Shown here: piece by piece, positions 1 to 64,000 of the stretch
How positions within the stretch are numbered: position 1 is the first letter of the stretch
How the letters are laid out: the number at the start of each line of letters is the position of its first letter
Assembly (NCBI GenBank): GCA_046306055.1
Contig: JBKDXR010000085.1
Span: forward strand, 3,774 to 67,773
DNA length: 64,000 nt
Source of the DNA: Flavobacteriales bacterium
GTDB taxonomy: Bacteria; Bacteroidota; Bacteroidia; Flavobacteriales_F; PHOS-HE28
Direction of reading: 5' to 3'
Translations under genes and position numbers: made by a program
Notes under the pieces: model-generated
Databases searched by the model: none
What the model was told of the DNA's origin: nothing
Seen by the model: the letters and a program-made list of their open reading frames with translations, nothing else

Positions 1-871
1 AGCCATCGTCGCCCCGCACCTCCTGCTCCTGTGCACCGATGCCCGGTATGAGCATGATGTTGAGGAAACCGCGCTTCCAGAAGGCGAAGGTGTGCGCATA
101 GCCGGCGGTAAGGCTCACCGTCCACCGCTGCACTTCGGCCACCGATACGGGAGTGTAGTACTCGCCCTCTTCGTTGGGCGGAAGGAGGCGGCTGCCGGAG
201 CGCGTGCGCGAATACCAGAACGTGGCACCGGCGGTGAAGGTGCCGGCGCTGCGCTTCTGGCGCTCCATCTGCCACAGCGCTGCGGTCTGTGAATAGCGGC
301 GATGGTTGAACCCGTAGTTCAGCGAGGCGCCGTAGGTCACGTTCTCCAGGTCGCTGCGCACCGGATAAGGGTCGCCCTCCTCCCAATCGGACACGAGGAG
401 CACGGGGTCCTGCGCGTAGTACCCCTTGCTGCTGCGGATGAAGTTGCGGAACCACCAGCTGCGCCCCGTGTAGCCGAAGCCCAGGCCGCGGCTCTCGGTG
501 GTGCCGAGCGTGGTGTCCATGGTGCTCATGCCGGGGATGCTGGCGGTGTACTCCACGCCCAGCCACTTGTAGTCCAGCGCCAGGCCGTACTGGACCGGTG
601 TGTTCGTGCTGAACGTAAGGTCCCCGCCATCGCGGCGCTGCAGGCTCAGGGTGTTCTGCTGATAGAACATCACCGGGCTCAGCACAAGGTCGTTCCGGTA
701 GCTGGCCACGTAGGCCGTGTCGTAGTCGGGTCCTTGGGTGGTATCGCCGTTCAGCACCCTGTACACGGTGTCCCAGAACTGCCCGTGCACCGTTCCCAAC
801 GAGGCAACGGCGAGCAGCAGGAGTATGGAACGAAGGATTTCCAAGGCAGGCAAAGATGGCAACGGTGGCAT
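1..871 (-). CDS. DUF4421-like outer-membrane beta-barrel protein (3' end runs off the left edge; not in the ORF track)
   Basis: Manual translation of the minus strand. Signal peptide (LRSILLLLAVASLGTVHGQ), then YGLALDYKWLG, SKGYY, YGFNHRRYSQTAALWQMERQKRSAGTF and AGYAHTFAFWKRGF, typical of DUF4421. Start is ATG 871 or TTG 844. Confidence 0.7.
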   Translation of the reverse strand, partial: MPPLPSLPALEILRSILLLLAVASLGTVHGQFWDTVYRVLNGDTTQGPDYDTAYVASYRNDLVLSPVMFYQQNTLSLQRRDGGDLTFSTNTPVQYGLALDYKWLGVEYTASIPGMSTMDTTLGTTESRGLGFGYTGRSWWFRNFIRSSKGYYAQDPVLLVSDWEEGDPYPVRSDLENVTYGASLNYGFNHRRYSQTAALWQMERQKRSAGTFTAGATFWYSRTRSGSRLLPPNEEGEYYTPVSVAEVQRWTVSLTAGYAHTFAFWKRGFLNIMLIPGIGAQEQEVRGDDG

Positions 872-894
872 TGCGTTTACAAGGAGCGATGCGG

Positions 895-920
895 GAACCG
901 ATACCGTGCGATGATGTACC
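895..920 (+). promoter_or_regulatory. GAACC-N14-ATGTACC motif, ECF-sigma-like promoter (copy 1)
   Basis: Same bipartite motif and spacing as 1104-1129, 1620-1645 and 4660-4685. Confidence 0.5.
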
Positions 921-1084
921 AGCGCGCTTCGGTGCCGCTCCGGACAAGCGTGAGCGGGCGCGCTGCGGTGGATCACAGGCCTGCATCGGGCGGCTTGTGG
1001 GCGCCGGGCGAATACCGCGTGGTGCTGTTGGAGGGCGGGAAGAAGCCGTTGTTCGGTCCACCGTTCCATGTGGTGGAGCGGTGA
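910..1084 (+). pseudogene. Truncated paralogue (C-terminal remnant) of the two downstream secreted proteins
   Basis: Ends LWAPGEYRVVLLEGGKKPLFGPPFHVVER*, matching PWKPGEYRAVVLLVGDRELVGAPFRVV of 1137..1604. Lacks the signal peptide and Cys core but keeps the shared upstream motif at 895-920. Confidence 0.65.
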
Positions 1085-1103
1085 GCGGGTGCGCTGTTCC
1101 ATT

Positions 1104-1129
1104 GAACCGAAGCGCTGGTCGCGTGTACC
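1104..1129 (+). promoter_or_regulatory. GAACC-N14-GTGTACC motif (copy 2), 7 nt before ATG
   Basis: Seen in sequence; fixed 14-nt spacer. Confidence 0.55.
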
Positions 1130-1136
1130 GGCAAGC

Positions 1137-1604
1137 ATGCGTTCCCTCTTACTCCCCGCCGCGTTGGCGCTGGCGCCCTTACTGAACGCTCAGCCCATCG
1201 ACCCACCGCCGTTCATCCCCCCACCCGAACCATCGATCAGTCTGCACACGCGTTACGGGGTGCCCTCAGACCCGCTCTACCACCTGACCGATACCATCGT
1301 GGTGCACATCACCGGTGACGTGAAACTGGACGGCGGTTGTGGCAGCAGCACGCCTCTGTATGGCTTTCAACGCAGAGAGGGCGATGCGTGGGTGGACTAC
1401 TTGCCGCCCTGCAACGTGCAACTGTGCTGTGGCATGCCCTATCGCTGGTTCCAGGAGACCGTCGCCCTGATCCCTGCGCATGTGGCCCGACCGGCCTATG
1501 GCAGGCCATGGAAGCCCGGCGAGTACCGTGCGGTGGTGCTGCTGGTGGGTGATAGGGAGCTGGTGGGGGCGCCGTTCCGAGTGGTGGAGACGGGGTCGGA
1601 ATGA
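1137..1604 (+). CDS. Secreted hypothetical protein, Cys-containing putative Ig-like domain (paralogue A)
   Basis: Signal peptide MRSLLLPAALALAPLLNAQ, Pro-rich linker, LDGGC...PPCNVQLCCGMP...PGEYR; highly similar to 1653..2120. Confidence 0.8.
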   Translation: MRSLLLPAALALAPLLNAQPIDPPPFIPPPEPSISLHTRYGVPSDPLYHLTDTIVVHITGDVKLDGGCGSSTPLYGFQRREGDAWVDYLPPCNVQLCCGMPYRWFQETVALIPAHVARPAYGRPWKPGEYRAVVLLVGDRELVGAPFRVVETGSE

Positions 1605-1619
1605 GCAGGGCGTTCCGTT

Positions 1620-1645
1620 GAACCATCGTCCGGATCGCGTGTACC
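1620..1645 (+). promoter_or_regulatory. GAACC-N14-GTGTACC motif (copy 3), 7 nt before ATG
   Basis: Seen in sequence; fixed 14-nt spacer whose sequence differs from copy 2. Confidence 0.55.
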
Positions 1646-1652
1646 GTGCGGT

Positions 1653-2120
1653 ATGCGTCCTCCATTCCTGCTCTTCGCCCTGCTGCTCGCCCCAGCACTT
1701 GTTGCCCAGCCGGTGGACTGGCCCGACATCCACGCCCGCTTGGAGCCGGCGATCGGTCATGGGCACACACGCTCCGGTGTGCCGTCCAAACCGCTTTACC
1801 ACCTCAGCGACACCATCGTGGTGCGCATCACCGGCCATGTGAAGCTGGACGGCAGTTGCAGCGGCAGCACGCCCTTGTACGGTTTCCAGCGCAAGGAGGG
1901 CAAGGAGTGGACGGACTACCTGCCGCCCTGCAACGTGCAGCTGTGTTGCGGCATGCCCGACGCGGAATGGGTGCAGCACACGGTGGCCTTGGTGCCGGCG
2001 CATGTGGCGATGCCAGGTCGGCTCAGGCCCTGGAGGCCGGGAGAATACCGCGTGGTGGTGTTGCTGGTGGGGGATAAGGAGCTGGTGGGGCCGGCGTTCA
2101 CGGTGGTGGCGGGGGAGTGA
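1653..2120 (+). CDS. Secreted hypothetical protein (paralogue B)
   Basis: Signal peptide; LYHLSDTIVVRITGHVKLDGSC...DYLPPCNVQLCCGMP, a tandem duplicate of paralogue A. Confidence 0.8.
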   Translation: MRPPFLLFALLLAPALVAQPVDWPDIHARLEPAIGHGHTRSGVPSKPLYHLSDTIVVRITGHVKLDGSCSGSTPLYGFQRKEGKEWTDYLPPCNVQLCCGMPDAEWVQHTVALVPAHVAMPGRLRPWRPGEYRVVVLLVGDKELVGPAFTVVAGE

Positions 2121-2177
2121 AGCTGCCGCTATCTTGTCCTATCGCGGTTGACGGAAAGTGCGTCGATCGCGAATGGC

Positions 2178-3194
2178 ATGAGCAAACGACCAAAGAATAA
2201 CGAAGCCGCCGAAGAGGTGCTGATCTACCGCACCGAGGATGGACAGGTGCGTATGGACGTACGCAGTGATGGGGAAACTGTGTGGCTGAGCCAGGAGCAG
2301 ATGGCCGTTCTGTTCGACCGGGAAAGATCGGTCATCACCAAACACATCGGTAATGTGTTCGATGAAGGCGAACTGCTCAAGGAGAGCAATGTGCAAGAAT
2401 TGCACATTGCTCATTCCACCAAACCGATCAAGCTATACAGCCTGGATGTGATCATCTCGGTCGGATATCGCGTGAAGTCGGTGCGCGGCACCCAGTTCCG
2501 CATCTGGGCCACTCAGCGCTTGCGTGAGCACCTGATAAAGGGCTTTACGCTGGACGACCGTCGCTTCAAGGAGCAAAGCGCGCTGGACCGCTACTTCGAC
2601 GAACTGGTCGAGCGGATACGCGACATCGGAACCAGCGAGCGGCAGTTCTACCGGAAGGTGACGGACATCTACGCCACCAGCACCGATTATGACCCCGATG
2701 CGGAGGCCACACGGAAGTTCTATGCGACCGTTCAAAACAAGTTCCACTTTGCGATAACAGGATACACCGCTGCGGAGCTGATCGGTGGTAGGGCGAGCGC
2801 GGCAAAGCTGGACATGGGCCTGACCAATTGGCCGGGTGAGCGGATCCTGCCGCGAGATGTGACCGTGGCCAAGAACTACCTGAATGAGGATGAGCTGAAG
2901 CAGCTGAACAACATCGTTGAACAGTACCTGGCGTTTGCGGAATCGCAGGCGTTGCGCAGGAAGCCGATGAGCATGATGGACTGGATCGACAAGTTGCACG
3001 GCTTCCTCACCCTGAACGAACGCGAGGTGCTGGAGGGGGTGGGCCACTTGAGCAAGGAAGAGGCGGATGACCACGCCTTGCGCGAGTATGCCAGGTTCCG
3101 CGAGGCGAACCGCATTGGTCCGGACAATGAGAGCGATTTCGACAAGGCCGTGAAGCGCCTGAAGGGTGGGTCATCAGGAACTGGCAGTGAGTGA
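2178..3194 (+). CDS. rhuM: RhuM family (virulence RhuM / Bro-like DNA-binding) protein
   Basis: ETVWLSQEQMAVLF, YSLDVIISVGYRVKSVRGTQFRIWAT, SERQFYRKVTDIYATSTDYD, VQNKFHFAITGYTAAE, AKNYLNEDEL. Confidence 0.9.
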   Translation: MSKRPKNNEAAEEVLIYRTEDGQVRMDVRSDGETVWLSQEQMAVLFDRERSVITKHIGNVFDEGELLKESNVQELHIAHSTKPIKLYSLDVIISVGYRVKSVRGTQFRIWATQRLREHLIKGFTLDDRRFKEQSALDRYFDELVERIRDIGTSERQFYRKVTDIYATSTDYDPDAEATRKFYATVQNKFHFAITGYTAAELIGGRASAAKLDMGLTNWPGERILPRDVTVAKNYLNEDELKQLNNIVEQYLAFAESQALRRKPMSMMDWIDKLHGFLTLNEREVLEGVGHLSKEEADDHALREYARFREANRIGPDNESDFDKAVKRLKGGSSGTGSE

Positions 3195-3225
3195 TCGTCG
3201 TGGATCGCGATACGGCATTGCAGAC

Positions 3226-3628
3226 ATGAAGAAGCAACAGAACCAGGAGTTGTCCACGCGCCTCGAAGCCAAGGGCGACGAGGCGCTCTTCGGCGGAGCC
3301 AGTACCAACGACATGAAGCGCAAGCTGGGCGCGCCGGATGGCCGTCCGCTCGCCGACTTCCTTTCAACCCTCGCCATCAAGGCCAAGGACTTGGCCACGG
3401 AGATGACGAGCCACAACGTGTTGGAGAAGGACCTGCGTGGCACCCGGTCCATCGGCGATGAGCATGTGGCCAGCAACAAGGCCGTCCGCCGTACGGCGGA
3501 TGCTCGCACGGGGCATCAAGCCGGAGGAACTGCCGCCCAGCGAGGACGTGAAGAAAGTGGAGCGCCGCTTGAAGAGCGAGGCGAAGCAGGTGAAGCAGGG
3601 CGCGAAGCGGTTGCGGCCGAAGAAGTGA
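3226..3628 (+). pseudogene. dinD: dinD (DNA damage-inducible protein D) C-terminal fragment, frameshifted
   Basis: KGDEALFGG..DMKRKLG..RPLADFL..IKAKDLATEMTSHNV..EHVASNKAVR in one frame continues as RGIKPEELPPSEDVKKVERRLKSE in another. The shift coincides with a 7-bp imperfect duplication at 3481-3494. N-terminal half absent. Confidence 0.8.
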
Positions 3629-3671
3629 CCGGATCGAGCGCGTTCGGGCATCATCTTTGGTGTCCAGCACC

Positions 3672-4616
3672 ATGCACCTGCGTCATTCGTTCCCCCTCAT
3701 CCTGACCTGCCTGCTGGCGGGGTTCGGTCATTCCTCCTCCTGGGCCCAGCCCCTCGTTGTGGTCGTTTACGATGAGGAAGGCCGTCCGTTGCCGGGTGCC
3801 CACGTGAGCCTGCGCGACGCGCGCGACCGCGGGGTGAAGCCGACGAGAAAGAAGGACGGCGTCTTCACCTTCGAGGAGGTGCCGGAGGGCTACGATGCCC
3901 TGCAGGTGAAGGCCGCCGGCAAGTTGTTGAACGGCTGCCAGTGGTATGGGTCCCTGCCTGACACGGTGCGGATGACGATGCGCAAGGGGCCGTATTTCCT
4001 GATCGATGAAGGGTATCGTCAACCCCGGCTGGTCTTCGATGAGCGGCGCCTGGAAGTGGACTACCACCGTGGCTTTCGCACGGACAGCCTGCGGCCCTGG
4101 TTCGCGGAACAGGGTCTGGTGTGTGAGCCCCATACCTGCACCTATTTGCGGCGGAAGAACGGCGGCAAGTTCAAGCTGCACCACAACACGGAGTTGGAAG
4201 CGGTGCGCAAGAACCCAGTGGTCAATACGGCCGGGCTCTATGCCGAGCACCAGAAGCGCGATCTCCATGAATGGGTAGGCGTTACGCCGTACGCGGGGCT
4301 CAGCATGACCCAGCAGCACCAGTTCACGGGCATCGTGCGGATCACGTTCAATGGTTCGGCGATGAAGGTGCAGGTTGCCCAGTGGTACCTGATGGAGATC
4401 AACCGGCTGCTCCATGCGTTCGGCTTCCGGTTGACGGAGACCGCTTCCGGCTACGCGGATGAAAGGATACTCTCCGCGGCGTTCAGCGATCGTGGTGTGG
4501 AAGCGAAGCCTGTCTCCGGTCTGGCAGGGCCTTTCCTGATCGGGCAGCTGGAGCAACTGGCGCGGCATCCGTATGTGGGGAAGGTGGAGCTGGTGGTGCC
4601 GATGATGTTGGATTGA
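3672..4616 (+). CDS. Secreted protein with N-terminal carboxypeptidase-regulatory-like domain
   Basis: Signal peptide, then VVVYDEEGRPLPGAHVSL...DGVFTFEEVPEG. Confidence 0.7.
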   Translation: MHLRHSFPLILTCLLAGFGHSSSWAQPLVVVVYDEEGRPLPGAHVSLRDARDRGVKPTRKKDGVFTFEEVPEGYDALQVKAAGKLLNGCQWYGSLPDTVRMTMRKGPYFLIDEGYRQPRLVFDERRLEVDYHRGFRTDSLRPWFAEQGLVCEPHTCTYLRRKNGGKFKLHHNTELEAVRKNPVVNTAGLYAEHQKRDLHEWVGVTPYAGLSMTQQHQFTGIVRITFNGSAMKVQVAQWYLMEINRLLHAFGFRLTETASGYADERILSAAFSDRGVEAKPVSGLAGPFLIGQLEQLARHPYVGKVELVVPMMLD

Positions 4617-4659
4617 GGTGGACAATGAGGGTCGATGCGCCAACGTGCGCCCAACGCGT

Positions 4660-4685
4660 GAACTTCGGCTCATCTTCGGTGTACC
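4660..4685 (+). promoter_or_regulatory. GAACT-N14-GTGTACC motif (copy 4), 8 nt before ATG
   Basis: Seen in sequence upstream of a gene that is not a tandem copy of paralogues A/B. Confidence 0.5.
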
Positions 4686-4693
4686 ATAGCCCG

Positions 4694-5554
4694 ATGCGCC
4701 ACCTCCTAGCCGTCCTTCTCCTTGCCTCTGGACTCCATGCCGGAGCGCAGTTCGACAAGTTCTCGTTCCGCCACAACTACGCCTTCATCGAGGATGGTCC
4801 CACGCTTACGCCGTTGAAGGGCACCTACCGCGTGGAGTACATCGGGCGCGGGCAATACTGGACCGTGACCGATCCTCGCTGGCCTGTTTTCCTCCCCGGT
4901 CAGCCACGCAGCTTGACCCCATGCATCAAGGTGAACGGCGCTCCGTTGATGGTGGTGGAAATGCGCGGGATCTTCGGCTACCCGGATAACAAGCTGATCG
5001 TGCTGCGAGGAACGGACACCATGATCGTGGACCTGAACCTGGACGGGCGCATGGAGACGCTCATGTTGGAGCGCACCGCCAAGCTCGGTGTGCCACCGCG
5101 TCCACCCGTGCTGCTGCCGTTCCGCAAAGGCTGGTTCACCAATATCGACCTCGTGCTGGAGCCGAACACGATGGCACTCACCGAACGCTTCGACGCGCTA
5201 TGGGCGGAACGGCGCACCGAGGTGCTCGCGCTCTACGATACGGCCCGCCATTCGTTCACGCTCGAGTCGGACGGCCTCCGTACCGGGCCCTTGTCCATCA
5301 ATATCGATCGCAACCCGAACTATGCGCACCACCTGCTTGAGTTCCCGGCGAGTGGACCTGGGACGCGCTTCGAGCTGTACCTGCAGGACAGCACGGGCGT
5401 GACGAGCGAGGCGATGAGCTTGCGAGTGGACATGCCGGCCGATGGCGTGACGAGCAAGTGGGAGGACATCACCGAACTGCCGTATGGTCGATACACCGCC
5501 TACCTGCGCTGGGGTGCGCATGAGAGCCTGTTCTACTTGACGTTCGGGTGGTGA
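4694..5554 (+). CDS. Secreted hypothetical protein
   Basis: Signal peptide MRHLLAVLLLASGLHAGAQ; shares GTDTMxxDL...FRKG motif with the next gene; TGA/ATG overlap with it. Confidence 0.75.
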   Translation: MRHLLAVLLLASGLHAGAQFDKFSFRHNYAFIEDGPTLTPLKGTYRVEYIGRGQYWTVTDPRWPVFLPGQPRSLTPCIKVNGAPLMVVEMRGIFGYPDNKLIVLRGTDTMIVDLNLDGRMETLMLERTAKLGVPPRPPVLLPFRKGWFTNIDLVLEPNTMALTERFDALWAERRTEVLALYDTARHSFTLESDGLRTGPLSINIDRNPNYAHHLLEFPASGPGTRFELYLQDSTGVTSEAMSLRVDMPADGVTSKWEDITELPYGRYTAYLRWGAHESLFYLTFGW

Positions 5555-6570
5555 TGGCACGCATGCCCTATCACTTCCGATCCGTTCTGCTGTTGATCCT
5601 CGTGGTGACGGCCGGTCCGACCCTGGCCCAGCCTCAGCCCCCCGACTTCTGCTTCGTGATCTCCCAGCCCGGCAACGCGGACGATCCCTTGGATCGCCCC
5701 TATGAGGTGAATCAGCACTACCAGGAACGGGTGTTCTACTACAACTCGGACCAGTTCTGGCTGAAGCCCGATACCACGATCACCTTGCAGAGCGGTGATC
5801 TGTTCAAGGAAGGGAACGGTGGTTGGCGCGTGTTCACACCTGTTACCGGTGTAGCCGAAAGCCGCATCCTGGTGGTGATCGCAGGGACCGACACCATGCG
5901 CATCGACCTGCCGGATGACATGCAGCCGCTCATCGACCGGGCGTGGGCGCGCTGGGACCGTCCCTCGCCTGATGTGATCCGCTTTCGCAAGGGACGCTAT
6001 GCCGTGGAGGAATTGATCGCAGAACCAAGGTCGGTGGCTGCGGCGAACACGCTGGCCAAGCGACTGATCACCGCGGATGACGCGGCCTACAAGCAGGATC
6101 TCGCAGCCTTGGAAGAATACTACCGCACCCTTCCGCCGCCCGTTCCGCCGGTGCCGCCTTACTCCCCTCCGCCACCTATGACCGAGGAGGGCTGGGCTGC
6201 GTACTGGGCACAACAACCGCCGTTGAAGGAGGTGCATGTCGACAGCGTGAGCGCCGATACGGTGTGGGTGCGCCTTACCGGTCGCGTGATGCTGGATGGC
6301 GGTTGCGCGAGCGGCATGCCCTTGTTCGGCATCGAAATGCGCACGGACACCGGCTGGGTGGAGCGCATTCCCTTCGACATGACCCAGATGGACTGTGGCA
6401 TGCCGTGGGCGGACTGGGACGATCGCCTGGTCACGCTTCCGGCCCTGCGGTGGAGGGTTTCCGCGCATCAACCCGAGGGGAAGAAGACGATGTCTCCAGG
6501 GAGATACCGGCTGTTCTTCTTGGGCGGGGACCTGAAGCGGTTGTGGACGGAGGCGTTCAACTTCTTGTGA
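5554..6570 (+). CDS. Secreted two-domain hypothetical protein; C-terminal domain homologous to paralogues A/B
   Basis: Signal peptide; GTDTMRIDL...IRFRKG; poly-Pro linker; DTVWVRLTGRVMLDGGCASGMPLFG...MDCGMP...PGRYR. Confidence 0.8.
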   Translation: MARMPYHFRSVLLLILVVTAGPTLAQPQPPDFCFVISQPGNADDPLDRPYEVNQHYQERVFYYNSDQFWLKPDTTITLQSGDLFKEGNGGWRVFTPVTGVAESRILVVIAGTDTMRIDLPDDMQPLIDRAWARWDRPSPDVIRFRKGRYAVEELIAEPRSVAAANTLAKRLITADDAAYKQDLAALEEYYRTLPPPVPPVPPYSPPPPMTEEGWAAYWAQQPPLKEVHVDSVSADTVWVRLTGRVMLDGGCASGMPLFGIEMRTDTGWVERIPFDMTQMDCGMPWADWDDRLVTLPALRWRVSAHQPEGKKTMSPGRYRLFFLGGDLKRLWTEAFNFL

Positions 6571-6931
6571 GCCTGAAGCCGGCCACCACCTCCACCAATC
6601 CCAACGATGCGATCAGCCCCTGCAGCCAGAAGAGCTCCGTCATCATCACTTGAACGCCGATCCAGATCAAGGTGCCGGTACCGAGGATCAGCGCCGCACG
6701 CGCCGTGATCGGAGAGCGACGCACGGTCAGCACAAAGCCGACCAAGTGGCCAACACCAAGCACGCCGAACAGCACCGCTCCCGGCCAGAAGTAATCGGCG
6801 AAGAGGGTGCTGTGCATGAAGTCGCTGGGCAATTGGAGCATGGACCCATCGGGTGCCACCATCAATAGGATGCCGCCGGCCATGGCATTCAGCGCGAGAA
6901 AGCCTTGGGTGAGGAGGAGCAGGATGCGCAT
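6557..6931 (-). CDS. Small four-TM membrane protein
   Basis: Four hydrophobic segments; GGILLMVAPDGS...LFADYFWPG motif; CAACTTTG box just upstream on the minus strand. Confidence 0.75.
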   Translation of the reverse strand: MRILLLLTQGFLALNAMAGGILLMVAPDGSMLQLPSDFMHSTLFADYFWPGAVLFGVLGVGHLVGFVLTVRRSPITARAALILGTGTLIWIGVQVMMTELFWLQGLIASLGLVEVVAGFRLTRS

Positions 6932-6963
6932 GGTGCAAAGTTGGCTACCTATGGCTTTGTAGC

Positions 6964-7017
6964 GTCGACCCTCCGGGTCGACATGAACTGAAAGCATTGC
7001 AGCATCGACCCTCCGGG
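6964..7017. repeat. REP-like palindrome GTCGACCC-TCC-GGGTCGAC plus a partial second copy
   Basis: Perfect 8-bp stem at 6964-6982; TCGACCCTCCGGG repeated at 7005-7017. Confidence 0.5.
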
Positions 7018-7046
7018 ATGGGTGCGACTCCGGGATGGGGGGCGAC

Positions 7047-7208
7047 CTAACTGCGTCGCAGGAGATCGCGCCCTAGGTAGAGCAGCACACCCACTACGAA
7101 CAGGATGTTCACGCTGCGTGCGAAGGGAGGCGCGCCGGCAGGCCATAACTGGCCCAGCAGGACCATAACGCCCAACACGAAGAGGGTGATGCGAACGATG
7201 CGGAGCAT
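7047..7208 (-). CDS. 53-aa two-TM small protein (below the ORF-track cutoff)
   Basis: MLRIVRITLFVLGVMVLLGQLWPAGAPPFARSVNILFVVGVLLYLGRDLLRRS*; TAACCTTG promoter-like box upstream. Confidence 0.65.
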   Translation of the reverse strand: MLRIVRITLFVLGVMVLLGQLWPAGAPPFARSVNILFVVGVLLYLGRDLLRRS

Positions 7209-7411
7209 CGTGGTTCGTTACGCAAGGTTAGTGCACTGGACGTGAAGGGTCAATGGTGAGTTCGCGATGAGCGACCATTCGGCCCGCTGTGCGTTCTCGG
7301 TCCATCACGCATCCCGCGTTCGCAACCACCTCGGCCGTCAACGTGCGGTCCGAGGGGTATCGGAGAAGTGCTTCGTGTATCAGATGGATGGTCGAGCCAT
7401 GCGCGCCGTCC

Positions 7412-8680
7412 TTACTCCATCCCGGCGACCACCTTTACCGTATGGTCACCGGTGCGCAGTACATACACCCCCGGCGTTCCCACCGCCAGGAAGTGTCGGT
7501 CAGTGGTCGCGGTGGTTGCTTGTACCGGTCGGCCTTGTGCGTCCAGGAGCTGTAGGGTGCCCAGCTTCCGGCCATCCACCGTGTGCACCCACAGGCCACC
7601 TGGTGTGGTGGATACGATCAACCCTGGTGCCTTGTCATCGGCGATGCCTTCTGGCGTCTCCACGCAATAGGGGAGCAGCACGAAGCTCAGATCCACGGGC
7701 AGCGACCATACCACTGGCCAAAGCTCCGTTGACGTTAACCCTGGTCCGGCCACGTAGTACATGGGCGCTCCGCCGGTGGGAGGTGATAGGGGCGATACGT
7801 TCATGCCATAGTTGCCAGGTGTCAGGCAGATCGTGTCCATGTCCTGTTGAACATCCGCCGTGAGCACGAATTGGCCGTTGGCCACATCGCCACCATCGTT
7901 GAAGATGGTCCAATTGAAAGTGCCGATGGGCAGCGCACCACCGAAGTTGCCGAGCGAGGGGTAGACCGCAACGCAGCTGGTGTTCGGGCACAGGTCGAAG
8001 GTCTGCTCCCACGTGCAGGCCAGTGTGGTGGTGAAGCCGGTCCAGAGCTCCAGCCTGCCTTCAAAAGGCCCAACGGGTGCTTCAACGTCGTCCATCAGCC
8101 GCAGCGTGTGCCAGCTGTCCTGTGCAATGGCGAAGTAGGTCACGGTCTCCAATGCGAGCAGATCGCCTTGCGCATCGTAGAGGATGAAGTTCGGATAGTC
8201 GAACTGTTCCACGGTGTTGTGTTGCACATGCACCACGATGGCCGTGTCGCTGAAGTAGGCCCACTGCACATCAATGGTCAGGTCCTCGCAAGGGAACACC
8301 GGTCCGCTCACAGTGAACGTGTGCTGGGCGAGTGGTGCCCCATCGAGGATACCTGTGCTGGCGTCGGTGAAGTCGATGGTGTAGGTGCCGGCGGGCAGCT
8401 GGCCCAGCTCGATCACTTCGGTGTGCGGTACCAACACGGTGATGCCACCATTGCTCATGGCCACCAAGGTGATGCTCACTGTTCCGCCGCTCACATCAGC
8501 CAACGCCGTTTGGATGTAAGCACCACCATCGCTGAGGTTGCCGATCAGCGAAAGGCTCACGTTGTCGGCCGTGGTGGGGTTGGCGGGTTGTACCGCGATC
8601 TGGTCCAGGTAGAAGTAGGTCTGCGCCTGGCCGATCAGGGTCGCGAACAGGAAGAGGAGGATGGATAAGGTCCGGTTCAT
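7412..8680 (-). CDS. Secreted protein with T9SS-type C-terminal sorting domain
   Basis: Signal peptide; Ig-like repeats with paired Cys; C-terminus LLDAQGR...PGVYVLR...TVKVV. Confidence 0.8.
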   Translation of the reverse strand: MNRTLSILLFLFATLIGQAQTYFYLDQIAVQPANPTTADNVSLSLIGNLSDGGAYIQTALADVSGGTVSITLVAMSNGGITVLVPHTEVIELGQLPAGTYTIDFTDASTGILDGAPLAQHTFTVSGPVFPCEDLTIDVQWAYFSDTAIVVHVQHNTVEQFDYPNFILYDAQGDLLALETVTYFAIAQDSWHTLRLMDDVEAPVGPFEGRLELWTGFTTTLACTWEQTFDLCPNTSCVAVYPSLGNFGGALPIGTFNWTIFNDGGDVANGQFVLTADVQQDMDTICLTPGNYGMNVSPLSPPTGGAPMYYVAGPGLTSTELWPVVWSLPVDLSFVLLPYCVETPEGIADDKAPGLIVSTTPGGLWVHTVDGRKLGTLQLLDAQGRPVQATTATTDRHFLAVGTPGVYVLRTGDHTVKVVAGME

Positions 8681-8764
8681 GTGCGGATGACGTTCGTAAG
8701 GTGCGTGAATGCTGCCTGAAGGTACGAACGGCGTGATGAGCGGTGAGCGTTTCCGAGGTCCGCC

Positions 8765-9631
8765 CTACGGATTGCACACCCCGCACGCACCGGGGTCCTC
8801 GCCGGTCCTGCCATCGTCGCGGGGCGTATCAGCGGAATGGTCGCAGACACGGCACTGGCGGCGGAAGGCACGTATGCTCTGCGTGGGCCAGCCGCAACCG
8901 AGGCAGGGCAGGCCCGGCAACGCTTCGGTGATGCGGAACCAGCACGCGCCGCACGATGGGCACAGGGTGGAGAGCTCCTGCGCGAACCGTTCCGCGGTCT
9001 CGGCGATCACGGCCATGCGCGTGGGGTTCGCCATGGCACGCAGGTCGGTCTCCACCCAGCACGTGCCGTGTGTCGCGATCAGCTCTTCCGCGACCTGGTG
9101 CAACTGCTCCGCGTTCGCGATGCCCTTCACCACCCGGTCCCCGGATCGCCAGTGTTCGCGCGGACGCACCACCAGCTGATGCTCCGGGAACTGCATGCGT
9201 TCCGCGAAGGCCGACACCGCAGCGCGCGAGGTACACGCTTCGCCACCGGACACCGTTCGCAGCGACACGTGCCGCTGATGGAACACGGTGTCATCACGCG
9301 TATCCAACAGCACGAGCCACTCTTCGTTGCAGGTCACGAAGGGCGCGGGCGGGTAGGGGCCGAAGGAGCCTTCGCTGGCGATCACCAGGTCCATGCCGCT
9401 CACCTCCGCGCCGTGGCGGGCCTTGGCGATGCAGGCCGTGAGCGGGTCGGTGGTGCGCTGCACTTCGCCGCTGAAGGCCCCGAACCGATCGGTGTCCACC
9501 TCCGCGATGGCGTGGTATCCGGCCAGCGGCAGGTGTTGCAGCAGGGCAGGCCCGATCACGCGCTCCTTGCCGTGGATGGTGGCCACGCCGAGCGTGCGGC
9601 CGGCGAAGCGTGCAAGCGCCGTTGTGCCCAT
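8765..9631 (-). CDS. DUF6671-like protein with C-terminal Zn-ribbon (four CxxC pairs)
   Basis: ATIHGKERVI, DTDRFGAFSGEVQR, IASEGSFGPYP, ETDLRAMANPTRM, CPSC/CLGC/CRVC/CGVCNP. Confidence 0.8.
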   Translation of the reverse strand: MGTTALARFAGRTLGVATIHGKERVIGPALLQHLPLAGYHAIAEVDTDRFGAFSGEVQRTTDPLTACIAKARHGAEVSGMDLVIASEGSFGPYPPAPFVTCNEEWLVLLDTRDDTVFHQRHVSLRTVSGGEACTSRAAVSAFAERMQFPEHQLVVRPREHWRSGDRVVKGIANAEQLHQVAEELIATHGTCWVETDLRAMANPTRMAVIAETAERFAQELSTLCPSCGACWFRITEALPGLPCLGCGWPTQSIRAFRRQCRVCDHSADTPRDDGRTGEDPGACGVCNP

Positions 9632-9637
9632 GGCGAC

Positions 9638-11098
9638 CTATTCCCCCTGTCCCAGCGAGAAGCCGCGAACGCCGTCGAAGAGGTAGAGGTTCTCGGTCTT
9701 CACCACTTCGATGTGCGCTTTCTCCAGCAGTTGCATCAGCTGGATCACTTGCTTCGTGCCCACGGACTGGTAGGTGGCCTTGTCCATGTCCACCTCCACC
9801 TCGGGGCCCACGAAGCGGCAGCGCCAGTGGTCGGTGCAGAAGGTCTCGGGGAAGCCGTCGGGCCACACCTTCACGCCGCGGTTGGTGATGAGCTTCAGCT
9901 TCAGCATGCCGTGTGAGGCCTTCAGCAGTTTCTCGGCGAGCTCGTTCGGCGTGTGTTGCGCGTCGCACACGAACAGGTCAACGCCGCAGAGCTGGCGCTT
10001 CACCACCGGGCGCTCGTACACGTATGGAGGCATCTCGCCGCCTTTCGCATGCACGGGCTTCAATACTTCGGGCAGCATGCCCAGGCGTTCGATCACCGCA
10101 TCGGCGAACTCCTTGGTGCCGGCCTTCACCTTCGACACGCCCTCGCGGTAGATGTCCGCGGGGTGGAAGCCGTCCTCCAGCGTGCGCAGCCAGGCGTTCT
10201 GGATCAGCTCGGCCTTCTCGGGCATGCCGAGGTGCACGAGCATCATGCCCGCAGCGTTCAGCATGGCGCTGGGGTTCGCGATGTTCATGCCGGAGATGTC
10301 CGGTGCGCTGCCGTGGATGGCCTCGAACATGCTGATGCGGTCGCCGATGTTGGCGCTGCCCGCCATGCCCACACTGCCGGTGAGCTCGGCCGTTACGTCG
10401 CTGATGATGTCGCCGTACAGGTTCAGCGTCACGATCACATCGTAGCGGTCGGGACGGGTGGCCACGCGCGCCGTGCCGATGTCGATGATCTGCACCTCCT
10501 GCTGGATGCCGGGGTATTCGAGGCCCACGCGGCGGAACATGTCGGCGAACATGCCGTCGGTCACCTTCATGATGTTGTCCTTCACCAGGCAGGTCACCTT
10601 CTTGCGGCCGTTGCGGTGCGCATATTCGAAGGCGTAGCGGATGATCTTCTCGGTGCCGGGGATGCTCAGCACCTTCAGGCACTGGTACACATCGGTGGTC
10701 TGCCGGTGCTCGATGCCCGCGTACAGGTCCTCCTCGTTCTCGCGCACCACCACCACGTCCATGTCCGGGTGCTGCGTCTTCACATAGGGGTGGAAGCTGC
10801 GGCAGGGGCGCACGTTGGCATACAGCCCGAGCGTTTTGCGGATGGTGACGTTGAGGCTCTTGTACCCGCTGCCCTGCGGCGTGGTGATGGGGCCTTTGAG
10901 GAACACCGGATTGCGGCGCAGGGTGTCCCACGCCTCGGCCGGAATGCCACTGCTGTTGCCTTGCAGGTACACCTTTTCACCCACGTCGATGCGGTCGTAG
11001 GTGAGGCCGCACTGGGCGGCATCGAGAATGCGGAGCACGGCCTCGGTGATCTCGGGCCCGATGCCGTCGCCCTGCGCTACAGTGATGGTGTGGCTCAT
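9638..11098 (-). CDS. icd: NADP-dependent isocitrate dehydrogenase (long form with C-terminal extension)
   Basis: ITVAQGDGIGPEI, LKGPITTPQGSGYKSLNVTIRK, RENEEDLYAGIEH, NLYGDIISD, FEAIHGSAPDI, C-terminal FSLGQG. Start overlaps the tetR stop. Confidence 0.93.
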   Translation of the reverse strand: MSHTITVAQGDGIGPEITEAVLRILDAAQCGLTYDRIDVGEKVYLQGNSSGIPAEAWDTLRRNPVFLKGPITTPQGSGYKSLNVTIRKTLGLYANVRPCRSFHPYVKTQHPDMDVVVVRENEEDLYAGIEHRQTTDVYQCLKVLSIPGTEKIIRYAFEYAHRNGRKKVTCLVKDNIMKVTDGMFADMFRRVGLEYPGIQQEVQIIDIGTARVATRPDRYDVIVTLNLYGDIISDVTAELTGSVGMAGSANIGDRISMFEAIHGSAPDISGMNIANPSAMLNAAGMMLVHLGMPEKAELIQNAWLRTLEDGFHPADIYREGVSKVKAGTKEFADAVIERLGMLPEVLKPVHAKGGEMPPYVYERPVVKRQLCGVDLFVCDAQHTPNELAEKLLKASHGMLKLKLITNRGVKVWPDGFPETFCTDHWRCRFVGPEVEVDMDKATYQSVGTKQVIQLMQLLEKAHIEVVKTENLYLFDGVRGFSLGQGE

Positions 11099-11790
11099 TT
11101 CCGTTTTTGGGGTTGTGCGTGTTCGAGGTAGGTGATGGTGCGGTGCAGCAGGTGCTGCGCCAGCGGTTTCAGGTCCTTGCGGCTGCTCAGTTCCGTGAGC
11201 GAGGGCAGGTGTTCCATGGCGAAGGGGAGGGAGTGCGCCATCTCGATCACCGTGGTGGCGAAGGAGCGGGGCATGGGCACGTCGGCGCGGCAGGCCACCA
11301 GGCGCTCCGACACGAAGGCGCTCAGTTCCTTGTAGGGGGTGAAGAGCTTCCGCGCATTGTCGTCGTCCACGTTCTTGTGCAGGTAGCTCTTCATGCCCTC
11401 GTTGATCACCAGCAACCGCAGGGCATGGGCGTCCAGTTGCAGTTCGGGCAGTTCCTTCGGCCACACCCCGCAGATGGCCTCCACCACATGGTCCAACGCC
11501 TCGCGGGGCGTGTGCGCTTTTTCCACATGGCGGCCACACACCTGGCGCAACCACAACCAATAGAGTTGGAAGTAGTACTGGAGAAGCCGATGTTTGTTGG
11601 GGAAGTACTTGTACAGGCTCACCTCCGTACTGCCGATGTGCTCCGCCAGCTTCTTGAACGTGAACGATTCCAGTCCCAGCGTGTTCATCAGCACCAGGCC
11701 CTCGCTCACCATGGAACGCCCCAGTTCAGTGGCTTCCGGGTCCTTTAGGGACAGGTTCGGGTCGGGGCGGAGGTGGACGTGCGAGGACAT
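11095..11790 (-). CDS. TetR/AcrR family transcriptional regulator
   Basis: KDPEATELG...GLESFTFKKLAEHIGSTEVSLYKYFPNKHRLLQY HTH. Confidence 0.9.
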   Translation of the reverse strand: MSSHVHLRPDPNLSLKDPEATELGRSMVSEGLVLMNTLGLESFTFKKLAEHIGSTEVSLYKYFPNKHRLLQYYFQLYWLWLRQVCGRHVEKAHTPREALDHVVEAICGVWPKELPELQLDAHALRLLVINEGMKSYLHKNVDDDNARKLFTPYKELSAFVSERLVACRADVPMPRSFATTVIEMAHSLPFAMEHLPSLTELSSRKDLKPLAQHLLHRTITYLEHAQPQKRK

Positions 11791-11800
11791 GTTCCGGGTG

Positions 11801-11845
11801 CGAATATAGTAATACTAAACACGCGGCATTGTTTTACTAACTTTG
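11801..11845. promoter_or_regulatory. Divergent promoters with candidate TetR operator TAGTA-A-TACTA
   Basis: Palindrome at 11807-11817 and an 8/11 copy at 11829-11839 (22 bp apart). They overlap TAACTTTG (+, 11838-11845) and TATATTCG (-, 11801-11808). The only AT-rich patch in a GC-rich context. Confidence 0.7.
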
Positions 11846-11853
11846 GCCCCGCA

Positions 11854-13518
11854 ATGAACCCCATCACTCCCTGGCAACGGCTCACGCGCCTGCTCAAGGT
11901 CGACAAGCGAGAGATCGGCCACATCTACCTCTACGCGCTGGTGGGCGGCGCCATCAGCCTCAGCCTGCCGTTGGGCGTGCAGGCCATCATCAACCTGATC
12001 AGCGGCGGCCAGATGGCCACCAGCTGGGGCGTGCTCGTGGCCTTCGTCACCGTCGGGGTGGGCTTCGCGGGCGGCCTGCAGGTGATGCAGCTGGCCCTGG
12101 CCGAGAACATCCAGCAGCGCATCTTCGCACGCAGTGCCTTGGAGTTCGCGTACCGCCTGCCGCGCATCCGCTACGAGGCGGCCGGTGGGCGCTACCTGCC
12201 CGAGCTCGTCAACCGCTTCTTCGACACCATCTCGGTACAGAAGGGCCTGGCCAAATTGCTGCTGGACCTGCCGCTGGCCGTGCTGCAGATCATCCTGTGC
12301 CTCATCCTGCTCGCGGTATACCACCCGTTCTTCATCCTCTTCGGCCTGCTGCTGCTGTTGCTGCTGTTGCTCATCTTCCGCTTCACCGGCCAGCGCGGTC
12401 TGGCCACCAGCCTGGAGGAGAGCGGCTACAAGTACAAGGTGGCCTACTGGCTCGAGGAGATCGGCCGCAACCAGGACACCTTCAAGATGGTGGGCCGCAC
12501 GGACCTGCCCATCGAACGCACCGATGCGCTGGTGTCCAGTTATGTGAAGGCCCGCCAGGCGCACTTCAAGGTGCTGGTGGGGCAGTACTCCGCCCTGGTG
12601 ATCTTCAAGGTGGTCATCACGCTGGGCCTGCTGGCACTGGGCGGCCTGCTGGTGATCAACGAAGGCATGAACCTGGGCCAGTTCGTGGCCGCCGAGATCG
12701 TGATCCTGTTGCTCATCAACGCGGTGGAGAAGATCATCCTCGCCATCTCCTCCGTGTTCGATGTGCTCACGGCCCTGGAGAAGATCGGGCAGGTCACCGA
12801 CCTGGAGCTTGAGCGCACGGGCGGGCTCAGCGTGCTCTCCACCGATGGCTCGAAGGGCCTGGAGGTGCGCACGGAGGCCCTCGGTTTCCAGTCGAAGTGG
12901 AACGAACGCCCCGTGCTCGATGCGATCGATCTGCAATTGAAGGCCGGCGAGAAGGTGTGCCTGAGCGGCACCAACGGATCGGGCAAGACCACCCTGCTGC
13001 GCCTGCTGGGCGGTGGCATGGCGCCCACCGAGGGCAGCGTGATGTTCGATGGTCACCCCGCCACCAGCCTCGACCTGGAGCACCTGCGTTCCATGATCGG
13101 CGACAGCCTCAGCGACGAGGACGTGTTCTCCGGTACCGTAATGGACAACATCGCCGTGGGCCGTTCGTGGATCACCGAGAGCGAACTGATCGAGGCCTGC
13201 CAGGTCACCGGCCTCATGGAACGCCTGGCCATGCTGCCCGAAGGCCTGCTCACCAAGCTGGACCCACAGGGCGCACGCCTGCCCAAGAGCCTGGTGAAAC
13301 GCATCGTGCAGGCCCGCGCCATCGCCGGCAAGCCCCGCATGATCCTGCTGGAGGACAGCCTGCAGGACTGGGAGGTGCACGAGCGCGAACAGCTGCTGGG
13401 CTACATCACTGCGCCCGAACGGCCGTGGACCCTCCTTATTGTCAGCAACGATCCCTGGGTGCAGCAGCGTTGCACACGCACCCTCCACCTGCGCAACGGT
13501 CGCCTCGAGAACATCTGA
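11854..13518 (+). CDS. T1SS-type ABC transporter (TMD+NBD, degenerate ATPase motifs, no C39 domain)
   Basis: Six TM segments; Walker A GTNGSGKT; signature LPKSL instead of LSGGQ; Walker B ILLED. Confidence 0.9.
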   Translation: MNPITPWQRLTRLLKVDKREIGHIYLYALVGGAISLSLPLGVQAIINLISGGQMATSWGVLVAFVTVGVGFAGGLQVMQLALAENIQQRIFARSALEFAYRLPRIRYEAAGGRYLPELVNRFFDTISVQKGLAKLLLDLPLAVLQIILCLILLAVYHPFFILFGLLLLLLLLLIFRFTGQRGLATSLEESGYKYKVAYWLEEIGRNQDTFKMVGRTDLPIERTDALVSSYVKARQAHFKVLVGQYSALVIFKVVITLGLLALGGLLVINEGMNLGQFVAAEIVILLLINAVEKIILAISSVFDVLTALEKIGQVTDLELERTGGLSVLSTDGSKGLEVRTEALGFQSKWNERPVLDAIDLQLKAGEKVCLSGTNGSGKTTLLRLLGGGMAPTEGSVMFDGHPATSLDLEHLRSMIGDSLSDEDVFSGTVMDNIAVGRSWITESELIEACQVTGLMERLAMLPEGLLTKLDPQGARLPKSLVKRIVQARAIAGKPRMILLEDSLQDWEVHEREQLLGYITAPERPWTLLIVSNDPWVQQRCTRTLHLRNGRLENI

Positions 13519-13521
13519 GCC

Positions 13522-14880
13522 ATGCTTGACCTGAGCCCCCATAACTCCGTACCGGTCCTGAACCGGAGCACCTTCGGGTGTTTCCGCACCATCGGTGTCG
13601 CCCGGGCCAATGCCCTGTTCGCCAAGTGGCTCATCGCCATTTGCGCACTCGTGCTCCTCGCCCTCTTCCTGCCGTGGACCCAGAACATCCGCGCACGCGG
13701 CAGCCTCACCAGCCTCTCGCCCGACCAGCGTCCGCAGACCATCCACGCCATCATTCCCGGTAGGGTGGAGGAGTGGTTCGTGCAGGAAGGACAGTTCGTG
13801 CAGAAGGGCGACACCATCCTCCGCCTCAGCGAAGTGAAGGCCGAGTACTTCGACCCGCTGCTGTTGGAACGCACCCAGCAGCAGATCACCGCCAAGGAGC
13901 TCACCGGCCGCAGCTACGAGGAGAAGGTGCACGCCCTCGACGCGCAGATCGATGCCCTCACCGCCGGCCTGCGCATCAAGCTGGAACAGGCGCAGAACAA
14001 GATCATGCAGGCCCGCTTCAAACTGCAGAGCGACAGCATCCGCGTGGTGGCCGCCACCACCGAGATCAAGGTGGCCGACGACCAGTACGAGCGCGGCGAA
14101 CAACAGTTCAAGGAAGGCCTCATCAGCAAGGTGGAACTGGAACGACGCCAGGTGGCACAGCAACGCGCCAATGCCACCCTGATCGATGCCCGCAACAAGC
14201 TGCTCGATGCCCGCAACGAACTGCTGAACGCGCAGCTGGATGTGAACGGCATCCGCAACGACTTCCGCGACAAACTGAGCAAGGCCGAGAGCGAGAAGTT
14301 CGCCAGCATGAGCCAGATGTACACCACCGAGGGCGAGGTGAGCAAGATGCAGGTGGACCTGGCCAACTACACCGTTCGCGCCGGCAACTACTATGTGACC
14401 GCGCCGCAACAGGGCTACATCACCAAGGCCGTGGTCACCGGTCTGGGCGAGACCGTGAAGGAGGGCGACCCGCTGGTGAGCGTGATGCCCACCAGTGCCT
14501 CGCTCGCCGTGGAGCTCTACGTGCGCCCCATGGACATGCCCCTGATCACCAAGGACCAGAAGGTGCGCTTCATGTTCGATGGCTGGCCCAGCGTGGTGTT
14601 CAGCGGCTGGCCCAACAGCAGCTACGGCACCTTCGGCGGCAAGGTGGTGGCCATCGACAACTTCATCAGCCCCAACGGCCGCTACCGCATCCTGGTGGGG
14701 CCCGACAGCGCCGATGCGGCCTGGCCCACCGCCCTGCGCGTAGGCGGCGGCGCCGTGGGCTTCGCCCTGATGAGCGATGTGCCCATTTGGTACGAACTGT
14801 GGCGGCAGATCAACGGGTTCCCGCCCGACCTGTATACCGAGGCACAGGCCAACATCACCGGAACCGCGGCGAAGAAATGA
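13522..14880 (+). CDS. HlyD family membrane fusion protein
   Basis: LPWTQNIRARG, lipoyl-like half motifs (GRVEEWFVQEGQFVQKGD; VTAPQQGYI), long coiled coil. Confidence 0.92.
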   Translation: MLDLSPHNSVPVLNRSTFGCFRTIGVARANALFAKWLIAICALVLLALFLPWTQNIRARGSLTSLSPDQRPQTIHAIIPGRVEEWFVQEGQFVQKGDTILRLSEVKAEYFDPLLLERTQQQITAKELTGRSYEEKVHALDAQIDALTAGLRIKLEQAQNKIMQARFKLQSDSIRVVAATTEIKVADDQYERGEQQFKEGLISKVELERRQVAQQRANATLIDARNKLLDARNELLNAQLDVNGIRNDFRDKLSKAESEKFASMSQMYTTEGEVSKMQVDLANYTVRAGNYYVTAPQQGYITKAVVTGLGETVKEGDPLVSVMPTSASLAVELYVRPMDMPLITKDQKVRFMFDGWPSVVFSGWPNSSYGTFGGKVVAIDNFISPNGRYRILVGPDSADAAWPTALRVGGGAVGFALMSDVPIWYELWRQINGFPPDLYTEAQANITGTAAKK

Positions 14881-16289
14881 GACGCACCGGCATCACCCTG
14901 CTGTTGCTACTGTTGGTGGCCCCGCTCAGCGCGCAAGTGCCGGTGGTGCTCACCCGCGAGGCCTTCGTGCGCCTGGTGCTCGAGAACCACCCCATGGCCC
15001 GGCAGGCGGCGCTGCGCCCCGAGCTCGGCGCTATGGCGGTGCGTAGTGCGCGTGGCGGCTTCGACCCCATGGCCACCGTGGACTACGACGAGAAGCTCTA
15101 CGACGACAAGACCTACTTCCAGCTCTTCGATGCCGGCCTGAAGGTGCCCACCTGGTTCGGCGTGGAGCTCTTCGCCGGCTTCCAGGAGAACAGCGGTGAT
15201 CTGCTGGACCCGCAGGCCTTCACGCCCAGTGATGGGTTGCTGAAAGTGGGCGGACAGCTCAGTCTGGGCCAGGGCCTCTTCATCGACCAGCGCCGCGCCA
15301 CCCTGCGCCGCTCCGAGGCCTACCTGCGCGCCACGCAGGCCGAACGCATCCAGATGCTGAACGACCTGCTGTTGCAGGCCCTAAGCGACCACACCGACTG
15401 GGTGGCCGCCTACCGCGCGCTGGAGGTGAGCAACAACGCCGTTACCCTCGCCACCATCCGCCTCGATGCCATCCGCGGCAGCTGGCGCGGCGGCGACCGC
15501 GCGGCCATCGACACCCTGGAGGCCTACCTGCAGGTGCAGGACCGCCAGATGCGCCAGCAACAGGCCGACCTCGCCTTCCGCAACGCCGGCCTGCGCCTCA
15601 GCGACCACCTCTGGGACGCCGACCAACGGCCGCTGGAGCTGCAGCCCAACGTGGTACCCGAACCCACCGATCTCACCTCGCCGCTCACCTTCACGCTGGC
15701 CGATACGTCCATTGCCCGTGCCATCGATGCGCACCCGCTGCTGGCCCAGGCCTCCGCGCGCATCGAGCAGCTCGACATCGATCGTCGCTTGCGCAGCGAA
15801 TACCTCAAGCCCGAGCTCGACCTCAAGTACCAATGGCTCGGCGATGGCGGCGCGGCCAACAACGCGGAGAACGTCACCCTGCTCGGCGAAGGCTACCAGT
15901 TCGGCGTGGGCTTCAAGATGCCGCTCTTCCTGCGCCGCGAACGGGGTGAACTGTCGCTGGCCAAGTTGCGCCTCACCGATGCCTCCCTGGGCCTGGAGCG
16001 CGACCGCCTGCGCATCCGCAACCGCATCAACGCCCGCCTCAACGACATCGCCGTCTTCGGCTCGCAGGTGCAGCTGGGCGGTGAGATGGTGGTGAACAAC
16101 GAACGCCTGCTCGGCGGCGAACTGCAACGCTTCGAGGCCGGCGAGAGCTCCCTCTTTCTGGTGAACGCCCGCGAGGTGCCGCTCATCGATGCACGCATCC
16201 GCCAGGTGGACCTCGAGGCCCGCCTGCGCAAGTCCTTCTTCGCCCTTGATCATGAGGCCGGCACCCTCTGGAACGCCTGGCAACGCTAA
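14877..16289 (+). CDS. TolC family outer-membrane channel
   Basis: Signal peptide; VLENHPMARQA, RGGFDP, RFEAGESSLFLVNARE; ATGA overlap with hlyD. Confidence 0.9.
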   Translation: MRRTGITLLLLLLVAPLSAQVPVVLTREAFVRLVLENHPMARQAALRPELGAMAVRSARGGFDPMATVDYDEKLYDDKTYFQLFDAGLKVPTWFGVELFAGFQENSGDLLDPQAFTPSDGLLKVGGQLSLGQGLFIDQRRATLRRSEAYLRATQAERIQMLNDLLLQALSDHTDWVAAYRALEVSNNAVTLATIRLDAIRGSWRGGDRAAIDTLEAYLQVQDRQMRQQQADLAFRNAGLRLSDHLWDADQRPLELQPNVVPEPTDLTSPLTFTLADTSIARAIDAHPLLAQASARIEQLDIDRRLRSEYLKPELDLKYQWLGDGGAANNAENVTLLGEGYQFGVGFKMPLFLRRERGELSLAKLRLTDASLGLERDRLRIRNRINARLNDIAVFGSQVQLGGEMVVNNERLLGGELQRFEAGESSLFLVNAREVPLIDARIRQVDLEARLRKSFFALDHEAGTLWNAWQR

Positions 16290-16304
16290 CCCCCCTGAAG
16301 CCCC

Positions 16305-16619
16305 ATGATCCACGTGACCTTCCAGACCCGCACCGTGGCCGCCGCCGAACAGCTGGCCGCCCACCTGATGGAGAACCACCTGCTGCTGTTCCCCACCCTG
16401 GACACCGACCATGAGGAACTGCTCTGGCAGGACGGAAAGCTCACACGCACCAGCCAGCTGCTGTTGCAGGGCATGACCAAGGCGCTGCTGTACCGCGAAC
16501 TGGAACGCGTGGCCACGGAGCTGCTCGGCACCGACCTGGTGCGCATGCACGCCACGCCTGTGACCAACATGGACCCCGAGGCCCAGCGCCAGTTGCTGGA
16601 GCAGACCGCCAAGGTGTGA
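16305..16619 (+). CDS. Divergent CutA-like (PII-superfamily fold) small protein
   Basis: 104 aa; pattern MIHVT..AEQLAAHLMENHL...LWQDGKL...GMTK...ATPV parallels CutA1 but lacks AACVN. Confidence 0.55.
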   Translation: MIHVTFQTRTVAAAEQLAAHLMENHLLLFPTLDTDHEELLWQDGKLTRTSQLLLQGMTKALLYRELERVATELLGTDLVRMHATPVTNMDPEAQRQLLEQTAKV

Positions 16620-16624
16620 GCGCC

Positions 16625-17860
16625 ATGCACCGCCTGCTCCACCTCCTGTTCGCGCTGCTGCCGGCGCTCGCCGTGCACGCGCAGATCAACAACCGGCTGG
16701 ACGCTGTTCAACTGATCCAACAGGGCGATATGCTGCTGCGCCTGGGCAACAGCGAGCAGGCGCTGCTGCACTACACCAACGCCATCCAGATGGACATGGG
16801 CTTTGCCGATGCGTACATGAAGCGCGCCTCGCTGCTGAGCCGGCTGGGCCAGTACACGCAGGCCCTGGCCGACATGGACCGCGCGCTGGCCCTGAACCCC
16901 TACAGCGAGTACATCTACGACCGCCGCGCCAAGCTGCGCCTGCTGGTGAACGATGTGAAGGGTGCACAGGAGGACTGGTCCGTGGCCATTGCCCTGCACC
17001 CCTACGATGAGCTGGTCCGCGAGCACCGCGCCGATGCCTGGCTGGAGGTGGGCGACCTGGACCGTGCGCGCAACGAACTGGACACCCTGCTGCAGCACGA
17101 CCCGGCCGATGCCATGCTGCTGCTGAAGCGCGGCATCGTGGAACTGCAGCTCGGCAACGCACCGGCGGCAGGGGAGTGGTTCCAGCGCGCGCACCGCCAT
17201 GCACCCGGCCTGGCCCTGGTGTACTCCCTGCGCGCCGTGGCCCTCATGAAACAGCAGCGCTGGAAGGAGGCCCTGCCCCTGCTCGACACCGCCCTTACGC
17301 TCGACCCCCACTTCGACCTGGCCCACTACGACCGCGGGCTGGTGCACCTGCAGCTGGGCAACAACGCCGCCGCGCGTGCCGACATGGATGCGGCCATCCA
17401 CATCGCCCACGACAGGCCGCACGTCTTCTTCCAACGCGCCCTGGTGCGCAAGCGCGATGGCGACCTCTCCGGCGCCCGCGATGATTACGACCGCGCCATC
17501 GAACTGGCGCCCGGCTACCTGGAGGCCCAGTACAACCGCGCCTTCGTACGCAAGCACCTGGGCGACCACGCCGGTGCCTTCGCCGACGTGAAGCGCATCC
17601 TGCAACAAACGCCGGACGACCCCCAGGCCTGGACCATGAAGGGCAACCTGCACATGCTCTACGGCGAGTACACCGAGGCCATCGACCACTTCGATCGCGC
17701 CATCAGCCTCACCGCCGATAATGCCAACGCCTACTTCAACCGCGGGCTGGCCTACCACATGACCTACCGCCCCCAGCAGGGCTGCGACGATCTGCGGCGT
17801 GCTGCCGACCTGGGCTCGCCGGAAGCGGCCGATGCCATCACCTACTTCTGTGCGTTCTGA
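16625..17860 (+). CDS. Exported tetratricopeptide repeat protein
   Basis: Signal peptide; about 10 TPRs (AYMKRA, AHYDRG, AQYNRA, AYFNRG); ends GCDDLRRAADLG...C. Confidence 0.9.
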   Translation: MHRLLHLLFALLPALAVHAQINNRLDAVQLIQQGDMLLRLGNSEQALLHYTNAIQMDMGFADAYMKRASLLSRLGQYTQALADMDRALALNPYSEYIYDRRAKLRLLVNDVKGAQEDWSVAIALHPYDELVREHRADAWLEVGDLDRARNELDTLLQHDPADAMLLLKRGIVELQLGNAPAAGEWFQRAHRHAPGLALVYSLRAVALMKQQRWKEALPLLDTALTLDPHFDLAHYDRGLVHLQLGNNAAARADMDAAIHIAHDRPHVFFQRALVRKRDGDLSGARDDYDRAIELAPGYLEAQYNRAFVRKHLGDHAGAFADVKRILQQTPDDPQAWTMKGNLHMLYGEYTEAIDHFDRAISLTADNANAYFNRGLAYHMTYRPQQGCDDLRRAADLGSPEAADAITYFCAF

Positions 17861-17917
17861 TGCGCGCCGAACCCCGCACCGCCTGACCGCCCCGCGCACC
17901 GCACCAAGCACTCCCCG

Positions 17918-18433
17918 ATGGAACAACTGATCGCCGCCCACCTCCCGCAGATCCTGGAGAGCGTAGCGTGCCTGCTCGGCTACATCGCGCTGCGCCGCAT
18001 CGGCCGCTTTTTCGTGCGCAGTGCCGTGGTGCGTTCGGCCTACAAGGCCGGGGAAGAGGGCAGTGTGCTCCGCCTGCTCGACCTGCTCTTCCTGGTGGTA
18101 CTGGCGCTGGTGCTCGCCGCCATCTGGGGCATGAAGCAGAACGAGATCCTGCTCTTCGCCACCTCCGTGATCACCGTGCTCGGCGTGGCCTTCTTCGCGG
18201 AGATGTCCATCCTCTCCAACGTCACCGCCAGCGTGGTGCTCTTCTTCCAGCACCCCGTGAAAGTGGGCGACCGCATCCGCGTGCAGTTCGAGGGGCAGGA
18301 GCTCGAGGGCGAACTGGTGGACATCACCTACTTCTTCGTGTTCCTGCGTACCGACGAGGGCGGCACCATCTCGCTCCCCAACGCCGTGCTGCTCAAGAAC
18401 GCCTTCACCATCGTGGCCCCGCCCCGGCCCTGA
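17918..18433 (+). CDS. Short MscS-family mechanosensitive channel
   Basis: Three TMs; SILSNVTASVVLFFQHPVKVGDRI...GELVDI...LPN. Confidence 0.85.
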   Translation: MEQLIAAHLPQILESVACLLGYIALRRIGRFFVRSAVVRSAYKAGEEGSVLRLLDLLFLVVLALVLAAIWGMKQNEILLFATSVITVLGVAFFAEMSILSNVTASVVLFFQHPVKVGDRIRVQFEGQELEGELVDITYFFVFLRTDEGGTISLPNAVLLKNAFTIVAPPRP

Positions 18434-18442
18434 TCCCCGCCC

Positions 18443-19402
18443 ATGGACACCCAGCTCCTCATTGCCAACCTCACCAACCCCACGCTGCTCTTCTTCGCGC
18501 TGGGCATCGTGGCCTTCCTGGTCAAGAGCGATCTGGAGATCCCCCCCAGCACCATCAAGTTCATCAGCCTCTACCTGCTCTTCGCCATCGGCTTCAAGGG
18601 CGGGCAGGAGCTGGCGCACGAGCACCTCAACGCCCAGTTCACCGCCGAGCTGCTCTTCGGCATGGGCATCGCCAGCGCCATACCGCTCTACACCTTCTTC
18701 CTGCTGCGCAAGCGCCTGGGCGTGCAGAACGCCGGCGCCATTGCCGCCGCCTACGGCTCGGTGAGCGCCGTCACCTTCGTGGCCGCCAGCGGCTTCCTGG
18801 AGGCCAAGGAGCTGCCCTTCAGCGGCCACATGGTGGCCATCATGGCCCTCATGGAAAGCCCTGCCATCATCGTGGGCATGGTGCTGCTGATGCGCTACGA
18901 CAAGGAGGGCACCACGCGCCCTTCATTGGGCCACATGCTGCGCCACAGCCTCACCAACGGCAGCGTGCTCATGCTCATCGGCAGCCTCCTCATCGGCCTG
19001 GTGGCCGATACCAAGCAGGCCGAGGGCATCAAGCCCTTCACCACCGACATCTTCAAGGGCTTCCTCGCCGTGTTCCTGCTGGAAATGGGCATGGTCACCG
19101 CCGCGCGCTTCGGCGCCTTCCGCAAGTACGGCGGCTTCGTATCGCTGGTGGCCCTGCTGCTGCCGCTGGCCAACGGCTGCGCCGTGGCCTGGCTCAGCGG
19201 CCACATCACCCCCGGCGTGGGCGACCGTTTCATGTTCGCCATCCTCGCCGCCAGCGCCAGCTACATTGCCGTGCCCGCCGCCATGCGCCTCGCCGCCCCC
19301 AAGGCCGATCCCGGCCTCTACATCCCCATGGCCCTCGGCGTCACCTTCCCCATGAACATCACCCTGGGCATGCCGCTGTACTACGCGATCGTGGTGGGGT
19401 AG
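18443..19402 (+). CDS. sbtA: Sodium-dependent bicarbonate transport family permease (SbtA/DUF897)
   Basis: KSDLEIP, YLLFAIGFKGG, AAAYGSVSAVTF, MESPAII, FLLEMG, ASASYIAVPAAMR, LGVTFPMNITLGMPLY. Confidence 0.92.
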   Translation: MDTQLLIANLTNPTLLFFALGIVAFLVKSDLEIPPSTIKFISLYLLFAIGFKGGQELAHEHLNAQFTAELLFGMGIASAIPLYTFFLLRKRLGVQNAGAIAAAYGSVSAVTFVAASGFLEAKELPFSGHMVAIMALMESPAIIVGMVLLMRYDKEGTTRPSLGHMLRHSLTNGSVLMLIGSLLIGLVADTKQAEGIKPFTTDIFKGFLAVFLLEMGMVTAARFGAFRKYGGFVSLVALLLPLANGCAVAWLSGHITPGVGDRFMFAILAASASYIAVPAAMRLAAPKADPGLYIPMALGVTFPMNITLGMPLYYAIVVG

Positions 19403-19408
19403 GGGGTG

Positions 19409-19759
19409 CTACGGTTCTGCGTACACCTGCACCACATCACCGGCCCACGTCACCACATCGCCATACCAGCTGCGGTCGAACGTTGTGTTGGTGATCACGC
19501 ATCGCTCTGTGAAAGGTTCGAGCACCTCAAGCGCTTCCACCTTTCCGCGTTGAACAGCGATGAGATGAAGGCATGCATCTATCGCTGCACTTTGGGGGCT
19601 TCCGCTATGGTCGATCACCACGACCACGGTTCTCCACTTGGCACCCAGTAGCTGCCATTGATCACGGGGTGGGCGCCATTTGCACCGCACGGTGTAGCGG
19701 GTTTCAATGGGAATAGCAAAGCCCAGCTTGACCAGCTCTGCATGATAGCGCGAATTCAT
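19409..19759 (-). CDS. Hypothetical protein
   Basis: 116-aa ORF translationally coupled (ATGA overlap) to 19756..19998; no recognised motif. Confidence 0.45.
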   Translation of the reverse strand: MNSRYHAELVKLGFAIPIETRYTVRCKWRPPRDQWQLLGAKWRTVVVVIDHSGSPQSAAIDACLHLIAVQRGKVEALEVLEPFTERCVITNTTFDRSWYGDVVTWAGDVVQVYAEP

Positions 19760-19998
19760 AGCTGGTCCTGCATTACTTTCTGCTCAAGCACCAGCGCAAT
19801 GATGCGCTCATAATGGTCAGCCAACTTCCGGGCCTCAAAGGCATCGGAGCATTCCTCCATCACGAAGTCCGGCACAGGGAATTGTCCGGTTTCGAGGTAT
19901 TCGGCGGTGTGGCGCCATGCATTGGCGCGGACTTCGAGACCATCCAGCAACTGGCCGAGGTCGAAGGCGTTCAGGCGGATGACGTAGTCTTTCTCCAT
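19756..19998 (-). CDS. Small acidic hypothetical protein
   Basis: 80 aa, helical (DLGQLLDGLEVRANAWRHTAEYL), divergent from the XRE gene. Confidence 0.65.
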   Translation of the reverse strand: MEKDYVIRLNAFDLGQLLDGLEVRANAWRHTAEYLETGQFPVPDFVMEECSDAFEARKLADHYERIIALVLEQKVMQDQL

Positions 19999-20054
19999 TC
20001 AGACATGGATCTTCGATAGGCGCTGCTGTCTATTGGGAATGCAATGTAGCGTCC

Positions 20055-20075
20055 GGTGTTCTAAACTAGAACACC
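20055..20075. promoter_or_regulatory. Perfect inverted repeat GGTGTTCTA-AAC-TAGAACACC, candidate XRE operator
   Basis: 9-bp arms between divergent genes, 36 bp upstream of the XRE ATG. Confidence 0.7.
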
Positions 20076-20111
20076 CTCCTTCGTTGGCCCTGATAGCTTG
20101 CTCCCTTGATC

Positions 20112-20351
20112 ATGGAGCATTCAGAACGAGTCAATATTGTCGGTGCACGAGTCAAAGAAGCACGCACGAGGGGCAAGGAACCTTTGACGCAAGACCAGCT
20201 TTCGGGTAAGCTAGCCCTGCTCGGAGTGACTATCGATCGAGCTGGAATATCCAAGATTGAGACATGGCAGCGCAGTGTATTGGACTATGAGGTTAAAGCA
20301 CTTGCCAAGGCCCTCGGCGTGACCGTAGAATGGTTGTTAGGAGGTAAGTGA
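20112..20351 (+). CDS. XRE-family HTH regulator (controller-protein-like)
   Basis: NIVGARVKEAR...LTQDQLS...ISKIE...ALAKALGVTVEWLL; GTGA overlap with the downstream gene. Confidence 0.9.
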   Translation: MEHSERVNIVGARVKEARTRGKEPLTQDQLSGKLALLGVTIDRAGISKIETWQRSVLDYEVKALAKALGVTVEWLLGGK

Positions 20352-22354
20352 TCGGTATGCTCGCCTACTATCGTTCCTCATTCGCTGAGTTTCTAGGTGA
20401 AGACCCGAAAAGGATCTTGGGTATCATTCATGAACGCAGCTCTGAGAGTGGTTTCACCGATTTAAAGGAGCGGCAGTCAAAGGCATGGCGGATTCAGATC
20501 GAGATACTGCAACGCGTCATTGCAGATCTGGTCAGAGAATACCCCGAAGCACCGAGTTGGGGAGTTCTGTTCGAGTATCCAATTCCACGCAGACAGAAGC
20601 GCATTGATGTTGTACTTCTCATACGGGGCACAGTATTCTGCCTTGAGTTCAAGACCGGTGAGACCAAGTACCAGAAGAGTACTTCGCGGCAGGTTGAAGA
20701 CTATGCACTTGACCTGAGGGATTTTCACGAGCAAAGCCAGGGTCGATTAATTGTGCCCGTTGCAATTACAACGCGCGCTCAACCCGTTGAAGAAGAACTC
20801 GGTCTCGCAAGCTTGGATGAAGTAAAGCACGTGGTTCGGGCCTGTGAAACAGACCTGTTATCGCGGCTTAGAACCTGTGTCGAGCAATACTCAAGTAAGG
20901 GGGAGCATATCGATCCAAGCATATGGGAATCTTCCGTGTACCGTCCTGTGCCTACGATTATTGAGGCAGCGGAAGCACTGTATGCAGGACATGATGTTCG
21001 CGAGATTGCTAGGTCGCATGCAGAGGCTAAGAATCTACGAGAAACGTCTGATAGGATCGTTCATTTGATCAAGGAGGCACAACGGACAAACACTAAATTG
21101 ATTTGTGTTGTCACTGGTGTGCCGGGAGCTGGAAAGACGCTTGCTGGCCTTAACGTCGCTCATAACCCTGAGGTGAGGGCGCTAACCGAGGGTGTTGGTG
21201 TTTTTCTGTCGGGTAATGGACCCCTGGTGAAAATCGTTTCTGCAGCGATCGCAAAAGACTTCAAGAAGAAGCAGCGGAGCGATGAAGCAGAGCGCACGGT
21301 AAGCACGTTCATTCAGAACGTCCATGCATTCATCAAGGACTCAATTCCGAGAAAGGACGTGCCTAATGAACATCTGGTCATCTTCGATGAGGCTCAACGA
21401 GCATGGGATGCAGAGCAATGTGCCAAGAAGATCGATCGGCAAGAATCTGAGCCAGAACTGATTCTGTCCATTATGGATCGACATACCGATTGGGCTGTGA
21501 TCGTTGCTTTGGTTGGTGGTGGGCAAGAGATCAACACGGGTGAAGCGGGCTTGGCTGAATGGGGTCGTGCACTACAGAACCGCTTTCCGCATTGGACTGT
21601 GGCAGTTTCGCCTACTGCACTGAATGCTGGACAGACTGATCGTATGCAGCAGCTATTCGCTGAAGACGGATCTGCAAGACCTTTGGTCTACACTGAGCCA
21701 TCTCTGCATTTGAACGTCAGCCAACGCTCTTATAAAGCGGAAGCTGTTTCAAGATGGGTAGATGCAGTTGTAGAAGGGGATTCTGAGCGTGCCAAAGAGA
21801 TAGTTTCGGAGTGTAAAGGGTTCCCTTTGGCACTGACGAGGGAACTTGCCACTGCCCGGCGATGGTTAAGAGTTCAGACTCGGGGTGAACGGCGCTGCGG
21901 TCTATTGGCAAGTTCGGGTGCCCTTAGGCTACGTGCAGAGGGAATAGAACTCACATCCGGGTTTCGGCAAGGGAATAAGAAGCTCTACATAGATTGGTTC
22001 TTGAATGACCTAGATGACATTCGTGCATCTAATCAATTGGAGGTTGCTGCAACCGAATACGAATGCCAAGGATTAGAGGTCGATCTGAGTTGCGTTTGTT
22101 GGGGTGGCGATCTCCTTCGCGATGATTTCGGCAATTGGCAAATGCGCAAGCTCATAGGTTCAAAGTGGACCATGATGAAGCAGGAGCGCGACCAGCGCTA
22201 CCTGCTAAACTCTTATAGGGTGCTGATGACCCGTGCCAGAGAGGGGATGATCATTTGGGTTCCCAGGGGTTCTGATTCAGACCCAACTCAAGAACCAGCT
22301 GGATTCGAAAGAACAGCTCAGTTCCTGATCGAATCAGGCCTTCGGGAGTTATAG
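20348..22354 (+). CDS. DUF2075 (Schlafen group 3-like helicase) protein with N-terminal PD-(D/E)XK-like nuclease motif
   Basis: EYPIPRRQKRIDVVL...LEFK; Walker A GVPGAGKT; LSGNGPLV; IFDEAQRAW; CQGLE; NSYRVLMTRAREG. Codon usage atypical (lower GC). Confidence 0.88.
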   Translation: MIGMLAYYRSSFAEFLGEDPKRILGIIHERSSESGFTDLKERQSKAWRIQIEILQRVIADLVREYPEAPSWGVLFEYPIPRRQKRIDVVLLIRGTVFCLEFKTGETKYQKSTSRQVEDYALDLRDFHEQSQGRLIVPVAITTRAQPVEEELGLASLDEVKHVVRACETDLLSRLRTCVEQYSSKGEHIDPSIWESSVYRPVPTIIEAAEALYAGHDVREIARSHAEAKNLRETSDRIVHLIKEAQRTNTKLICVVTGVPGAGKTLAGLNVAHNPEVRALTEGVGVFLSGNGPLVKIVSAAIAKDFKKKQRSDEAERTVSTFIQNVHAFIKDSIPRKDVPNEHLVIFDEAQRAWDAEQCAKKIDRQESEPELILSIMDRHTDWAVIVALVGGGQEINTGEAGLAEWGRALQNRFPHWTVAVSPTALNAGQTDRMQQLFAEDGSARPLVYTEPSLHLNVSQRSYKAEAVSRWVDAVVEGDSERAKEIVSECKGFPLALTRELATARRWLRVQTRGERRCGLLASSGALRLRAEGIELTSGFRQGNKKLYIDWFLNDLDDIRASNQLEVAATEYECQGLEVDLSCVCWGGDLLRDDFGNWQMRKLIGSKWTMMKQERDQRYLLNSYRVLMTRAREGMIIWVPRGSDSDPTQEPAGFERTAQFLIESGLREL

Positions 22355-22362
22355 TTCCGGCC

Positions 22363-23421
22363 CTACCTCTCCACCTCCCCAAATCCACTGTTCGCTGCGA
22401 TTCCATGCAGAGGCACAATGGTATCCCGGAGTTTGTCAGTAAAGAGGTTGCGGTCGGTCACCTGGTGCAAGGGTTCAGGCACGATGGTGAAGTAGTCCTC
22501 AAGCAATTTGGTGCGCAAGTCATTCTCACGCACCACGGTGGCCAGTTTCCAATGCGCTTCGATAAAGGGACGTAGGTGGCGATCAAGGCTGGGCAAGCGA
22601 TCACTCTTGGTGAGGTTGTAGCCAGGGTCGGCTGGTACCAAGTTCCAGAGCTGATCGTGCGCTACGAAAGCATAAGGGATGAAGTGCTCCATATGGTAGT
22701 CCGCCCCGGCGAGTTGACTGCCTGTGTAAATACATGGCAGATCACCAGTGTGGTCTATAACGGCATTCCATAGGTTGCGTTGGGCGTTGAGCGCATTACG
22801 CGTGGGCGGGCGCACCAGCTTGTCCACCACCTGCGGTACGTTGGGGTTGCGTGCCTGTATGAATTGCGCGAGGTTCCACATGGTGAAATCGCGTAATACT
22901 GGACTATGGATGGTGAAGTACTCGGCCCATTCAACAGGTACCTCGATCCGGTCGGCGAACAAGGCATACGGTGCTCCGTATTTCGCATCCTGTGACCGGC
23001 TCATGACCAGCTTGTCATTATCGCCGGGAACGTTAACCCATGGAACCAAGAAGCGGTAAGGCACATAACGGCCCAAACTGTTGATGGCCCTGATGCTTTT
23101 CAAAACTTCGGAATGCAACAGAGCGAACTCAAGGTCGTTTGCCTTGATCTGTGCTGGAAGACCCTCAAGCATGGCTAATTGGTGTACCACCTCGTGCAAC
23201 TTGTCAGCCACACCAAATGATAGCCGGAAGTAATTGACCGGGTACCATGCATGTTTGATCATTCGGACATACAGGGAACGAAGGGGAATGGAAGTCCTCC
23301 CTTCATCCAATACGTCCAGCAAGGCAAGAAACCAGAAGTACTTGTAGGTGGTTGACTTATGATGGAATGCCCCGGCCAAACGATCTATTCGCAAGGAACT
23401 ATGCTCCGGGACCTGATTCAT
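22363..23421 (-). CDS. HNH endonuclease domain protein (putative restriction/defence nuclease)
   Basis: N-terminal STTYKYFWFLALL; C-terminal CIYTG...HMEHFIPY...HDQLWNLV.....NLTKSD. Confidence 0.87.
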   Translation of the reverse strand: MNQVPEHSSLRIDRLAGAFHHKSTTYKYFWFLALLDVLDEGRTSIPLRSLYVRMIKHAWYPVNYFRLSFGVADKLHEVVHQLAMLEGLPAQIKANDLEFALLHSEVLKSIRAINSLGRYVPYRFLVPWVNVPGDNDKLVMSRSQDAKYGAPYALFADRIEVPVEWAEYFTIHSPVLRDFTMWNLAQFIQARNPNVPQVVDKLVRPPTRNALNAQRNLWNAVIDHTGDLPCIYTGSQLAGADYHMEHFIPYAFVAHDQLWNLVPADPGYNLTKSDRLPSLDRHLRPFIEAHWKLATVVRENDLRTKLLEDYFTIVPEPLHQVTDRNLFTDKLRDTIVPLHGIAANSGFGEVER

Positions 23422-23615
23422 GCTGCAAACTAAGGAACGTCTCTGCTATCAAGTTATCGATTAGGTTAAGTAAAGGCCTACCACCTAACGACCTCTGGCC
23501 TCCGGCCACCTGAATGCACCCCGGCCAAGAGGCCAAGGAGCCCCAAGGCCGTAGAACGCCAGCAAGGCTGCCTACCGGTACACCGATACCTTGTATATAT
23601 GGTCCGTACTCTCAT

Positions 23616-23783
23616 CGGACGTGGACCCCGGTCCCTCGAACTTGGACCCGAACGAGCCGAACTTGGACCCAAGTCCCGCGAACTTGGACCCAGATGAGCC
23701 GAACTTGGACCCAAGTCTCTCGAACTTGGACCCAGATGAGCCAGACTTGGACCCAAACTCGGCGGACTTGGACCCAAAATGAA
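23616..23783. repeat. Tandem array, 8 x 21 bp, core CGAACTTGGACCCA plus 7 variable nt, with alternating 42-bp higher-order period
   Basis: Variable parts: ggtccct, aacgagc, agtcccg, gatgagc, agtctct, gatgagc, aactcgg, aaatgaa. Confidence 0.95.
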
Positions 23784-24019
23784 CGAGGAACGGTAACCGA
23801 ACGCTGCTGCCGGGCCGTGATGAACCGCCCAGAAACTCTTCTTAGTGGTGTGCGCAGTAGCCTGAACGCGCTGCAACGCCGGTGGGGCGGGTGCCTGAAA
23901 AAGCGGGGCGGTGGTTGTGCCAAAGGCATCGGGAATTCTCCCAAGGGGTGGGTCGTCACCTTGGGGGCGGCCCCAACGAACTAGGGGTAGGTTAATTTCT
24001 CGGCAAGGGTTACATGCCG

Positions 24020-24057
24020 AACAACCGCCCCGGCCCTGTGCCGGGGTTGTTGTTTTT
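24020..24057 (+). terminator. Intrinsic terminator-like hairpin with T-tract
   Basis: AACAACCGCCCCGGC-cctgt-GCCGGGGTTGTTGTTTTT; related to the hairpin at 27353-27384. Confidence 0.65.
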
Positions 24058-24183
24058 GGGGGTGGCGGGCGCCGCGCATGGCACGGACCCGCGGCACGGC
24101 CAAAGCACCGGTTCCTACCTTGTGGCAGTTGCACAACACAACCGGCACGCAAGTGGGCCGTCTACTGTGCAACCGGACAACCC

Positions 24184-26367
24184 ATGCGCCTCCTGCTCCC
24201 CCTGCTGCTGCTTGGCACCTTGCACGCCAACGCCCAATTGGACTGCACGTTCGATGTGATACCGGCCGTCTGCTCGTTATCGAATGGTGCGGTGCTGGCC
24301 GTGGTCACGGGTGGCGATGCACCGTACACCTACCTGTGGACGCCCGAGCCACCGGTCGGGCAGGGAGGGGCCTACTTGGAAGGGGTGTTCGCGGGCAGCT
24401 ATGATCTAACGGTGATCGATGCCCTGGGGCTGGAGGCCACCTTCAACGTGGTGGTGCCTGCCGACCTGGTGATGCTGCCCGTGGGCGATGGTACGTATGC
24501 GGGCGCGGATGCCATCACCGGGTTCGGCGTGCCCTGCGAAGGACAATGCAACGGGGCCATGGCCATGCCGGCCGAGATGTACCCCGGCACACCGCCCTAC
24601 AGCTTCAGCTGGAACGACCCCAGCATCAGCTTGCTGGCCACCACCCCGCAGGGCGACCCGGTGTTCTTCGGGTTCTGTGCCGGGCAGAACTACAGCTACG
24701 ACGTGTACGACCCGTTCGGATGCACAGGCACCGCCTTCACCTTCACACCGCCGGTGTTCGACGCCGACAACCACTGGCAGGTGGCCACGGTGACACCGGC
24801 CACCTGCGGCAATGGCGATGGGAGCGTGGTGCTGTCGCAGCAGGAGCTATGGCCAGCGGACGTGGTGGTGACCAGTTCCACCGGTGCCGTGGTGGCCACG
24901 GAGAACACCGGCCTGGCCAACTTCACGCTGCAGGGGCTGGCGGCCGGGGCGTATTCGGCCGCGTTCGATTACCACAGCACGGCGTGTACCTCCGCGCTCA
25001 CCTTCACGGTAACGGAGGTGGGGCCGGGCTGCGGCACCGTGGAAGGCACCCTTTTCGTGGATGGCGACGCCGATTGTGTGCACGATGCCGGCGAGCCGGG
25101 CATTCCGTACCGCACCCTGCAGGTGGACCCCGGAGCGCAGCTGCTGATCACCAACAGCGATGGCACCTTTGCCGGTGGCCTGGCCGATGGCGCGTACACC
25201 CTTACGGTGCTGGACCCCACGCTAACGCCGGTCTGTCCGCAAGCGCAACCCATCCCCTTCAACGTGAGCGGCAGCGTGACCACATTGAGCATTGGCGCCA
25301 GCAGCACCACCCCCATGGACCTGTCGGGATCGGCCGTGAACAACGCGGCGCGTCCGGGCTTTACGCACCTTGTGTGGGCACAGGTGACGAACACGGGCGC
25401 GGCGCCAAGTGCCACCGTGCAATTGACCTGCGAACTGGACCCCGCATTGAGCTACGTGAGCGCCACGCCCGCACCCACCACGGTGAGCGGCAGCACGCTG
25501 ACCTGGGACCTGCCCGCCGTGGCTGCCTTTGCGACCGTGAACGTGCAGCTGATCACACAAGTGAGCGTGCAGGCCACATTGGGGCAGGTGGTGAGCGCCA
25601 TCTTCACCGTGCAGAACAATGGCGCCGAAGCGAACACGGCGAACAACGGGTTCGTGGCCACGCGCCCCGTGACCGGCAGCTACGACCCCAACGACAAGAC
25701 CGCCTTTACCAGCAGCGGCCAGAGCGCCACGGAATACCTGATCACGCAGGACGAGTGGATCGACTATGTGATCCGGTTCCAGAACACGGGCACCGACACG
25801 GCCTTCACGGTGGTGATCACCGACACGCTGGAGACCGACCTGGACATGGCGACCTACGTGCAGGGCGCGGCGAGCCATCCGTTCACCGTGAGCTTCAAGC
25901 CGGACCGCGTGGTGGAGTGGCGCTTCGCGAACATCCTGCTGCCGGACAGCAACACGAACGAGGCCCTGAGCCACGGCGCCGTGGCCTTTCGCATACGGCC
26001 CGTGGGCCCCGTGCTGCCCGGCACGGTGCTGAGCAACGCGGCGGACATCTACTTCGACTTCAACCTTCCGATACGCACCAACACCAGCGAGCTGTTGGCG
26101 AGCATCCCCACCGGCATCGCGGAAGCAAGGGAAGCGGGCATCGCGCTCTTCCCGAACCCGGCGCACGAGCGGTTCACGGTGACGACCACGGGAGCGGCGC
26201 TGCACCACATTCATGTGCTGGCGGTGGATGGCCGCATGGTGCAGCACCATGTGGTGAGCGGCCACCGTGCCGATGTGGATGTGCAAGGGCTGGCCGCGGG
26301 TACCTACCTGGTGCAGGTGACCGATAGGGCCGGCAGGGTGGTGGTGCAACATGTGGCGGTGCAGTAG
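24184..26367 (+). CDS. T9SS cargo with SprB-like repeats, DUF11/DUF7619-like domains and type A CTD
   Basis: Signal peptide; TGGDAPYTYLW; GSYDPNDK, YVIRFQNTGTDTA, LPDSNTNEALSHG, NAADIYFDFNLPIRTN; LFPNPA...AGTYLVQV. Confidence 0.9.
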   Translation: MRLLLPLLLLGTLHANAQLDCTFDVIPAVCSLSNGAVLAVVTGGDAPYTYLWTPEPPVGQGGAYLEGVFAGSYDLTVIDALGLEATFNVVVPADLVMLPVGDGTYAGADAITGFGVPCEGQCNGAMAMPAEMYPGTPPYSFSWNDPSISLLATTPQGDPVFFGFCAGQNYSYDVYDPFGCTGTAFTFTPPVFDADNHWQVATVTPATCGNGDGSVVLSQQELWPADVVVTSSTGAVVATENTGLANFTLQGLAAGAYSAAFDYHSTACTSALTFTVTEVGPGCGTVEGTLFVDGDADCVHDAGEPGIPYRTLQVDPGAQLLITNSDGTFAGGLADGAYTLTVLDPTLTPVCPQAQPIPFNVSGSVTTLSIGASSTTPMDLSGSAVNNAARPGFTHLVWAQVTNTGAAPSATVQLTCELDPALSYVSATPAPTTVSGSTLTWDLPAVAAFATVNVQLITQVSVQATLGQVVSAIFTVQNNGAEANTANNGFVATRPVTGSYDPNDKTAFTSSGQSATEYLITQDEWIDYVIRFQNTGTDTAFTVVITDTLETDLDMATYVQGAASHPFTVSFKPDRVVEWRFANILLPDSNTNEALSHGAVAFRIRPVGPVLPGTVLSNAADIYFDFNLPIRTNTSELLASIPTGIAEAREAGIALFPNPAHERFTVTTTGAALHHIHVLAVDGRMVQHHVVSGHRADVDVQGLAAGTYLVQVTDRAGRVVVQHVAVQ

Positions 26368-26591
26368 TCAAGGGTGCGCGGTGTGGTAAAGGGAACCGTG
26401 AATGGACGTTGATGTACGTGAATGAATGCAGGCTTGGATGGTCTTTCCAATTCCCGTTCATACCTGTCCATTCCCGGTAGATGTATTTACCCCTATCGCC
26501 GGGTCCCCTCCTTCGTCGGGAGACCCGGCGAAGGTTTAGATGGTGGAGTACTGCCCGGTCCCGTGCTGTGTAGTGGATACATTTGTACAGC

Positions 26592-26897
26592 ATGCCCAAG
26601 CTTTACGAGTACTTCGGCCTGATCTTCCTTTTCTACAGCGATGACCATGATCCCATGCACTTGCATGTGCAGCACGGTGATCGCGAAGGGATCATCATGC
26701 TCATTATCGTTGAGGGTAACTTGGTGGAACTGCGATGGAGGAACAAGCGGGGGGCGGAGATGTTGAACGAGAAGGAGCGCCGCGACGCCGAACAATTCGT
26801 TCGTGCGATGAAGGACGACATCGTGGATAAATGGACCGCATTCTACATTGAACACAAGCGCATTACCCCGGTGCGCGTTACACGCCGTGTAAAATGA
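26592..26897 (+). CDS. DUF4160 family protein (putative toxin)
   Basis: MPKLYEYFGLIFLFYSDDHDPMHLHVQHG; canonical TACATTTG box at 26578-26585. Confidence 0.85.
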   Translation: MPKLYEYFGLIFLFYSDDHDPMHLHVQHGDREGIIMLIIVEGNLVELRWRNKRGAEMLNEKERRDAEQFVRAMKDDIVDKWTAFYIEHKRITPVRVTRRVK

Positions 26898-27214
26898 AGA
26901 TCGCAGACGATGTAAGGATCAAAAAGGCCACCTACAAGGGTGACTACATCATTCGCTTTCAGTTCACGGATGGTCATGTGTCGGAGATCGACTTCCGTCC
27001 ATTCCTCAGTGGTGCCGGACAGAACCCGATGAACGGTCAGTACTTGGATGTTACCCGGTTCCGGGAGTTCAAACTGCACCGCAACGTGGATGTGTATTGG
27101 GATGACTGGGAGATGTGCTTCCGTTTCGATACACTGTATTCGGGCAAGCTACCCAAGATGCCTAAACAGGTCAGGTCCGTTCGGATGGAACGGACCGCGA
27201 TCAGGACACGCTGA
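26894..27214 (+). CDS. DUF2442 family protein (putative antitoxin)
   Basis: ATYKGDYIIRFQFTDG...DF...W...DTLY; ATGA overlap with the DUF4160 gene. Confidence 0.85.
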   Translation: MKIADDVRIKKATYKGDYIIRFQFTDGHVSEIDFRPFLSGAGQNPMNGQYLDVTRFREFKLHRNVDVYWDDWEMCFRFDTLYSGKLPKMPKQVRSVRMERTAIRTR

Positions 27215-27352
27215 TCATAGGGGCCTTCCTTCAGGAGGTCTTCTTTGCCCTGCCTGCGCTCCTACGCCACCTGCGGCCATATCGGTCACGGCCGCGCCTG
27301 ATGCGCGCTGCGCGTGCGCAACTGCGGAGCGCACGAGGAACTTCATACGACG

Positions 27353-27384
27353 AACAACGGCCCGGGCCTGGTGCCGGGGTTGTT
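27353..27384. terminator. Hairpin between convergent genes
   Basis: AACAACGGCCCGGGC-ctggt-GCCGGGGTTGTT, followed by a second hairpin GATCACCCG...CGGGTGATC. Confidence 0.5.
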
Positions 27385-27450
27385 GGGGATCACCCGGCAT
27401 GGTCGGGTGATCTGCATTGGTACGGAAAGGGAAGGGGCAGGGGCAAGCTC

Positions 27451-27897
27451 TCAAGCCTTCGCGGCCTTGTCGTGGGCCTGCTGCCAGCCGAAGGGGTCCA
27501 CCACTTCGGTGACGGCACCGGCGGCGTGGTGCGCCTGCGGAAAGCCGAGCCTGTTGCGCAGCAGCTGCAGCAGGTAGGGCAGGTAGCGCGTGGTGGGCGG
27601 TGGCGGTGCGGTGGTGTTGTGCAGGTCCTGGTGGCGCACACTGATCAGCGGCACGATGCCCATGCCGATCAGGGGGCTCAGCGCCTGCTCAGCGCGCCAC
27701 AACAGTTCGTTCATGGGGTAGTGGCGCCGGAAAAGGCCGTGGCTGTGCTGTTCCACCGAACAGAGGGCCACGGTGCCTTGTGCGTTCATGGTGTCCACAT
27801 GCACCACCAGGTTGTCGGTCACGCAGCGCCGGGCATTTTCGGCCAGCTGCCGGTCGGTGGTGTGTTGTGTGGGTTTGCGGGGAGTAGCGTTCTTCAT
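27451..27897 (-). CDS. Hypothetical protein
   Basis: 148-aa ORF with host-like codon usage; no recognised motif. Confidence 0.65.
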   Translation of the reverse strand: MKNATPRKPTQHTTDRQLAENARRCVTDNLVVHVDTMNAQGTVALCSVEQHSHGLFRRHYPMNELLWRAEQALSPLIGMGIVPLISVRHQDLHNTTAPPPPTTRYLPYLLQLLRNRLGFPQAHHAAGAVTEVVDPFGWQQAHDKAAKA

Positions 27898-27984
27898 GGG
27901 AAGTGGTGTTCGTGGATAGGGAGAGGAGAGCCCCTGCCGGATCGGGGGCCCTGCCGGCACTGTGCCAGCAAGGCCCCCGGTCAA

Positions 27985-28144
27985 GAAGCCGTCTCATGAT
28001 GTTCTTTGGAAGCGAGCCGGAGGGATTTCGCGACCAGCCAAGGCGCGCGACCCGCGCAGAGCTGGGGCTCTGTAAGGGTTGAGCAACGCCGGATGGTCGC
28101 GAAAGGTCCCGGCGTAGCCCGAAGGATCATAATGAGTTGGCTTC
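27985..28144. repeat. 160-bp long imperfect palindromic element (MITE/RPE-like)
   Basis: Nested arms GAAGCC/GGCTTC, CTCAT/ATGAG, TTTCGCGACCA/TGGTCGCGAAA, inner CAGAGC..GCTCTG. Confidence 0.75.
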
Positions 28145-28184
28145 CATGGTCGGCGGGTGTTCGTCCCACCGGGGTGGGGCAGGC

Positions 28185-28400
28185 TCAGATCGTGTTGATC
28201 AGTTTCTGCACTTCGGCCTCGCTCTTGTGGAGCTTGGTCTGCAAGCGTGCCACCAGCTCGCTCTCCTTACCGGCCACGAACTGGAGGTCGGCGTCGGTGA
28301 GCTGGGTGAATTTGCCCTTGAGCTTGGTCTTGGTGGCGCCCCACGTGTTATCAACGATGGTGAAGGGGGTGGCAACGGGTGTGGTCTTTACGGTATCCAT
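28185..28400 (-). CDS. CsbD-like general stress protein
   Basis: WGATKTKLKGKFTQLTDADLQFVAGKESELVARLQTKLHKSEAEVQKLI. Confidence 0.85.
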   Translation of the reverse strand: MDTVKTTPVATPFTIVDNTWGATKTKLKGKFTQLTDADLQFVAGKESELVARLQTKLHKSEAEVQKLINTI

Positions 28401-28431
28401 GATAGATGGTGTTGTGGCTTTCGAGGGTATC

Positions 28432-28777
28432 GGGCCGCTTGGCTGGCCGGTACCTGGTGGGCGATCGCGGGGTCCCCGCTCGTGGAGCGGGGTGGGGACG
28501 AGCAGCTGTTCCCGGGCCCGGGACAATTGCGCCAACGTGGATCACTTCAAGGGACCGGGGAGCATCGTTACCCGCGATCGAAAGCCGCTTAAAGAATGGA
28601 CGATCTGAGATCGTAGATGAGCAGCGAAGGACTTAAGACAGTGTTTCGCCTTCGGTTGAAGACCACCTACAGGTCTTCGGAAGTTTGGAAGCGGTGCCAA
28701 ACCGAGGACAAGCTAGGTCGGTATGGGCGGATCGGTGCGATAGTTCACAACTAAATGTGGTGTCAAGCACAAAAGGG
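28432..28777. repeat. Duplicated hairpin-rich non-coding element, copy A (upstream of the CsbD-like gene)
   Basis: Aligns with 29664-30009 at offset ~1232; near-identical over the first ~150 bp, then diverging with conserved stems. Confidence 0.9.
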
Positions 28778-28810
28778 CCTGTGCGTGCCGTGCGCGGTGC
28801 GCGCATGCAG

Positions 28811-28838
28811 CAACGCCGCCCTGGTGGGGGCGGCGTTG
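28811..28838 (-). terminator. Hairpin downstream of the OMP gene
   Basis: CAACGCCGCCC-tggtgg-GGGCGGCGTTG perfect 11-bp stem. Confidence 0.6.
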
Positions 28839-28858
28839 GCGATGGGTGCAGGTGGTCT

Positions 28859-29614
28859 CTACTTACTGCCTGCGAAGCGCAGCCGCACACCGGCAATGAT
28901 GTAGGCGTAGTTCACCTTGGGGTTGGTGCTGAACTCATCACCCTTGAACACGTTGCTCATGGCCAAGTGGTAGCCGGCCTCCACGAACACGGGGCCTTAG
29001 CCCAGGCCGCCGCCACCGCCCACGTACCACTGCGTGCCGCGCGTTTCCACTTCGAACTGGTCATCCTCCAGGTTGGTGGTGAGCTGGATGAGGGCCGTGG
29101 GCCCCGCCATGAGGTAGGCGTTGAAGGCGTTGCGCTCAACGGGGTCCAGCAGGTTCACGCCCACCAGCAAAGGCACGCTGAGCATGTTGCTGGTATAGCG
29201 GTACTCCTGCGTGGTCAGGTCGCTGGTGTTGCCCAGGGTGTAGTACAGGTTGCGCACCACGAAGTGGAGGCCCGGCTTGAAGAAGGCCCGGCGGCCAATG
29301 AGCACATCGGCACCGAACTGGTAGCCGCCGCGGCCCACCCACTGTTCGTCGCCGGCATCCTGCACGTTGGAGGCGCTGTAGCCGCCCGATAGGTGAAAGG
29401 TCTGTGCCGTGCCCGAGAGCGCGCTGCAGAGCAGCACAAGCACGAAGGCCACGGGTGTGGGCCTGATGCGTGGACGGCGTGCGGTGCGCGCCGGGGCAGG
29501 CCAGGTGCTGTGCGGTGCCAGTGGCAGCAGCAGCCCCCAGCCGGTGGGGCGCACGTGGTGCGTGTAAGCAATGGCAGCAGGTGCTGCGGTAGGGGAAGTG
29601 TTCAGTAGGCGCAT
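28859..29614 (-). pseudogene. Outer-membrane beta-barrel (PorT/OMP_b-brl-like) interrupted by one in-frame TAA at 28997-28999
   Basis: ...WYVGGGGGLG*GPVFVEAGYHLAMSNVF...YAYIIAGVRLRFAGSK*: the last barrel strands continue in frame beyond the stop. Confidence 0.8.
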
Positions 29615-29663
29615 GGGTATGGAAATGGAACGCGACAGGCGATCGACCGGCGTGTGCCGGCCT

Positions 29664-30009
29664 GGGCCGCTTGGCTGGCCGGTACCTGGTGGGCGATCAC
29701 AGGGTCCCTGCCCGTGGAGCGGGGTGGGGACGTGCAGCGGTTCCCGGGCCCGGGGCAACTGCGCGAACGTGGATCACTTCAAGGGACCGGGGAGCATCGT
29801 TACCCGCGATCGGATGCCGCTTGACGAATGACGATCGGAGATCGCAGATGAGCAGCGAAGGACTTAAGTCCGTGTTTCGCCTTCTGTTGAAGACCACAAG
29901 CGGATCTTCCGAAGCCTGGAAGCGGTGCCAGGCATGTGTACAAGGTAGGTCGCTATTCAGGGATCGGTGCGCGAAAGGGCAACTATATGTTCCACCCCGC
30001 ACGAAAGGG
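29664..30009. repeat. Duplicated hairpin-rich non-coding element, copy B (upstream of the OMP gene)
   Basis: See copy A. Confidence 0.9.
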
Positions 30010-30060
30010 GTTGCACAACCGCGTCCTACTTTCACCGTCCACTGCCACAACGTCCCGCCC

Positions 30061-31641
30061 ATGCAACGAACGCTGACCCTTTGTGCCATGCTGAGCGGCA
30101 CCGCGCTGATGGCGCAGACCAACACCTGGACCTGGGCCTGGGCAGCGGGCAGTGCGGGGTACGAGGAAGGCTATGTGTCCATGGCGCCCAATGGGGCACT
30201 GCACCTGTTGGGCAACTACGCCAACACCATTGATGCGAACGGCACCCCGCTCACCAGCAGCGGCCAGGGCGATGCCTTCGTGCAGCGACTGGACCCCGCC
30301 GATGGCAGTGTACAGTGGACGGCCGAGGCCCACCACACGGACAACCTGTACCTCTACGACATGGCCTATCGCAGCACCGGCGAACTGGTGGTGTGCGGCA
30401 CGGTGGCGCACAACGGTGGCGCCGCACAGTTCGGCCCGTTCACCCTCGCCGGCCAGCCGTTCGGCACACAGGCCTTTGTGGCGGGCCTGTCGCCCAGCGG
30501 CGCGTGGAACTGGGTGAGCGGTGTGGCGGGCGTGGTAAGCACCGATGGCTTCCAGGTGGAAGTGGATGCGAGCGATAACATCCTGCTCGGTTGCAAATGG
30601 GGCAACGGGCTGGCGGTGTACCGCTTCACGGGCCAGGGCCAGCAGGGCTGGTCGGCCACGGCCACCAGCAGCGGCAGCTCGGTGGACCTGTATGCCATGG
30701 ACGTGCTGCCCGGCGGCGATCTGGTGATCACGGGCCGGTGCTATGGCACGGGAACCTTCGGCACGCAGAGCATCACGGTGAGCGGCAACTTCTACGATGC
30801 CTACGTGGCGCGCCTTTCGAGCGCCGGCCAATGGCAGTGGGTGGCCCAGGCGGGCGGCAGCAACTGGGACAAGGGCTTTGGCGTGTGCGCCGATGCCACG
30901 GGCGATGTGTATGTGGCGGGCACCTTCCGCAACACGGCCACCTTCGGCACCACCGCGCTAACGGCCACCGGCAGCAACAACGATGGCTGGCTGGCCAAGC
31001 TCGATGGCAATGGCCAATGGCTGTGGGCCGTGCAGATGGGCTCCATCGCCTACATGGAAGTGTATGGCATGGACATGAACGACGCCGGCGATCGGCTGGC
31101 CTTGACGGGCAACTACGCCTTCAACACGCCCACCATCGGCGGCATCGCACTGCCCACGCCCACGCTGAACGACCTGTACGTGGTGGAGTACAACACCACC
31201 GGTCAGGTGCTGAGCGCATTGGGCGTTGGTGGCGCCGGTGGCGACCGCGGCATGGCCGCGGCGTATGGCGCGGGCAATGCGTTGTACGTGGCGGGCAGCT
31301 TCGGTGCCGACATGCAGTTGGGTGCCGACCAGCTCACGTGCGTTTCAACGCCCGACCTGTGGGTGGGCCGTTTGGATGCCGACCTCACCACCGCAGTGCA
31401 GGGCCCGGACGCGAAGACCATGACCGTGTACTACGATGCTGCGGCACACACGGTGGACTTCCGCGGTGTGGAAGGCGATGCCTGGCACGTGGAGCTGTTG
31501 GACGCGAGCGGCAGGCGCGTGGCCACAGGCACCACTGCGCGGCCGTTGCCCGTACCCTCGTACCTGCGCCAAGGCATGCTGCTCGTTACCCTGGTGCGCG
31601 GCGATGTGCGGTACACGGAGCGCGTGGCGGTGATGCGGTAA
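30061..31641 (+). CDS. Secreted SBBP-like beta-propeller protein with T9SS-like CTD
   Basis: Signal peptide; repeated DAFVxxLxxxGxWxW and GDVYVAGTF blades; C-terminal LLDASGRRV. Confidence 0.85.
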   Translation: MQRTLTLCAMLSGTALMAQTNTWTWAWAAGSAGYEEGYVSMAPNGALHLLGNYANTIDANGTPLTSSGQGDAFVQRLDPADGSVQWTAEAHHTDNLYLYDMAYRSTGELVVCGTVAHNGGAAQFGPFTLAGQPFGTQAFVAGLSPSGAWNWVSGVAGVVSTDGFQVEVDASDNILLGCKWGNGLAVYRFTGQGQQGWSATATSSGSSVDLYAMDVLPGGDLVITGRCYGTGTFGTQSITVSGNFYDAYVARLSSAGQWQWVAQAGGSNWDKGFGVCADATGDVYVAGTFRNTATFGTTALTATGSNNDGWLAKLDGNGQWLWAVQMGSIAYMEVYGMDMNDAGDRLALTGNYAFNTPTIGGIALPTPTLNDLYVVEYNTTGQVLSALGVGGAGGDRGMAAAYGAGNALYVAGSFGADMQLGADQLTCVSTPDLWVGRLDADLTTAVQGPDAKTMTVYYDAAAHTVDFRGVEGDAWHVELLDASGRRVATGTTARPLPVPSYLRQGMLLVTLVRGDVRYTERVAVMR

Positions 31642-31785
31642 GTGTGTGCGCTGTGCGCACGATCCGGGGTTGCGCATCACGTACGCCGATCGGTAGGCCA
31701 TCGGGCTATTCCCATCGCCCTGTTCACGATCTGTGCCGCCACGGGGACCTTGTGCCTCCGGAGGCACGGTTCCTTTGTGGCGCCA

Positions 31786-32391
31786 ATGGCCCGCACGACC
31801 GCCAACGATGCCCTTTCGCTCTTCGACACGCTGGTGTACACCTGCGAGTACCGGCTCGTGATCGATCCGGCCAGTGCGGTGCTGGCGCGCGTGATGGAGT
31901 GGCGCCAGTTGTTGAAGGAGAAGGTCGGTGTGTTCGGCGACTATTACCGCATACCGGGCATCACCCTGCTGCATACCGAGCTGCCGCCCGACTATGAAGG
32001 CACCCTGTGCGATGCCATTGGGCGGGGCAGTGGGGCGCATGCACCGTTCAAGCTCCACCTCAACGGTTTCGCGCACACCGACGATCGTCGGAGCATCCAT
32101 ATCGAAGTGGTGCAGAAGGAGGTGGTGGCCCCTTTGCGCCAGCACATTGCGGACCATGTGCGTGCGAACCGACGCATCAAGAAACTGGGCGTGCAGGTGC
32201 CCGAGCGGATCGTGCTGCCCATGGCCACGGGGTTGAAGGTCGCGCAGTTCGAGGCCGCCTGGGGGTTGCTCTCGCCGCATCCGTTCACCGGCGAGATCAG
32301 CGTTCACGACGTGGTCCTGTTGAAACGCGAACTGGCCGACACCTCGCTGGACGAGCACGTGCGCACCTTCGCGCTGGAGCACCGGCGCTAG
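31786..32391 (+). CDS. 2H phosphoesterase (2'-5' RNA ligase/YjcG-like) fold protein with degenerate catalytic motifs
   Basis: EYRLVIDP, PGITL (normally PHxT), PFKLHLNGF, MATGL...FEAAW, VVLLKR. Confidence 0.7.
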   Translation: MARTTANDALSLFDTLVYTCEYRLVIDPASAVLARVMEWRQLLKEKVGVFGDYYRIPGITLLHTELPPDYEGTLCDAIGRGSGAHAPFKLHLNGFAHTDDRRSIHIEVVQKEVVAPLRQHIADHVRANRRIKKLGVQVPERIVLPMATGLKVAQFEAAWGLLSPHPFTGEISVHDVVLLKRELADTSLDEHVRTFALEHRR

Positions 32392-32709
32392 GCCAATGCT
32401 TGTCGTGCTCGCGCGCCATGGACCAGAGCGCACGGGGGAAGGAATACGGGCACATACCACTTATGGAAGGAGGCGTGTAGCGTTTGGCCACGCATTGATC
32501 ACGGGCATTCCGTTCGGAGGCAATGACCCTTGCGGGAGCAGCGCTGGCGTAACGGAACGTTGCAGGAATACCGGTGTGCCGCCAGGTTTATTACGGCCTG
32601 ATCGTCGGCGCTGGGTGCAAAGGTGCCTACCTTGTACCCGATACCCCGGCGCTTTTGCCGGATTCTACACGTCGCAGCATAACTACTGCGGCACAATAAG
32701 GTCAGTACA

Positions 32710-32901
32710 ATGTCAAGTGGTACAGTGAAGTTCTTCAACACGGAGAAAGGTTTTGGTTTCATCACCCCGGATGAGGGCGGTAAGGACGTGTTCGTCCACA
32801 AGACCGGGACCCGTGATAACATCCAGGAGGGCGACAAGGTCACCTTCGAGGTGGAGCAGGGCCCCAAGGGTCTGAACGCAGTGAACGTAAAGCGCAGCTA
32901 A
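32710..32901 (+). CDS. Cold-shock protein (CspA family)
   Basis: [15 protein letters not shown]...DVFVH...[10 protein letters not shown]. Confidence 0.97.
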
Positions 32902-32920
32902 GCGCTCACCGATCAAGAAG

Positions 32921-32948
32921 CAAAGCCCCGGCGCAAGCCGGGGCTTTG
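32921..32948. terminator. Bidirectional terminator
   Basis: CAAAGCCCCGGC-GCAA-GCCGGGGCTTTG between the convergent csp and CsbD-like genes. Confidence 0.85.
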
Positions 32949-32980
32949 TGTTTGGTGGCAGTTCGGCCTGAAGGTCGACG

Positions 32981-33196
32981 TTACAGCCGGGCGATGAGGG
33001 CCTCCACTTCATCCGCGCTTTTGCCCAGACGGGCTTGCAGGCGGGCCACCAGGGCGGCCTCTTCGCCCTCCACGTACAGCAGGTCGGTATCACTGAGCTG
33101 GCCGAAGAGGTTGCGGAGCTTGAACTTCTTGTGGCCCCAGGTGCCCGGGGCAATGCGTAGTGGTGAGGTGGGGCCGGAGGGGATGTTGTCTGCCAT
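32981..33196 (-). CDS. Second CsbD-like protein
   Basis: WGHKKFKLRNLFGQLSDTDLLYVEGEEAALVARLQARLGKSADEVEALI. Confidence 0.8.
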   Translation of the reverse strand: MADNIPSGPTSPLRIAPGTWGHKKFKLRNLFGQLSDTDLLYVEGEEAALVARLQARLGKSADEVEALIARL

Positions 33197-33581
33197 GTGC
33201 GTGTGGGTGTGCATGCGGTGGTGCCGCTTGCAGGGGGTGTTGTTCCCGTGCGTATCGGGTGATGTTCCGCTTGCACCTTGCGGTGCGGGGTCCTTTGCGC
33301 GGGACCTTCCTTGCCAGCCTGCGGGGACCGGCACGGAGTACAAGGTACGCCAAGAGAGGGCCGAACGGACCGAAGCACCGTAATGCGCAAGGGGCGGAGG
33401 TCATCCCATCGATCATTGCCCCCGATCCCGCCGATCAATACCAGCGATTAAACCGACCGCGGATCGGTGCGTCCAAGCGAATGTCACATTTGCATCAACG
33501 GTCAGTTAACTGCACGTGATGGACCGCCGAACGCAACCTGCATGAACCCTTTTGCCCCTCCTGCCCATGATCGTTGAACGT

Positions 33582-35087
33582 ATGCGGAACGCGTTGCTGC
33601 TGTTCCTGTCCCTGATCGCCGTTCGCGAAGCGGCCGCACAATCCGCCTTCGACGGTTACGCCTTGTACAACCTGATGAACCAGACCACCTCGCGCCTGGT
33701 GAACGCGGCCGGGCAGGTGGCCTACACGTGGAACTGCCCTTCCACCTACAGTTACTCCATGGCCCTGAAGCCGAACGGCAACATCGTGCGCACAGCGGTG
33801 AACAGCGGCAACATCATCAACACGGCCGCTGTGAGCGGACTGGTGCAGGAACTGGACCCACAGGGCCAGGTGGTGTGGTCGTTCACGTATTCCTCCGCGG
33901 ACCACGTGACACACCACGACATGTGCCTGATGCCGAACGGCAACGTGCTGCTGCTCGCCTATGTACGCAAGACCGTGGCCGAACTGCAGGCCTTGGGTTA
34001 CACGGGCAATTCGGCCAAGTATCCGGGGCGTATCATCGAGATCCAGCCCACGGGCACCACGGCGCAGATCGTGTGGCAGTGGGAGATGGCCGACCGCTTC
34101 ATCCAGTACACGGATGCCAGCAAGCCCAACTACATGCCCATCGCCGAGCACCCGGAGCGCATGAACATCAATGTGGCCGTGAGCACCGGCGGTGGTCCGG
34201 GCGGTGGCATCGATTGGTTCCACGAGAACGGCATCGACTACAATGAAGAGCTGGACCAGATCGTGTTCAGCGCCCGCTACCTGAGCGAGATCCTGATCAT
34301 TGATCACAGCACCACCACGGCCGAAGCGGCCGGCCACACGGCTGGCAATGGTGGTCGTGGCGGCGACTTCCTGTTCCGCTGGGGCAAGCCCGCCAACTAC
34401 GGCATCACGGGTACGCAGCGCATCCCTGCCGCTGTGCACGATGTGAAATGGGTGCAGGCCGGGGCGCCCAATGCCGGCTGGCTCATGTTCCTGAACAACA
34501 ACGGTGGCGGGAACAATACGACCACCGTCGATGCCATCAACCCCGAGCGCGTGGGTTCCAACTACCCGTGGACGCCGGGCACGGTATGGGGACCTGCCAA
34601 CTACGAGTGGCGACACACCTGCCTGGCCTACGCCAGCGGACAGAGCGCTGCAGAGCGCATGCCCAATGGCAACACCTTCGTGGCCCTCAGCGGCCAGTAC
34701 ATGTACGAGGTGAACAGCAGCAACCAGGTGGTGTGGCAGTACAACGCCGGTCCGTCGAAGGCCTTCCGTTACCTGTGCAGCGATCCCGGCATCATTGCGC
34801 TGCTCGGCCCCGACCCCTGCGGCCTGGCCACCGATGTGGATGACGTGGAGGACACCGACGCGTTCGGCATTTACCCGAACCCCACCGAGGGCATGCTCAG
34901 TCTCGTTGGCGTGGACATGTCCACCATGGAGCGCTTCGTGGTGATCGACGGAACGGGGCGGGAGGTGAAGCGCACCGCGCCCGGATGGACCGTGGACGTG
35001 AGCGATCTGCCGAACGGGGTGTACCAGGTGGCCGTGGAGCATAGCACGGGTCGCCGGGATGTGCGCCGTGTGGTGGTGCAGCATTGA
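33582..35087 (+). CDS. Aryl-sulfate sulfotransferase (ASST)-like propeller with T9SS CTD
   Basis: HHDMCLMPNGNVL, DWFHENGIDY, IIDHSTTTAEAAGH, RWGKPANY, HDVKW, RMPNGNT; IYPNP CTD. Confidence 0.85.
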   Translation: MRNALLLFLSLIAVREAAAQSAFDGYALYNLMNQTTSRLVNAAGQVAYTWNCPSTYSYSMALKPNGNIVRTAVNSGNIINTAAVSGLVQELDPQGQVVWSFTYSSADHVTHHDMCLMPNGNVLLLAYVRKTVAELQALGYTGNSAKYPGRIIEIQPTGTTAQIVWQWEMADRFIQYTDASKPNYMPIAEHPERMNINVAVSTGGGPGGGIDWFHENGIDYNEELDQIVFSARYLSEILIIDHSTTTAEAAGHTAGNGGRGGDFLFRWGKPANYGITGTQRIPAAVHDVKWVQAGAPNAGWLMFLNNNGGGNNTTTVDAINPERVGSNYPWTPGTVWGPANYEWRHTCLAYASGQSAAERMPNGNTFVALSGQYMYEVNSSNQVVWQYNAGPSKAFRYLCSDPGIIALLGPDPCGLATDVDDVEDTDAFGIYPNPTEGMLSLVGVDMSTMERFVVIDGTGREVKRTAPGWTVDVSDLPNGVYQVAVEHSTGRRDVRRVVVQH

Positions 35088-35093
35088 TCCCCT

Positions 35094-37367
35094 ATGCGTA
35101 GATCATACGGCATAGGGTTCGTAATGGCGATGGCCGTGGCACCCGCCGCGGCCTTCGCGCAACCCGACCTGTATGATCCGGGCTCTGTGCGCGAGCTGCG
35201 CTTGTACTTCGATGTACCCGATTGGCGCCATGCGCTGGACAGCTTGTACCTGCTGGGAGAGGATGAACGCCTGCTCGGCGACCTGGTGATCGATGGCACG
35301 CTGCTGCCCGATGTGGGCGTGCGGTACAAGGGCTACAGTTCCTGGGCCAATGGCCGGGCCAAGAACCCCTTCAACATCAAGTTGGACGAGGTGCACGATG
35401 GCCAGGACTACCAGGGCTTCGAGAAGATCAAGCTGAGCAACGTGATCCAGGACCCCTCGTTCCTCCGCGAGGTGATGGCCTATGAAGTGGCCCGCAACTA
35501 CATGCACGCCTCGCGCGCCAGCTATGCCGACCTGTACGTGAACGACACGCTCGTGGGACTTTACACCAGCGTGGAGGATGTGGGCAACGATTTCCTGAAG
35601 GACCATTTCGACGAAAAGAGCGGCCCCTTCTTCAAGGGTAATCCGCCCACCGTCGACCTCACCGGCGAGAACTGCAACCTGGGCGACAGCCCCGGCACCG
35701 ACAGCACCGACTACTACGACCTGTACGACATCCAGTCGGACCACGGCTGGGCGCACCTGCTGGAACTGATCGAGGTGTTGAACAACGCACCGGAGAACAT
35801 CGAGCAAGTGCTGAACGTGGACCGTACGCTGTGGATGCACGCCTTCAACTATGCGCTGATCAACTTCGACAGTTACGTGGGCTACGCCCAGAACTACTAC
35901 ATCTACCGCGATCGTGATGGCCTGTGGAACCCCATCCTCTGGGACCTCAACATGTCCTTCGCGAGCTTCCGCCTCACCGATGCATCCACCTACTGGAACG
36001 GGTTCAGCATCAACCAGGCCATGATCATCGACCCGCTGAGCCACTACAATGGTCCCAGCGTGTTCCCGCGCCCTTTGCTGCGCAACCTGTTCAACAATGC
36101 CATGTACCGCAGGATGTACATCGCCCATCTGCGCACCATCATCACCGAGCAGTTCAACGGACCGGCCTTCCGCGAGCGGGCCTTGCAGCACCAAGCGCTG
36201 ATCGAGGCGCACGTGCAGGCCGACACGAACAAGTTCTACAGCTACCAGTCCTTTCTGGAGAACCTGGACCAGACCGTGAGCTACACCGTGGCTTACCCGG
36301 GCCTCACGCAACTGATGGAAGGACGCGTGGCCTACCTCAACACGTATCCGGGGTTCACGGGCCAGCCGGTGTTCGGTGAGGTGGCCCATGCACCATCCGA
36401 CATCGCCGTGGGCGGTGTGCTCACCATCACGGTGCCAGTGACCAACGCCGATACCGTGTTCCTGGCCTACCGATCCGGAACGAGCGGTGTTTTCCAACGC
36501 ATGGCCATGATGGATGACGGATCGCATGGCGATGGCACTGCGGGCGATGGTGTTTACGGTGCCTTGTTCACCACGACCAGCAACCGCGTGGAGTACTACG
36601 TGTATGCGGAGAACGCCACGGCCGGAGCCTTCTCACCGGCGCGCGCCACGCACGAGACCTACGTGATCCAAACACGGCTGGCCCCGGGCACGCTGGTCAT
36701 CAACGAACTGATGGCCGGCAACCAGGGCCGCGTACTGGACCCCACGGGCGCCTCCTCGGATTGGATAGAGCTGTACAACGCGGGCACGTTCATGCTGTCA
36801 ACGGCCGGTCTGCACCTTTCTGATGAGGAGACCGACCCCACCCGCTGGGCCTTGCCTGACAGGACGTTGGCCCCCGGTGAATACCTGGTGATCTGGGCCG
36901 ACGACCGCACCAGCGTGGGCGACGACCATGCGAACTTCAAGTTGGATGCTGCGGGCGAGACCATCCTGCTGGCCTACGATGCCGATGCCGTGTTGGACCA
37001 AGTGACCTATGGCGAACAGTTCCCCATTTACACGACGGGGCGCATACCCAACGGCACGGGTTCGTTCCAGCGCCTGACACCGACCGTGGGCGGATACAAC
37101 CGCGTGGAGTTCGGAACGGGACCGGAGCGTGTTTTCCAGATCTATCCGAACCCGGCCACCACCGAACTGAACGCCATCGTCGACCTGCCGGGCCCCTTTG
37201 AGGTGCAGGTGTTCCGTTCCGATGGGAGCGCGGTGACCGGTGTACAGGAATACACCGACCGCCACCTCGTACAGCTTTCCACCGTCGGGCTCGCTGCAGG
37301 GCATTACGTCATGCAGGTGCGCACCGCCGATTCCATCATGAGCCAACCCTTCATCCTGCTTCCATGA
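35094..37367 (+). CDS. CotH kinase family protein with choice-of-anchor-like, lamin-tail and T9SS CTD domains
   Basis: VGVRYKGYSS, KNPFNIKLD, DPSFLRE, GLYTSVE, NFDSY...QNYYIY, WDLNMSF; MDDGSHGDGTAGDGVY; LVINELMA...DWIELYN; IYPNPA. Confidence 0.9.
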   Translation: MRRSYGIGFVMAMAVAPAAAFAQPDLYDPGSVRELRLYFDVPDWRHALDSLYLLGEDERLLGDLVIDGTLLPDVGVRYKGYSSWANGRAKNPFNIKLDEVHDGQDYQGFEKIKLSNVIQDPSFLREVMAYEVARNYMHASRASYADLYVNDTLVGLYTSVEDVGNDFLKDHFDEKSGPFFKGNPPTVDLTGENCNLGDSPGTDSTDYYDLYDIQSDHGWAHLLELIEVLNNAPENIEQVLNVDRTLWMHAFNYALINFDSYVGYAQNYYIYRDRDGLWNPILWDLNMSFASFRLTDASTYWNGFSINQAMIIDPLSHYNGPSVFPRPLLRNLFNNAMYRRMYIAHLRTIITEQFNGPAFRERALQHQALIEAHVQADTNKFYSYQSFLENLDQTVSYTVAYPGLTQLMEGRVAYLNTYPGFTGQPVFGEVAHAPSDIAVGGVLTITVPVTNADTVFLAYRSGTSGVFQRMAMMDDGSHGDGTAGDGVYGALFTTTSNRVEYYVYAENATAGAFSPARATHETYVIQTRLAPGTLVINELMAGNQGRVLDPTGASSDWIELYNAGTFMLSTAGLHLSDEETDPTRWALPDRTLAPGEYLVIWADDRTSVGDDHANFKLDAAGETILLAYDADAVLDQVTYGEQFPIYTTGRIPNGTGSFQRLTPTVGGYNRVEFGTGPERVFQIYPNPATTELNAIVDLPGPFEVQVFRSDGSAVTGVQEYTDRHLVQLSTVGLAAGHYVMQVRTADSIMSQPFILLP

Positions 37368-38584
37368 ACCGACTGCTTACTCTCCTTTTGATCGCGCCAA
37401 TCCTCTCTATAAGCGCACAGACCTTCACGTCGTGGACCACAGCGAACGGACTTCCTTCGGATGATGTGCGCGATGTGGCCGTAGCTGCGGATGGCACGCT
37501 GTGGTTCGCCACGGCACTGGGTGTGGCCGCGTTCGATGGTACCACCTTCACGGTGCACAACACCACCACGCATCCGGGGCTCGCCAACAACGATACGTAC
37601 GCCATTGCGATTGCCGCCTCGGGTGATGTCTGGGTGGGAACGGACTTCGGCGTGAGCGTTTACGATGGCAGCACCTACACCACCTACACCACGGCCAACG
37701 GATTGGGCGACGATGCGGTGAAGAACATCAAGCAGGCGCCCAACGGCGATGTGTGGATAGCCACGATCAACGGGGCCACGAAGTTCACGGGAGGGACCTT
37801 CACCGCCTTCGGCATGCCGCAGATCCCTTTCGGTGGCGCCATGCACATTGCCTTCGCCAATAACGGTGATGTGCTCCTGAGCGGCGGATTGGCCGGCGTG
37901 GTGGTATACAACGGCACCACGTTCACCACCATCGGTACGACCGATGGCCTCGTCAGCGGACGTGTGCGCAGCATCGCCGTGGACGGCGCGCAGAACAAGT
38001 GGGTGGCCACCGCCGAAGGCATCTCGGTGCTCAACGCATCCAATGCCCACACCGCGGACCATTTGAACGTGTTCATCCTGCCACCCCCTGATGAGCTCAA
38101 TCCCATCACCGATGTGGTGATCGATCAGAGTGGTCGCATCTGGGCCGGCGTGTACGTGGACTACCTCGTTACGGTGGGTGGCGTGAGCTACTTCACCGAT
38201 GGAGCGTGGGGCCAGTTCGAGGAGAGCGATGGACTGGCCGGTCCCAATGTGCGCCGCCTGGCCGTGGATGCCGATAACGACATCTGGGTGACCACCAGCA
38301 CGGGCATCACCGAGATCAGCAATATCAGCATCGGCATGGCAGAGCGCGCGATCTCCGGGAGCTTTGCCCTGTTCCCGAACCCGGCGAGCTCAGTTGTGGA
38401 GATCGTTCGCGATGCTACGACCTCCGGCCTGGTGGAAGTGGAGCTCCGCGATGCAGCCGGTCGACTGATCAGCATCACGACCACTGCTTCGGACCGCCTT
38501 TACATGGATGTGTCGGCCCTGGATGCGGGCCTGTACAGTGTGCGCATCGGCGACCGGGTGCGGAAGCTGCTCGTGCAGCACTGA
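37364..38584 (+). CDS. Regulator-propeller repeat protein with T9SS CTD
   Basis: Repeated TTANGL...V..IA.D..G..W.AT..G blades; LFPNPA...GLYSVRI; ATGA overlap. Confidence 0.87.
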   Translation: MNRLLTLLLIAPILSISAQTFTSWTTANGLPSDDVRDVAVAADGTLWFATALGVAAFDGTTFTVHNTTTHPGLANNDTYAIAIAASGDVWVGTDFGVSVYDGSTYTTYTTANGLGDDAVKNIKQAPNGDVWIATINGATKFTGGTFTAFGMPQIPFGGAMHIAFANNGDVLLSGGLAGVVVYNGTTFTTIGTTDGLVSGRVRSIAVDGAQNKWVATAEGISVLNASNAHTADHLNVFILPPPDELNPITDVVIDQSGRIWAGVYVDYLVTVGGVSYFTDGAWGQFEESDGLAGPNVRRLAVDADNDIWVTTSTGITEISNISIGMAERAISGSFALFPNPASSVVEIVRDATTSGLVEVELRDAAGRLISITTTASDRLYMDVSALDAGLYSVRIGDRVRKLLVQH

Positions 38585-38599
38585 TCGGCGTCCCGCGGT

Positions 38600-38902
38600 T
38601 CAACGCGGGTGTCGGAGCGGTCCCTTGCCTTCCCAGGCATCCACTTGCAGGGGATCGCCCAGCCGGAAGAGCACCGGGAAGCGCAGCTTGCGTTCCAGCT
38701 GGACGTCCAGCTTGCAGAAGAGCCCCAGGTGGTCATAGCGCCACGGCGAGGGTAATGATGCTGGCGTGAGAGCGGGGGCCTGCACCACGGCAGGCAACGC
38801 GGTGGGCTGCAACAGCGGCTGGCCATGGGCCTGCACCATGCCGCCCCAGCCGATCATGACGAACAGGCTGCGGAGGATGAGCGGATAGGCCTTGGGCATC
38901 AT
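38600..38902 (-). CDS. Small exported hypothetical protein
   Basis: LGLFCKLDVQLERKLRFPVLFRLG...EGK motif, recalled from conserved Bacteroidota hypotheticals. Confidence 0.7.
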   Translation of the reverse strand: MMPKAYPLILRSLFVMIGWGGMVQAHGQPLLQPTALPAVVQAPALTPASLPSPWRYDHLGLFCKLDVQLERKLRFPVLFRLGDPLQVDAWEGKGPLRHPR

Positions 38903-38918
38903 GGGAAGCTGGTGCGAG

Positions 38919-39263
38919 CTACGAACCGGTGAGCACCGACAACACATCACGGTAGGTGATGCCGAGGTGCGACGTGGTGTGAACGCAGCGCCCGTTCCGG
39001 ATCACGAGCACCTGCGGCGAGGCATGTTCCACCTCGTACCGCTCGGCAATGGCGTTGGAGACATCGCGGTGGCGCAGCAGGTCCAGGTAGTAGGCCGAGT
39101 GGGTGGAGTCATCGCCGCTGGTCCAGGCGCTCTCCATGCGGTGCAGCGCGGCGGTGGAAATGCTGCACCGCGTGCTGTGTTTGAACAGGAGCACGGGACG
39201 TTCTGCGGAAGCAGCGTCGATGGCGTCGAGCTGCGAAAGGTCGGTGAGGGGAAGCCAGTTCAT
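38919..39263 (-). CDS. ytxJ: Bacillithiol system redox-active protein YtxJ (DUF2847)
   Basis: LFKHSTRCSIS, YYLDLLRHRDVSNAIA, HASPQVLVI. Confidence 0.9.
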   Translation of the reverse strand: MNWLPLTDLSQLDAIDAASAERPVLLFKHSTRCSISTAALHRMESAWTSGDDSTHSAYYLDLLRHRDVSNAIAERYEVEHASPQVLVIRNGRCVHTTSHLGITYRDVLSVLTGS

Positions 39264-39515
39264 GGAAGGGGCGGTACAAAGATCATGGTTCGTCGGCCAC
39301 GGTGAACGGTGATGCGGGTCACCTGCCATGCTGATGGCGGCGCACTGCGCGTATATTGGGGAAGTGCCGGTGACGATAAAGTCGTCAAGCCCCGGAGCCG
39401 TTCTGTTCACCTTCAATACATGTTCAATGCTCCTGAACGCAGGGCCTTGTTGTCCTCTTCCCTGATCGCCCCTGCGGGTCCACCCGTTCCCGAAGCGATG
39501 CCGAACTTGCGGCCG

Positions 39516-41870
39516 ATGACCGCTGCGGAGAACCACGTGGAGACCGAAATGGCCGTGCTGGCCGCCCAGTTCGTGAACAGCACGAACCGCCATGTGTTCC
39601 TCACGGGCAAGGCCGGTACTGGCAAGACCACCTTCCTGCGGCGCCTGGCCAACAGTACCCACAAACGCTACGTGATCCTGGCACCCACCGGCATCGCCGC
39701 TCTGAACGCGGGAGGCGTCACCATCCACAGCCAGTTCCTGCTGCCGTTCGGCTCGTACATCCCCGAGCCGCAACTGCCGCCCGACATTCCCGAGTACGGT
39801 GCCTTCCACGACCGGGGCACGCTCACCCGCCGCCATCCACTGAACGCCCTGCGCCGCAACGTACTGCGCGATGTGGACCTGCTGATCATCGACGAGGTGA
39901 GCATGCTGCGGGCCGACCTGCTCGATGCCATCGACTTCCGTATGCGCAGTGTACGGCAGCGCTGGGGACAGCCCTTCGGTGGGGCACAGGTGCTGATGAT
40001 CGGCGACCTGTTCCAGCTGCCGCCCGTGGTGAAGGACGACGAATGGAACGTGCTGCGGCGCTGGTATGGCAGCATGCACTTCTTCGAGGCGCGTGCACTG
40101 AAGGAGAGCGGTTACGCCCACATCGAACTGGACAAGATCTTCCGCCAGCAGGACGACCGTTTCATCCGCATCCTGAACAACCTGCGCGACAACAAGGTGA
40201 CCGCGGCCGATGTGGAGGAGCTCAACACGCACTACCGTCCGCAACTGGCCAACGAGGACACCGAGGGCATCATCACCCTGACCACCCACAACCGCACGGC
40301 CGACGACCTGAACCAACGTGCGCTGGACAAGCTGCCCGGCGAACTGAAACGCTTCGAGGCCGCGGTGGAAGGCGATTTCCCCGAGAGCATGTTCCCGGTG
40401 CTACGCGATCTGGCGTTGAAGGAAGGCGCCCAGCTCATGTTCACCCGCAACGACCCCGAGAAGGCCTACTTCAATGGGAAGCTCGCGAACGTGGAGACGA
40501 TAGCCGATGGCGTGATCACGGTACGCATGATCGACACCGGCATGCCGTACAAGTTGAAGCGCGAGACCTGGGAGAACAAGCGCTACGTCATCGACCCGGT
40601 CACCAAGGAGCAGAAGGAGCAGGTGCTCGGCACCTTCGAGCAATACCCGGTAAAACTGGCGTGGGCCATCACGGTACATAAGAGCCAGGGCCTCACCTTC
40701 GACAAGGCCATCATCGATGTGGGGCAGGCCTTCGCACCGGGCCAGGTGTATGTTGCGCTATCCCGCCTCCGCTCGTTGGAGGGCCTTCTACTTCGCACGC
40801 GCATCGATCCCGCGGTGGTCAGCACCGATCGGGACGTGATGGCCTTCAGTGAGCGCCGTCATGCCCAGCAGCCATTGCCGGAACAACTGCGCGAGCAACA
40901 GCGACACTACTTGCAGGTAGTGCTCACCAGTACCTTCGATCTAGGCGATCTGTTGAAGCGCGCGGCTTACATCCAGAAGGACCACACCGAGGTGGCCGAG
41001 TTCGAGGATGAGAGCATGAAGACCGCGCTGACCCGCTTTCACGGGAAGTTGGAGCGCGAGGAGGAGAATACCCGCAAGTTCCAGGGGCAGCTCTTGCGGC
41101 TGCTCCATGCGGATGATCGGGGTGCGCTGCTGGACCGCATTGCCAAGGGCGGTGATTATTACACTGGTCTGCTCACTACGAGCATGAAGGAACTGCTCCA
41201 GCACCTGGCCCAGGTGGACATGCTGAGCCGTACCAAACAGTACAGCGACGACCTGCGCGAACTGGACGGCATGCTCGTGAAGAAACTGGCCCAATTGGCC
41301 AAGGCGGCCCACATCACCACCTGCATACTGAACGGGGAAGAGGTGAAGCGCGTGCCGGACATCGAAAAGCATATCGCCGCGCAGCGCACGGCCCTGGTGC
41401 AGGAGGTGCGGTCGTGGGCGGAGGACCATGCTCCGGAGACCAGCCGCAAGACCGGCCGCAAGCGACGCCGCGACGCCGAGGAATGGGAGGTGCCCGAGGT
41501 GGAGACCCGGCCGCGCAGGGCCAAAGGAGGAGGGAAGGAGAAGAAGGAGAAGAAGCTGAAGGGCGAGACCTACCTGAAGACCTATGTGCTGATCAAGGAG
41601 GGCAAGGGGCTGGCCGAGGTCGCAGCCGAGCGCAGCATGTCGCTAAGCACGATTGAGGGCCATGCGGCACGCGGTATTGCCGAGGACGTGCTGCACATCG
41701 ATGACCTGATGCCTGCGGAGCACCAAGAGCCCATTGCGGACTGGATGCGCGCACACCCGGAGCAGGGCCTGAACGAAGCCCGTGCGCACTTCGGCGATCG
41801 CTACACCTACGGCCAGTTGCGCATGGTGCAGGCATGGGTGCGCAAGGAAAAGGAACAGGAGGGAGCGTAG
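39516..41870 (+). CDS. PIF1/RecD-like SF1B helicase with C-terminal HTH
   Basis: FLTGKAGTGKTT, APTGIAA, IIDEVSM, GDLFQLPPV, QYPVKLAWAITVHKSQGLTFD, GQVYVALSR. Confidence 0.92.
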   Translation: MTAAENHVETEMAVLAAQFVNSTNRHVFLTGKAGTGKTTFLRRLANSTHKRYVILAPTGIAALNAGGVTIHSQFLLPFGSYIPEPQLPPDIPEYGAFHDRGTLTRRHPLNALRRNVLRDVDLLIIDEVSMLRADLLDAIDFRMRSVRQRWGQPFGGAQVLMIGDLFQLPPVVKDDEWNVLRRWYGSMHFFEARALKESGYAHIELDKIFRQQDDRFIRILNNLRDNKVTAADVEELNTHYRPQLANEDTEGIITLTTHNRTADDLNQRALDKLPGELKRFEAAVEGDFPESMFPVLRDLALKEGAQLMFTRNDPEKAYFNGKLANVETIADGVITVRMIDTGMPYKLKRETWENKRYVIDPVTKEQKEQVLGTFEQYPVKLAWAITVHKSQGLTFDKAIIDVGQAFAPGQVYVALSRLRSLEGLLLRTRIDPAVVSTDRDVMAFSERRHAQQPLPEQLREQQRHYLQVVLTSTFDLGDLLKRAAYIQKDHTEVAEFEDESMKTALTRFHGKLEREEENTRKFQGQLLRLLHADDRGALLDRIAKGGDYYTGLLTTSMKELLQHLAQVDMLSRTKQYSDDLRELDGMLVKKLAQLAKAAHITTCILNGEEVKRVPDIEKHIAAQRTALVQEVRSWAEDHAPETSRKTGRKRRRDAEEWEVPEVETRPRRAKGGGKEKKEKKLKGETYLKTYVLIKEGKGLAEVAAERSMSLSTIEGHAARGIAEDVLHIDDLMPAEHQEPIADWMRAHPEQGLNEARAHFGDRYTYGQLRMVQAWVRKEKEQEGA

Positions 41871-41901
41871 CGCCCCCTCCCGACCGAACGGCCCGCACCC
41901 A

Positions 41902-43650
41902 CTACGCGGGCTGTTGTCCCAATTCCTTCAGCATCCGGCCGATCTCCGCGAAACTGCTGGCCTCGAACTTCAATGTGGGCCTTTCGTTGGGGGAGATGGT
42001 CTTGCGGCACACGTGCGCACGACCATCGATCACGGTGTACGCGAAGAGCACGGCCGGTTCGTTGCGCGCAACGGGAGGCGAGGCCAGCTCGCCCCAGCCA
42101 TTGCGGCCCATTTGCAGGATGCTGCGCATCTTCGTGAACACCACGAATGCCTCTGTCTGCTTGGGTGTATCGCCCTTGGTGATGACCTGGTACTTCTGCG
42201 ATTCCTGCAGGTTGATGAAGCGGTCGCAGTTGATCCATCCGAGCTGTGCCGTACTGAACACATAGGCCTGCAGACCACCCATGTCCGCCGTGCCCATGCT
42301 GTCGGCGCGCAGGGTGTATTGCCGCAGGCTCTCTGCGCGCACCTTGCTCCAGTTCGCCACCAGCGAATCGTACCGGGCCCGTTGGGGAGCGTACATCGCG
42401 TTGTAGCGTTCCAGCATCGGTGTGTACACGTCCGCGTACCAGGCCGCGTATTCTGCCGCCTGCTGTTCCTGCCATGCGGCCATGCGCTCGTGGTAGCGCT
42501 GCAAGCGCTCGGGGAAGCTGCTGCATTCGGCATCGTAAGTAACCACCTTGCGCTCGTACTTGGCCATCAGCGCAGCGTGCCGTTCCAAGGCTGCGGCGTA
42601 GCGTGCCTTGCTCATCCGTTCCACACGCTTGGGCGCCAGGAAGGCCCACCAAGGGCTGTAGGCGGTATAGCTCTCGCGGCGCGGTGCCACTGGTTCGCGA
42701 GGCAGCACGGGTTCCACGGGTTTCACGGGCCTGCCCTTCAGGTCCTGCACATGCACCGGAAGCTTGTATGAAAAGCTGGGCGGCGTGGGGTAGCGTGGTT
42801 CACGCCAGGTGCTCACCGCCGTCTCCTTCAGCGGCTGTGCTGTGGCGGTCCAATCGGCGCCATCACTACTGAGGAAAAGCTCCATGTCCGGCTTGCGCTG
42901 TTGCAGGGGCACGGCCACGTTCATGGGCGATGCGGCTGCGAGGCGCAGGGCGTTGCCGTTGGCATCGGTGGCCTGCACACGCAGCATGCCACCGGTCTCC
43001 AGCATTCGCTCACCACTGCGGGTGCTCAGCTGGTGGGCCAGCATGGCCTGTAAACCGAGCGCTTCGGTCATTTCCACTTGCACGGGTCCGTTCACGGGGC
43101 GACCTTGTGCATCCATGAACGCACCAGCCTCGAAACGCACCTGAACACCGGCCGCACCGATGATGGTCTGGTCCTGCGTGGGGTCGATGGTGAACCGTTG
43201 GATGCTGCCTTCCATCAAGGCCCTGCGCAGTTCCTCCGTATCGGCGAAATAGTGGCGCGTGAAGGTCACTTTCACCCGGCGGTTCAGCGCCATGCCCTGC
43301 TCGTTGCGGTTGCTGGCCATGGGGTCCAGCTCCCCGAAGCGGTCCACCGTCACCAGGCGTTGATCGGCACCTTTGTTCGCCAGGTATTGCGCAACGGTCG
43401 CGGCGCGGGCTTCGGACAACGCCTCGTTGTAGGCGAGGTCGCCGTCGCTGTCGGTGTGGCCCTGCACCACGAACCCGTAATCGCCAAGGAGGGTGAGCGT
43501 GGCTATCAGGCTGTCGAGCTGTGCCACCGCCGTTGGCGTCAGCTCACTGCGGTCCTTGTCAAAGTGGACATGGAGTTCCACGACGGTCGTGGAGGCCATG
43601 CCGAGCGTGGCCAGGAGAAGGCTCAGTAGAAGAAGGAGTGTGCGTGCCAT
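41902..43650 (-). CDS. OmpA-domain protein with large C-terminal extension
   Basis: Signal peptide; GHTDSDG..YNEALSEARA..V..YL...NRRV; later LETGGM and LGWINCDRF motifs. Confidence 0.87.
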   Translation of the reverse strand: MARTLLLLLSLLLATLGMASTTVVELHVHFDKDRSELTPTAVAQLDSLIATLTLLGDYGFVVQGHTDSDGDLAYNEALSEARAATVAQYLANKGADQRLVTVDRFGELDPMASNRNEQGMALNRRVKVTFTRHYFADTEELRRALMEGSIQRFTIDPTQDQTIIGAAGVQVRFEAGAFMDAQGRPVNGPVQVEMTEALGLQAMLAHQLSTRSGERMLETGGMLRVQATDANGNALRLAAASPMNVAVPLQQRKPDMELFLSSDGADWTATAQPLKETAVSTWREPRYPTPPSFSYKLPVHVQDLKGRPVKPVEPVLPREPVAPRRESYTAYSPWWAFLAPKRVERMSKARYAAALERHAALMAKYERKVVTYDAECSSFPERLQRYHERMAAWQEQQAAEYAAWYADVYTPMLERYNAMYAPQRARYDSLVANWSKVRAESLRQYTLRADSMGTADMGGLQAYVFSTAQLGWINCDRFINLQESQKYQVITKGDTPKQTEAFVVFTKMRSILQMGRNGWGELASPPVARNEPAVLFAYTVIDGRAHVCRKTISPNERPTLKFEASSFAEIGRMLKELGQQPA

Positions 43651-43779
43651 GAGTGTGGGTATTGGGTCGGTTCTGTGTTGGGCGCCTGCCCTTTGACCCT
43701 TAATGCACATTGTGTGAAAAGGTGACCCTCATGCCAGGACCGGTCACAATTAATGATGGTCCTGTGCTAGCTTCGGACC

Positions 43780-44619
43780 ATGGCGCTGGATATCCATGCA
43801 CCCGATGCCCAGGGCTTCATTCCGGGGGTGTACAACCATTGCGACCGGCGTTGTGAGCGGTGCCGGTTCGTGCGGCAATGCCGGGTGGGCGCCGTGGATG
43901 TGGATGATGTGGGAGAGGCCGAGGATGCCATCGGCAGCGAAGGACCGGAGGACCTGCGCGAGCGGCTGGTGAGGTTGATGAACATGCCGCCTTTGGAAGC
44001 GGATGATCAGGACGAGGACGAAGAAGAAGGGATGGAGCTCGACCTTGATCCCGCCGACCTGGAACCCACGGCTGAAGAGATCACGGAACAGGAACGAGCG
44101 AGGCAGGCCCTGGAGGCACACCCGCTATCCACCATGGGCCTGGCCTACATGGACCTGGTGGATGAATGGATGGAGCCGCGCGAGGAGATGCTCACCGCGA
44201 AAGGCATCCTGGTGCATCGTCATCAGGAGCTCAGTGTTGCCGCAGCTCTGCGCACTCCGGAACTGCTGGTGCTCAGCGAGGCTCTGGACGAGATCGGTTG
44301 GTTCAAGACCATGCTGCACGTGAAATGCCAGCGCGCTGTAAGTGGCAAGCTGGAGGATACCGAATGGATGGCGGCCATGGACATGGACCCGCTGCAAAGC
44401 GACTGGAACGGCACGGCCAAACTGTGCAAGGAGATCGTCCAACGCTGTACGGCGGCCTGGGAGCTCGTGTCCGAGCTGATGCCTGGGGAGGCCGATGGCC
44501 TGGTGGCGATGCTCGAGCTATTGCGAAGGATCGGTGAGGAACTGTACAAGGAGTTCCCCGATACGGACCGCTTCATTCGCCCGGGTTGGGACGCCCCCCG
44601 TCAGCCTTCGGAGAGGTAA
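43780..44619 (+). CDS. Acidic hypothetical protein with N-terminal Cys cluster
   Basis: YNHCDRRCERCRFVRQC; DWNGTAK; FIRPGWD. Confidence 0.8.
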   Translation: MALDIHAPDAQGFIPGVYNHCDRRCERCRFVRQCRVGAVDVDDVGEAEDAIGSEGPEDLRERLVRLMNMPPLEADDQDEDEEEGMELDLDPADLEPTAEEITEQERARQALEAHPLSTMGLAYMDLVDEWMEPREEMLTAKGILVHRHQELSVAAALRTPELLVLSEALDEIGWFKTMLHVKCQRAVSGKLEDTEWMAAMDMDPLQSDWNGTAKLCKEIVQRCTAAWELVSELMPGEADGLVAMLELLRRIGEELYKEFPDTDRFIRPGWDAPRQPSER

Positions 44620-45203
44620 AGACCGGCGCCCACGATCCAGGTGATCAGGAAGGTAAGATAGGCCAACCGGAGGGGCAGGTATTTGCGGCGGGAAATGAAC
44701 CGGCCATGTGCATGGATCTCCTCCAGGATGGCATCGTGTGAGCGTGGGGGGGAACTCATCACACGGTGCATATGGCGCTTGAATTCAGGAAGGCTCAACC
44801 CGATGAAGGTGGTGAAGTGGAGAATGTTGAACGGAATTTGTGAGGTGCCGGTATCCGGTCGCTCCGTGAAGAACAGCGGGCTTTTGGGCACGGTGGACCA
44901 GGCACTCAGGATAATGGTGGTGAGGGCGCCGACCGCGATCACCCAGTAGTGGGCAATGGGGCCGGTAACCGTATGGTCCGAGACCTTCACCAGCGAGAAC
45001 TGCAGCATGACCGCAGACAAGGTGAGCATGAGGTTCGCCTTCAGGTCGCTCATCTGACTGGCTGTCATTAGGTTCCATCGCGTCTGCATCAGCAGCGAAT
45101 CACGATGGTCCGCGACGTACGGGTCGACATCCTCATACCGAAGGGGCACTTCCGGAGGGCTGTTCAGTGCGTTGTTTCCTGGGACCTCTTCGGTTGTTTC
45201 CAT
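44601..45203 (-). CDS. Pycsar-effector-like (DUF5706) TM protein, no adjacent cyclase
   Basis: SQMSDLKANLMLT, two TMs, NILHF..F...EF, G..ISRRKY..LRLAY..F. Confidence 0.8.
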   Translation of the reverse strand: METTEEVPGNNALNSPPEVPLRYEDVDPYVADHRDSLLMQTRWNLMTASQMSDLKANLMLTLSAVMLQFSLVKVSDHTVTGPIAHYWVIAVGALTTIILSAWSTVPKSPLFFTERPDTGTSQIPFNILHFTTFIGLSLPEFKRHMHRVMSSPPRSHDAILEEIHAHGRFISRRKYLPLRLAYLTFLITWIVGAGLYLSEG

Positions 45204-45267
45204 TGCATCAAAGTCATTCACCGAGGACAAGATAATGCCCCCGTCCGTAGCTCCGCAGGAAGGTCCG

Positions 45268-46848
45268 TCAGCGCACCTTCAACAGGCTTCGGACCTGTTG
45301 GACACCTTCGTTCTGTAGCCGCGCGTAATAGACCCCTGCCGGCAATGGCCCCAGGTCCACGTCCACCTTGTGCACACCCGCCGGCATGGGCTGGTTCAGC
45401 ACGGTCTGCAGCAATTGCCCCTGTTCGTTGTAAACCTGGATCAACACGCTGCCGCCATTGCTGACAAATTCGAGCGAGGTGCGTTCGGTGAAGGGGTTCG
45501 GATAGGCCTGCAACAGGTTGTCGCCCGCCCGTTGGTTGATGGCGTGAACACTGGTGCCAAGGCACCCACCGGGGTCGATGAGCTCCAGTGGTTGGTAGGT
45601 CTCGAGCAGCACGGTGTCGAGGTCGCTGTCCGAGAGGCAGAACCAGTCCTTCAGCACGCTGGCATACACCGAACGGAAATCGTACTGCATGGCCAGGTTG
45701 GTCTGGAAGGTGGCGTTGACAGGGATCTCGGGGTTGGTGCCGGTCATCCCGGGGATCACCTTGCTGCCAAAGAGGAACATGGGCTGGGCGCTCCCGTGGT
45801 CGGTACCCAGCGAGGCATTGTCCACGATGCGTCGGCCGAACTCACTAAAGGTCATGCCCATCACGCGGTCCTCCAGGTCCAGCAGTTGCAGGTCGTCCTG
45901 GAAGGCATGGATGGCATCGCTCAGGCCTTTCAGCAGATCGGCGTGCGCGCCCAAGGTGTGGTCGCTGGCCACCACTTGTTGGGCGTGCGTATCAAAGCCG
46001 CCGATGCTCACCCAATAGATCTTGGTCTTCAGCCCCCCGCAGATCAGCTGCGCCACGATCTTCAGTGCGGAGGCCAGTTCAGCGCCCGGCGCATTGCCGG
46101 TGGGGTAGAGGGTGCTCTGGTTGCACCCCGATACGGCCGCGGCCTCGATCACATCACCGTAGAGGTCGGTCTGCCGTTGCACCTGGCGCACGAAGTCGAG
46201 CTTGCCTCCGCTGCAAAGCGCGCTGGCCGGATCGTTGTAGATGTTGCCGGTCAGGTTCAACGGGTCGTCGGTGTTGAAGATGGCCGTGCCCATGCTCACG
46301 CCCATGTATTGCAGGCCAGGCCCCACCACGCCACCCACGCGAATGGCCAGTGGGTCGGGCATATCATCGTTCGGATAGCCCGCCGGGAAGTTGGGATACT
46401 CCAGGTTCAGGTAGCGGCCCGTCCATCCCGAACTGAGCAATTGGTCGCTGTTGGCGCCGGTCTCGTAAATGTCCGTGGCGCGGAAGTGGGAGAAGTTGGG
46501 TTCGGGATAGCTCACGCCTTGCACGATGCGCAGTTTGCCATCCTCCCACAGCTCGCGCAGCCCGCCCATCGAAGGGTGGAAGGCGGTGCTCGATGTTCCA
46601 GTGAGCGACAATGTGGCGTTCTGTGGAATGAGGACGTTGGGCCGTTTGGTGGCCAGCACGCCGTACTGGTCCAGCGGGATCACGGTGTTCAATCCATCGT
46701 TGCCCCCGAACAGTTGCACGATCACCAGCACACGGTCCTCGGTCTCAGAGCTACGCAGGGCACTTAGCAGGGGGCTGGAGAAGCCCTGCACGGTGAACCC
46801 ACCGATGGTGGCCGCTGCCGAACTGCGAAGGAAGTTTCTTCTGTTCAT
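45268..46848 (-). CDS. DUF1501 family protein with Tat signal and T9SS CTD
   Basis: MNRRNFLR; QLFGGNDGLNTVIP, PNFSHFRATD, GGFDTH, FSEFGRR, GTDHG; AYPNPF CTD. Confidence 0.92.
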   Translation of the reverse strand: MNRRNFLRSSAAATIGGFTVQGFSSPLLSALRSSETEDRVLVIVQLFGGNDGLNTVIPLDQYGVLATKRPNVLIPQNATLSLTGTSSTAFHPSMGGLRELWEDGKLRIVQGVSYPEPNFSHFRATDIYETGANSDQLLSSGWTGRYLNLEYPNFPAGYPNDDMPDPLAIRVGGVVGPGLQYMGVSMGTAIFNTDDPLNLTGNIYNDPASALCSGGKLDFVRQVQRQTDLYGDVIEAAAVSGCNQSTLYPTGNAPGAELASALKIVAQLICGGLKTKIYWVSIGGFDTHAQQVVASDHTLGAHADLLKGLSDAIHAFQDDLQLLDLEDRVMGMTFSEFGRRIVDNASLGTDHGSAQPMFLFGSKVIPGMTGTNPEIPVNATFQTNLAMQYDFRSVYASVLKDWFCLSDSDLDTVLLETYQPLELIDPGGCLGTSVHAINQRAGDNLLQAYPNPFTERTSLEFVSNGGSVLIQVYNEQGQLLQTVLNQPMPAGVHKVDVDLGPLPAGVYYARLQNEGVQQVRSLLKVR

Positions 46849-46853
46849 GGCGT

Positions 46854-48524
46854 TCAGTGGAGTTGGGTCTCGGCGGCACCGGACATGTCGAGGAAGAGCC
46901 AGAGCAGCAGGCTGGGCACCAATTGAGCGGTCATGTCCGTGGTGTTCGGGTCGTTCACGTAGAGCTCATAGGCGTCGCTCCAGTAGAAGTCACTTTGCTG
47001 CCCCAGCAGCAGGTAGCTTGTCTTCAACTGGTTGCGCACGGCGGTGGAGATGGGCACGGCCATCAGCAGTTCGGCCGCTTCGGCCACCACCACGTTCGGG
47101 TCCATGGCATTGTTGAACTGGCCCACCAGCTGCACCAGGTCCACTTTGAACAGCAGGTTCCTGCTTTCCACTTGGTACAGGTTGTTCGGGGTGCTGAACC
47201 CCGTGTACAGGATCCCTTGCAGGCTGAAGTTGCGCGCCGGGTAGGTGGCGGTGTCCAACCAGATGTCGTCGTAGCTGGGGAATTGGTAGTAGGCCGACCA
47301 ACCCGCCACGTTCGGTGGGTTCAGCAGTTCCTGTCCGCAGTAGGCGGTCAACCAATAAATGTCCCGCCACACGCGGTACTGCGCTTCGAATTGTTGCGGT
47401 GTGGGCTGTGGCATGTTCAGCTTTCGGATGGAACCGATCACCAGGTCGGCCGGGCTCATCACCATGCAGGCACGCACCTGCTCACTGAAGAAATGCTCGC
47501 TCGTGAGCAGGGCATGCATCACGGTGTGTATTTGGTCCGGTGCCGAGGCATTGTCGCGGAACAGTTGTGCCAAAGGCACGATCACTTCCGCTTCGGCGCT
47601 CGCATCGATCTCTCCGTGCACGAAGAAGCGGTATAGTTCGCGGCACATGAAGAGCGACACTTCCTCCTTCGCGAAGATCATGTCCAGTAAGGCGTTCAGT
47701 TCCGTGGCACCGGCATCGGCTCCGGTCTGTCCCTGGATCACTGTGTTGTTGAAGAAGCCGCTGAACTGCTTGTTGGTGGTGTCGTGCTGGTTGGGCCGGA
47801 AGAGCGTGAACGGCAGCACCGGTGTGCCGGCGATGTCGGTCTCGCGAACGGTCCAGCCGGTCAGTACGCGGGCCGCGGCCTGCACATCGCCCTCGGTATA
47901 GCCGCTGCCTTCCCCCAGGGTGAAGAGCTCCATCAGCTCGCGGGCGTAATTCTCATCGGGGGCCGTGGCGGTGTTCTGGTTGCCGTTCAGGTAGATGAGC
48001 ATGGCCCCGCTGGTGCTCACCTCGTACATCAGCTGCCTGAAGTTGCCGAGCGCATGCGTGCGCAGGAGTTGGTCGTACTCATAGCTCAGCCTCGGATTGA
48101 ACACTTGGAACACTTGCGTGGGCATGTGGTTGTTCCAGAACAGCACCAGCTTCTCGCGCATGGTCCGGTCCTGTTGCACCATCAGGCCCGTGCGCCACCA
48201 CATGTAGCTCTGTATACGGGCGCCGGTCAGGTCCGTCAATTCCATGTCGTTGTTGCCGTACCTCGGAGTGTCCACCCACGTACTGCCGAAGGGTACCTGT
48301 GGGTCCACCGCATTGGGGTCCGGTGCGTTCGGTGGCCCGGACGTATAGGCCTTGATCGGTGGTGCCGCATCATTGGTGAAGGCGAGCAGCGCATCGACCA
48401 CCTGGTCCAGCGAGTTGCCGTTGAAATGGGCCAGATCGGCATTGGAGCATCCGAAGATCGTGCGCCGCAGCAGATGGGTCAGTTCCGGTCTGCCGAACGG
48501 TCCGGAGTAAGGGGTGATTGGCAT
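46854..48524 (-). CDS. DUF1800 family protein
   Basis: HLLRRTIFG, REKLVLFWNNH, AMLIYL, ENYARELMELFTLG, ARVLTGW, PPNVAGW. Confidence 0.92.
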   Translation of the reverse strand: MPITPYSGPFGRPELTHLLRRTIFGCSNADLAHFNGNSLDQVVDALLAFTNDAAPPIKAYTSGPPNAPDPNAVDPQVPFGSTWVDTPRYGNNDMELTDLTGARIQSYMWWRTGLMVQQDRTMREKLVLFWNNHMPTQVFQVFNPRLSYEYDQLLRTHALGNFRQLMYEVSTSGAMLIYLNGNQNTATAPDENYARELMELFTLGEGSGYTEGDVQAAARVLTGWTVRETDIAGTPVLPFTLFRPNQHDTTNKQFSGFFNNTVIQGQTGADAGATELNALLDMIFAKEEVSLFMCRELYRFFVHGEIDASAEAEVIVPLAQLFRDNASAPDQIHTVMHALLTSEHFFSEQVRACMVMSPADLVIGSIRKLNMPQPTPQQFEAQYRVWRDIYWLTAYCGQELLNPPNVAGWSAYYQFPSYDDIWLDTATYPARNFSLQGILYTGFSTPNNLYQVESRNLLFKVDLVQLVGQFNNAMDPNVVVAEAAELLMAVPISTAVRNQLKTSYLLLGQQSDFYWSDAYELYVNDPNTTDMTAQLVPSLLLWLFLDMSGAAETQLH

Positions 48525-48702
48525 GCGATCGTTGCCTTTGGTGATTGGGACACCGGAAGTGATCGAAAGTTAGATCGGTGTCAGCGGATCGGTCCACGGT
48601 CCTTCGACAGAAAGCCCCCGGTCTCCTGTTGAAATGTGTTGGACGGTTGATGAACGAAGGATGGACATCCGTTACTGGCGTTGCACTAACGATCTTCGGG
48701 CC

Positions 48703-49464
48703 ATGAAACTTGTTTCGTTCAACGTCAACGGTATTCGGGCCAGCGTGGGCAAGGGCCTTCACGACACGCTCCTTCAGCTTGATGCCGACATCATCTGCTT
48801 CCAGGAGACCAAGGCCACGCCCGAGCAGGTGGCCGCGGCGCTCGCCGGTGCCAATGGCTACCATGTGAACGCCTATGGTGCAATGAAGGCCGGCTACAGC
48901 GGTACGGCCATCGCCAGCAAGGAGAAACCCGCGAAAGTGGATTTCGGCATCGGTATGCCAGGGCACGACGACGAAGGGCGTGTGGTCACGTGCACGTTCA
49001 AGGAGGTGGTGGTGGTCTGTGTGTACACGCCCAACAGTGGCGAGGGCCTGAAACGACTGGATTACCGGGGCGAGTGGGACGAGGCCTTCCGCACGTATGT
49101 GAACAAGCTGGCCAAGGGCAAACTGCCGGTCATCATTACTGGTGATCTTAATGTGGCGCACCAGCCCATCGACATCGCGCGGCCCAAGGAGAACTACAAC
49201 AAGACGAGTGGCTACACGCAGCTGGAGATAGATGGCATGAGCGCCCTGCTCACCTCCGGCTGGGTGGATACGTTCCGGCACTTACACCCGGATGTGGTGA
49301 AGTACAGCTGGTGGAGCCAGCGCTTCGGTGCCCGCGCCAAGAACGTGGGCTGGCGCATCGACTACGTGCTGGTCACCAGAGGCTTCGAGAAGAAGGTGAA
49401 GGAGGCCTTCATTCTGAACGAGGTCATGGGCAGTGATCACTGTCCGGTGGGGATCGTGTGGTAG
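48703..49464 (+). CDS. xth: Exodeoxyribonuclease III
   Basis: SFNVNGIRA, QETK, GYSG, EGRV, YTPN, GDLNVAH, GWRIDY, GSDHCPV. Confidence 0.96.
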   Translation: MKLVSFNVNGIRASVGKGLHDTLLQLDADIICFQETKATPEQVAAALAGANGYHVNAYGAMKAGYSGTAIASKEKPAKVDFGIGMPGHDDEGRVVTCTFKEVVVVCVYTPNSGEGLKRLDYRGEWDEAFRTYVNKLAKGKLPVIITGDLNVAHQPIDIARPKENYNKTSGYTQLEIDGMSALLTSGWVDTFRHLHPDVVKYSWWSQRFGARAKNVGWRIDYVLVTRGFEKKVKEAFILNEVMGSDHCPVGIVW

Positions 49465-49504
49465 ACCATGTGCTCATGTGACCATGTGGACATGTGCACA
49501 TGGC
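49465..49504. repeat. 8-bp short tandem repeat (nnCATGTG x5)
   Basis: accatgtg ctcatgtg accatgtg gacatgtg cacatggc. Confidence 0.8.
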
Positions 49505-49528
49505 CTCAACAACTGAACCGGACCGACC

Positions 49529-49948
49529 ATGAATAACCTTTTGCGACTCGAAGAGCTTGCGCAGTTCCTGGCGTGCTTGATCGTCTTTATCATTGTCAGT
49601 GCACCATGGTGGGTCTATGTACTGCTCATCATTGGACCGGACATTGGAATGTTGGGCTACCTCGTGAGCGCTAGGGTCGGCGCGTTCTCCTACAACCTCA
49701 TGCACCATAAGCTGACCGCCATTGTTGTTGGTCTGCTTCTGCCATATCTGGTCCACGAATTCGCTGGTCCGGATGGATGGCTTGAAGACCTGTATGTTCC
49801 ATTGGTGTATTCCGGCATCATCCTTCTTGGCCACTCTGCCATGGACCGCATCTTCGGCTATGGCCTCAAGTTCGGCGACAACTTCCACCACACCCACCTG
49901 GGCTGGATCGGCAAGAACAAGGGGCAGGAGCGGGCTCAGGTTCAATGA
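49529..49948 (+). CDS. DUF4260 family membrane protein
   Basis: LLRLEE, PDIGMLGY, GAFSYNLMH, HSAMDRIFGYGLK..DNFHHTHLG. Confidence 0.9.
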   Translation: MNNLLRLEELAQFLACLIVFIIVSAPWWVYVLLIIGPDIGMLGYLVSARVGAFSYNLMHHKLTAIVVGLLLPYLVHEFAGPDGWLEDLYVPLVYSGIILLGHSAMDRIFGYGLKFGDNFHHTHLGWIGKNKGQERAQVQ

Positions 49949-49999
49949 CATGTTCATTCCCTTCCCTTCGCGGTCCTTTCTGGCCTCGACCCCGGACCA

Positions 50000-50048
50000 G
50001 CAAGTTGCCACTTGGCACTTGTCCCTTGTGACTTGACACTTGCATCTT
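50000..50048. repeat. 7-bp short tandem repeat (GnnnCTT-like, x7)
   Basis: gcaagtt gccactt ggcactt gtccctt gtgactt gacactt gcatctt. Confidence 0.8.
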
Positions 50049-50052
50049 CCTC

Positions 50053-50616
50053 ATGCGCATCCTCCTCCTCGACAACTACGACAGCTTCACGTGGAACCTT
50101 CACCACCTGTTGGAGCCGCATGCCGATGTCGATGTGGTCTTCAACGATGCCATCACTGTGGACGAGGCCGCGCGGTACGATCGTATCGTGCTGTCGCCCG
50201 GTCCGGGATTGCCTGCTGAGGGCGGGGTCATGATGGAGCTCTTGGAGAAGTTGATGCCCACACATCCCATCCTTGGGGTCTGTTTGGGCATGCAGGCCAT
50301 GGTGGAAGTGTGCGGTGGCACGCTCTATAACCAGGAACGCGTCATGCACGGTGTCTCCGTGCCCTGTGTGCCGGAGGAGCCATGCGATCCGTTGTTCGCG
50401 GACCTTTCTTTGCCCTTCGAGGTCGGTCTGTACCATAGCTGGGCCGCCGATCCGGCCACACTGCCATCTTCACTGCGCATCACGGCCCGTAGTGAACAAG
50501 GCGTCATCATGGGGGTGCGTCATCACCACTTCGATGTGTGCGGGGTGCAGTTCCATCCGGAAAGCGTTCTCACACCCTTGGGTGCCCGTATCGTGGCCAA
50601 CTGGGTGGGCCGATAG
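50053..50616 (+). CDS. Anthranilate/aminodeoxychorismate synthase component II (TrpG/PabA)
   Basis: LDNYDSFT, LSPGPG, LGVCLGMQ, YHS, GVQFHPES. Confidence 0.93.
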   Translation: MRILLLDNYDSFTWNLHHLLEPHADVDVVFNDAITVDEAARYDRIVLSPGPGLPAEGGVMMELLEKLMPTHPILGVCLGMQAMVEVCGGTLYNQERVMHGVSVPCVPEEPCDPLFADLSLPFEVGLYHSWAADPATLPSSLRITARSEQGVIMGVRHHHFDVCGVQFHPESVLTPLGARIVANWVGR

Positions 50617-50636
50617 GCCTGCCCGTATCCGGCGCT

Positions 50637-53126
50637 TCAATACAACCGGTTGCCCGGTGCAGGCCCGATCGGCAATCGCTGTTCCACCTTCAGGTCGCGC
50701 AGAATGCTGGCCTTCACGTTCAGGCGTATCATGTAGCTCTTGCGCTCACCGAAGGGGATGATGTTGGCGTTGAACTCCCAGCAGTGCAGGTCCCAATACA
50801 GGTTCAGCGAGGTGGGGGTGAGCTCCTCAGCGACCATGTCATAGCCGCTGCTCACGCCCAACTTCCAGTATTTCAGAATGGTCACGTCGCCATTGAAGAG
50901 CACGCTCTGCCGCTCGCTATCGGTATACGTATCGTTGAAGTAGGCCCGGTTGATGTCGTAGCTGTAGTTCACCCCGAGCCTCCAGGGCATGTTGAAGCTC
51001 TGGCGCGAGCCCTTCGTGGGGTCGCTGTCCTCCACCACGCGTTGTTCGCTGCCGGTATTGGTGTCGTTCACGGGCTGTCCATAGCGCTTGCTCTTCAGGT
51101 CGAAGCCCACGGCCACGTTGGTGTAGACCATACGCGCCAGCTTGCCGCTCACCGACCGTTCACTACGCTCGATGCGTTGGCCACTGGTGTTCACGGCATA
51201 AGGGTCCCAGATGCTCACCAGGTTCACGTTCACCAGGTTGAACAGCGCGGTGCGTGCCGACAGGTTCACCGGCGACCAGCGCACCGAATCGCGCAGCATG
51301 TCGTAGCTGCTGTTGATGCCCAGGAAGTCGATGAGCTTCATCTTCTTGAACTGGGTGTTCACGCTGTCGCGGCTCGCCTTGCCATCGCGCACCTTGGCCT
51401 CCACGTTCTGGATCAGGCCCAGGTTAAGGGTTCCGCTCTCGCCGGCAGCCGGCTTGCCATAGATGCCGATATCATAGGGGGAATAACTTCCGGGGGTACC
51501 ATTGGGGCCGTACGGGCCGAACACCTCGGTGCTCTGATCGGGCCGGTAGGTGAGGCCCACGCTCGGTGTCAGCGTGTGGCGGATGGCCTTCAGGCGTTCA
51601 CCGCGGAAAATGTACATGCCGTAGAGCTTGCTGGTGAGCGTGGCACCCGCGCCCCATTCACCCACGCGGCTGAAGCCCGGGACGGTGTCCGTGATCGTGG
51701 TGTCCGCATCCGGAAAGTAGGTCTTGCGGAGCGTTTCGGTGTACCAGCGCTCGATGAAGCGGAACTCGGGATTGAGCGTGAAGAAGCGGCTCTTGAACGT
51801 GGTGGTCACCGAGGTGGACTGACGCACACCGTTCTGCATCTGCTTCGCCAGGCGGGAAATGTTCCCCAGGTAGATCTGGTCCTCGGTGGTGCTGAGCCGA
51901 TTGTCGAAGTTGGCGGTGTAGTTCACGGCCAGTTGGTCGTACCAACGGCTCGGCGCCCCTGCGGGTCGTAGCATCTGTATGGGTAGGATGCGTTGCAGGT
52001 TGAAGGTGGCCGAAGGCAACGTGATATCGAACGTCTGGTTCAACGTGTTCTGGCTGTGCCGCATGCTCACCGCCAGGTTGTAGGGCTTGCCGGTCCAGAG
52101 GTGCGTCCATTGCACGTTGCTCTGGAAGGTGTTGCTCAGGTAATCGTTGAAACTGCTGTTGAAGTTGTTGGTGAAGTTGTTGCTGGTACCCACGTTCACA
52201 CTGGCGCTGAAGCGGTCGGTGAGGCTGGCCTTGGTGTCCATCAGGTGGTTCCAGCGCACGAAGAAGTTCTGCTGCTTGCTGAAATCAGGGAAGTCCGGGT
52301 CGCTGTTGAGCAGGGTGCTATGGCTGAGGTTGAGGTTGCCGCTGTAGCGGTAGCGAGTACGGTACCTGGCCAGTGCGCGTGCCGCCCAGCTGCCTTTGCT
52401 GTAGATGTCGCCCGTCAGCTGCAGGTCAAAGTGGTCGTTCACGGGCAGATAATAGCCGCCGTTGAGGAGGAAGAAGCCCAGGTTCGCATTGTCGCCCCAG
52501 GTGGGGATGAGCACGCCTCCGCTGCCGCCTTTGCGGTTGGGGAAGGTGGCGAAGGGCATGGCCAGAGGGGTGGGTACATTGCCCACTTTCATGTACGCCG
52601 GACCGGCCACGATCTTGTCATCGGGCACTACGATCATGCGGCTCACCTTGAAGTGATAGTGAGGGTGGGGGCGGTCGCAAGTGGTGAGCATACCTCCCTT
52701 GCCGTGTACTTCGCCATTGGGATGGCGTTTGCTCAGGCCGGCGCTCAGCCAGGCCGTCTGTTCCTCGGTGCGAACCTCGCGGATCATGCCGGTCTTCGTG
52801 CGGAAGTTGTACCGGATGCTGTCGGCATCGATGGTATGCCCGTCCTGTGCGAACTGGGGCTTGCCCACCACCGACCCGGTGCTGTCCGGTGCACCAAATG
52901 CACTGGCCTCTTCGTTCTTGAAGCTGAAGGAGATGCGTTCCGCGGTTAGCTGGATGCCCTGGTATTTCACCGTGGCAGCACCAAAGAGGTACACGGTTTG
53001 CTCCTTCAGGTCGTAGCGGATACTGTCCCGCGCCTCGTACCGCACTTCGCTCTGCAGCACCTGGGCGCTGAGCGGTAGGGCCGCACACATCAACACAGCC
53101 GTGATGAAAACTGCACTGGTCCGCAT
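50637..53126 (-). CDS. lptD: Putative LPS assembly protein LptD (Bacteroidota type)
   Basis: YEARDSI..., LTTCDRPHPHY, GFFLLNGGYY, GDIYSKGSW, DLHCWE, ILRDLK. Confidence 0.9.
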   Translation of the reverse strand: MRTSAVFITAVLMCAALPLSAQVLQSEVRYEARDSIRYDLKEQTVYLFGAATVKYQGIQLTAERISFSFKNEEASAFGAPDSTGSVVGKPQFAQDGHTIDADSIRYNFRTKTGMIREVRTEEQTAWLSAGLSKRHPNGEVHGKGGMLTTCDRPHPHYHFKVSRMIVVPDDKIVAGPAYMKVGNVPTPLAMPFATFPNRKGGSGGVLIPTWGDNANLGFFLLNGGYYLPVNDHFDLQLTGDIYSKGSWAARALARYRTRYRYSGNLNLSHSTLLNSDPDFPDFSKQQNFFVRWNHLMDTKASLTDRFSASVNVGTSNNFTNNFNSSFNDYLSNTFQSNVQWTHLWTGKPYNLAVSMRHSQNTLNQTFDITLPSATFNLQRILPIQMLRPAGAPSRWYDQLAVNYTANFDNRLSTTEDQIYLGNISRLAKQMQNGVRQSTSVTTTFKSRFFTLNPEFRFIERWYTETLRKTYFPDADTTITDTVPGFSRVGEWGAGATLTSKLYGMYIFRGERLKAIRHTLTPSVGLTYRPDQSTEVFGPYGPNGTPGSYSPYDIGIYGKPAAGESGTLNLGLIQNVEAKVRDGKASRDSVNTQFKKMKLIDFLGINSSYDMLRDSVRWSPVNLSARTALFNLVNVNLVSIWDPYAVNTSGQRIERSERSVSGKLARMVYTNVAVGFDLKSKRYGQPVNDTNTGSEQRVVEDSDPTKGSRQSFNMPWRLGVNYSYDINRAYFNDTYTDSERQSVLFNGDVTILKYWKLGVSSGYDMVAEELTPTSLNLYWDLHCWEFNANIIPFGERKSYMIRLNVKASILRDLKVEQRLPIGPAPGNRLY

Positions 53127-53250
53127 CGGGGTCCGCAGCAGCGGGCCGGTAGTTTCGCCCCTGAAAGGCCGGATGCGAGGCGGTAACGTCATGGTCCAGC
53201 CTTTCCCACGGAAAAGCGGGCCGAAATTAACGGATCGCCTTCCGCGTGCC

Positions 53251-54414
53251 ATGGAACGAACACCGCGTGTGCTGAAGTATGTCCTGTTGCTGGCCGTTCT
53301 CTTAACGGTCGCTTCCAGCGCGCCCGCACAAACGCAGGGGCGCGATCCGCACCGTATCCGCACCGTGGTGCTCGACGCCGGTCATGGTGGCAAGGACCCC
53401 GGCAACCTCGGTACCGGCCGCTACAAGACCACGGAGAAGCACGTCTCGCTCAATGTGGCCAAGCTGGTGGGCAAGTACCTCAACGAGGCCTATCCGGACA
53501 TCAAGGTGGTGTACACCCGCGAGGATGACCGCTTCATTGAACTGATGGAGCGCACCCAGATCGCCAACCGGGCCAAGGCGGACGTGTTCATCAGCATTCA
53601 CTGCAACGCCAACGACAGCAAGGACCCCCACGGCTGCGAGACCTATGTGATGGGCCTTCACAAGACCGAAGCGAACATGCGGGTGGCGCAGAAGGAGAAC
53701 GCTGCCATCCTGTTGGAGGACGGCCACGAGCTGAAGTACGACGGCTATGACCCCAAGGACCCCGAGAGCCAGATCGCACTGAGCCTGCGCCAGAACGTGC
53801 ACCTGGAGCAGAGCCTGTTGCTCAGTTCGCTCATCCAGAAGCAGTTCAGGGAGCGTGTGGGCCGGCCGGACCGGGGTGTGAAACAGGCCGGTTTCCTGGT
53901 CATCAGCTACACCACCATGCCGGCCGTGCTCATCGAGCTGGGCTTCCTCACCAACCCCAAGGAGGAGGATTTCCTTCAGGAGGCCGAGGGCCAGGACTAC
54001 ATGGCCAGTGCCATCTACCGGGCCTTCAAGGAATACAAGGGCATTGTGGAGGGGGGGGCGGTGCCTGCGCCCGAGACGAAGCCTGCCCGCCCGGACAGCA
54101 CACATGTGGCGCTCCCGGACAACAGCACCAAGCCTGCGGCCCCGCCTGCCGTGGTCTTCAAGGTCCAGGTGGTCACCAGCAACAAGCGCATCGAAACGAA
54201 GCCCTCCAACTTCAATGGACTGGAAGGGGTGGAGGAGCAGAAGGGTGCCGGTGTATACCGCTACACGGTGGGTAACGAGCCGACCTTGGAAAGGGCGCGC
54301 GAAGTGCAGAAACGCTGCAGGGACAAGGGTTACGACGGGGCGTTCATCGTCGCGTTCAAGGACGGACAACGGATCGATCTGCAGGAAGCCCTTAAATTGG
54401 CCGGGGCTCGCTGA
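53251..54414 (+). CDS. N-acetylmuramoyl-L-alanine amidase (Amidase_3) with SPOR-like C-terminus
   Basis: VVLDAGHGGKDPG, EK, FISIHCN, GVKQAGFLV, PAVLIELGFLTN. Confidence 0.95.
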   Translation: MERTPRVLKYVLLLAVLLTVASSAPAQTQGRDPHRIRTVVLDAGHGGKDPGNLGTGRYKTTEKHVSLNVAKLVGKYLNEAYPDIKVVYTREDDRFIELMERTQIANRAKADVFISIHCNANDSKDPHGCETYVMGLHKTEANMRVAQKENAAILLEDGHELKYDGYDPKDPESQIALSLRQNVHLEQSLLLSSLIQKQFRERVGRPDRGVKQAGFLVISYTTMPAVLIELGFLTNPKEEDFLQEAEGQDYMASAIYRAFKEYKGIVEGGAVPAPETKPARPDSTHVALPDNSTKPAAPPAVVFKVQVVTSNKRIETKPSNFNGLEGVEEQKGAGVYRYTVGNEPTLERAREVQKRCRDKGYDGAFIVAFKDGQRIDLQEALKLAGAR

Positions 54415-54431
54415 AAGCGGCCGTTCACTGG

Positions 54432-55460
54432 ATGAAGCTCAAGCGCGAGTACAGCATTGCCTTGGTGGTCCTGGGAAGTCTGGGACTATTGATCTTCGGC
54501 ATCAATTTTCTCAAGGGTGTCGACCTGTTGCAGCGGCGTAACGTGTACCATGCCGTGTACGGTGATGTGTCCGGGGTCACCGGCTCCAGCCCCGTCTTCT
54601 TCCGGGGCATGAAAGTGGGTCAGGTGATCCGCACCCAGCTCGTGCCCGATGGCAGCGGTCGCATCGCGGTAAGCTTCCAGATCGACAACGACGACCTGCG
54701 TGTGCCGCGTGACTCGAAGGTGCAGATCTACAGCGCCGATCTCTTTTCACGCGCCTTGCAGATCATCCCGGGCACCAGCAGCGACCTGGCATCGAAGGGA
54801 GATACGCTCTTGGGCGATGCGCAACTGAGCTTGACGGATGCCGTGGGGGAACAGATCGACCCCCTGAAGCGCAAGGCCGAGCACATGCTGGCCAATGTGG
54901 ATTCGGTCCTGTCCGGCCTCAACCGCGTCCTGAACGATTCGGCCATCGGCGATATCGATGCCAGCTTCTCCAGCATCCGCAACACGCTCGAGACCTTTAA
55001 CGCCACCAGCCGCAGGCTCGATGCCATGATCGCGGTGGAGTCGCAGGCCGTGCATTCCACCCTGGAGAACCTGCGCAAAGTGTCGGAGAACCTGGTGGCG
55101 TACAATACCCATATCGCCAGCATCCTGCAGAACATGGACACCCTGAGCGGGACCTTGAACGGCGCCGAGGTGAAGCAGATGGTGGCCGACCTCAACGCCA
55201 GCACCGCCAAGCTGAAGGGCCTCATGGAAGGCCTTGAGGCCGGGCAGGGTTCGCTGGGTCAGCTGATGAAGAACGATACGCTCTACGCCAACCTCGAGGC
55301 GGCCACGCATGAACTGGACCTGTTGTTGGAGGATATGCGGTTGAACCCGAACAGATATGTCCATTTTTCGTTGTTCGGTAAGAAGGACAAACAGCCCAAG
55401 CTGACCGATAGCGACATCGACCGCATCGCGAAGGCCTTGCGCGAAGCCAACAAGCCATGA
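54432..55460 (+). CDS. MlaD/MCE family protein
   Basis: N-terminal TM; SPVFFRGMKVGQV; helical C-terminus ending NPNRYVHFSLFG. Confidence 0.92.
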   Translation: MKLKREYSIALVVLGSLGLLIFGINFLKGVDLLQRRNVYHAVYGDVSGVTGSSPVFFRGMKVGQVIRTQLVPDGSGRIAVSFQIDNDDLRVPRDSKVQIYSADLFSRALQIIPGTSSDLASKGDTLLGDAQLSLTDAVGEQIDPLKRKAEHMLANVDSVLSGLNRVLNDSAIGDIDASFSSIRNTLETFNATSRRLDAMIAVESQAVHSTLENLRKVSENLVAYNTHIASILQNMDTLSGTLNGAEVKQMVADLNASTAKLKGLMEGLEAGQGSLGQLMKNDTLYANLEAATHELDLLLEDMRLNPNRYVHFSLFGKKDKQPKLTDSDIDRIAKALREANKP

Positions 55461-56788
55461 GCATCGCCAATATCCTCTTCCTGCTGCTGCTCGCCGGTGC
55501 CGTGGCCCTGTTCGCTCGCAACCTGGGCCGGGTGGTCCGCAACATCCGATTGGGCCGCGATCAGGACATCAGCGACCACAAGGCCGAACGCTGGGGTGTA
55601 ATGGCCCGCGTCGCCCTCGGTCAGAGCAAGATGGTGGTGCGCCCGGTGGCCGGCATCATGCACATCCTCATCTACGTGGGCTTCGTCATTATCAATATCG
55701 AGGTCCTCGAGATCATCATCGACGGCATCTTCGGTACGCACCGCATCGGCTCCTTCCTCGGCGGCTTCTACGACTTTCTCATCGGCAGCTTCGAGATCCT
55801 GGCGGTGGGCGTGCTGCTGGCCTGTGTGGTCTTTATTGCGCGTCGCGCCGTGCTGCAACTGCCTCGCTTCCACAAGCCCGAGATGAAGGGCTGGCCTTCG
55901 AAGGATGCGATGATCATCCTGGTGGTGGAGATCCTGTTGATGGGGGCCTTCCTCACGATGAACGCCGCTGACCACACGCTGCAGCAATTGGGTGATGAAC
56001 ACTATCCCACGGCCGGTTCCTACCCGGTGAGCGCAGGGGTCGCCGCAACACTTGACCTCATCGATCTCCAACCCTCGACGCTTGTCCTGATCGAACGCAC
56101 CGCCTGGTGGTTCCACATCCTGGGGATCCTCGCCTTCCTGAACTACCTCCCGTATAGCAAGCATTTCCACATCATCCTGGCCTTTCCCAACACGTGGTAC
56201 AGCAAACTGGAGCCGCGCACGCAGGTGAGCAACATGCCGCGCATCACGGGCGAGGTGAAGAGCATGCTCGACCCTTCGGTCGCCCCGCCGGAACCAGCCC
56301 CGGCGCGTACGGTGGCCGGTGTGGAAATGCCCGAGCGCTTCGGGGCCAAGGACGTGTTCGATCTGAGCTGGAAGAGCCTGATGGACGCTTATAGCTGCAC
56401 CGAATGCGGCCGATGCACCAGCGAATGCCCCGCCAACCTCACGGGCAAGCTGCTGAGCCCGCGCAAGATCATGATGGACACCCGCGACCGCCTGGAGGAA
56501 GTGGGCAGGGTGATCGATGCGAAAGGCAAGTGGGAGGACGATGGCAACAGTCTCCACACGCGGATCACGGAAGAGGAACTGTGGGCATGCACCACCTGCA
56601 ACGCCTGCACCCAGGCCTGTCCGGTGAACATCGATCCAGTGAACATCATCATGGAGATGCGGCGCTATAAAGTGATGGAGGAGAGCAGCACGCGACCTGC
56701 GCTCACCGGTATGTTCAACAATGTGGAGAACAACGGCGCACCTTGGGCCTTCGGTCCCGATCAGCGCATGAAATGGACGGAATCGTGA
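55457..56788 (+). CDS. Membrane-bound Fe-S oxidoreductase (FadF/HdrE-C-like N-terminal half)
   Basis: TM helices, SKHFHI, two 4Fe-4S motifs CTECGRCTSECP and CTTCNACTQACP. Confidence 0.9.
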   Translation: MSIANILFLLLLAGAVALFARNLGRVVRNIRLGRDQDISDHKAERWGVMARVALGQSKMVVRPVAGIMHILIYVGFVIINIEVLEIIIDGIFGTHRIGSFLGGFYDFLIGSFEILAVGVLLACVVFIARRAVLQLPRFHKPEMKGWPSKDAMIILVVEILLMGAFLTMNAADHTLQQLGDEHYPTAGSYPVSAGVAATLDLIDLQPSTLVLIERTAWWFHILGILAFLNYLPYSKHFHIILAFPNTWYSKLEPRTQVSNMPRITGEVKSMLDPSVAPPEPAPARTVAGVEMPERFGAKDVFDLSWKSLMDAYSCTECGRCTSECPANLTGKLLSPRKIMMDTRDRLEEVGRVIDAKGKWEDDGNSLHTRITEEELWACTTCNACTQACPVNIDPVNIIMEMRRYKVMEESSTRPALTGMFNNVENNGAPWAFGPDQRMKWTES

Positions 56789-57579
56789 TGAATACCCAGG
56801 TCCACGTCCCCACCATGGCCGAATTCGCCGCCACTGGCGAAGTGCCCGAGGTTTTGTTCTGGGTCGGCTGCGCCGGTAGTTTCGACGACCGCGCCCGCAA
56901 GATCACCAAGGCCTTCGTCCGCATCCTGAACGCGGCGAACGTGAAGTTCGCGGTACTGGGGCAGGAGGAGACCTGCACCGGAGATCCCGCGCGACGTGCC
57001 GGCAACGAGTTCCTGTTCCAGATGCAGGCGTTGCAGAACGTCACCGTGCTCAATGGTTATGGCGTGAAGCGCATCGTGACCGCCTGCCCGCATTGCTTCA
57101 ACACCTTGAAGAACGAGTACCCTTCACTGGGTGGCACTTATGAAGTGCTGCATCACACGCAGTTCATCAACGCGCTATTGAAGGAGGGCCGGATCAAAGT
57201 GGAGGGCGGCGACTTCAAGGGCAAGCGGATCACGTTCCACGATCCCTGCTACCTCGGCAGAGGCAACAACGAGTACGAGGCCCCGCGCGAAGTGCTGCTG
57301 AAACTGGACGCCGCGCTGGTGGAGCTGAAACGCAGCAAACAGAACGGCCTGTGCTGCGGAGCGGGCGGCGCGCAGATGTTCAAGGAGGCCGAGCCCGGCA
57401 CGCGTGAAGTGAACCACGAGCGCAGCGAGGAGGCCTTGGGCGTGAAGCCCGACATCATTGCCGCAGGTTGCCCCTTCTGCAATACCATGCTCACCGATGG
57501 TGTGAAGCACTTCAATAAGGAGGGCGAGGTGGTGGTGAAGGATGTGGCCGAGCTGATCGCGGAGGCGGGGGAGCTCTGA
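56788..57579 (+). CDS. CCG-domain Fe-S protein (FadF/HdrD-like C-terminal half)
   Basis: FWVGC, CTGD, TACPHC, HDPCYLGR, CCGAGG, GCPFC. Confidence 0.92.
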   Translation: MNTQVHVPTMAEFAATGEVPEVLFWVGCAGSFDDRARKITKAFVRILNAANVKFAVLGQEETCTGDPARRAGNEFLFQMQALQNVTVLNGYGVKRIVTACPHCFNTLKNEYPSLGGTYEVLHHTQFINALLKEGRIKVEGGDFKGKRITFHDPCYLGRGNNEYEAPREVLLKLDAALVELKRSKQNGLCCGAGGAQMFKEAEPGTREVNHERSEEALGVKPDIIAAGCPFCNTMLTDGVKHFNKEGEVVVKDVAELIAEAGEL

Positions 57580-57604
57580 TCAACCCATTTATCCCATCCT
57601 CGCC

Positions 57605-58228
57605 ATGCTGATCGAGGAACTCTTCCGGAAGACGTTGGACAGGGCTGGTGCCGATCCGGAAGTGTCCACCGTGCTTTGGGCCGAGGTTGCCCGTGAATGT
57701 TCGGGCAAGGGACGCTACTACCACACGCTCGATCATCTGGAGCACATGGCACGCGTTCTTTCGCCTTATTTGTACGTGATGGAGGATGCCGATGCCGTGG
57801 TGCTTGCCATCGCCTACCACGACATCGTTTACAAGGTGACCCGCTCGGACAATGAACAGCGCAGTGCCGACCTGATGCGGGCAAGACTGAGGCCGCTGGG
57901 CGTGAGCATGGAACGCCTGCAGCGAGTGGAGGAGCACATCCTCGCCACCAAGGCCCACGGATCAACTGCTGAGCCCGATACGGCCTACCTCTGCGATGCC
58001 GACCTGGCGGTTCTGGGAGCTTCTCCAGAGGCGTATGCGTTGTATGCTTCGGCGGTGCGCAAAGAGTACCGCCGCTATCCCGATCTGCTCTATAGGCCGG
58101 GACGGCGCAAGGTGCTGCGTCATTTCCTCGGAATGCCGGTCATCTATCGCATACCCGCTTTCAGGGAACAGTTCGAGAGCGCGGCGCGCAGGAACCTTGC
58201 CAACGAACTGAACGCGCTGGGCGGATAG
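57605..58228 (+). CDS. HD-superfamily metal-dependent hydrolase (COG4339-like)
   Basis: RYYHTLDH, YHDIVY, NEQRSA, ILATKAH, DADLAVLG, VRKEY. Confidence 0.88.
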   Translation: MLIEELFRKTLDRAGADPEVSTVLWAEVARECSGKGRYYHTLDHLEHMARVLSPYLYVMEDADAVVLAIAYHDIVYKVTRSDNEQRSADLMRARLRPLGVSMERLQRVEEHILATKAHGSTAEPDTAYLCDADLAVLGASPEAYALYASAVRKEYRRYPDLLYRPGRRKVLRHFLGMPVIYRIPAFREQFESAARRNLANELNALGG

Positions 58229-58244
58229 CAGTACCCGGGAACAA

Positions 58245-58277
58245 CAAGGGCCGCGATCTTCATGATCACGGCCCTTG
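58245..58277. terminator. Hairpin between convergent genes
   Basis: CAAGGGCCGCGATC-ttcat-GATCACGGCCCTTG. Confidence 0.75.
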
Positions 58278-58295
58278 AAAACGCACTGCTCAAGG

Positions 58296-61200
58296 CTATT
58301 GCCCCAACAACACCTTCACCGCCTCTTCCAACTGCTGGTCGCGACCCGTGCTCACAGCACCCGGCTCCAGGGCCTGCTTCACATCGGGGTCGAGCTGTTG
58401 GTTCTCCAGGTAGTTACCGTTGTTGTCGATCATGCCCACTTGGGGGATGCCGAACCACATGCCGTTCTGCAGGCCCTCCCACCACACGGCTGTGCCGGTT
58501 CCGGCCACGGGCATGCCCACCAGCTTGCCGATGCCGAGCGCGCGGTAGGTCACCGGGAACATGTGCGCATCGCTGTAGTTGCCTTCGCTCATCACCACCA
58601 CGCTGGGACGCTGCCATTTGAACTGGGGCTCGGTGCCCAGCCTCTGGCCACGTGGCTCGAAGCGCATATAGGTCTTGCCGTTCAGGAAGGTGGCCAGGTC
58701 ATCATGCAGCCAGCCTCCACCGTTGAACCGCGTGTCCACCACGAGCCCTTTCCGATCATGGTAGCGGCCAAGGGCCTCTTCGTACACCACACGGAAGCTC
58801 TGGTCGTCCATGCCTTCCACATGCACGTAGCCGAGCTGGCCCTTGCTCAGGCTGTCCACGATGTGGCGGCTGCGTTCCACCCAACGCTGGTAGAGGAGGT
58901 CCGTCTCTGCACCGAGCCCGATGGGCTTCACGATCTCTTCCCAACGGGTGTTGGTCTTGGGGTCGTGCAGGGCGAGCAGCGTGGGCTTTCCGGCCTTGCG
59001 GTTCAGCAGTCGGGCCGGGTCGATGTCCGGTGTAAGGGCTTGTCCGTCGATCTGTTCGATCACGATGCCGGGTCGCACTTTGCTGCCCTCCTTGAGCACA
59101 GGGCTGCGCGGCAACAGTTCGGCCACCAGCAGGCCGGGTCCATCATGTGGCGCGTACAACAGGCCCAGGGCGGCGGTCTGGTCGTCCGTGGGTTCCGAAT
59201 GGCGGTAGCCGGCCCCCGTGTGCGAGGCGTTCAGTTCGCCCAGCATCTCGCTGAGCAGTTCGGCCATGTCGTAGTTGTTGTTGATGTCCGGCACGAAGCG
59301 CTGGTATTCCTTCTTGTAGAGGTCCCAATCCACGCCCTGCAGGTCCACACGATAGAACTTCTTCTTCACCTGGCGCCACACGTGCTCGAAGAGGTAGGCC
59401 CGCTCGGCGTTCTCGTTCAGGGTCATTTCCCCGTTCACGCTCACGCCCTTCATTTCGCTCTTCTCGATGTCGTAGCGCGAAATGCTGCCATTGTTGATGA
59501 AGTAGAGGTTCTTGCCCTCCTTGTCGATCTTCAGGTCGCCGGCCCAGCCTGCGCCCAGTTTGCTGATGATCTTGGTCTCCCGGGTGCGCAGTTCGGTCTG
59601 CCACAGGTCGAAGCCCTTCTCGAAGGGGGTGAGGTAGTAGAGCTTCTCGGCATCCTTGCTCAGCACGGCCGCGCTCAGGTTGCTGGAGTGCACGGTCAGA
59701 CGGACCTTGCGGTCGTACAGGCCGTCCATCTCGATCTTCACGGGCTTCACCTCCTCCTTCTTGTCGGACTTTTCTTCCTTCTTGCCTTTCTCGTCCTTCT
59801 TGTCCTTTTCGCCTTTTTCGGTCTCCTCGGTTTTCTTCTCGGCCTCTTTGACCAGTTCGAGCTCTTCCTTGTTCAGTTTGTACCGGTCATAGGCCTGCCG
59901 CGTCAGGAAGAGGGCGTACACGTTTGACTGACCGCCCCAGCTGGCGTGGTTCTTCATGCCATCACGCGAGCTGTAGAAGTAGACCGCTGAACCATCGGCC
60001 GACCATTCCGGGTGGTAGCCACCGTAGCCGCTGCGTGTCAGGTCGATCACGTCCTGCTTGCCATCGGCATTGATGATGCCCACCTGGTTGATCCATTGTT
60101 CCTTGTTCAGGAACTCCACCAGGAACCACTTGCTGTCCGGGCTCCAGCTGTACCACTGGTCGCCATCGGCATAGCTGTAGTTGCGTACGGCGGGCAGCAC
60201 GGTCCGTGTCTGCTTGGTGGCGATGTTGAGCGCCTTCAGGGTCGTTCGCTCCTCGAGGTAGGCCACTTCCTTTCCATCGGGCGAGTAGGTGGCTTGGAAT
60301 TCCTCGGCGGGCGTGGCCAGCAGGGCTTCCTCCTTCAGCAGGGTGGCATTGAAGAAGTAGGGCTCCTCCTTGCGCACGATGCTTGTGATGTACAGGTCCC
60401 AGCTGCCGCCGCGTTCGGTGGCGTACAACAGGGTGCGTCCATCAGGGCTCCAGCTCACGGAGCGTTCCTGTTCGGGTGTATTCGTCACACGGCGCGTGGT
60501 CCCCTCCAACGAGCTCACGAAGACCTCCCCACGATGAATGAAGGCCATTTCCTTGCCGTTGGGCGAAGGCATCACCTCCGAGATGTCATCGTTCACCTTC
60601 ACCGTGCGTTCGGGCAGATAGCGGCCATCGCTGTGGGTGCTGATCTCCACCTTCACAGGCGTGCCTCCGTCCGTGAGGGAGTGAATGTCACCCCGGTAGG
60701 TGAAGCAGAGCGTGCCGGTATTGCTCATGCTGAGTGAACGTACGGGATGGTCTTTCAGGAAGCTCACCTGTGTGCTGGCTCCGCCCGTGCTGGGCATCTT
60801 GTGCACGTTGTACGATCCCTTCTCTTCCGTGAGGTAGTAGATGGTGGACCCGTCGAGGTTGAACACGGGGTCGCGGTCCTCGCCCGCGAACGTGGTCAGT
60901 TGCTTGTACGCCTTGGTCTTCGGGTCGAAGGTCCAGATGTCGCGTGTAACGCTGCTGGTGTGATGCTTGCGGTAGTTGTCCTCGTAACCCTTGCGGTCGT
61001 GGTACACGATCACGTTGCCTGCTGCGTTGTATCGTGCGCTCTGCATGGCAATGGTGCTCACCTGTACCGGGCGGCCGCCTTTCGCAGGCACGCTGTACAG
61101 TTCGCCGAGTCCGCCCACCGGGAATTGCTGGTGACGGACATCATCCTGGCGGTGGCCATAGAAAAGCACATTGGCGCCATCGGGCGAGAAACCGCTGGGT

Positions 61201-61535
61201 GTCTCGGAACTGCTGTGGTAGGTAAGCCGTGTGGCCGGTCCACCGCTTGATGGCATCACGAATACATCATTGTTCCCATGCCGCGTGCTCGCGAAGGCGA
61301 TCTGCTTCCCATCGGGGCTCCAGACCGGCGTGTGGTCATAGGCATCGTTGATGGTAAGAACGGTGGCCTCGCCTCCGCCGGTGGGCACGCGCCAGATATC
61401 GCCTTGGTAGCAGAAGGCGATGGTATTGCCGTCCGGCGAAATGGCGGGCTGCCGTAACCAGCGGTCGGCCTGTTGGGCCTGAAGTCCTCCGAAAAGCGCG
61501 AGGGTGGCTAGAAGAAGGTGCGGACGTTGGGTCAT
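58296..61535 (-). CDS. Tricorn-like S41 peptidase (PD40 propellers, PDZ, S41)
   Basis: PAISPDG, repeated WSPDG, MLGELNASHT, VDTRFNGGG, NYSDAH catalytic motif, DQQLEEAV. Confidence 0.93.
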   Translation of the reverse strand: MTQRPHLLLATLALFGGLQAQQADRWLRQPAISPDGNTIAFCYQGDIWRVPTGGGEATVLTINDAYDHTPVWSPDGKQIAFASTRHGNNDVFVMPSSGGPATRLTYHSSSETPSGFSPDGANVLFYGHRQDDVRHQQFPVGGLGELYSVPAKGGRPVQVSTIAMQSARYNAAGNVIVYHDRKGYEDNYRKHHTSSVTRDIWTFDPKTKAYKQLTTFAGEDRDPVFNLDGSTIYYLTEEKGSYNVHKMPSTGGASTQVSFLKDHPVRSLSMSNTGTLCFTYRGDIHSLTDGGTPVKVEISTHSDGRYLPERTVKVNDDISEVMPSPNGKEMAFIHRGEVFVSSLEGTTRRVTNTPEQERSVSWSPDGRTLLYATERGGSWDLYITSIVRKEEPYFFNATLLKEEALLATPAEEFQATYSPDGKEVAYLEERTTLKALNIATKQTRTVLPAVRNYSYADGDQWYSWSPDSKWFLVEFLNKEQWINQVGIINADGKQDVIDLTRSGYGGYHPEWSADGSAVYFYSSRDGMKNHASWGGQSNVYALFLTRQAYDRYKLNKEELELVKEAEKKTEETEKGEKDKKDEKGKKEEKSDKKEEVKPVKIEMDGLYDRKVRLTVHSSNLSAAVLSKDAEKLYYLTPFEKGFDLWQTELRTRETKIISKLGAGWAGDLKIDKEGKNLYFINNGSISRYDIEKSEMKGVSVNGEMTLNENAERAYLFEHVWRQVKKKFYRVDLQGVDWDLYKKEYQRFVPDINNNYDMAELLSEMLGELNASHTGAGYRHSEPTDDQTAALGLLYAPHDGPGLLVAELLPRSPVLKEGSKVRPGIVIEQIDGQALTPDIDPARLLNRKAGKPTLLALHDPKTNTRWEEIVKPIGLGAETDLLYQRWVERSRHIVDSLSKGQLGYVHVEGMDDQSFRVVYEEALGRYHDRKGLVVDTRFNGGGWLHDDLATFLNGKTYMRFEPRGQRLGTEPQFKWQRPSVVVMSEGNYSDAHMFPVTYRALGIGKLVGMPVAGTGTAVWWEGLQNGMWFGIPQVGMIDNNGNYLENQQLDPDVKQALEPGAVSTGRDQQLEEAVKVLLGQ

Positions 61536-61618
61536 GCAGCGAAGTAAGCGGATCTGATCGGCTTTTCGTGGCGTGATGGAACGTTCGGTCATTCGCTCGA
61601 GATCACCAACTTTGTACC

Positions 61619-62116
61619 ATGCAAACGCAGCACGCCAACCGCACCCTCGGCACCATGCCCGCTCATGCCCGCACGTGGATCTACAAGGCACCACGCACGT
61701 TGGGCCAGGCTGAACAGCGTCTTGTGCGTGAGCGTGGCGCCGAGTTCACCGAGGGCTGGGCCGCGCACGGTTCGCCCTTGGACGCCTGTGTGGATGTGCT
61801 GCACGATCGCTTCGTGGTGATCGCGGTGGATGAGGAGCAGGCCCTGGCCAGTGGCTGCAGCATCGACAAGAGCGTGGCCTTCATCAAGCGCCTGGAGCAT
61901 GACCTGAAACTGATGCTCACCGACCGTATGGTGGTGGTGTATGAACAGGATGGTCACATCCGCAGTTGCCGGTTGCAGGAATTGCCCGAGCTGCTGAAGA
62001 GCGGGACGATAACGGGTGATACGATCATATTCGATGACCTGGTATCCACCGTGTGTGAGCTTCGTGAACGTTTCAGGGTCCCCTTGCGCGCCAGTTGGAT
62101 GGAGCGGTTCCTTTAG
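61619..62116 (+). CDS. Conserved Bacteroidota hypothetical protein (often mis-labelled ABC transporter ATPase)
   Basis: RTWIY, WAAHG, ASGCSIDKSV, FDDLV; no Walker A. Confidence 0.85.
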   Translation: MQTQHANRTLGTMPAHARTWIYKAPRTLGQAEQRLVRERGAEFTEGWAAHGSPLDACVDVLHDRFVVIAVDEEQALASGCSIDKSVAFIKRLEHDLKLMLTDRMVVVYEQDGHIRSCRLQELPELLKSGTITGDTIIFDDLVSTVCELRERFRVPLRASWMERFL

Positions 62117-62628
62117 CGATAACCGATCACCTGCACATACGCGGGATCAAAGAAGAGGGGATGGCTCGGCCCTTTGGCGGGGTTGTTCATGCGGTAGATG
62201 CCGGCCTCCACGTCCATCATCAACACACGGTCGAAGGTGCGTGGCGCATAGGCATCGGGCACCAGTACACTGTCCTCCAGTAAAGTCCATTCCCCTAGAC
62301 CTTCCAAGCGCTCGCTGTTGGCCAATGTGTACAAGCGGGTGGCGTTTTTGATCTGTAGGTAGTAGGGGCTGTGTTCGCGCCTGCCGATGCGGGTGAACAC
62401 GGTGCCTTTCAAACGCTCAACGGTGGTCGTCGTGTGGTAATCCCTGTCCGTCCAGAGCAAGGTTCCCGCGCCTTCGTAAGGTGCTGTGGCCACGGCCTTG
62501 GCTTCGGTTGGCACTTTGTTCTCCGGAATGGCTTGTAGGTAGGGGGCGTGCTCGCGCCGTAGGACCGCCCATGCTACTACTGCTGCGGTGAACACCAGAG
62601 CGATCTTGAAAACTCCGCGACGGTCCAT
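62113..62628 (-). CDS. Membrane-anchored hypothetical protein
   Basis: N-terminal TM; WTDRDY motif. Confidence 0.65.
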   Translation of the reverse strand: MDRRGVFKIALVFTAAVVAWAVLRREHAPYLQAIPENKVPTEAKAVATAPYEGAGTLLWTDRDYHTTTTVERLKGTVFTRIGRREHSPYYLQIKNATRLYTLANSERLEGLGEWTLLEDSVLVPDAYAPRTFDRVLMMDVEAGIYRMNNPAKGPSHPLFFDPAYVQVIGYR

Positions 62629-62677
62629 GTTGACGCACCCTTATCCGGGCTCAATTTAGAGGCTCAAAGCAACGCAT

Positions 62678-63082
62678 ATGCGGACCGAGGCCGATCGATG
62701 GGTAGGGACATTGCTCCATGGGTGGGTGGAAGTGCTCACGCTGTTCCTGTTGTTGGTGGTGATGCTTGCCTTGGTGGGCTGGGCCTGGAACAGGGGCTTT
62801 CGTCCGGCCGACCGTGGTCCGCTGGTGTTGTGGTCGTTGTTGGTGGCGGCTTTCGGTCTCGTGCTCGTGTTGCGCCACTTCGATCACGGGCTCGTGCCGG
62901 CCTTCATCATTGCCGGTGGCCTGGTCATGGGCGGTTTGCTTGGCCGAGCTATCGAACCACGTGGGCTCATCGTTCCCGTGTTGTTGGTAGCGACCCTGCT
63001 CGGTCTGGGGTTGGTGCTTAGCGCATTGGTCCTTTGCGTCGTACTGGTGTTGGTCCTGTTGATCAGCGCCCGATCACGATGA
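62678..63082 (+). CDS. Hydrophobic membrane protein
   Basis: Four to five TM segments; ATGA overlap with the downstream CotH gene. Confidence 0.7.
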   Translation: MRTEADRWVGTLLHGWVEVLTLFLLLVVMLALVGWAWNRGFRPADRGPLVLWSLLVAAFGLVLVLRHFDHGLVPAFIIAGGLVMGGLLGRAIEPRGLIVPVLLVATLLGLGLVLSALVLCVVLVLVLLISARSR

Positions 63083-64000
63083 GGATCAAGGGACAGCGAC
63101 AGGGTATCGTGTGGGCCGTGCTCGCCGGTGCGGTCGCCGTGTCGCTGATCGTGTTCGCTGCCATGCTGGGGCCCTTGCGTGCGGTGCACATCGCAGCATC
63201 GTCCTTCCTGTCCGTCGCGGTCGATGGGTTGGCCGAAGGAACAACAACGCATCACATTCCCGTGCTCGACATTTCCATGGATGAAGAGAAGCTGGACAGC
63301 CTTTCCGCCGATCTTCCGTGGAGCGGTGGGCGCAATGTACCTGCGGTCCTCCATCACAACGGCATCGATCACAAGGTGCGCTTCCGGTATCGAGGGGTAT
63401 ATGCCACTTCGCACTTTCTCGGGGGGAAACGGTCGTTCCGTCTGTCCATGAAGCGCAGTAATCCCTTTGCGCCCTATCGTAAGGTGAACGTGATCAACCC
63501 CAAGGCCTTCAACATGGTGAACGATCACCTGGCGGCTTTCGTGGGTGGCACCATGGGTGTGGCAGTGCCTTGGAACGAACTGGTCTTCGTCCGCATCAAC
63601 GATCGCGACCATGGCGTGATGGAGCTGTTCGAGCAAGTGGATGGCGACTTCGAGCGCAACCGTCACCTGGTCGATCACGAAGTGCCTGTGTACAAAGGCG
63701 ACTATCCGCCCATCACGGGTCGTGCGCTTACCAAGGGCCGGAGTTTGTGGACCAACGCTGCACATTGGGAATATGCATCCGAAGCGGATAGTACGTTGGC
63801 CCATGCCCGTCTGACATCGCTGGTCGATGCATTGCGTCCCGACGACCGGCCGTTGAGCGCTCGACGGGACTCGATCTCGCGCTCGGTTGACGTGGATGCC
63901 TTCCTGCGTTACCAGGCCGCCATTCTGCTGTTGAACACGCAGCATATTGATCAGTACCACAACCAATGGCTGGTGCTTGATCCACGCACGCAACGGTTCT
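63079..64000 (+). CDS. CotH kinase family protein (runs off the right edge; not in the ORF track)
   Basis: Manual translation: N-terminal TM, KVRFRYRG, KRSFRL, LVFVRIN...GVMELFEQ, DVDAFLRY. Confidence 0.8.
   Translation, partial: MRIKGQRQGIVWAVLAGAVAVSLIVFAAMLGPLRAVHIAASSFLSVAVDGLAEGTTTHHIPVLDISMDEEKLDSLSADLPWSGGRNVPAVLHHNGIDHKVRFRYRGVYATSHFLGGKRSFRLSMKRSNPFAPYRKVNVINPKAFNMVNDHLAAFVGGTMGVAVPWNELVFVRINDRDHGVMELFEQVDGDFERNRHLVDHEVPVYKGDYPPITGRALTKGRSLWTNAAHWEYASEADSTLAHARLTSLVDALRPDDRPLSARRDSISRSVDVDAFLRYQAAILLLNTQHIDQYHNQWLVLDPRTQRF

Follow-up and report, generated by a model that had tools for sequence, protein, structure and literature searches.

CsbD/YjbJ proteins are widespread stress markers; to our knowledge, their function is poorly understood, as is their regulation outside the Firmicutes. 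We also know of only a sparse catalogue of cis-regulatory RNAs for the Bacteroidota, a phylum in which initiation is not led by Shine-Dalgarno sequences. In Escherichia coli, the ompA 5' UTR places a 5'-terminal stabilizer hairpin on its mRNA. Among described elements, WRC-39-1, called the YjbJ motif, is a weak candidate riboswitch that precedes a CsbD-family gene in Streptococcus (Nucleic Acids Res 2024, PMC11109978), and the portion of that report dealing with the motif gives it two hairpins, the second an intrinsic terminator with preceding U residues, ~30 nt upstream of the Shine-Dalgarno sequence. For promoters of Flavobacterium psychrophilum, the relevant part of another report describes a TAnnTTGY box at -12 to -5, motif SM5 (ISME Commun 2021, PMC9723704).

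The locus considered here lies in a window (the whole stretch of DNA analyzed) of 64,000 nucleotides from a Flavobacteriales genome, in which a direct repeat of ~346 bp is present as two ~87% identical copies on the minus strand. We regard this repeat as probably a minus-strand expression cassette, composed of the promoter and structured 5' leader of csbD-type genes, that was copied once to an OMP gene; the element is neither a free-standing noncoding RNA nor a mobile element. The genes and leaders concerned are as follows.

27451-27897, minus strand: "up" gene, 148 aa, of no known family, often downstream of csbD in relatives
28185-28400, minus strand: CsbD/YjbJ-like gene, 71 aa, the leader's ancestral cargo, covered by RNA contigs
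28432-28777, minus strand: copy 1 of the cassette
28811-28838, minus strand: GC-rich 10-bp hairpin without a T run, in the gap that separates copy 1 from the OMP stop codon
28859-29614, minus strand: OMP beta-barrel gene, headed by copy 2, with an in-frame TAA at 28997-28999
29664-30009, minus strand: copy 2 of the cassette, scoring 162.1 bits with the covariance model
33197-33347, minus strand: related leader of "type C" that precedes a second CsbD-like paralogue (CDS 32981-33196), with TACCTTGT at 33340-33347, a 5' hairpin, AAGCGG boxes at 33267-33272 and 33224-33229, and GCACCGATCC at 33461-33470

The 71-aa length and the alignment span of the CsbD-like open reading frame (ORF) fit the CsbD/YjbJ family, with profile scores below the cut-offs (19.5 bits against 40 for Pfam CsbD, PF05532, and 26.2 against 113 for NCBIfam PRK10428/YjbJ). 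The OMP gene scores 30.9 bits against OMP_b-brl_2 (cut-off, 27) and has no close orthologue (identity of at most 35%) in five related genomes; the position of its TAA is occupied by TAC in three orthologues and in one RNA contig. The hairpin at 28811-28838 could mark the end of the OMP transcript.

An earlier note, made from this DNA alone, had described a duplicated noncoding element and proposed that it might be a portable regulatory cassette ahead of two unrelated genes. Both statements are borne out. BLAST against the whole 3.68-Mb assembly places the repeat in exactly two positions, with identities of 100% and 87% (query 1-308 of 346). Repeat searches resolve two blocks, one of 92% identity (28432-28598 versus 29664-29830) and one of 87% (28599-28699 versus 29830-29930), separated by a 1-nt indel that shifts the spacing from 1232 to 1231, and in a pairwise alignment the likeness dwindles toward 28777 and 30009. 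No terminal inverted repeats joining the ends of either copy emerged from the repeat search, and the alignment of the copies shows differing flanks and no short direct repeats of the target-site type. The claim that indels break any shared reading frame also stands, given the 1-nt indel between copies and gaps of 1 to 13 nt among species; a 52-aa sense ORF (28700-28542) and a 45-aa plus-strand ORF (28617-28754) were rejected as leader peptides because they lose frame between copies and across species, and a 7-codon upstream ORF because it is not conserved.

In a tree of the leaders, copy 2 of this genome groups with copy 2 of a second species, in which it has been kept (support, 99/97). Copy 1 of four species forms a separate group, and two outgroup species lie outside these two nested groups. 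One duplication, in the common ancestor of a small clade, thus set copy 2 before a lineage-specific OMP gene, and the longer branches of copy 2 indicate faster evolution.

Collecting homologues, as the earlier note had proposed, recovered further members within the genus, with a CsbD-like gene downstream at most loci. A CsbD-like ORF lies immediately downstream in 28 of 30 BLAST loci, and 15 of the 16 strong metagenome hits head such an ORF, the 16th heading the OMP gene. Weaker or variant leaders head csbD paralogues, the 148-aa gene (directly after a leader in one genome, L062), and a 57-aa gene; the orientation of the leader relative to the downstream gene is fixed at all loci examined. Relatives mostly have one leader per genome, syntenic with csbD. 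The leader family is confined to a single uncultured genus of the Flavobacteriales: the covariance model finds it in 42 of 131 genomes of the genus, only about one-third (30 of these at 65 bits or more), and in none of 147 genomes from other families of the class. A loose pattern scan of genome contigs, uninformative on absence elsewhere, gave 4 matches among the 80 listed that the covariance model accepted, all titled Flavobacteriales MAGs. Leaders of types A, B, and C have in common only the 5' hairpin H1, the AAGYGG-like box, and a few motifs; the type C leader was not detected by covariance model R1 in its own genome, and leaders L061, L063, and L066/L068 have no recognizable box or H1.

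The leader matches no Rfam family, as the earlier note had supposed. An E-value scan of 27000-31500 with Rfam 15 returned two chance miRNA-like matches on a hairpin at 27941-27981 (E, 0.33 and 0.91), and at four related loci there were only subthreshold cspA matches on neighboring csp genes and none on the leader.

Conserved in sequence and devoid of covariation, the distal ~75 nt of copy 1 (28704-28777) look like promoter DNA, and they carry three boxes that recur in copy 2.

28748-28756, minus strand: AT-rich box of copy 1, sense ATTTAGTTG, ~33 to 35 nt upstream of the -7-type box in alignments
28729-28738, minus strand: GCACCGATCC box of copy 1 (-33 region), conserved in leaders of types A and B
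28708-28715, minus strand: -7-type box of copy 1, TAGCTTGT
29980-29988, minus strand: AT box of copy 2
29961-29970, minus strand: GCACCGATCC box of copy 2
29940-29947, minus strand: -7-type box of copy 2, TACCTTGT

The -7-type box reads TACCTTGT in most relatives and is near-invariant in 37 leaders. Both TAGCTTGT in copy 1 and TACCTTGT in copy 2 fit TAnnTTGY of the flavobacterial SM5-type promoter, from which +1 sites are predicted at ~28703 and ~29935. The AT-rich box, which in relatives is AACTATAGTT (often a perfect 10- to 12-bp palindrome) or TTTATT, is probably a promoter-upstream or regulator site. The GCACCGATCC box shows no covariation in the leader alignments, and its spacing is not fixed, because in the type C leader it lies 113 nt upstream of the -7-type box. 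An ECF-type -35/-10 pair (GCACC-N17-CGTA/CTAC) was tried as the promoter; the fixed-spacing idea was dropped because of that type C distance and because CACCG-N10-22-TACCTTG is not enriched (12 sites versus 26 for the control). Two extra CACCGAT...TACCTT sites occur, upstream of an asparaginase-like gene and of an unclear ORF. The promoter box TACCTTGNNCC is likewise not enriched genome-wide (17 sites versus 78 for the reversed control), and at 7 of the 17 sites in this genome, it stands 1 to 7 nt ahead of an ATG. The -7-type box is also found before a csp gene in the window (32710-32901), again with a 5' hairpin after it. A sigma-54 site (TGGCAC-N5-TTGC) in H1 was rejected because the -12 GC is missing in both copies, and no promoter-like box for csbD was found besides the conserved one.

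The earlier note had divided the element into a gene-proximal, riboswitch-like leader of ~110 nt and a distal noncoding RNA or operator array, a division that we abandon: the distal ~75 nt are promoter-like, and the region from the predicted +1 (~28703) down to the ATG is one single 5' leader of ~300 nt in all, ~270 nt of it inside the repeat. Nor does the best-conserved RNA core lie in the gene-proximal part: it is the promoter-proximal ~120 to 150 nt (H1-H2-H3-box 1), and the gene-proximal ~140 nt are an insertion of the long forms. All stems that the earlier note named are present. The elements of the core are as follows.

28683-28702, minus strand: H1 of copy 1, GUUUGG-CACCGCUU-CCAAAC, with CCGCUU in the loop, placed where the transcript is predicted to begin
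28658-28678, minus strand: H2 of copy 1, GAAGACC-UGUAGGU-GGUCUUC, with stem and loop near-invariant in type A
28625-28654, minus strand: H3 of copy 1, a variable hairpin, CGAAGG...CCUUCG
28601-28624, minus strand: conserved single-stranded CUGCUCAUCUA, then H4, CGAUC-UCA-GAUCG
28584-28590, minus strand: box 1 of copy 1, AAGCGGC, complementary to the H1 loop CCGCUU and forming a candidate pseudoknot
29914-29933, minus strand: H1 of copy 2
29889-29909, minus strand: H2 of copy 2, with the loop altered to UCCGCUUGU
29816-29822, minus strand: box 1 of copy 2

That H1 covaries between the copies, as reported earlier (GTTTGG/CCAAAC at 28683-28702 versus GCCTGG/CCAGGC at 29914-29933, around an identical loop), extends to the genus: across 36 distinct sequences, 5 of its 6 pairs show double-sided changes and 93.7% of cells are paired. 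In H2, 93.6% of cells are paired and 2 of 7 pairs are double-changed in divergent members (CG to UA in three, AU to GC in two), giving the variants GAAGAUC/GAUCUUC and GAGGAUC/GAUCC. As a control on H1 and H2, sliding the partners lowers the paired fraction from 93.6% to 30 to 55%, and none of 500 shuffles reached the covariation score. H3 is paired in 87.2% of cells, with 2 of 6 pairs double-changed, and its position holds a different hairpin (GUCCC...GGGAC) in some species; H4 is poorly conserved (64.8%). The hairpins of type B leaders also covary. Together with a helix of the insertion domain described below (P5), H1 and H2 uphold the view that RNA structure is under selection. Within type A, H2 and most of the candidate pseudoknot are invariant and hence weigh little as evidence of structure. 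The fold of the copy 1 leader has a z score of -3.49, and that of copy 2 is no better than shuffles (z, -1.57; 7/100). Copy 2 has nevertheless preserved H1 via two compensatory changes, as well as both boxes and all promoter boxes. Pairing of the H2 loop (GUAGGU) with an upstream ACCUAC was rejected: GUAGAU loop variants are uncompensated, and ACCUAC itself sits 5' of the predicted +1.

The H1 loop would form a pseudoknot with the downstream box. Type A leaders combine loop CCGCUU with AAGCGG (90.6% of cells paired), and the sister type B combines UCACUU with AAGUGG. Among leaders with CAC-type loops, A[AG]GUG follows 40 to 125 nt downstream in 10 of 12, versus 4 of 46 with CGC-type loops, of which 34 of 46 have A[AG]GCG downstream; one hybrid (L067) has type B architecture yet pairs CCGCUU with AGGCGG. 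The sequences are related, and the independent events behind this loop-box covariation between types A and B number perhaps two or three. RNAalifold offers an alternative for box 1, pairing it with GCUG of CUGCUCAU. The distance from box to ATG ranges from 17 to ~95 nt, and a genome-wide scan for a box, a hairpin, and a loop complement yielded mostly chance matches (28/887 sites).

Long type A leaders, and these only, carry in addition an insertion domain, folded by RNAalifold on 17 long leaders and followed by a second box.

28443-28580, minus strand: insertion domain of copy 1, ~140 nt
28555-28576, minus strand: hairpin CGGG/CCCG
28539-28546 with 28462-28469, minus strand: helix P5, GUGAUC(C) with (C)GAUCGC
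28511-28522, minus strand: hairpin CCCG-GGCC-CGGG
28474-28492, minus strand: hairpin CCCCGCUC-CAC-GAGCGGGG
28434-28440, minus strand: box 2 of copy 1, AAGCGGC(CCG), which precedes the csbD ATG by 34 nt; the repeat stops just past it
29666-29672, minus strand: box 2 of copy 2

P5 covaries in three forms, GAUC:GAUC, GUAC:GUAC (L017), and GGUC:GACC (L022). This covariation contradicts a pairing that was tried between GUGAUCC and the 3' end of 16S rRNA, and it accounts in part for the excess of GATC sites, which the earlier note had counted at 6 or 7 per copy. The counts are indeed 6 and 7, only a mild excess over the 2.4 expected at the genome frequency of 6.87/kb (Poisson P, ~0.03 and ~0.01). 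RNAalifold also pairs YGG-CA-CCGCUU, the 5' arm and loop of H1, with AAGCGG-N-CCR of box 2 (columns 18-28 with 283-292; column pair 18/292 is CG in 8, UG in 5, and UA in 3), a modeled pairing that, speculatively, may be an alternative to H1.

Contigs from RNA libraries (metatranscriptomes) cover 27659-28622 and 28409-28661, and one is unbroken from part of the leader through csbD; these contigs are unstranded, and the source libraries could contain DNA. Ending at 28622 and 28661, they fail to reach the predicted +1, and one RNA fragment ends at 28768; 28662-28767 and copy 2 are without cover, a gap that does not show them to be silent. The two strands are not distinguishable by their RNAalifold energies, and G-U and A-C counts are balanced in H1 and H2; we infer the minus strand to be the RNA strand.

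As an expression cassette, the element would most likely have its leader act in cis and posttranscriptionally: the 5'-terminal hairpin and the loop-to-box pairing might govern how stable the mRNA is and/or how accessible its A/C-rich start region is, with a stress signal or bound factor as the presumed trigger. The shared promoter would add transcriptional coregulation, and the copied cassette would now drive the OMP beta-barrel gene. Neither a terminator nor a structure sequestering the start site was found in the leader. On a bolder and rather unlikely reading, types A, B, and C would constitute a new class of sensory RNA controlling a small general-stress regulon through loop-AAGYGG pairing near the start codon. 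That regulon would comprise the CsbD/YjbJ paralogues, two unknown small proteins, and, after the duplication, the OMP; in the long form, H1 would alternate with a 5'-3' closing helix that involves box 2. If so, the duplication would represent gene recruitment caught in the act, with promoter and riboregulator copied together.

The best-surviving rival to the cassette, though an unlikely one, is a ligand-sensing riboswitch, a part of the earlier note's proposal; that note's claims of structure and of a portable cassette are supported, and its split between leader and noncoding RNA is not. An aptamer for a stress-related small molecule or ion would be provided by the H1-H2-H3-box core, alone or together with the insertion domain, and the loop-box or the H1/box 2 alternative pairing would act as the switch. 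A multihelix core of ~120 to 150 nt with a candidate pseudoknot, covariation in H1, H2, H3, and P5, and invariance of the H2 loop and CUGCUCAUCUA are all of the riboswitch type, and the leader heads several different small stress genes; the H1 5' arm and loop may pair with box 2 in a mutually exclusive manner, and a published weak candidate, the YjbJ motif, also precedes a CsbD-family gene (PMC11109978). However, the leader has no recognizable expression platform and no U-tract terminator, its start region is A/C-rich and unpaired in folds, no common binding pocket is evident across types A, B, and C, the distribution is very narrow (one genus), and the genes give no clue to a ligand.

Distinctly less probable is control purely at the DNA level, in which the palindromes (GAAGACC-N7-GGTCTTC, AACTATAGTT, and GATC) would be regulator or methylation sites and RNA structure incidental. 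H2 as an almost invariant perfect inverted repeat, loop included, the perfectly palindromic AT box of several species, GATC at 2.5 to 3 times expectation, and the equal folding of both strands would all suit such sites. They do not explain why H1 pairing is kept while 5 of 6 pairs change, why H2 tolerates the paired variants given above, why two distant GAUC sites change jointly to GUAC:GUAC and to the nonpalindromic GGUC:GACC, or why unrelated hairpins replace H3 at the same place; moreover, RNA contigs contain the region, which lies downstream of the sole promoter-like box that is conserved.

We find it very improbable that the element is an independent sRNA gene, on either strand, merely adjoining csbD, with copy 2 a second such gene. 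The end of the conserved core ~17 to 170 nt before the ATG, the failure of folding to resolve the strand, and RNA contigs that stop inside the element are compatible with it, but the core directly adjoins the start codon in short forms, no terminator separates core from csbD, one RNA contig is continuous from the leader through csbD, the orientation to the downstream gene is fixed, and csbD would be left without any other promoter-like box. Finally, to read the 346-bp direct repeat as a mobile element (MITE or IS end), or as a neutral segmental duplication in which copy 2 has no function, is scarcely credible: although copy 2 evolves faster, has lost its H2 loop sequence and fold significance, and heads a gene with a stop codon in this assembly, there are only two copies, 1.2 kb apart and without reported terminal inverted repeats, the leader is single-copy and syntenic with csbD across the genus, copy 2 retains the compensated H1, the boxes, and the promoter boxes and persists in a second species, and the OMP stop codon is absent from three orthologues and from RNA.

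Returning to the cassette, a structured, genus-wide leader whose sequence types, three or more in number, are all tied to CsbD paralogues provides a handle on csbD control in freshwater Flavobacteriales, and its duplication shows that promoter and leader are movable as one unit, by which a new gene (OMP) can be placed under shared control. This covers one uncultured genus only, a narrow scope, and the mechanism is a proposed one. Like ompA-type stabilizers, the leader would have a hairpin at the 5' end of a long, portable leader able to work before another gene; in this case, however, the 5' location is a prediction, the loop has a conserved complementary box, and the leader as a whole has a much more elaborate build. 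It resembles the cspA thermoregulator (RF01766) and other stress 5' UTR sensors in giving a small stress-protein gene an extended, structured 5' UTR, without a sequence or structure match: RF01766 scores 39.2 and 37.1 (gathering threshold, 78) on neighboring csp genes at two related loci. With the SM5 promoter motif, it shares a box, TACCTTGT or TAGCTTGT, that fits TAnnTTGY and stands a fixed short distance before H1 and also before other start codons; SM5 derives from low-GC Flavobacterium, and the GCACCGATCC and AT-rich boxes fall outside its description in the part of that source drawn on here (PMC9723704). Finally, compared by description only, the leader and the YjbJ motif are both conserved, structured 5' elements with covariation before a CsbD/YjbJ general-stress gene, each in one genus, but unlike that motif of two hairpins and a U stretch, the present leader spans 170 to 300 nt, has at least four helices and no U-tract terminator, belongs to a phylum without Shine-Dalgarno sequences, and carries a putative loop-box pairing.

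The two copies of the element, at 28432-28777 and 29664-30009, form a direct repeat that a repeat search resolves into two blocks (92% over 167 nt and 87% over 101 nt), whose spacing of 1232 and then 1231 places a 1-nt indel between them. A BLAST search of the whole 3.68-Mb assembly with copy 1 finds two places only, one at 100% and the other at 87% over positions 1-308. The earlier note had described a duplicated, base-paired element, and this description stands: beyond the duplication itself, every stem it named is found in the sequence, the hairpins at 28683-28702 and 29914-29933 differ by two compensated pairs around an identical loop, and GATC occurs 6 and 7 times per copy versus 2.4 expected from the genome's own GATC density. 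Copy 1 ends, on the minus strand, 31 nt before the ATG (28400) of a 71-aa ORF whose CsbD/YjbJ profile matches are weak (19.5 bits in Pfam, where the cut-off is 40, and 26.2 bits for NCBIfam PRK10428, where it is 113). The end of copy 2 is followed, after about 50 nt, by the ATG (29614) of an OMP_b-brl_2 protein (30.9 bits, cut-off 27). The latter gene (28859-29614, minus strand) is split in this assembly by an in-frame TAA at 28997-28999, a codon that reads TAC (Tyr) in three orthologues and one metatranscriptome contig; the TAA comes either from a nonsense mutation that arose recently or from an error in sequencing or assembly.

The predicted RNA part of the element can be described from copy 1, in sense order, as follows.

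28702-28683, minus strand: hairpin H1
28678-28658, minus strand: hairpin H2
28654-28625, minus strand: hairpin H3
28624-28601, minus strand: CUGCUCAUCUA and a weak GAUC hairpin
28590-28584, minus strand: box 1, AAGCGGC
28580-28443, minus strand: insertion domain of about 140 nt
28440-28434, minus strand: box 2, followed by 33 A/C-rich nt and the AUG

Short forms of the leader, found in other species, have 17-30 nt between box 1 and the AUG. The upstream ~75 nt of both copies are conserved in sequence with no covariation and contain three boxes, of which the first is AT-rich (in relatives, AACTATAGTT or TTTATT), the second is GCACCGATCC, and the third is TAGCTTGT or TACCTTGT. This third box fits TAnnTTGY, a motif that in Flavobacterium psychrophilum occupies -12 to -5 relative to mapped starts (PMC9723704); applying this rule would put +1 at about 28703 in copy 1 and 29935 in copy 2, and the predicted start coincides exactly with the first base of H1. 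An ECF-like reading of GCACC...CTAC with fixed -35 and -10 elements was tested and dropped. Genome-wide, TACCTTGNNCC is not enriched (17 sites versus 78 for the reversed control), and a candidate ATG lies 1-7 nt downstream at 7 of the 17 (for example on contigs C18, C30, C57, C96, C16, C78, and C72), a pattern suggestive of mRNAs with a very short leader or none, made from promoters of the TAnnTTGY type, in this high-GC flavobacterium. A cold-shock protein gene in the window (csp; region 32590-32901, ATG 32710, plus strand) has the same promoter-plus-5'-hairpin layout as the csbD leaders, being preceded by TTTATT, CCTACCTTGTACCC (box at 32628-32635), and the hairpin CCGGC-GCUUUU-GCCGG (32646-32661).

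The covariation counts come from MAFFT alignments built without reference to the structure. Across 36 distinct sequences, 93.6% of the cells in H1 and H2 are paired, falling to 30-55% when partners are slid by 1-3 columns; both sides change in 7 of 13 pairs, and the resulting score was reached by none of 500 column shuffles, which ignore relatedness. Five of the six H1 pairs covary, H2 is mostly invariant (divergent members have GAAGAUC/GAUCUUC and GAGGAUC/GAUCC), and the H3 site holds a different hairpin in four species. RNAalifold predicts 48 pairs for 17 long leaders, with double changes in 8. The fold of the copy 1 leader beats 100 of 100 shuffles (z = -3.49), and that of copy 2 is not better than all 100 (z = -1.57).

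The element is matched by BLAST in 30 of 131 genomes of the same genus, and in 28 of the 30 oriented loci it is immediately followed, in the minus-strand sense, by a CsbD-like ORF; the other two are chance matches of 31-34 nt. In relatives, csbD is often followed by a 148-aa ORF of no known family, and in the window csbD (stop at 28185) and this gene (ATG 27897) have between them a near-perfect, GC-rich 19-bp hairpin (27941-27981, minus strand), a possible terminator or attenuator. A covariance model (R1; 165-nt core, 30 sequences) detects the element in 42 of the 131 genomes, scoring at least 65 bits in 30 of these, and in none of 147 genomes from 61 other families of the class. Searching public metagenome contigs for an exact pattern returned 15 contigs, all confirmed by R1. 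Among the strong metagenome matches, a CsbD-like gene comes next in 15 of 16; the sixteenth, on a contig with both copies, precedes the OMP gene. Another metagenome contig carries two complete leader-csbD-148-aa gene cassettes of type A (161.6 and 112.6 bits) and, within 5 kb, a leader of type B (leaders at 3936-4100 [+], 8533-8692 [-], and 5600-5733 [+] of that contig), and is a separate, whole-operon duplication of the same system.

Weak R1 matches (23-45 bits) are not noise; they form a second leader type, B, upstream of a more distant CsbD-like paralogue and a 57-aa gene. Type B shares with type A the AT-rich box, GCACCGATC, (C)GTACCTTGT, the first hairpin, GAAGACC, paired GAUC sites, and an AAGUGG box, and its hairpins also covary (e.g., GCCG/CGGC to GCCC/GGGC). 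The window's own genome has one type B leader, on a different contig from type A; in one relative (locus L042, genome G020), one cassette of type A and one of type B occupy the same strand in head-to-tail order, with 1.1 kb between them (1501-1664 and 2763-2898). The ORF downstream of type B in the window's genome (contig C6; MDHIRFDT...) differs after a few residues from the MDHHRP...LETWLAKR... of other species and may be frameshifted or fast-evolving. A third type, C, precedes a second CsbD-like paralogue in the window.

33461-33470, minus strand: GCACCGATCC, 113 nt upstream of the TACCTTGT box
33340-33347, minus strand: TACCTTGT box, followed by a 5' hairpin
33197-33347, minus strand: type C leader
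33267-33272 and 33224-33229, minus strand: AAGCGG boxes
32981-33196, minus strand: CDS of the CsbD-like paralogue

Variant leaders also sit directly before the 148-aa gene (L062) or the 57-aa gene (L067); the leader thus marks a small set of small-protein genes, not a single gene.

We consider the element to be, probably, a promoter cassette joined to a 5' leader, with its proposed cis-acting mode of action less certain. The H1 loop, CCGCUU, is complementary to both boxes. In type A these six pairs are 90.6% paired and almost invariant; type B has UCACUU and AAGUGG, with A:U in place of a G:C pair, and a leader of type B architecture with a CCGCUU loop has AGGCGG. A rough tally of 58 distinct leaders, with the box sought 40-125 nt downstream, finds CGC-type loops accompanied by A[AG]GCG in 34 of 46 and A[AG]GUG in 4, and CAC-type loops by A[AG]GUG in 10 of 12 and A[AG]GCG in 1. 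Since the leaders are related, the independent events behind these counts number perhaps two or three, and several divergent leaders have no clear box; a loop-box pseudoknot is plausible, at roughly even chances. An alternative pairing from RNAalifold joins YGG-CA-CCGCUU to AAGCGG-N-CCR of box 2 and would, in competition with H1, close the leader as a whole; a switch between the two is speculative. Acting in cis, the 5'-terminal hairpin and loop-box pairing might affect mRNA stability or start-site access, a control superimposed on a shared stress-type promoter. A true ligand-sensing riboswitch, for which such alternative pairing might speak, is improbable; none of the usual kinds of expression platform could be identified in the leader.

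Less probable still is a purely DNA-level operator array, with GATC among its sites. Two distant GAUC sites pair in helix P5. This helix, the most telling of those predicted for the long leaders, covaries (GUAC:GUAC in one species, GGUC:GACC in another); it partly explains the GATC excess and speaks against a methylation-site reading. Folding energies do not distinguish the strands, and the sense assignment is based on the promoter box, on an orientation to the downstream gene that is fixed, and on G-U pairs that several helices, type B hairpins included, can form in the sense strand only. One metatranscriptome contig, at depth 871, spans csbD plus 220 nt of leader (27659 to 28622), another, from a different study, lies inside the leader (28409-28661), and a third covers the 3' part of the OMP gene. 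These contigs are unstranded, may include DNA, and end short of the predicted +1; they show only leader sequence contiguous with csbD in RNA libraries. An independent small RNA is very unlikely.

A maximum-likelihood tree of the 346-nt segment groups copy 2 of two species (support 99/97) apart from copy 1 of four, and splits all six from the two nearest outgroup species (100/100). Copy 1 orthologues are 93-95% identical and the copy 2 sequences 90%, versus 83-86% between copies, which together with the tree indicates one duplication in the clade's ancestor, with copy 2 changing faster. Copy 2 has had its H2 loop replaced and has retained H1 via compensation; that the repeat is mobile or neutral is scarcely credible. 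The OMP gene has no close orthologue in five related genomes (35% identity or less), so the copied cassette heads a lineage-specific gene, and since the repeat stops shortly after box 2, the final 30-50 nt before each start codon are that gene's own.

The significance of the element is limited by its narrow distribution, and its mechanism is a proposal. The earlier note did not recognize it as a known Rfam family, and this is borne out: neither the window region nor related loci gave an Rfam match to it, the sole hits being chance miRNA-like matches on the hairpin at 27941-27981 (E 0.33 and 0.91) and sub-threshold cspA matches on neighboring csp genes. Full-text literature searches on csbD RNA motifs, riboswitches, and untranslated regions yielded the Streptococcus YjbJ motif alone and none for flavobacteria. 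The element is a previously undescribed, genus-restricted family of structured 5' leaders that serve CsbD/YjbJ-type genes, seen here shortly after a duplication of promoter and leader together.
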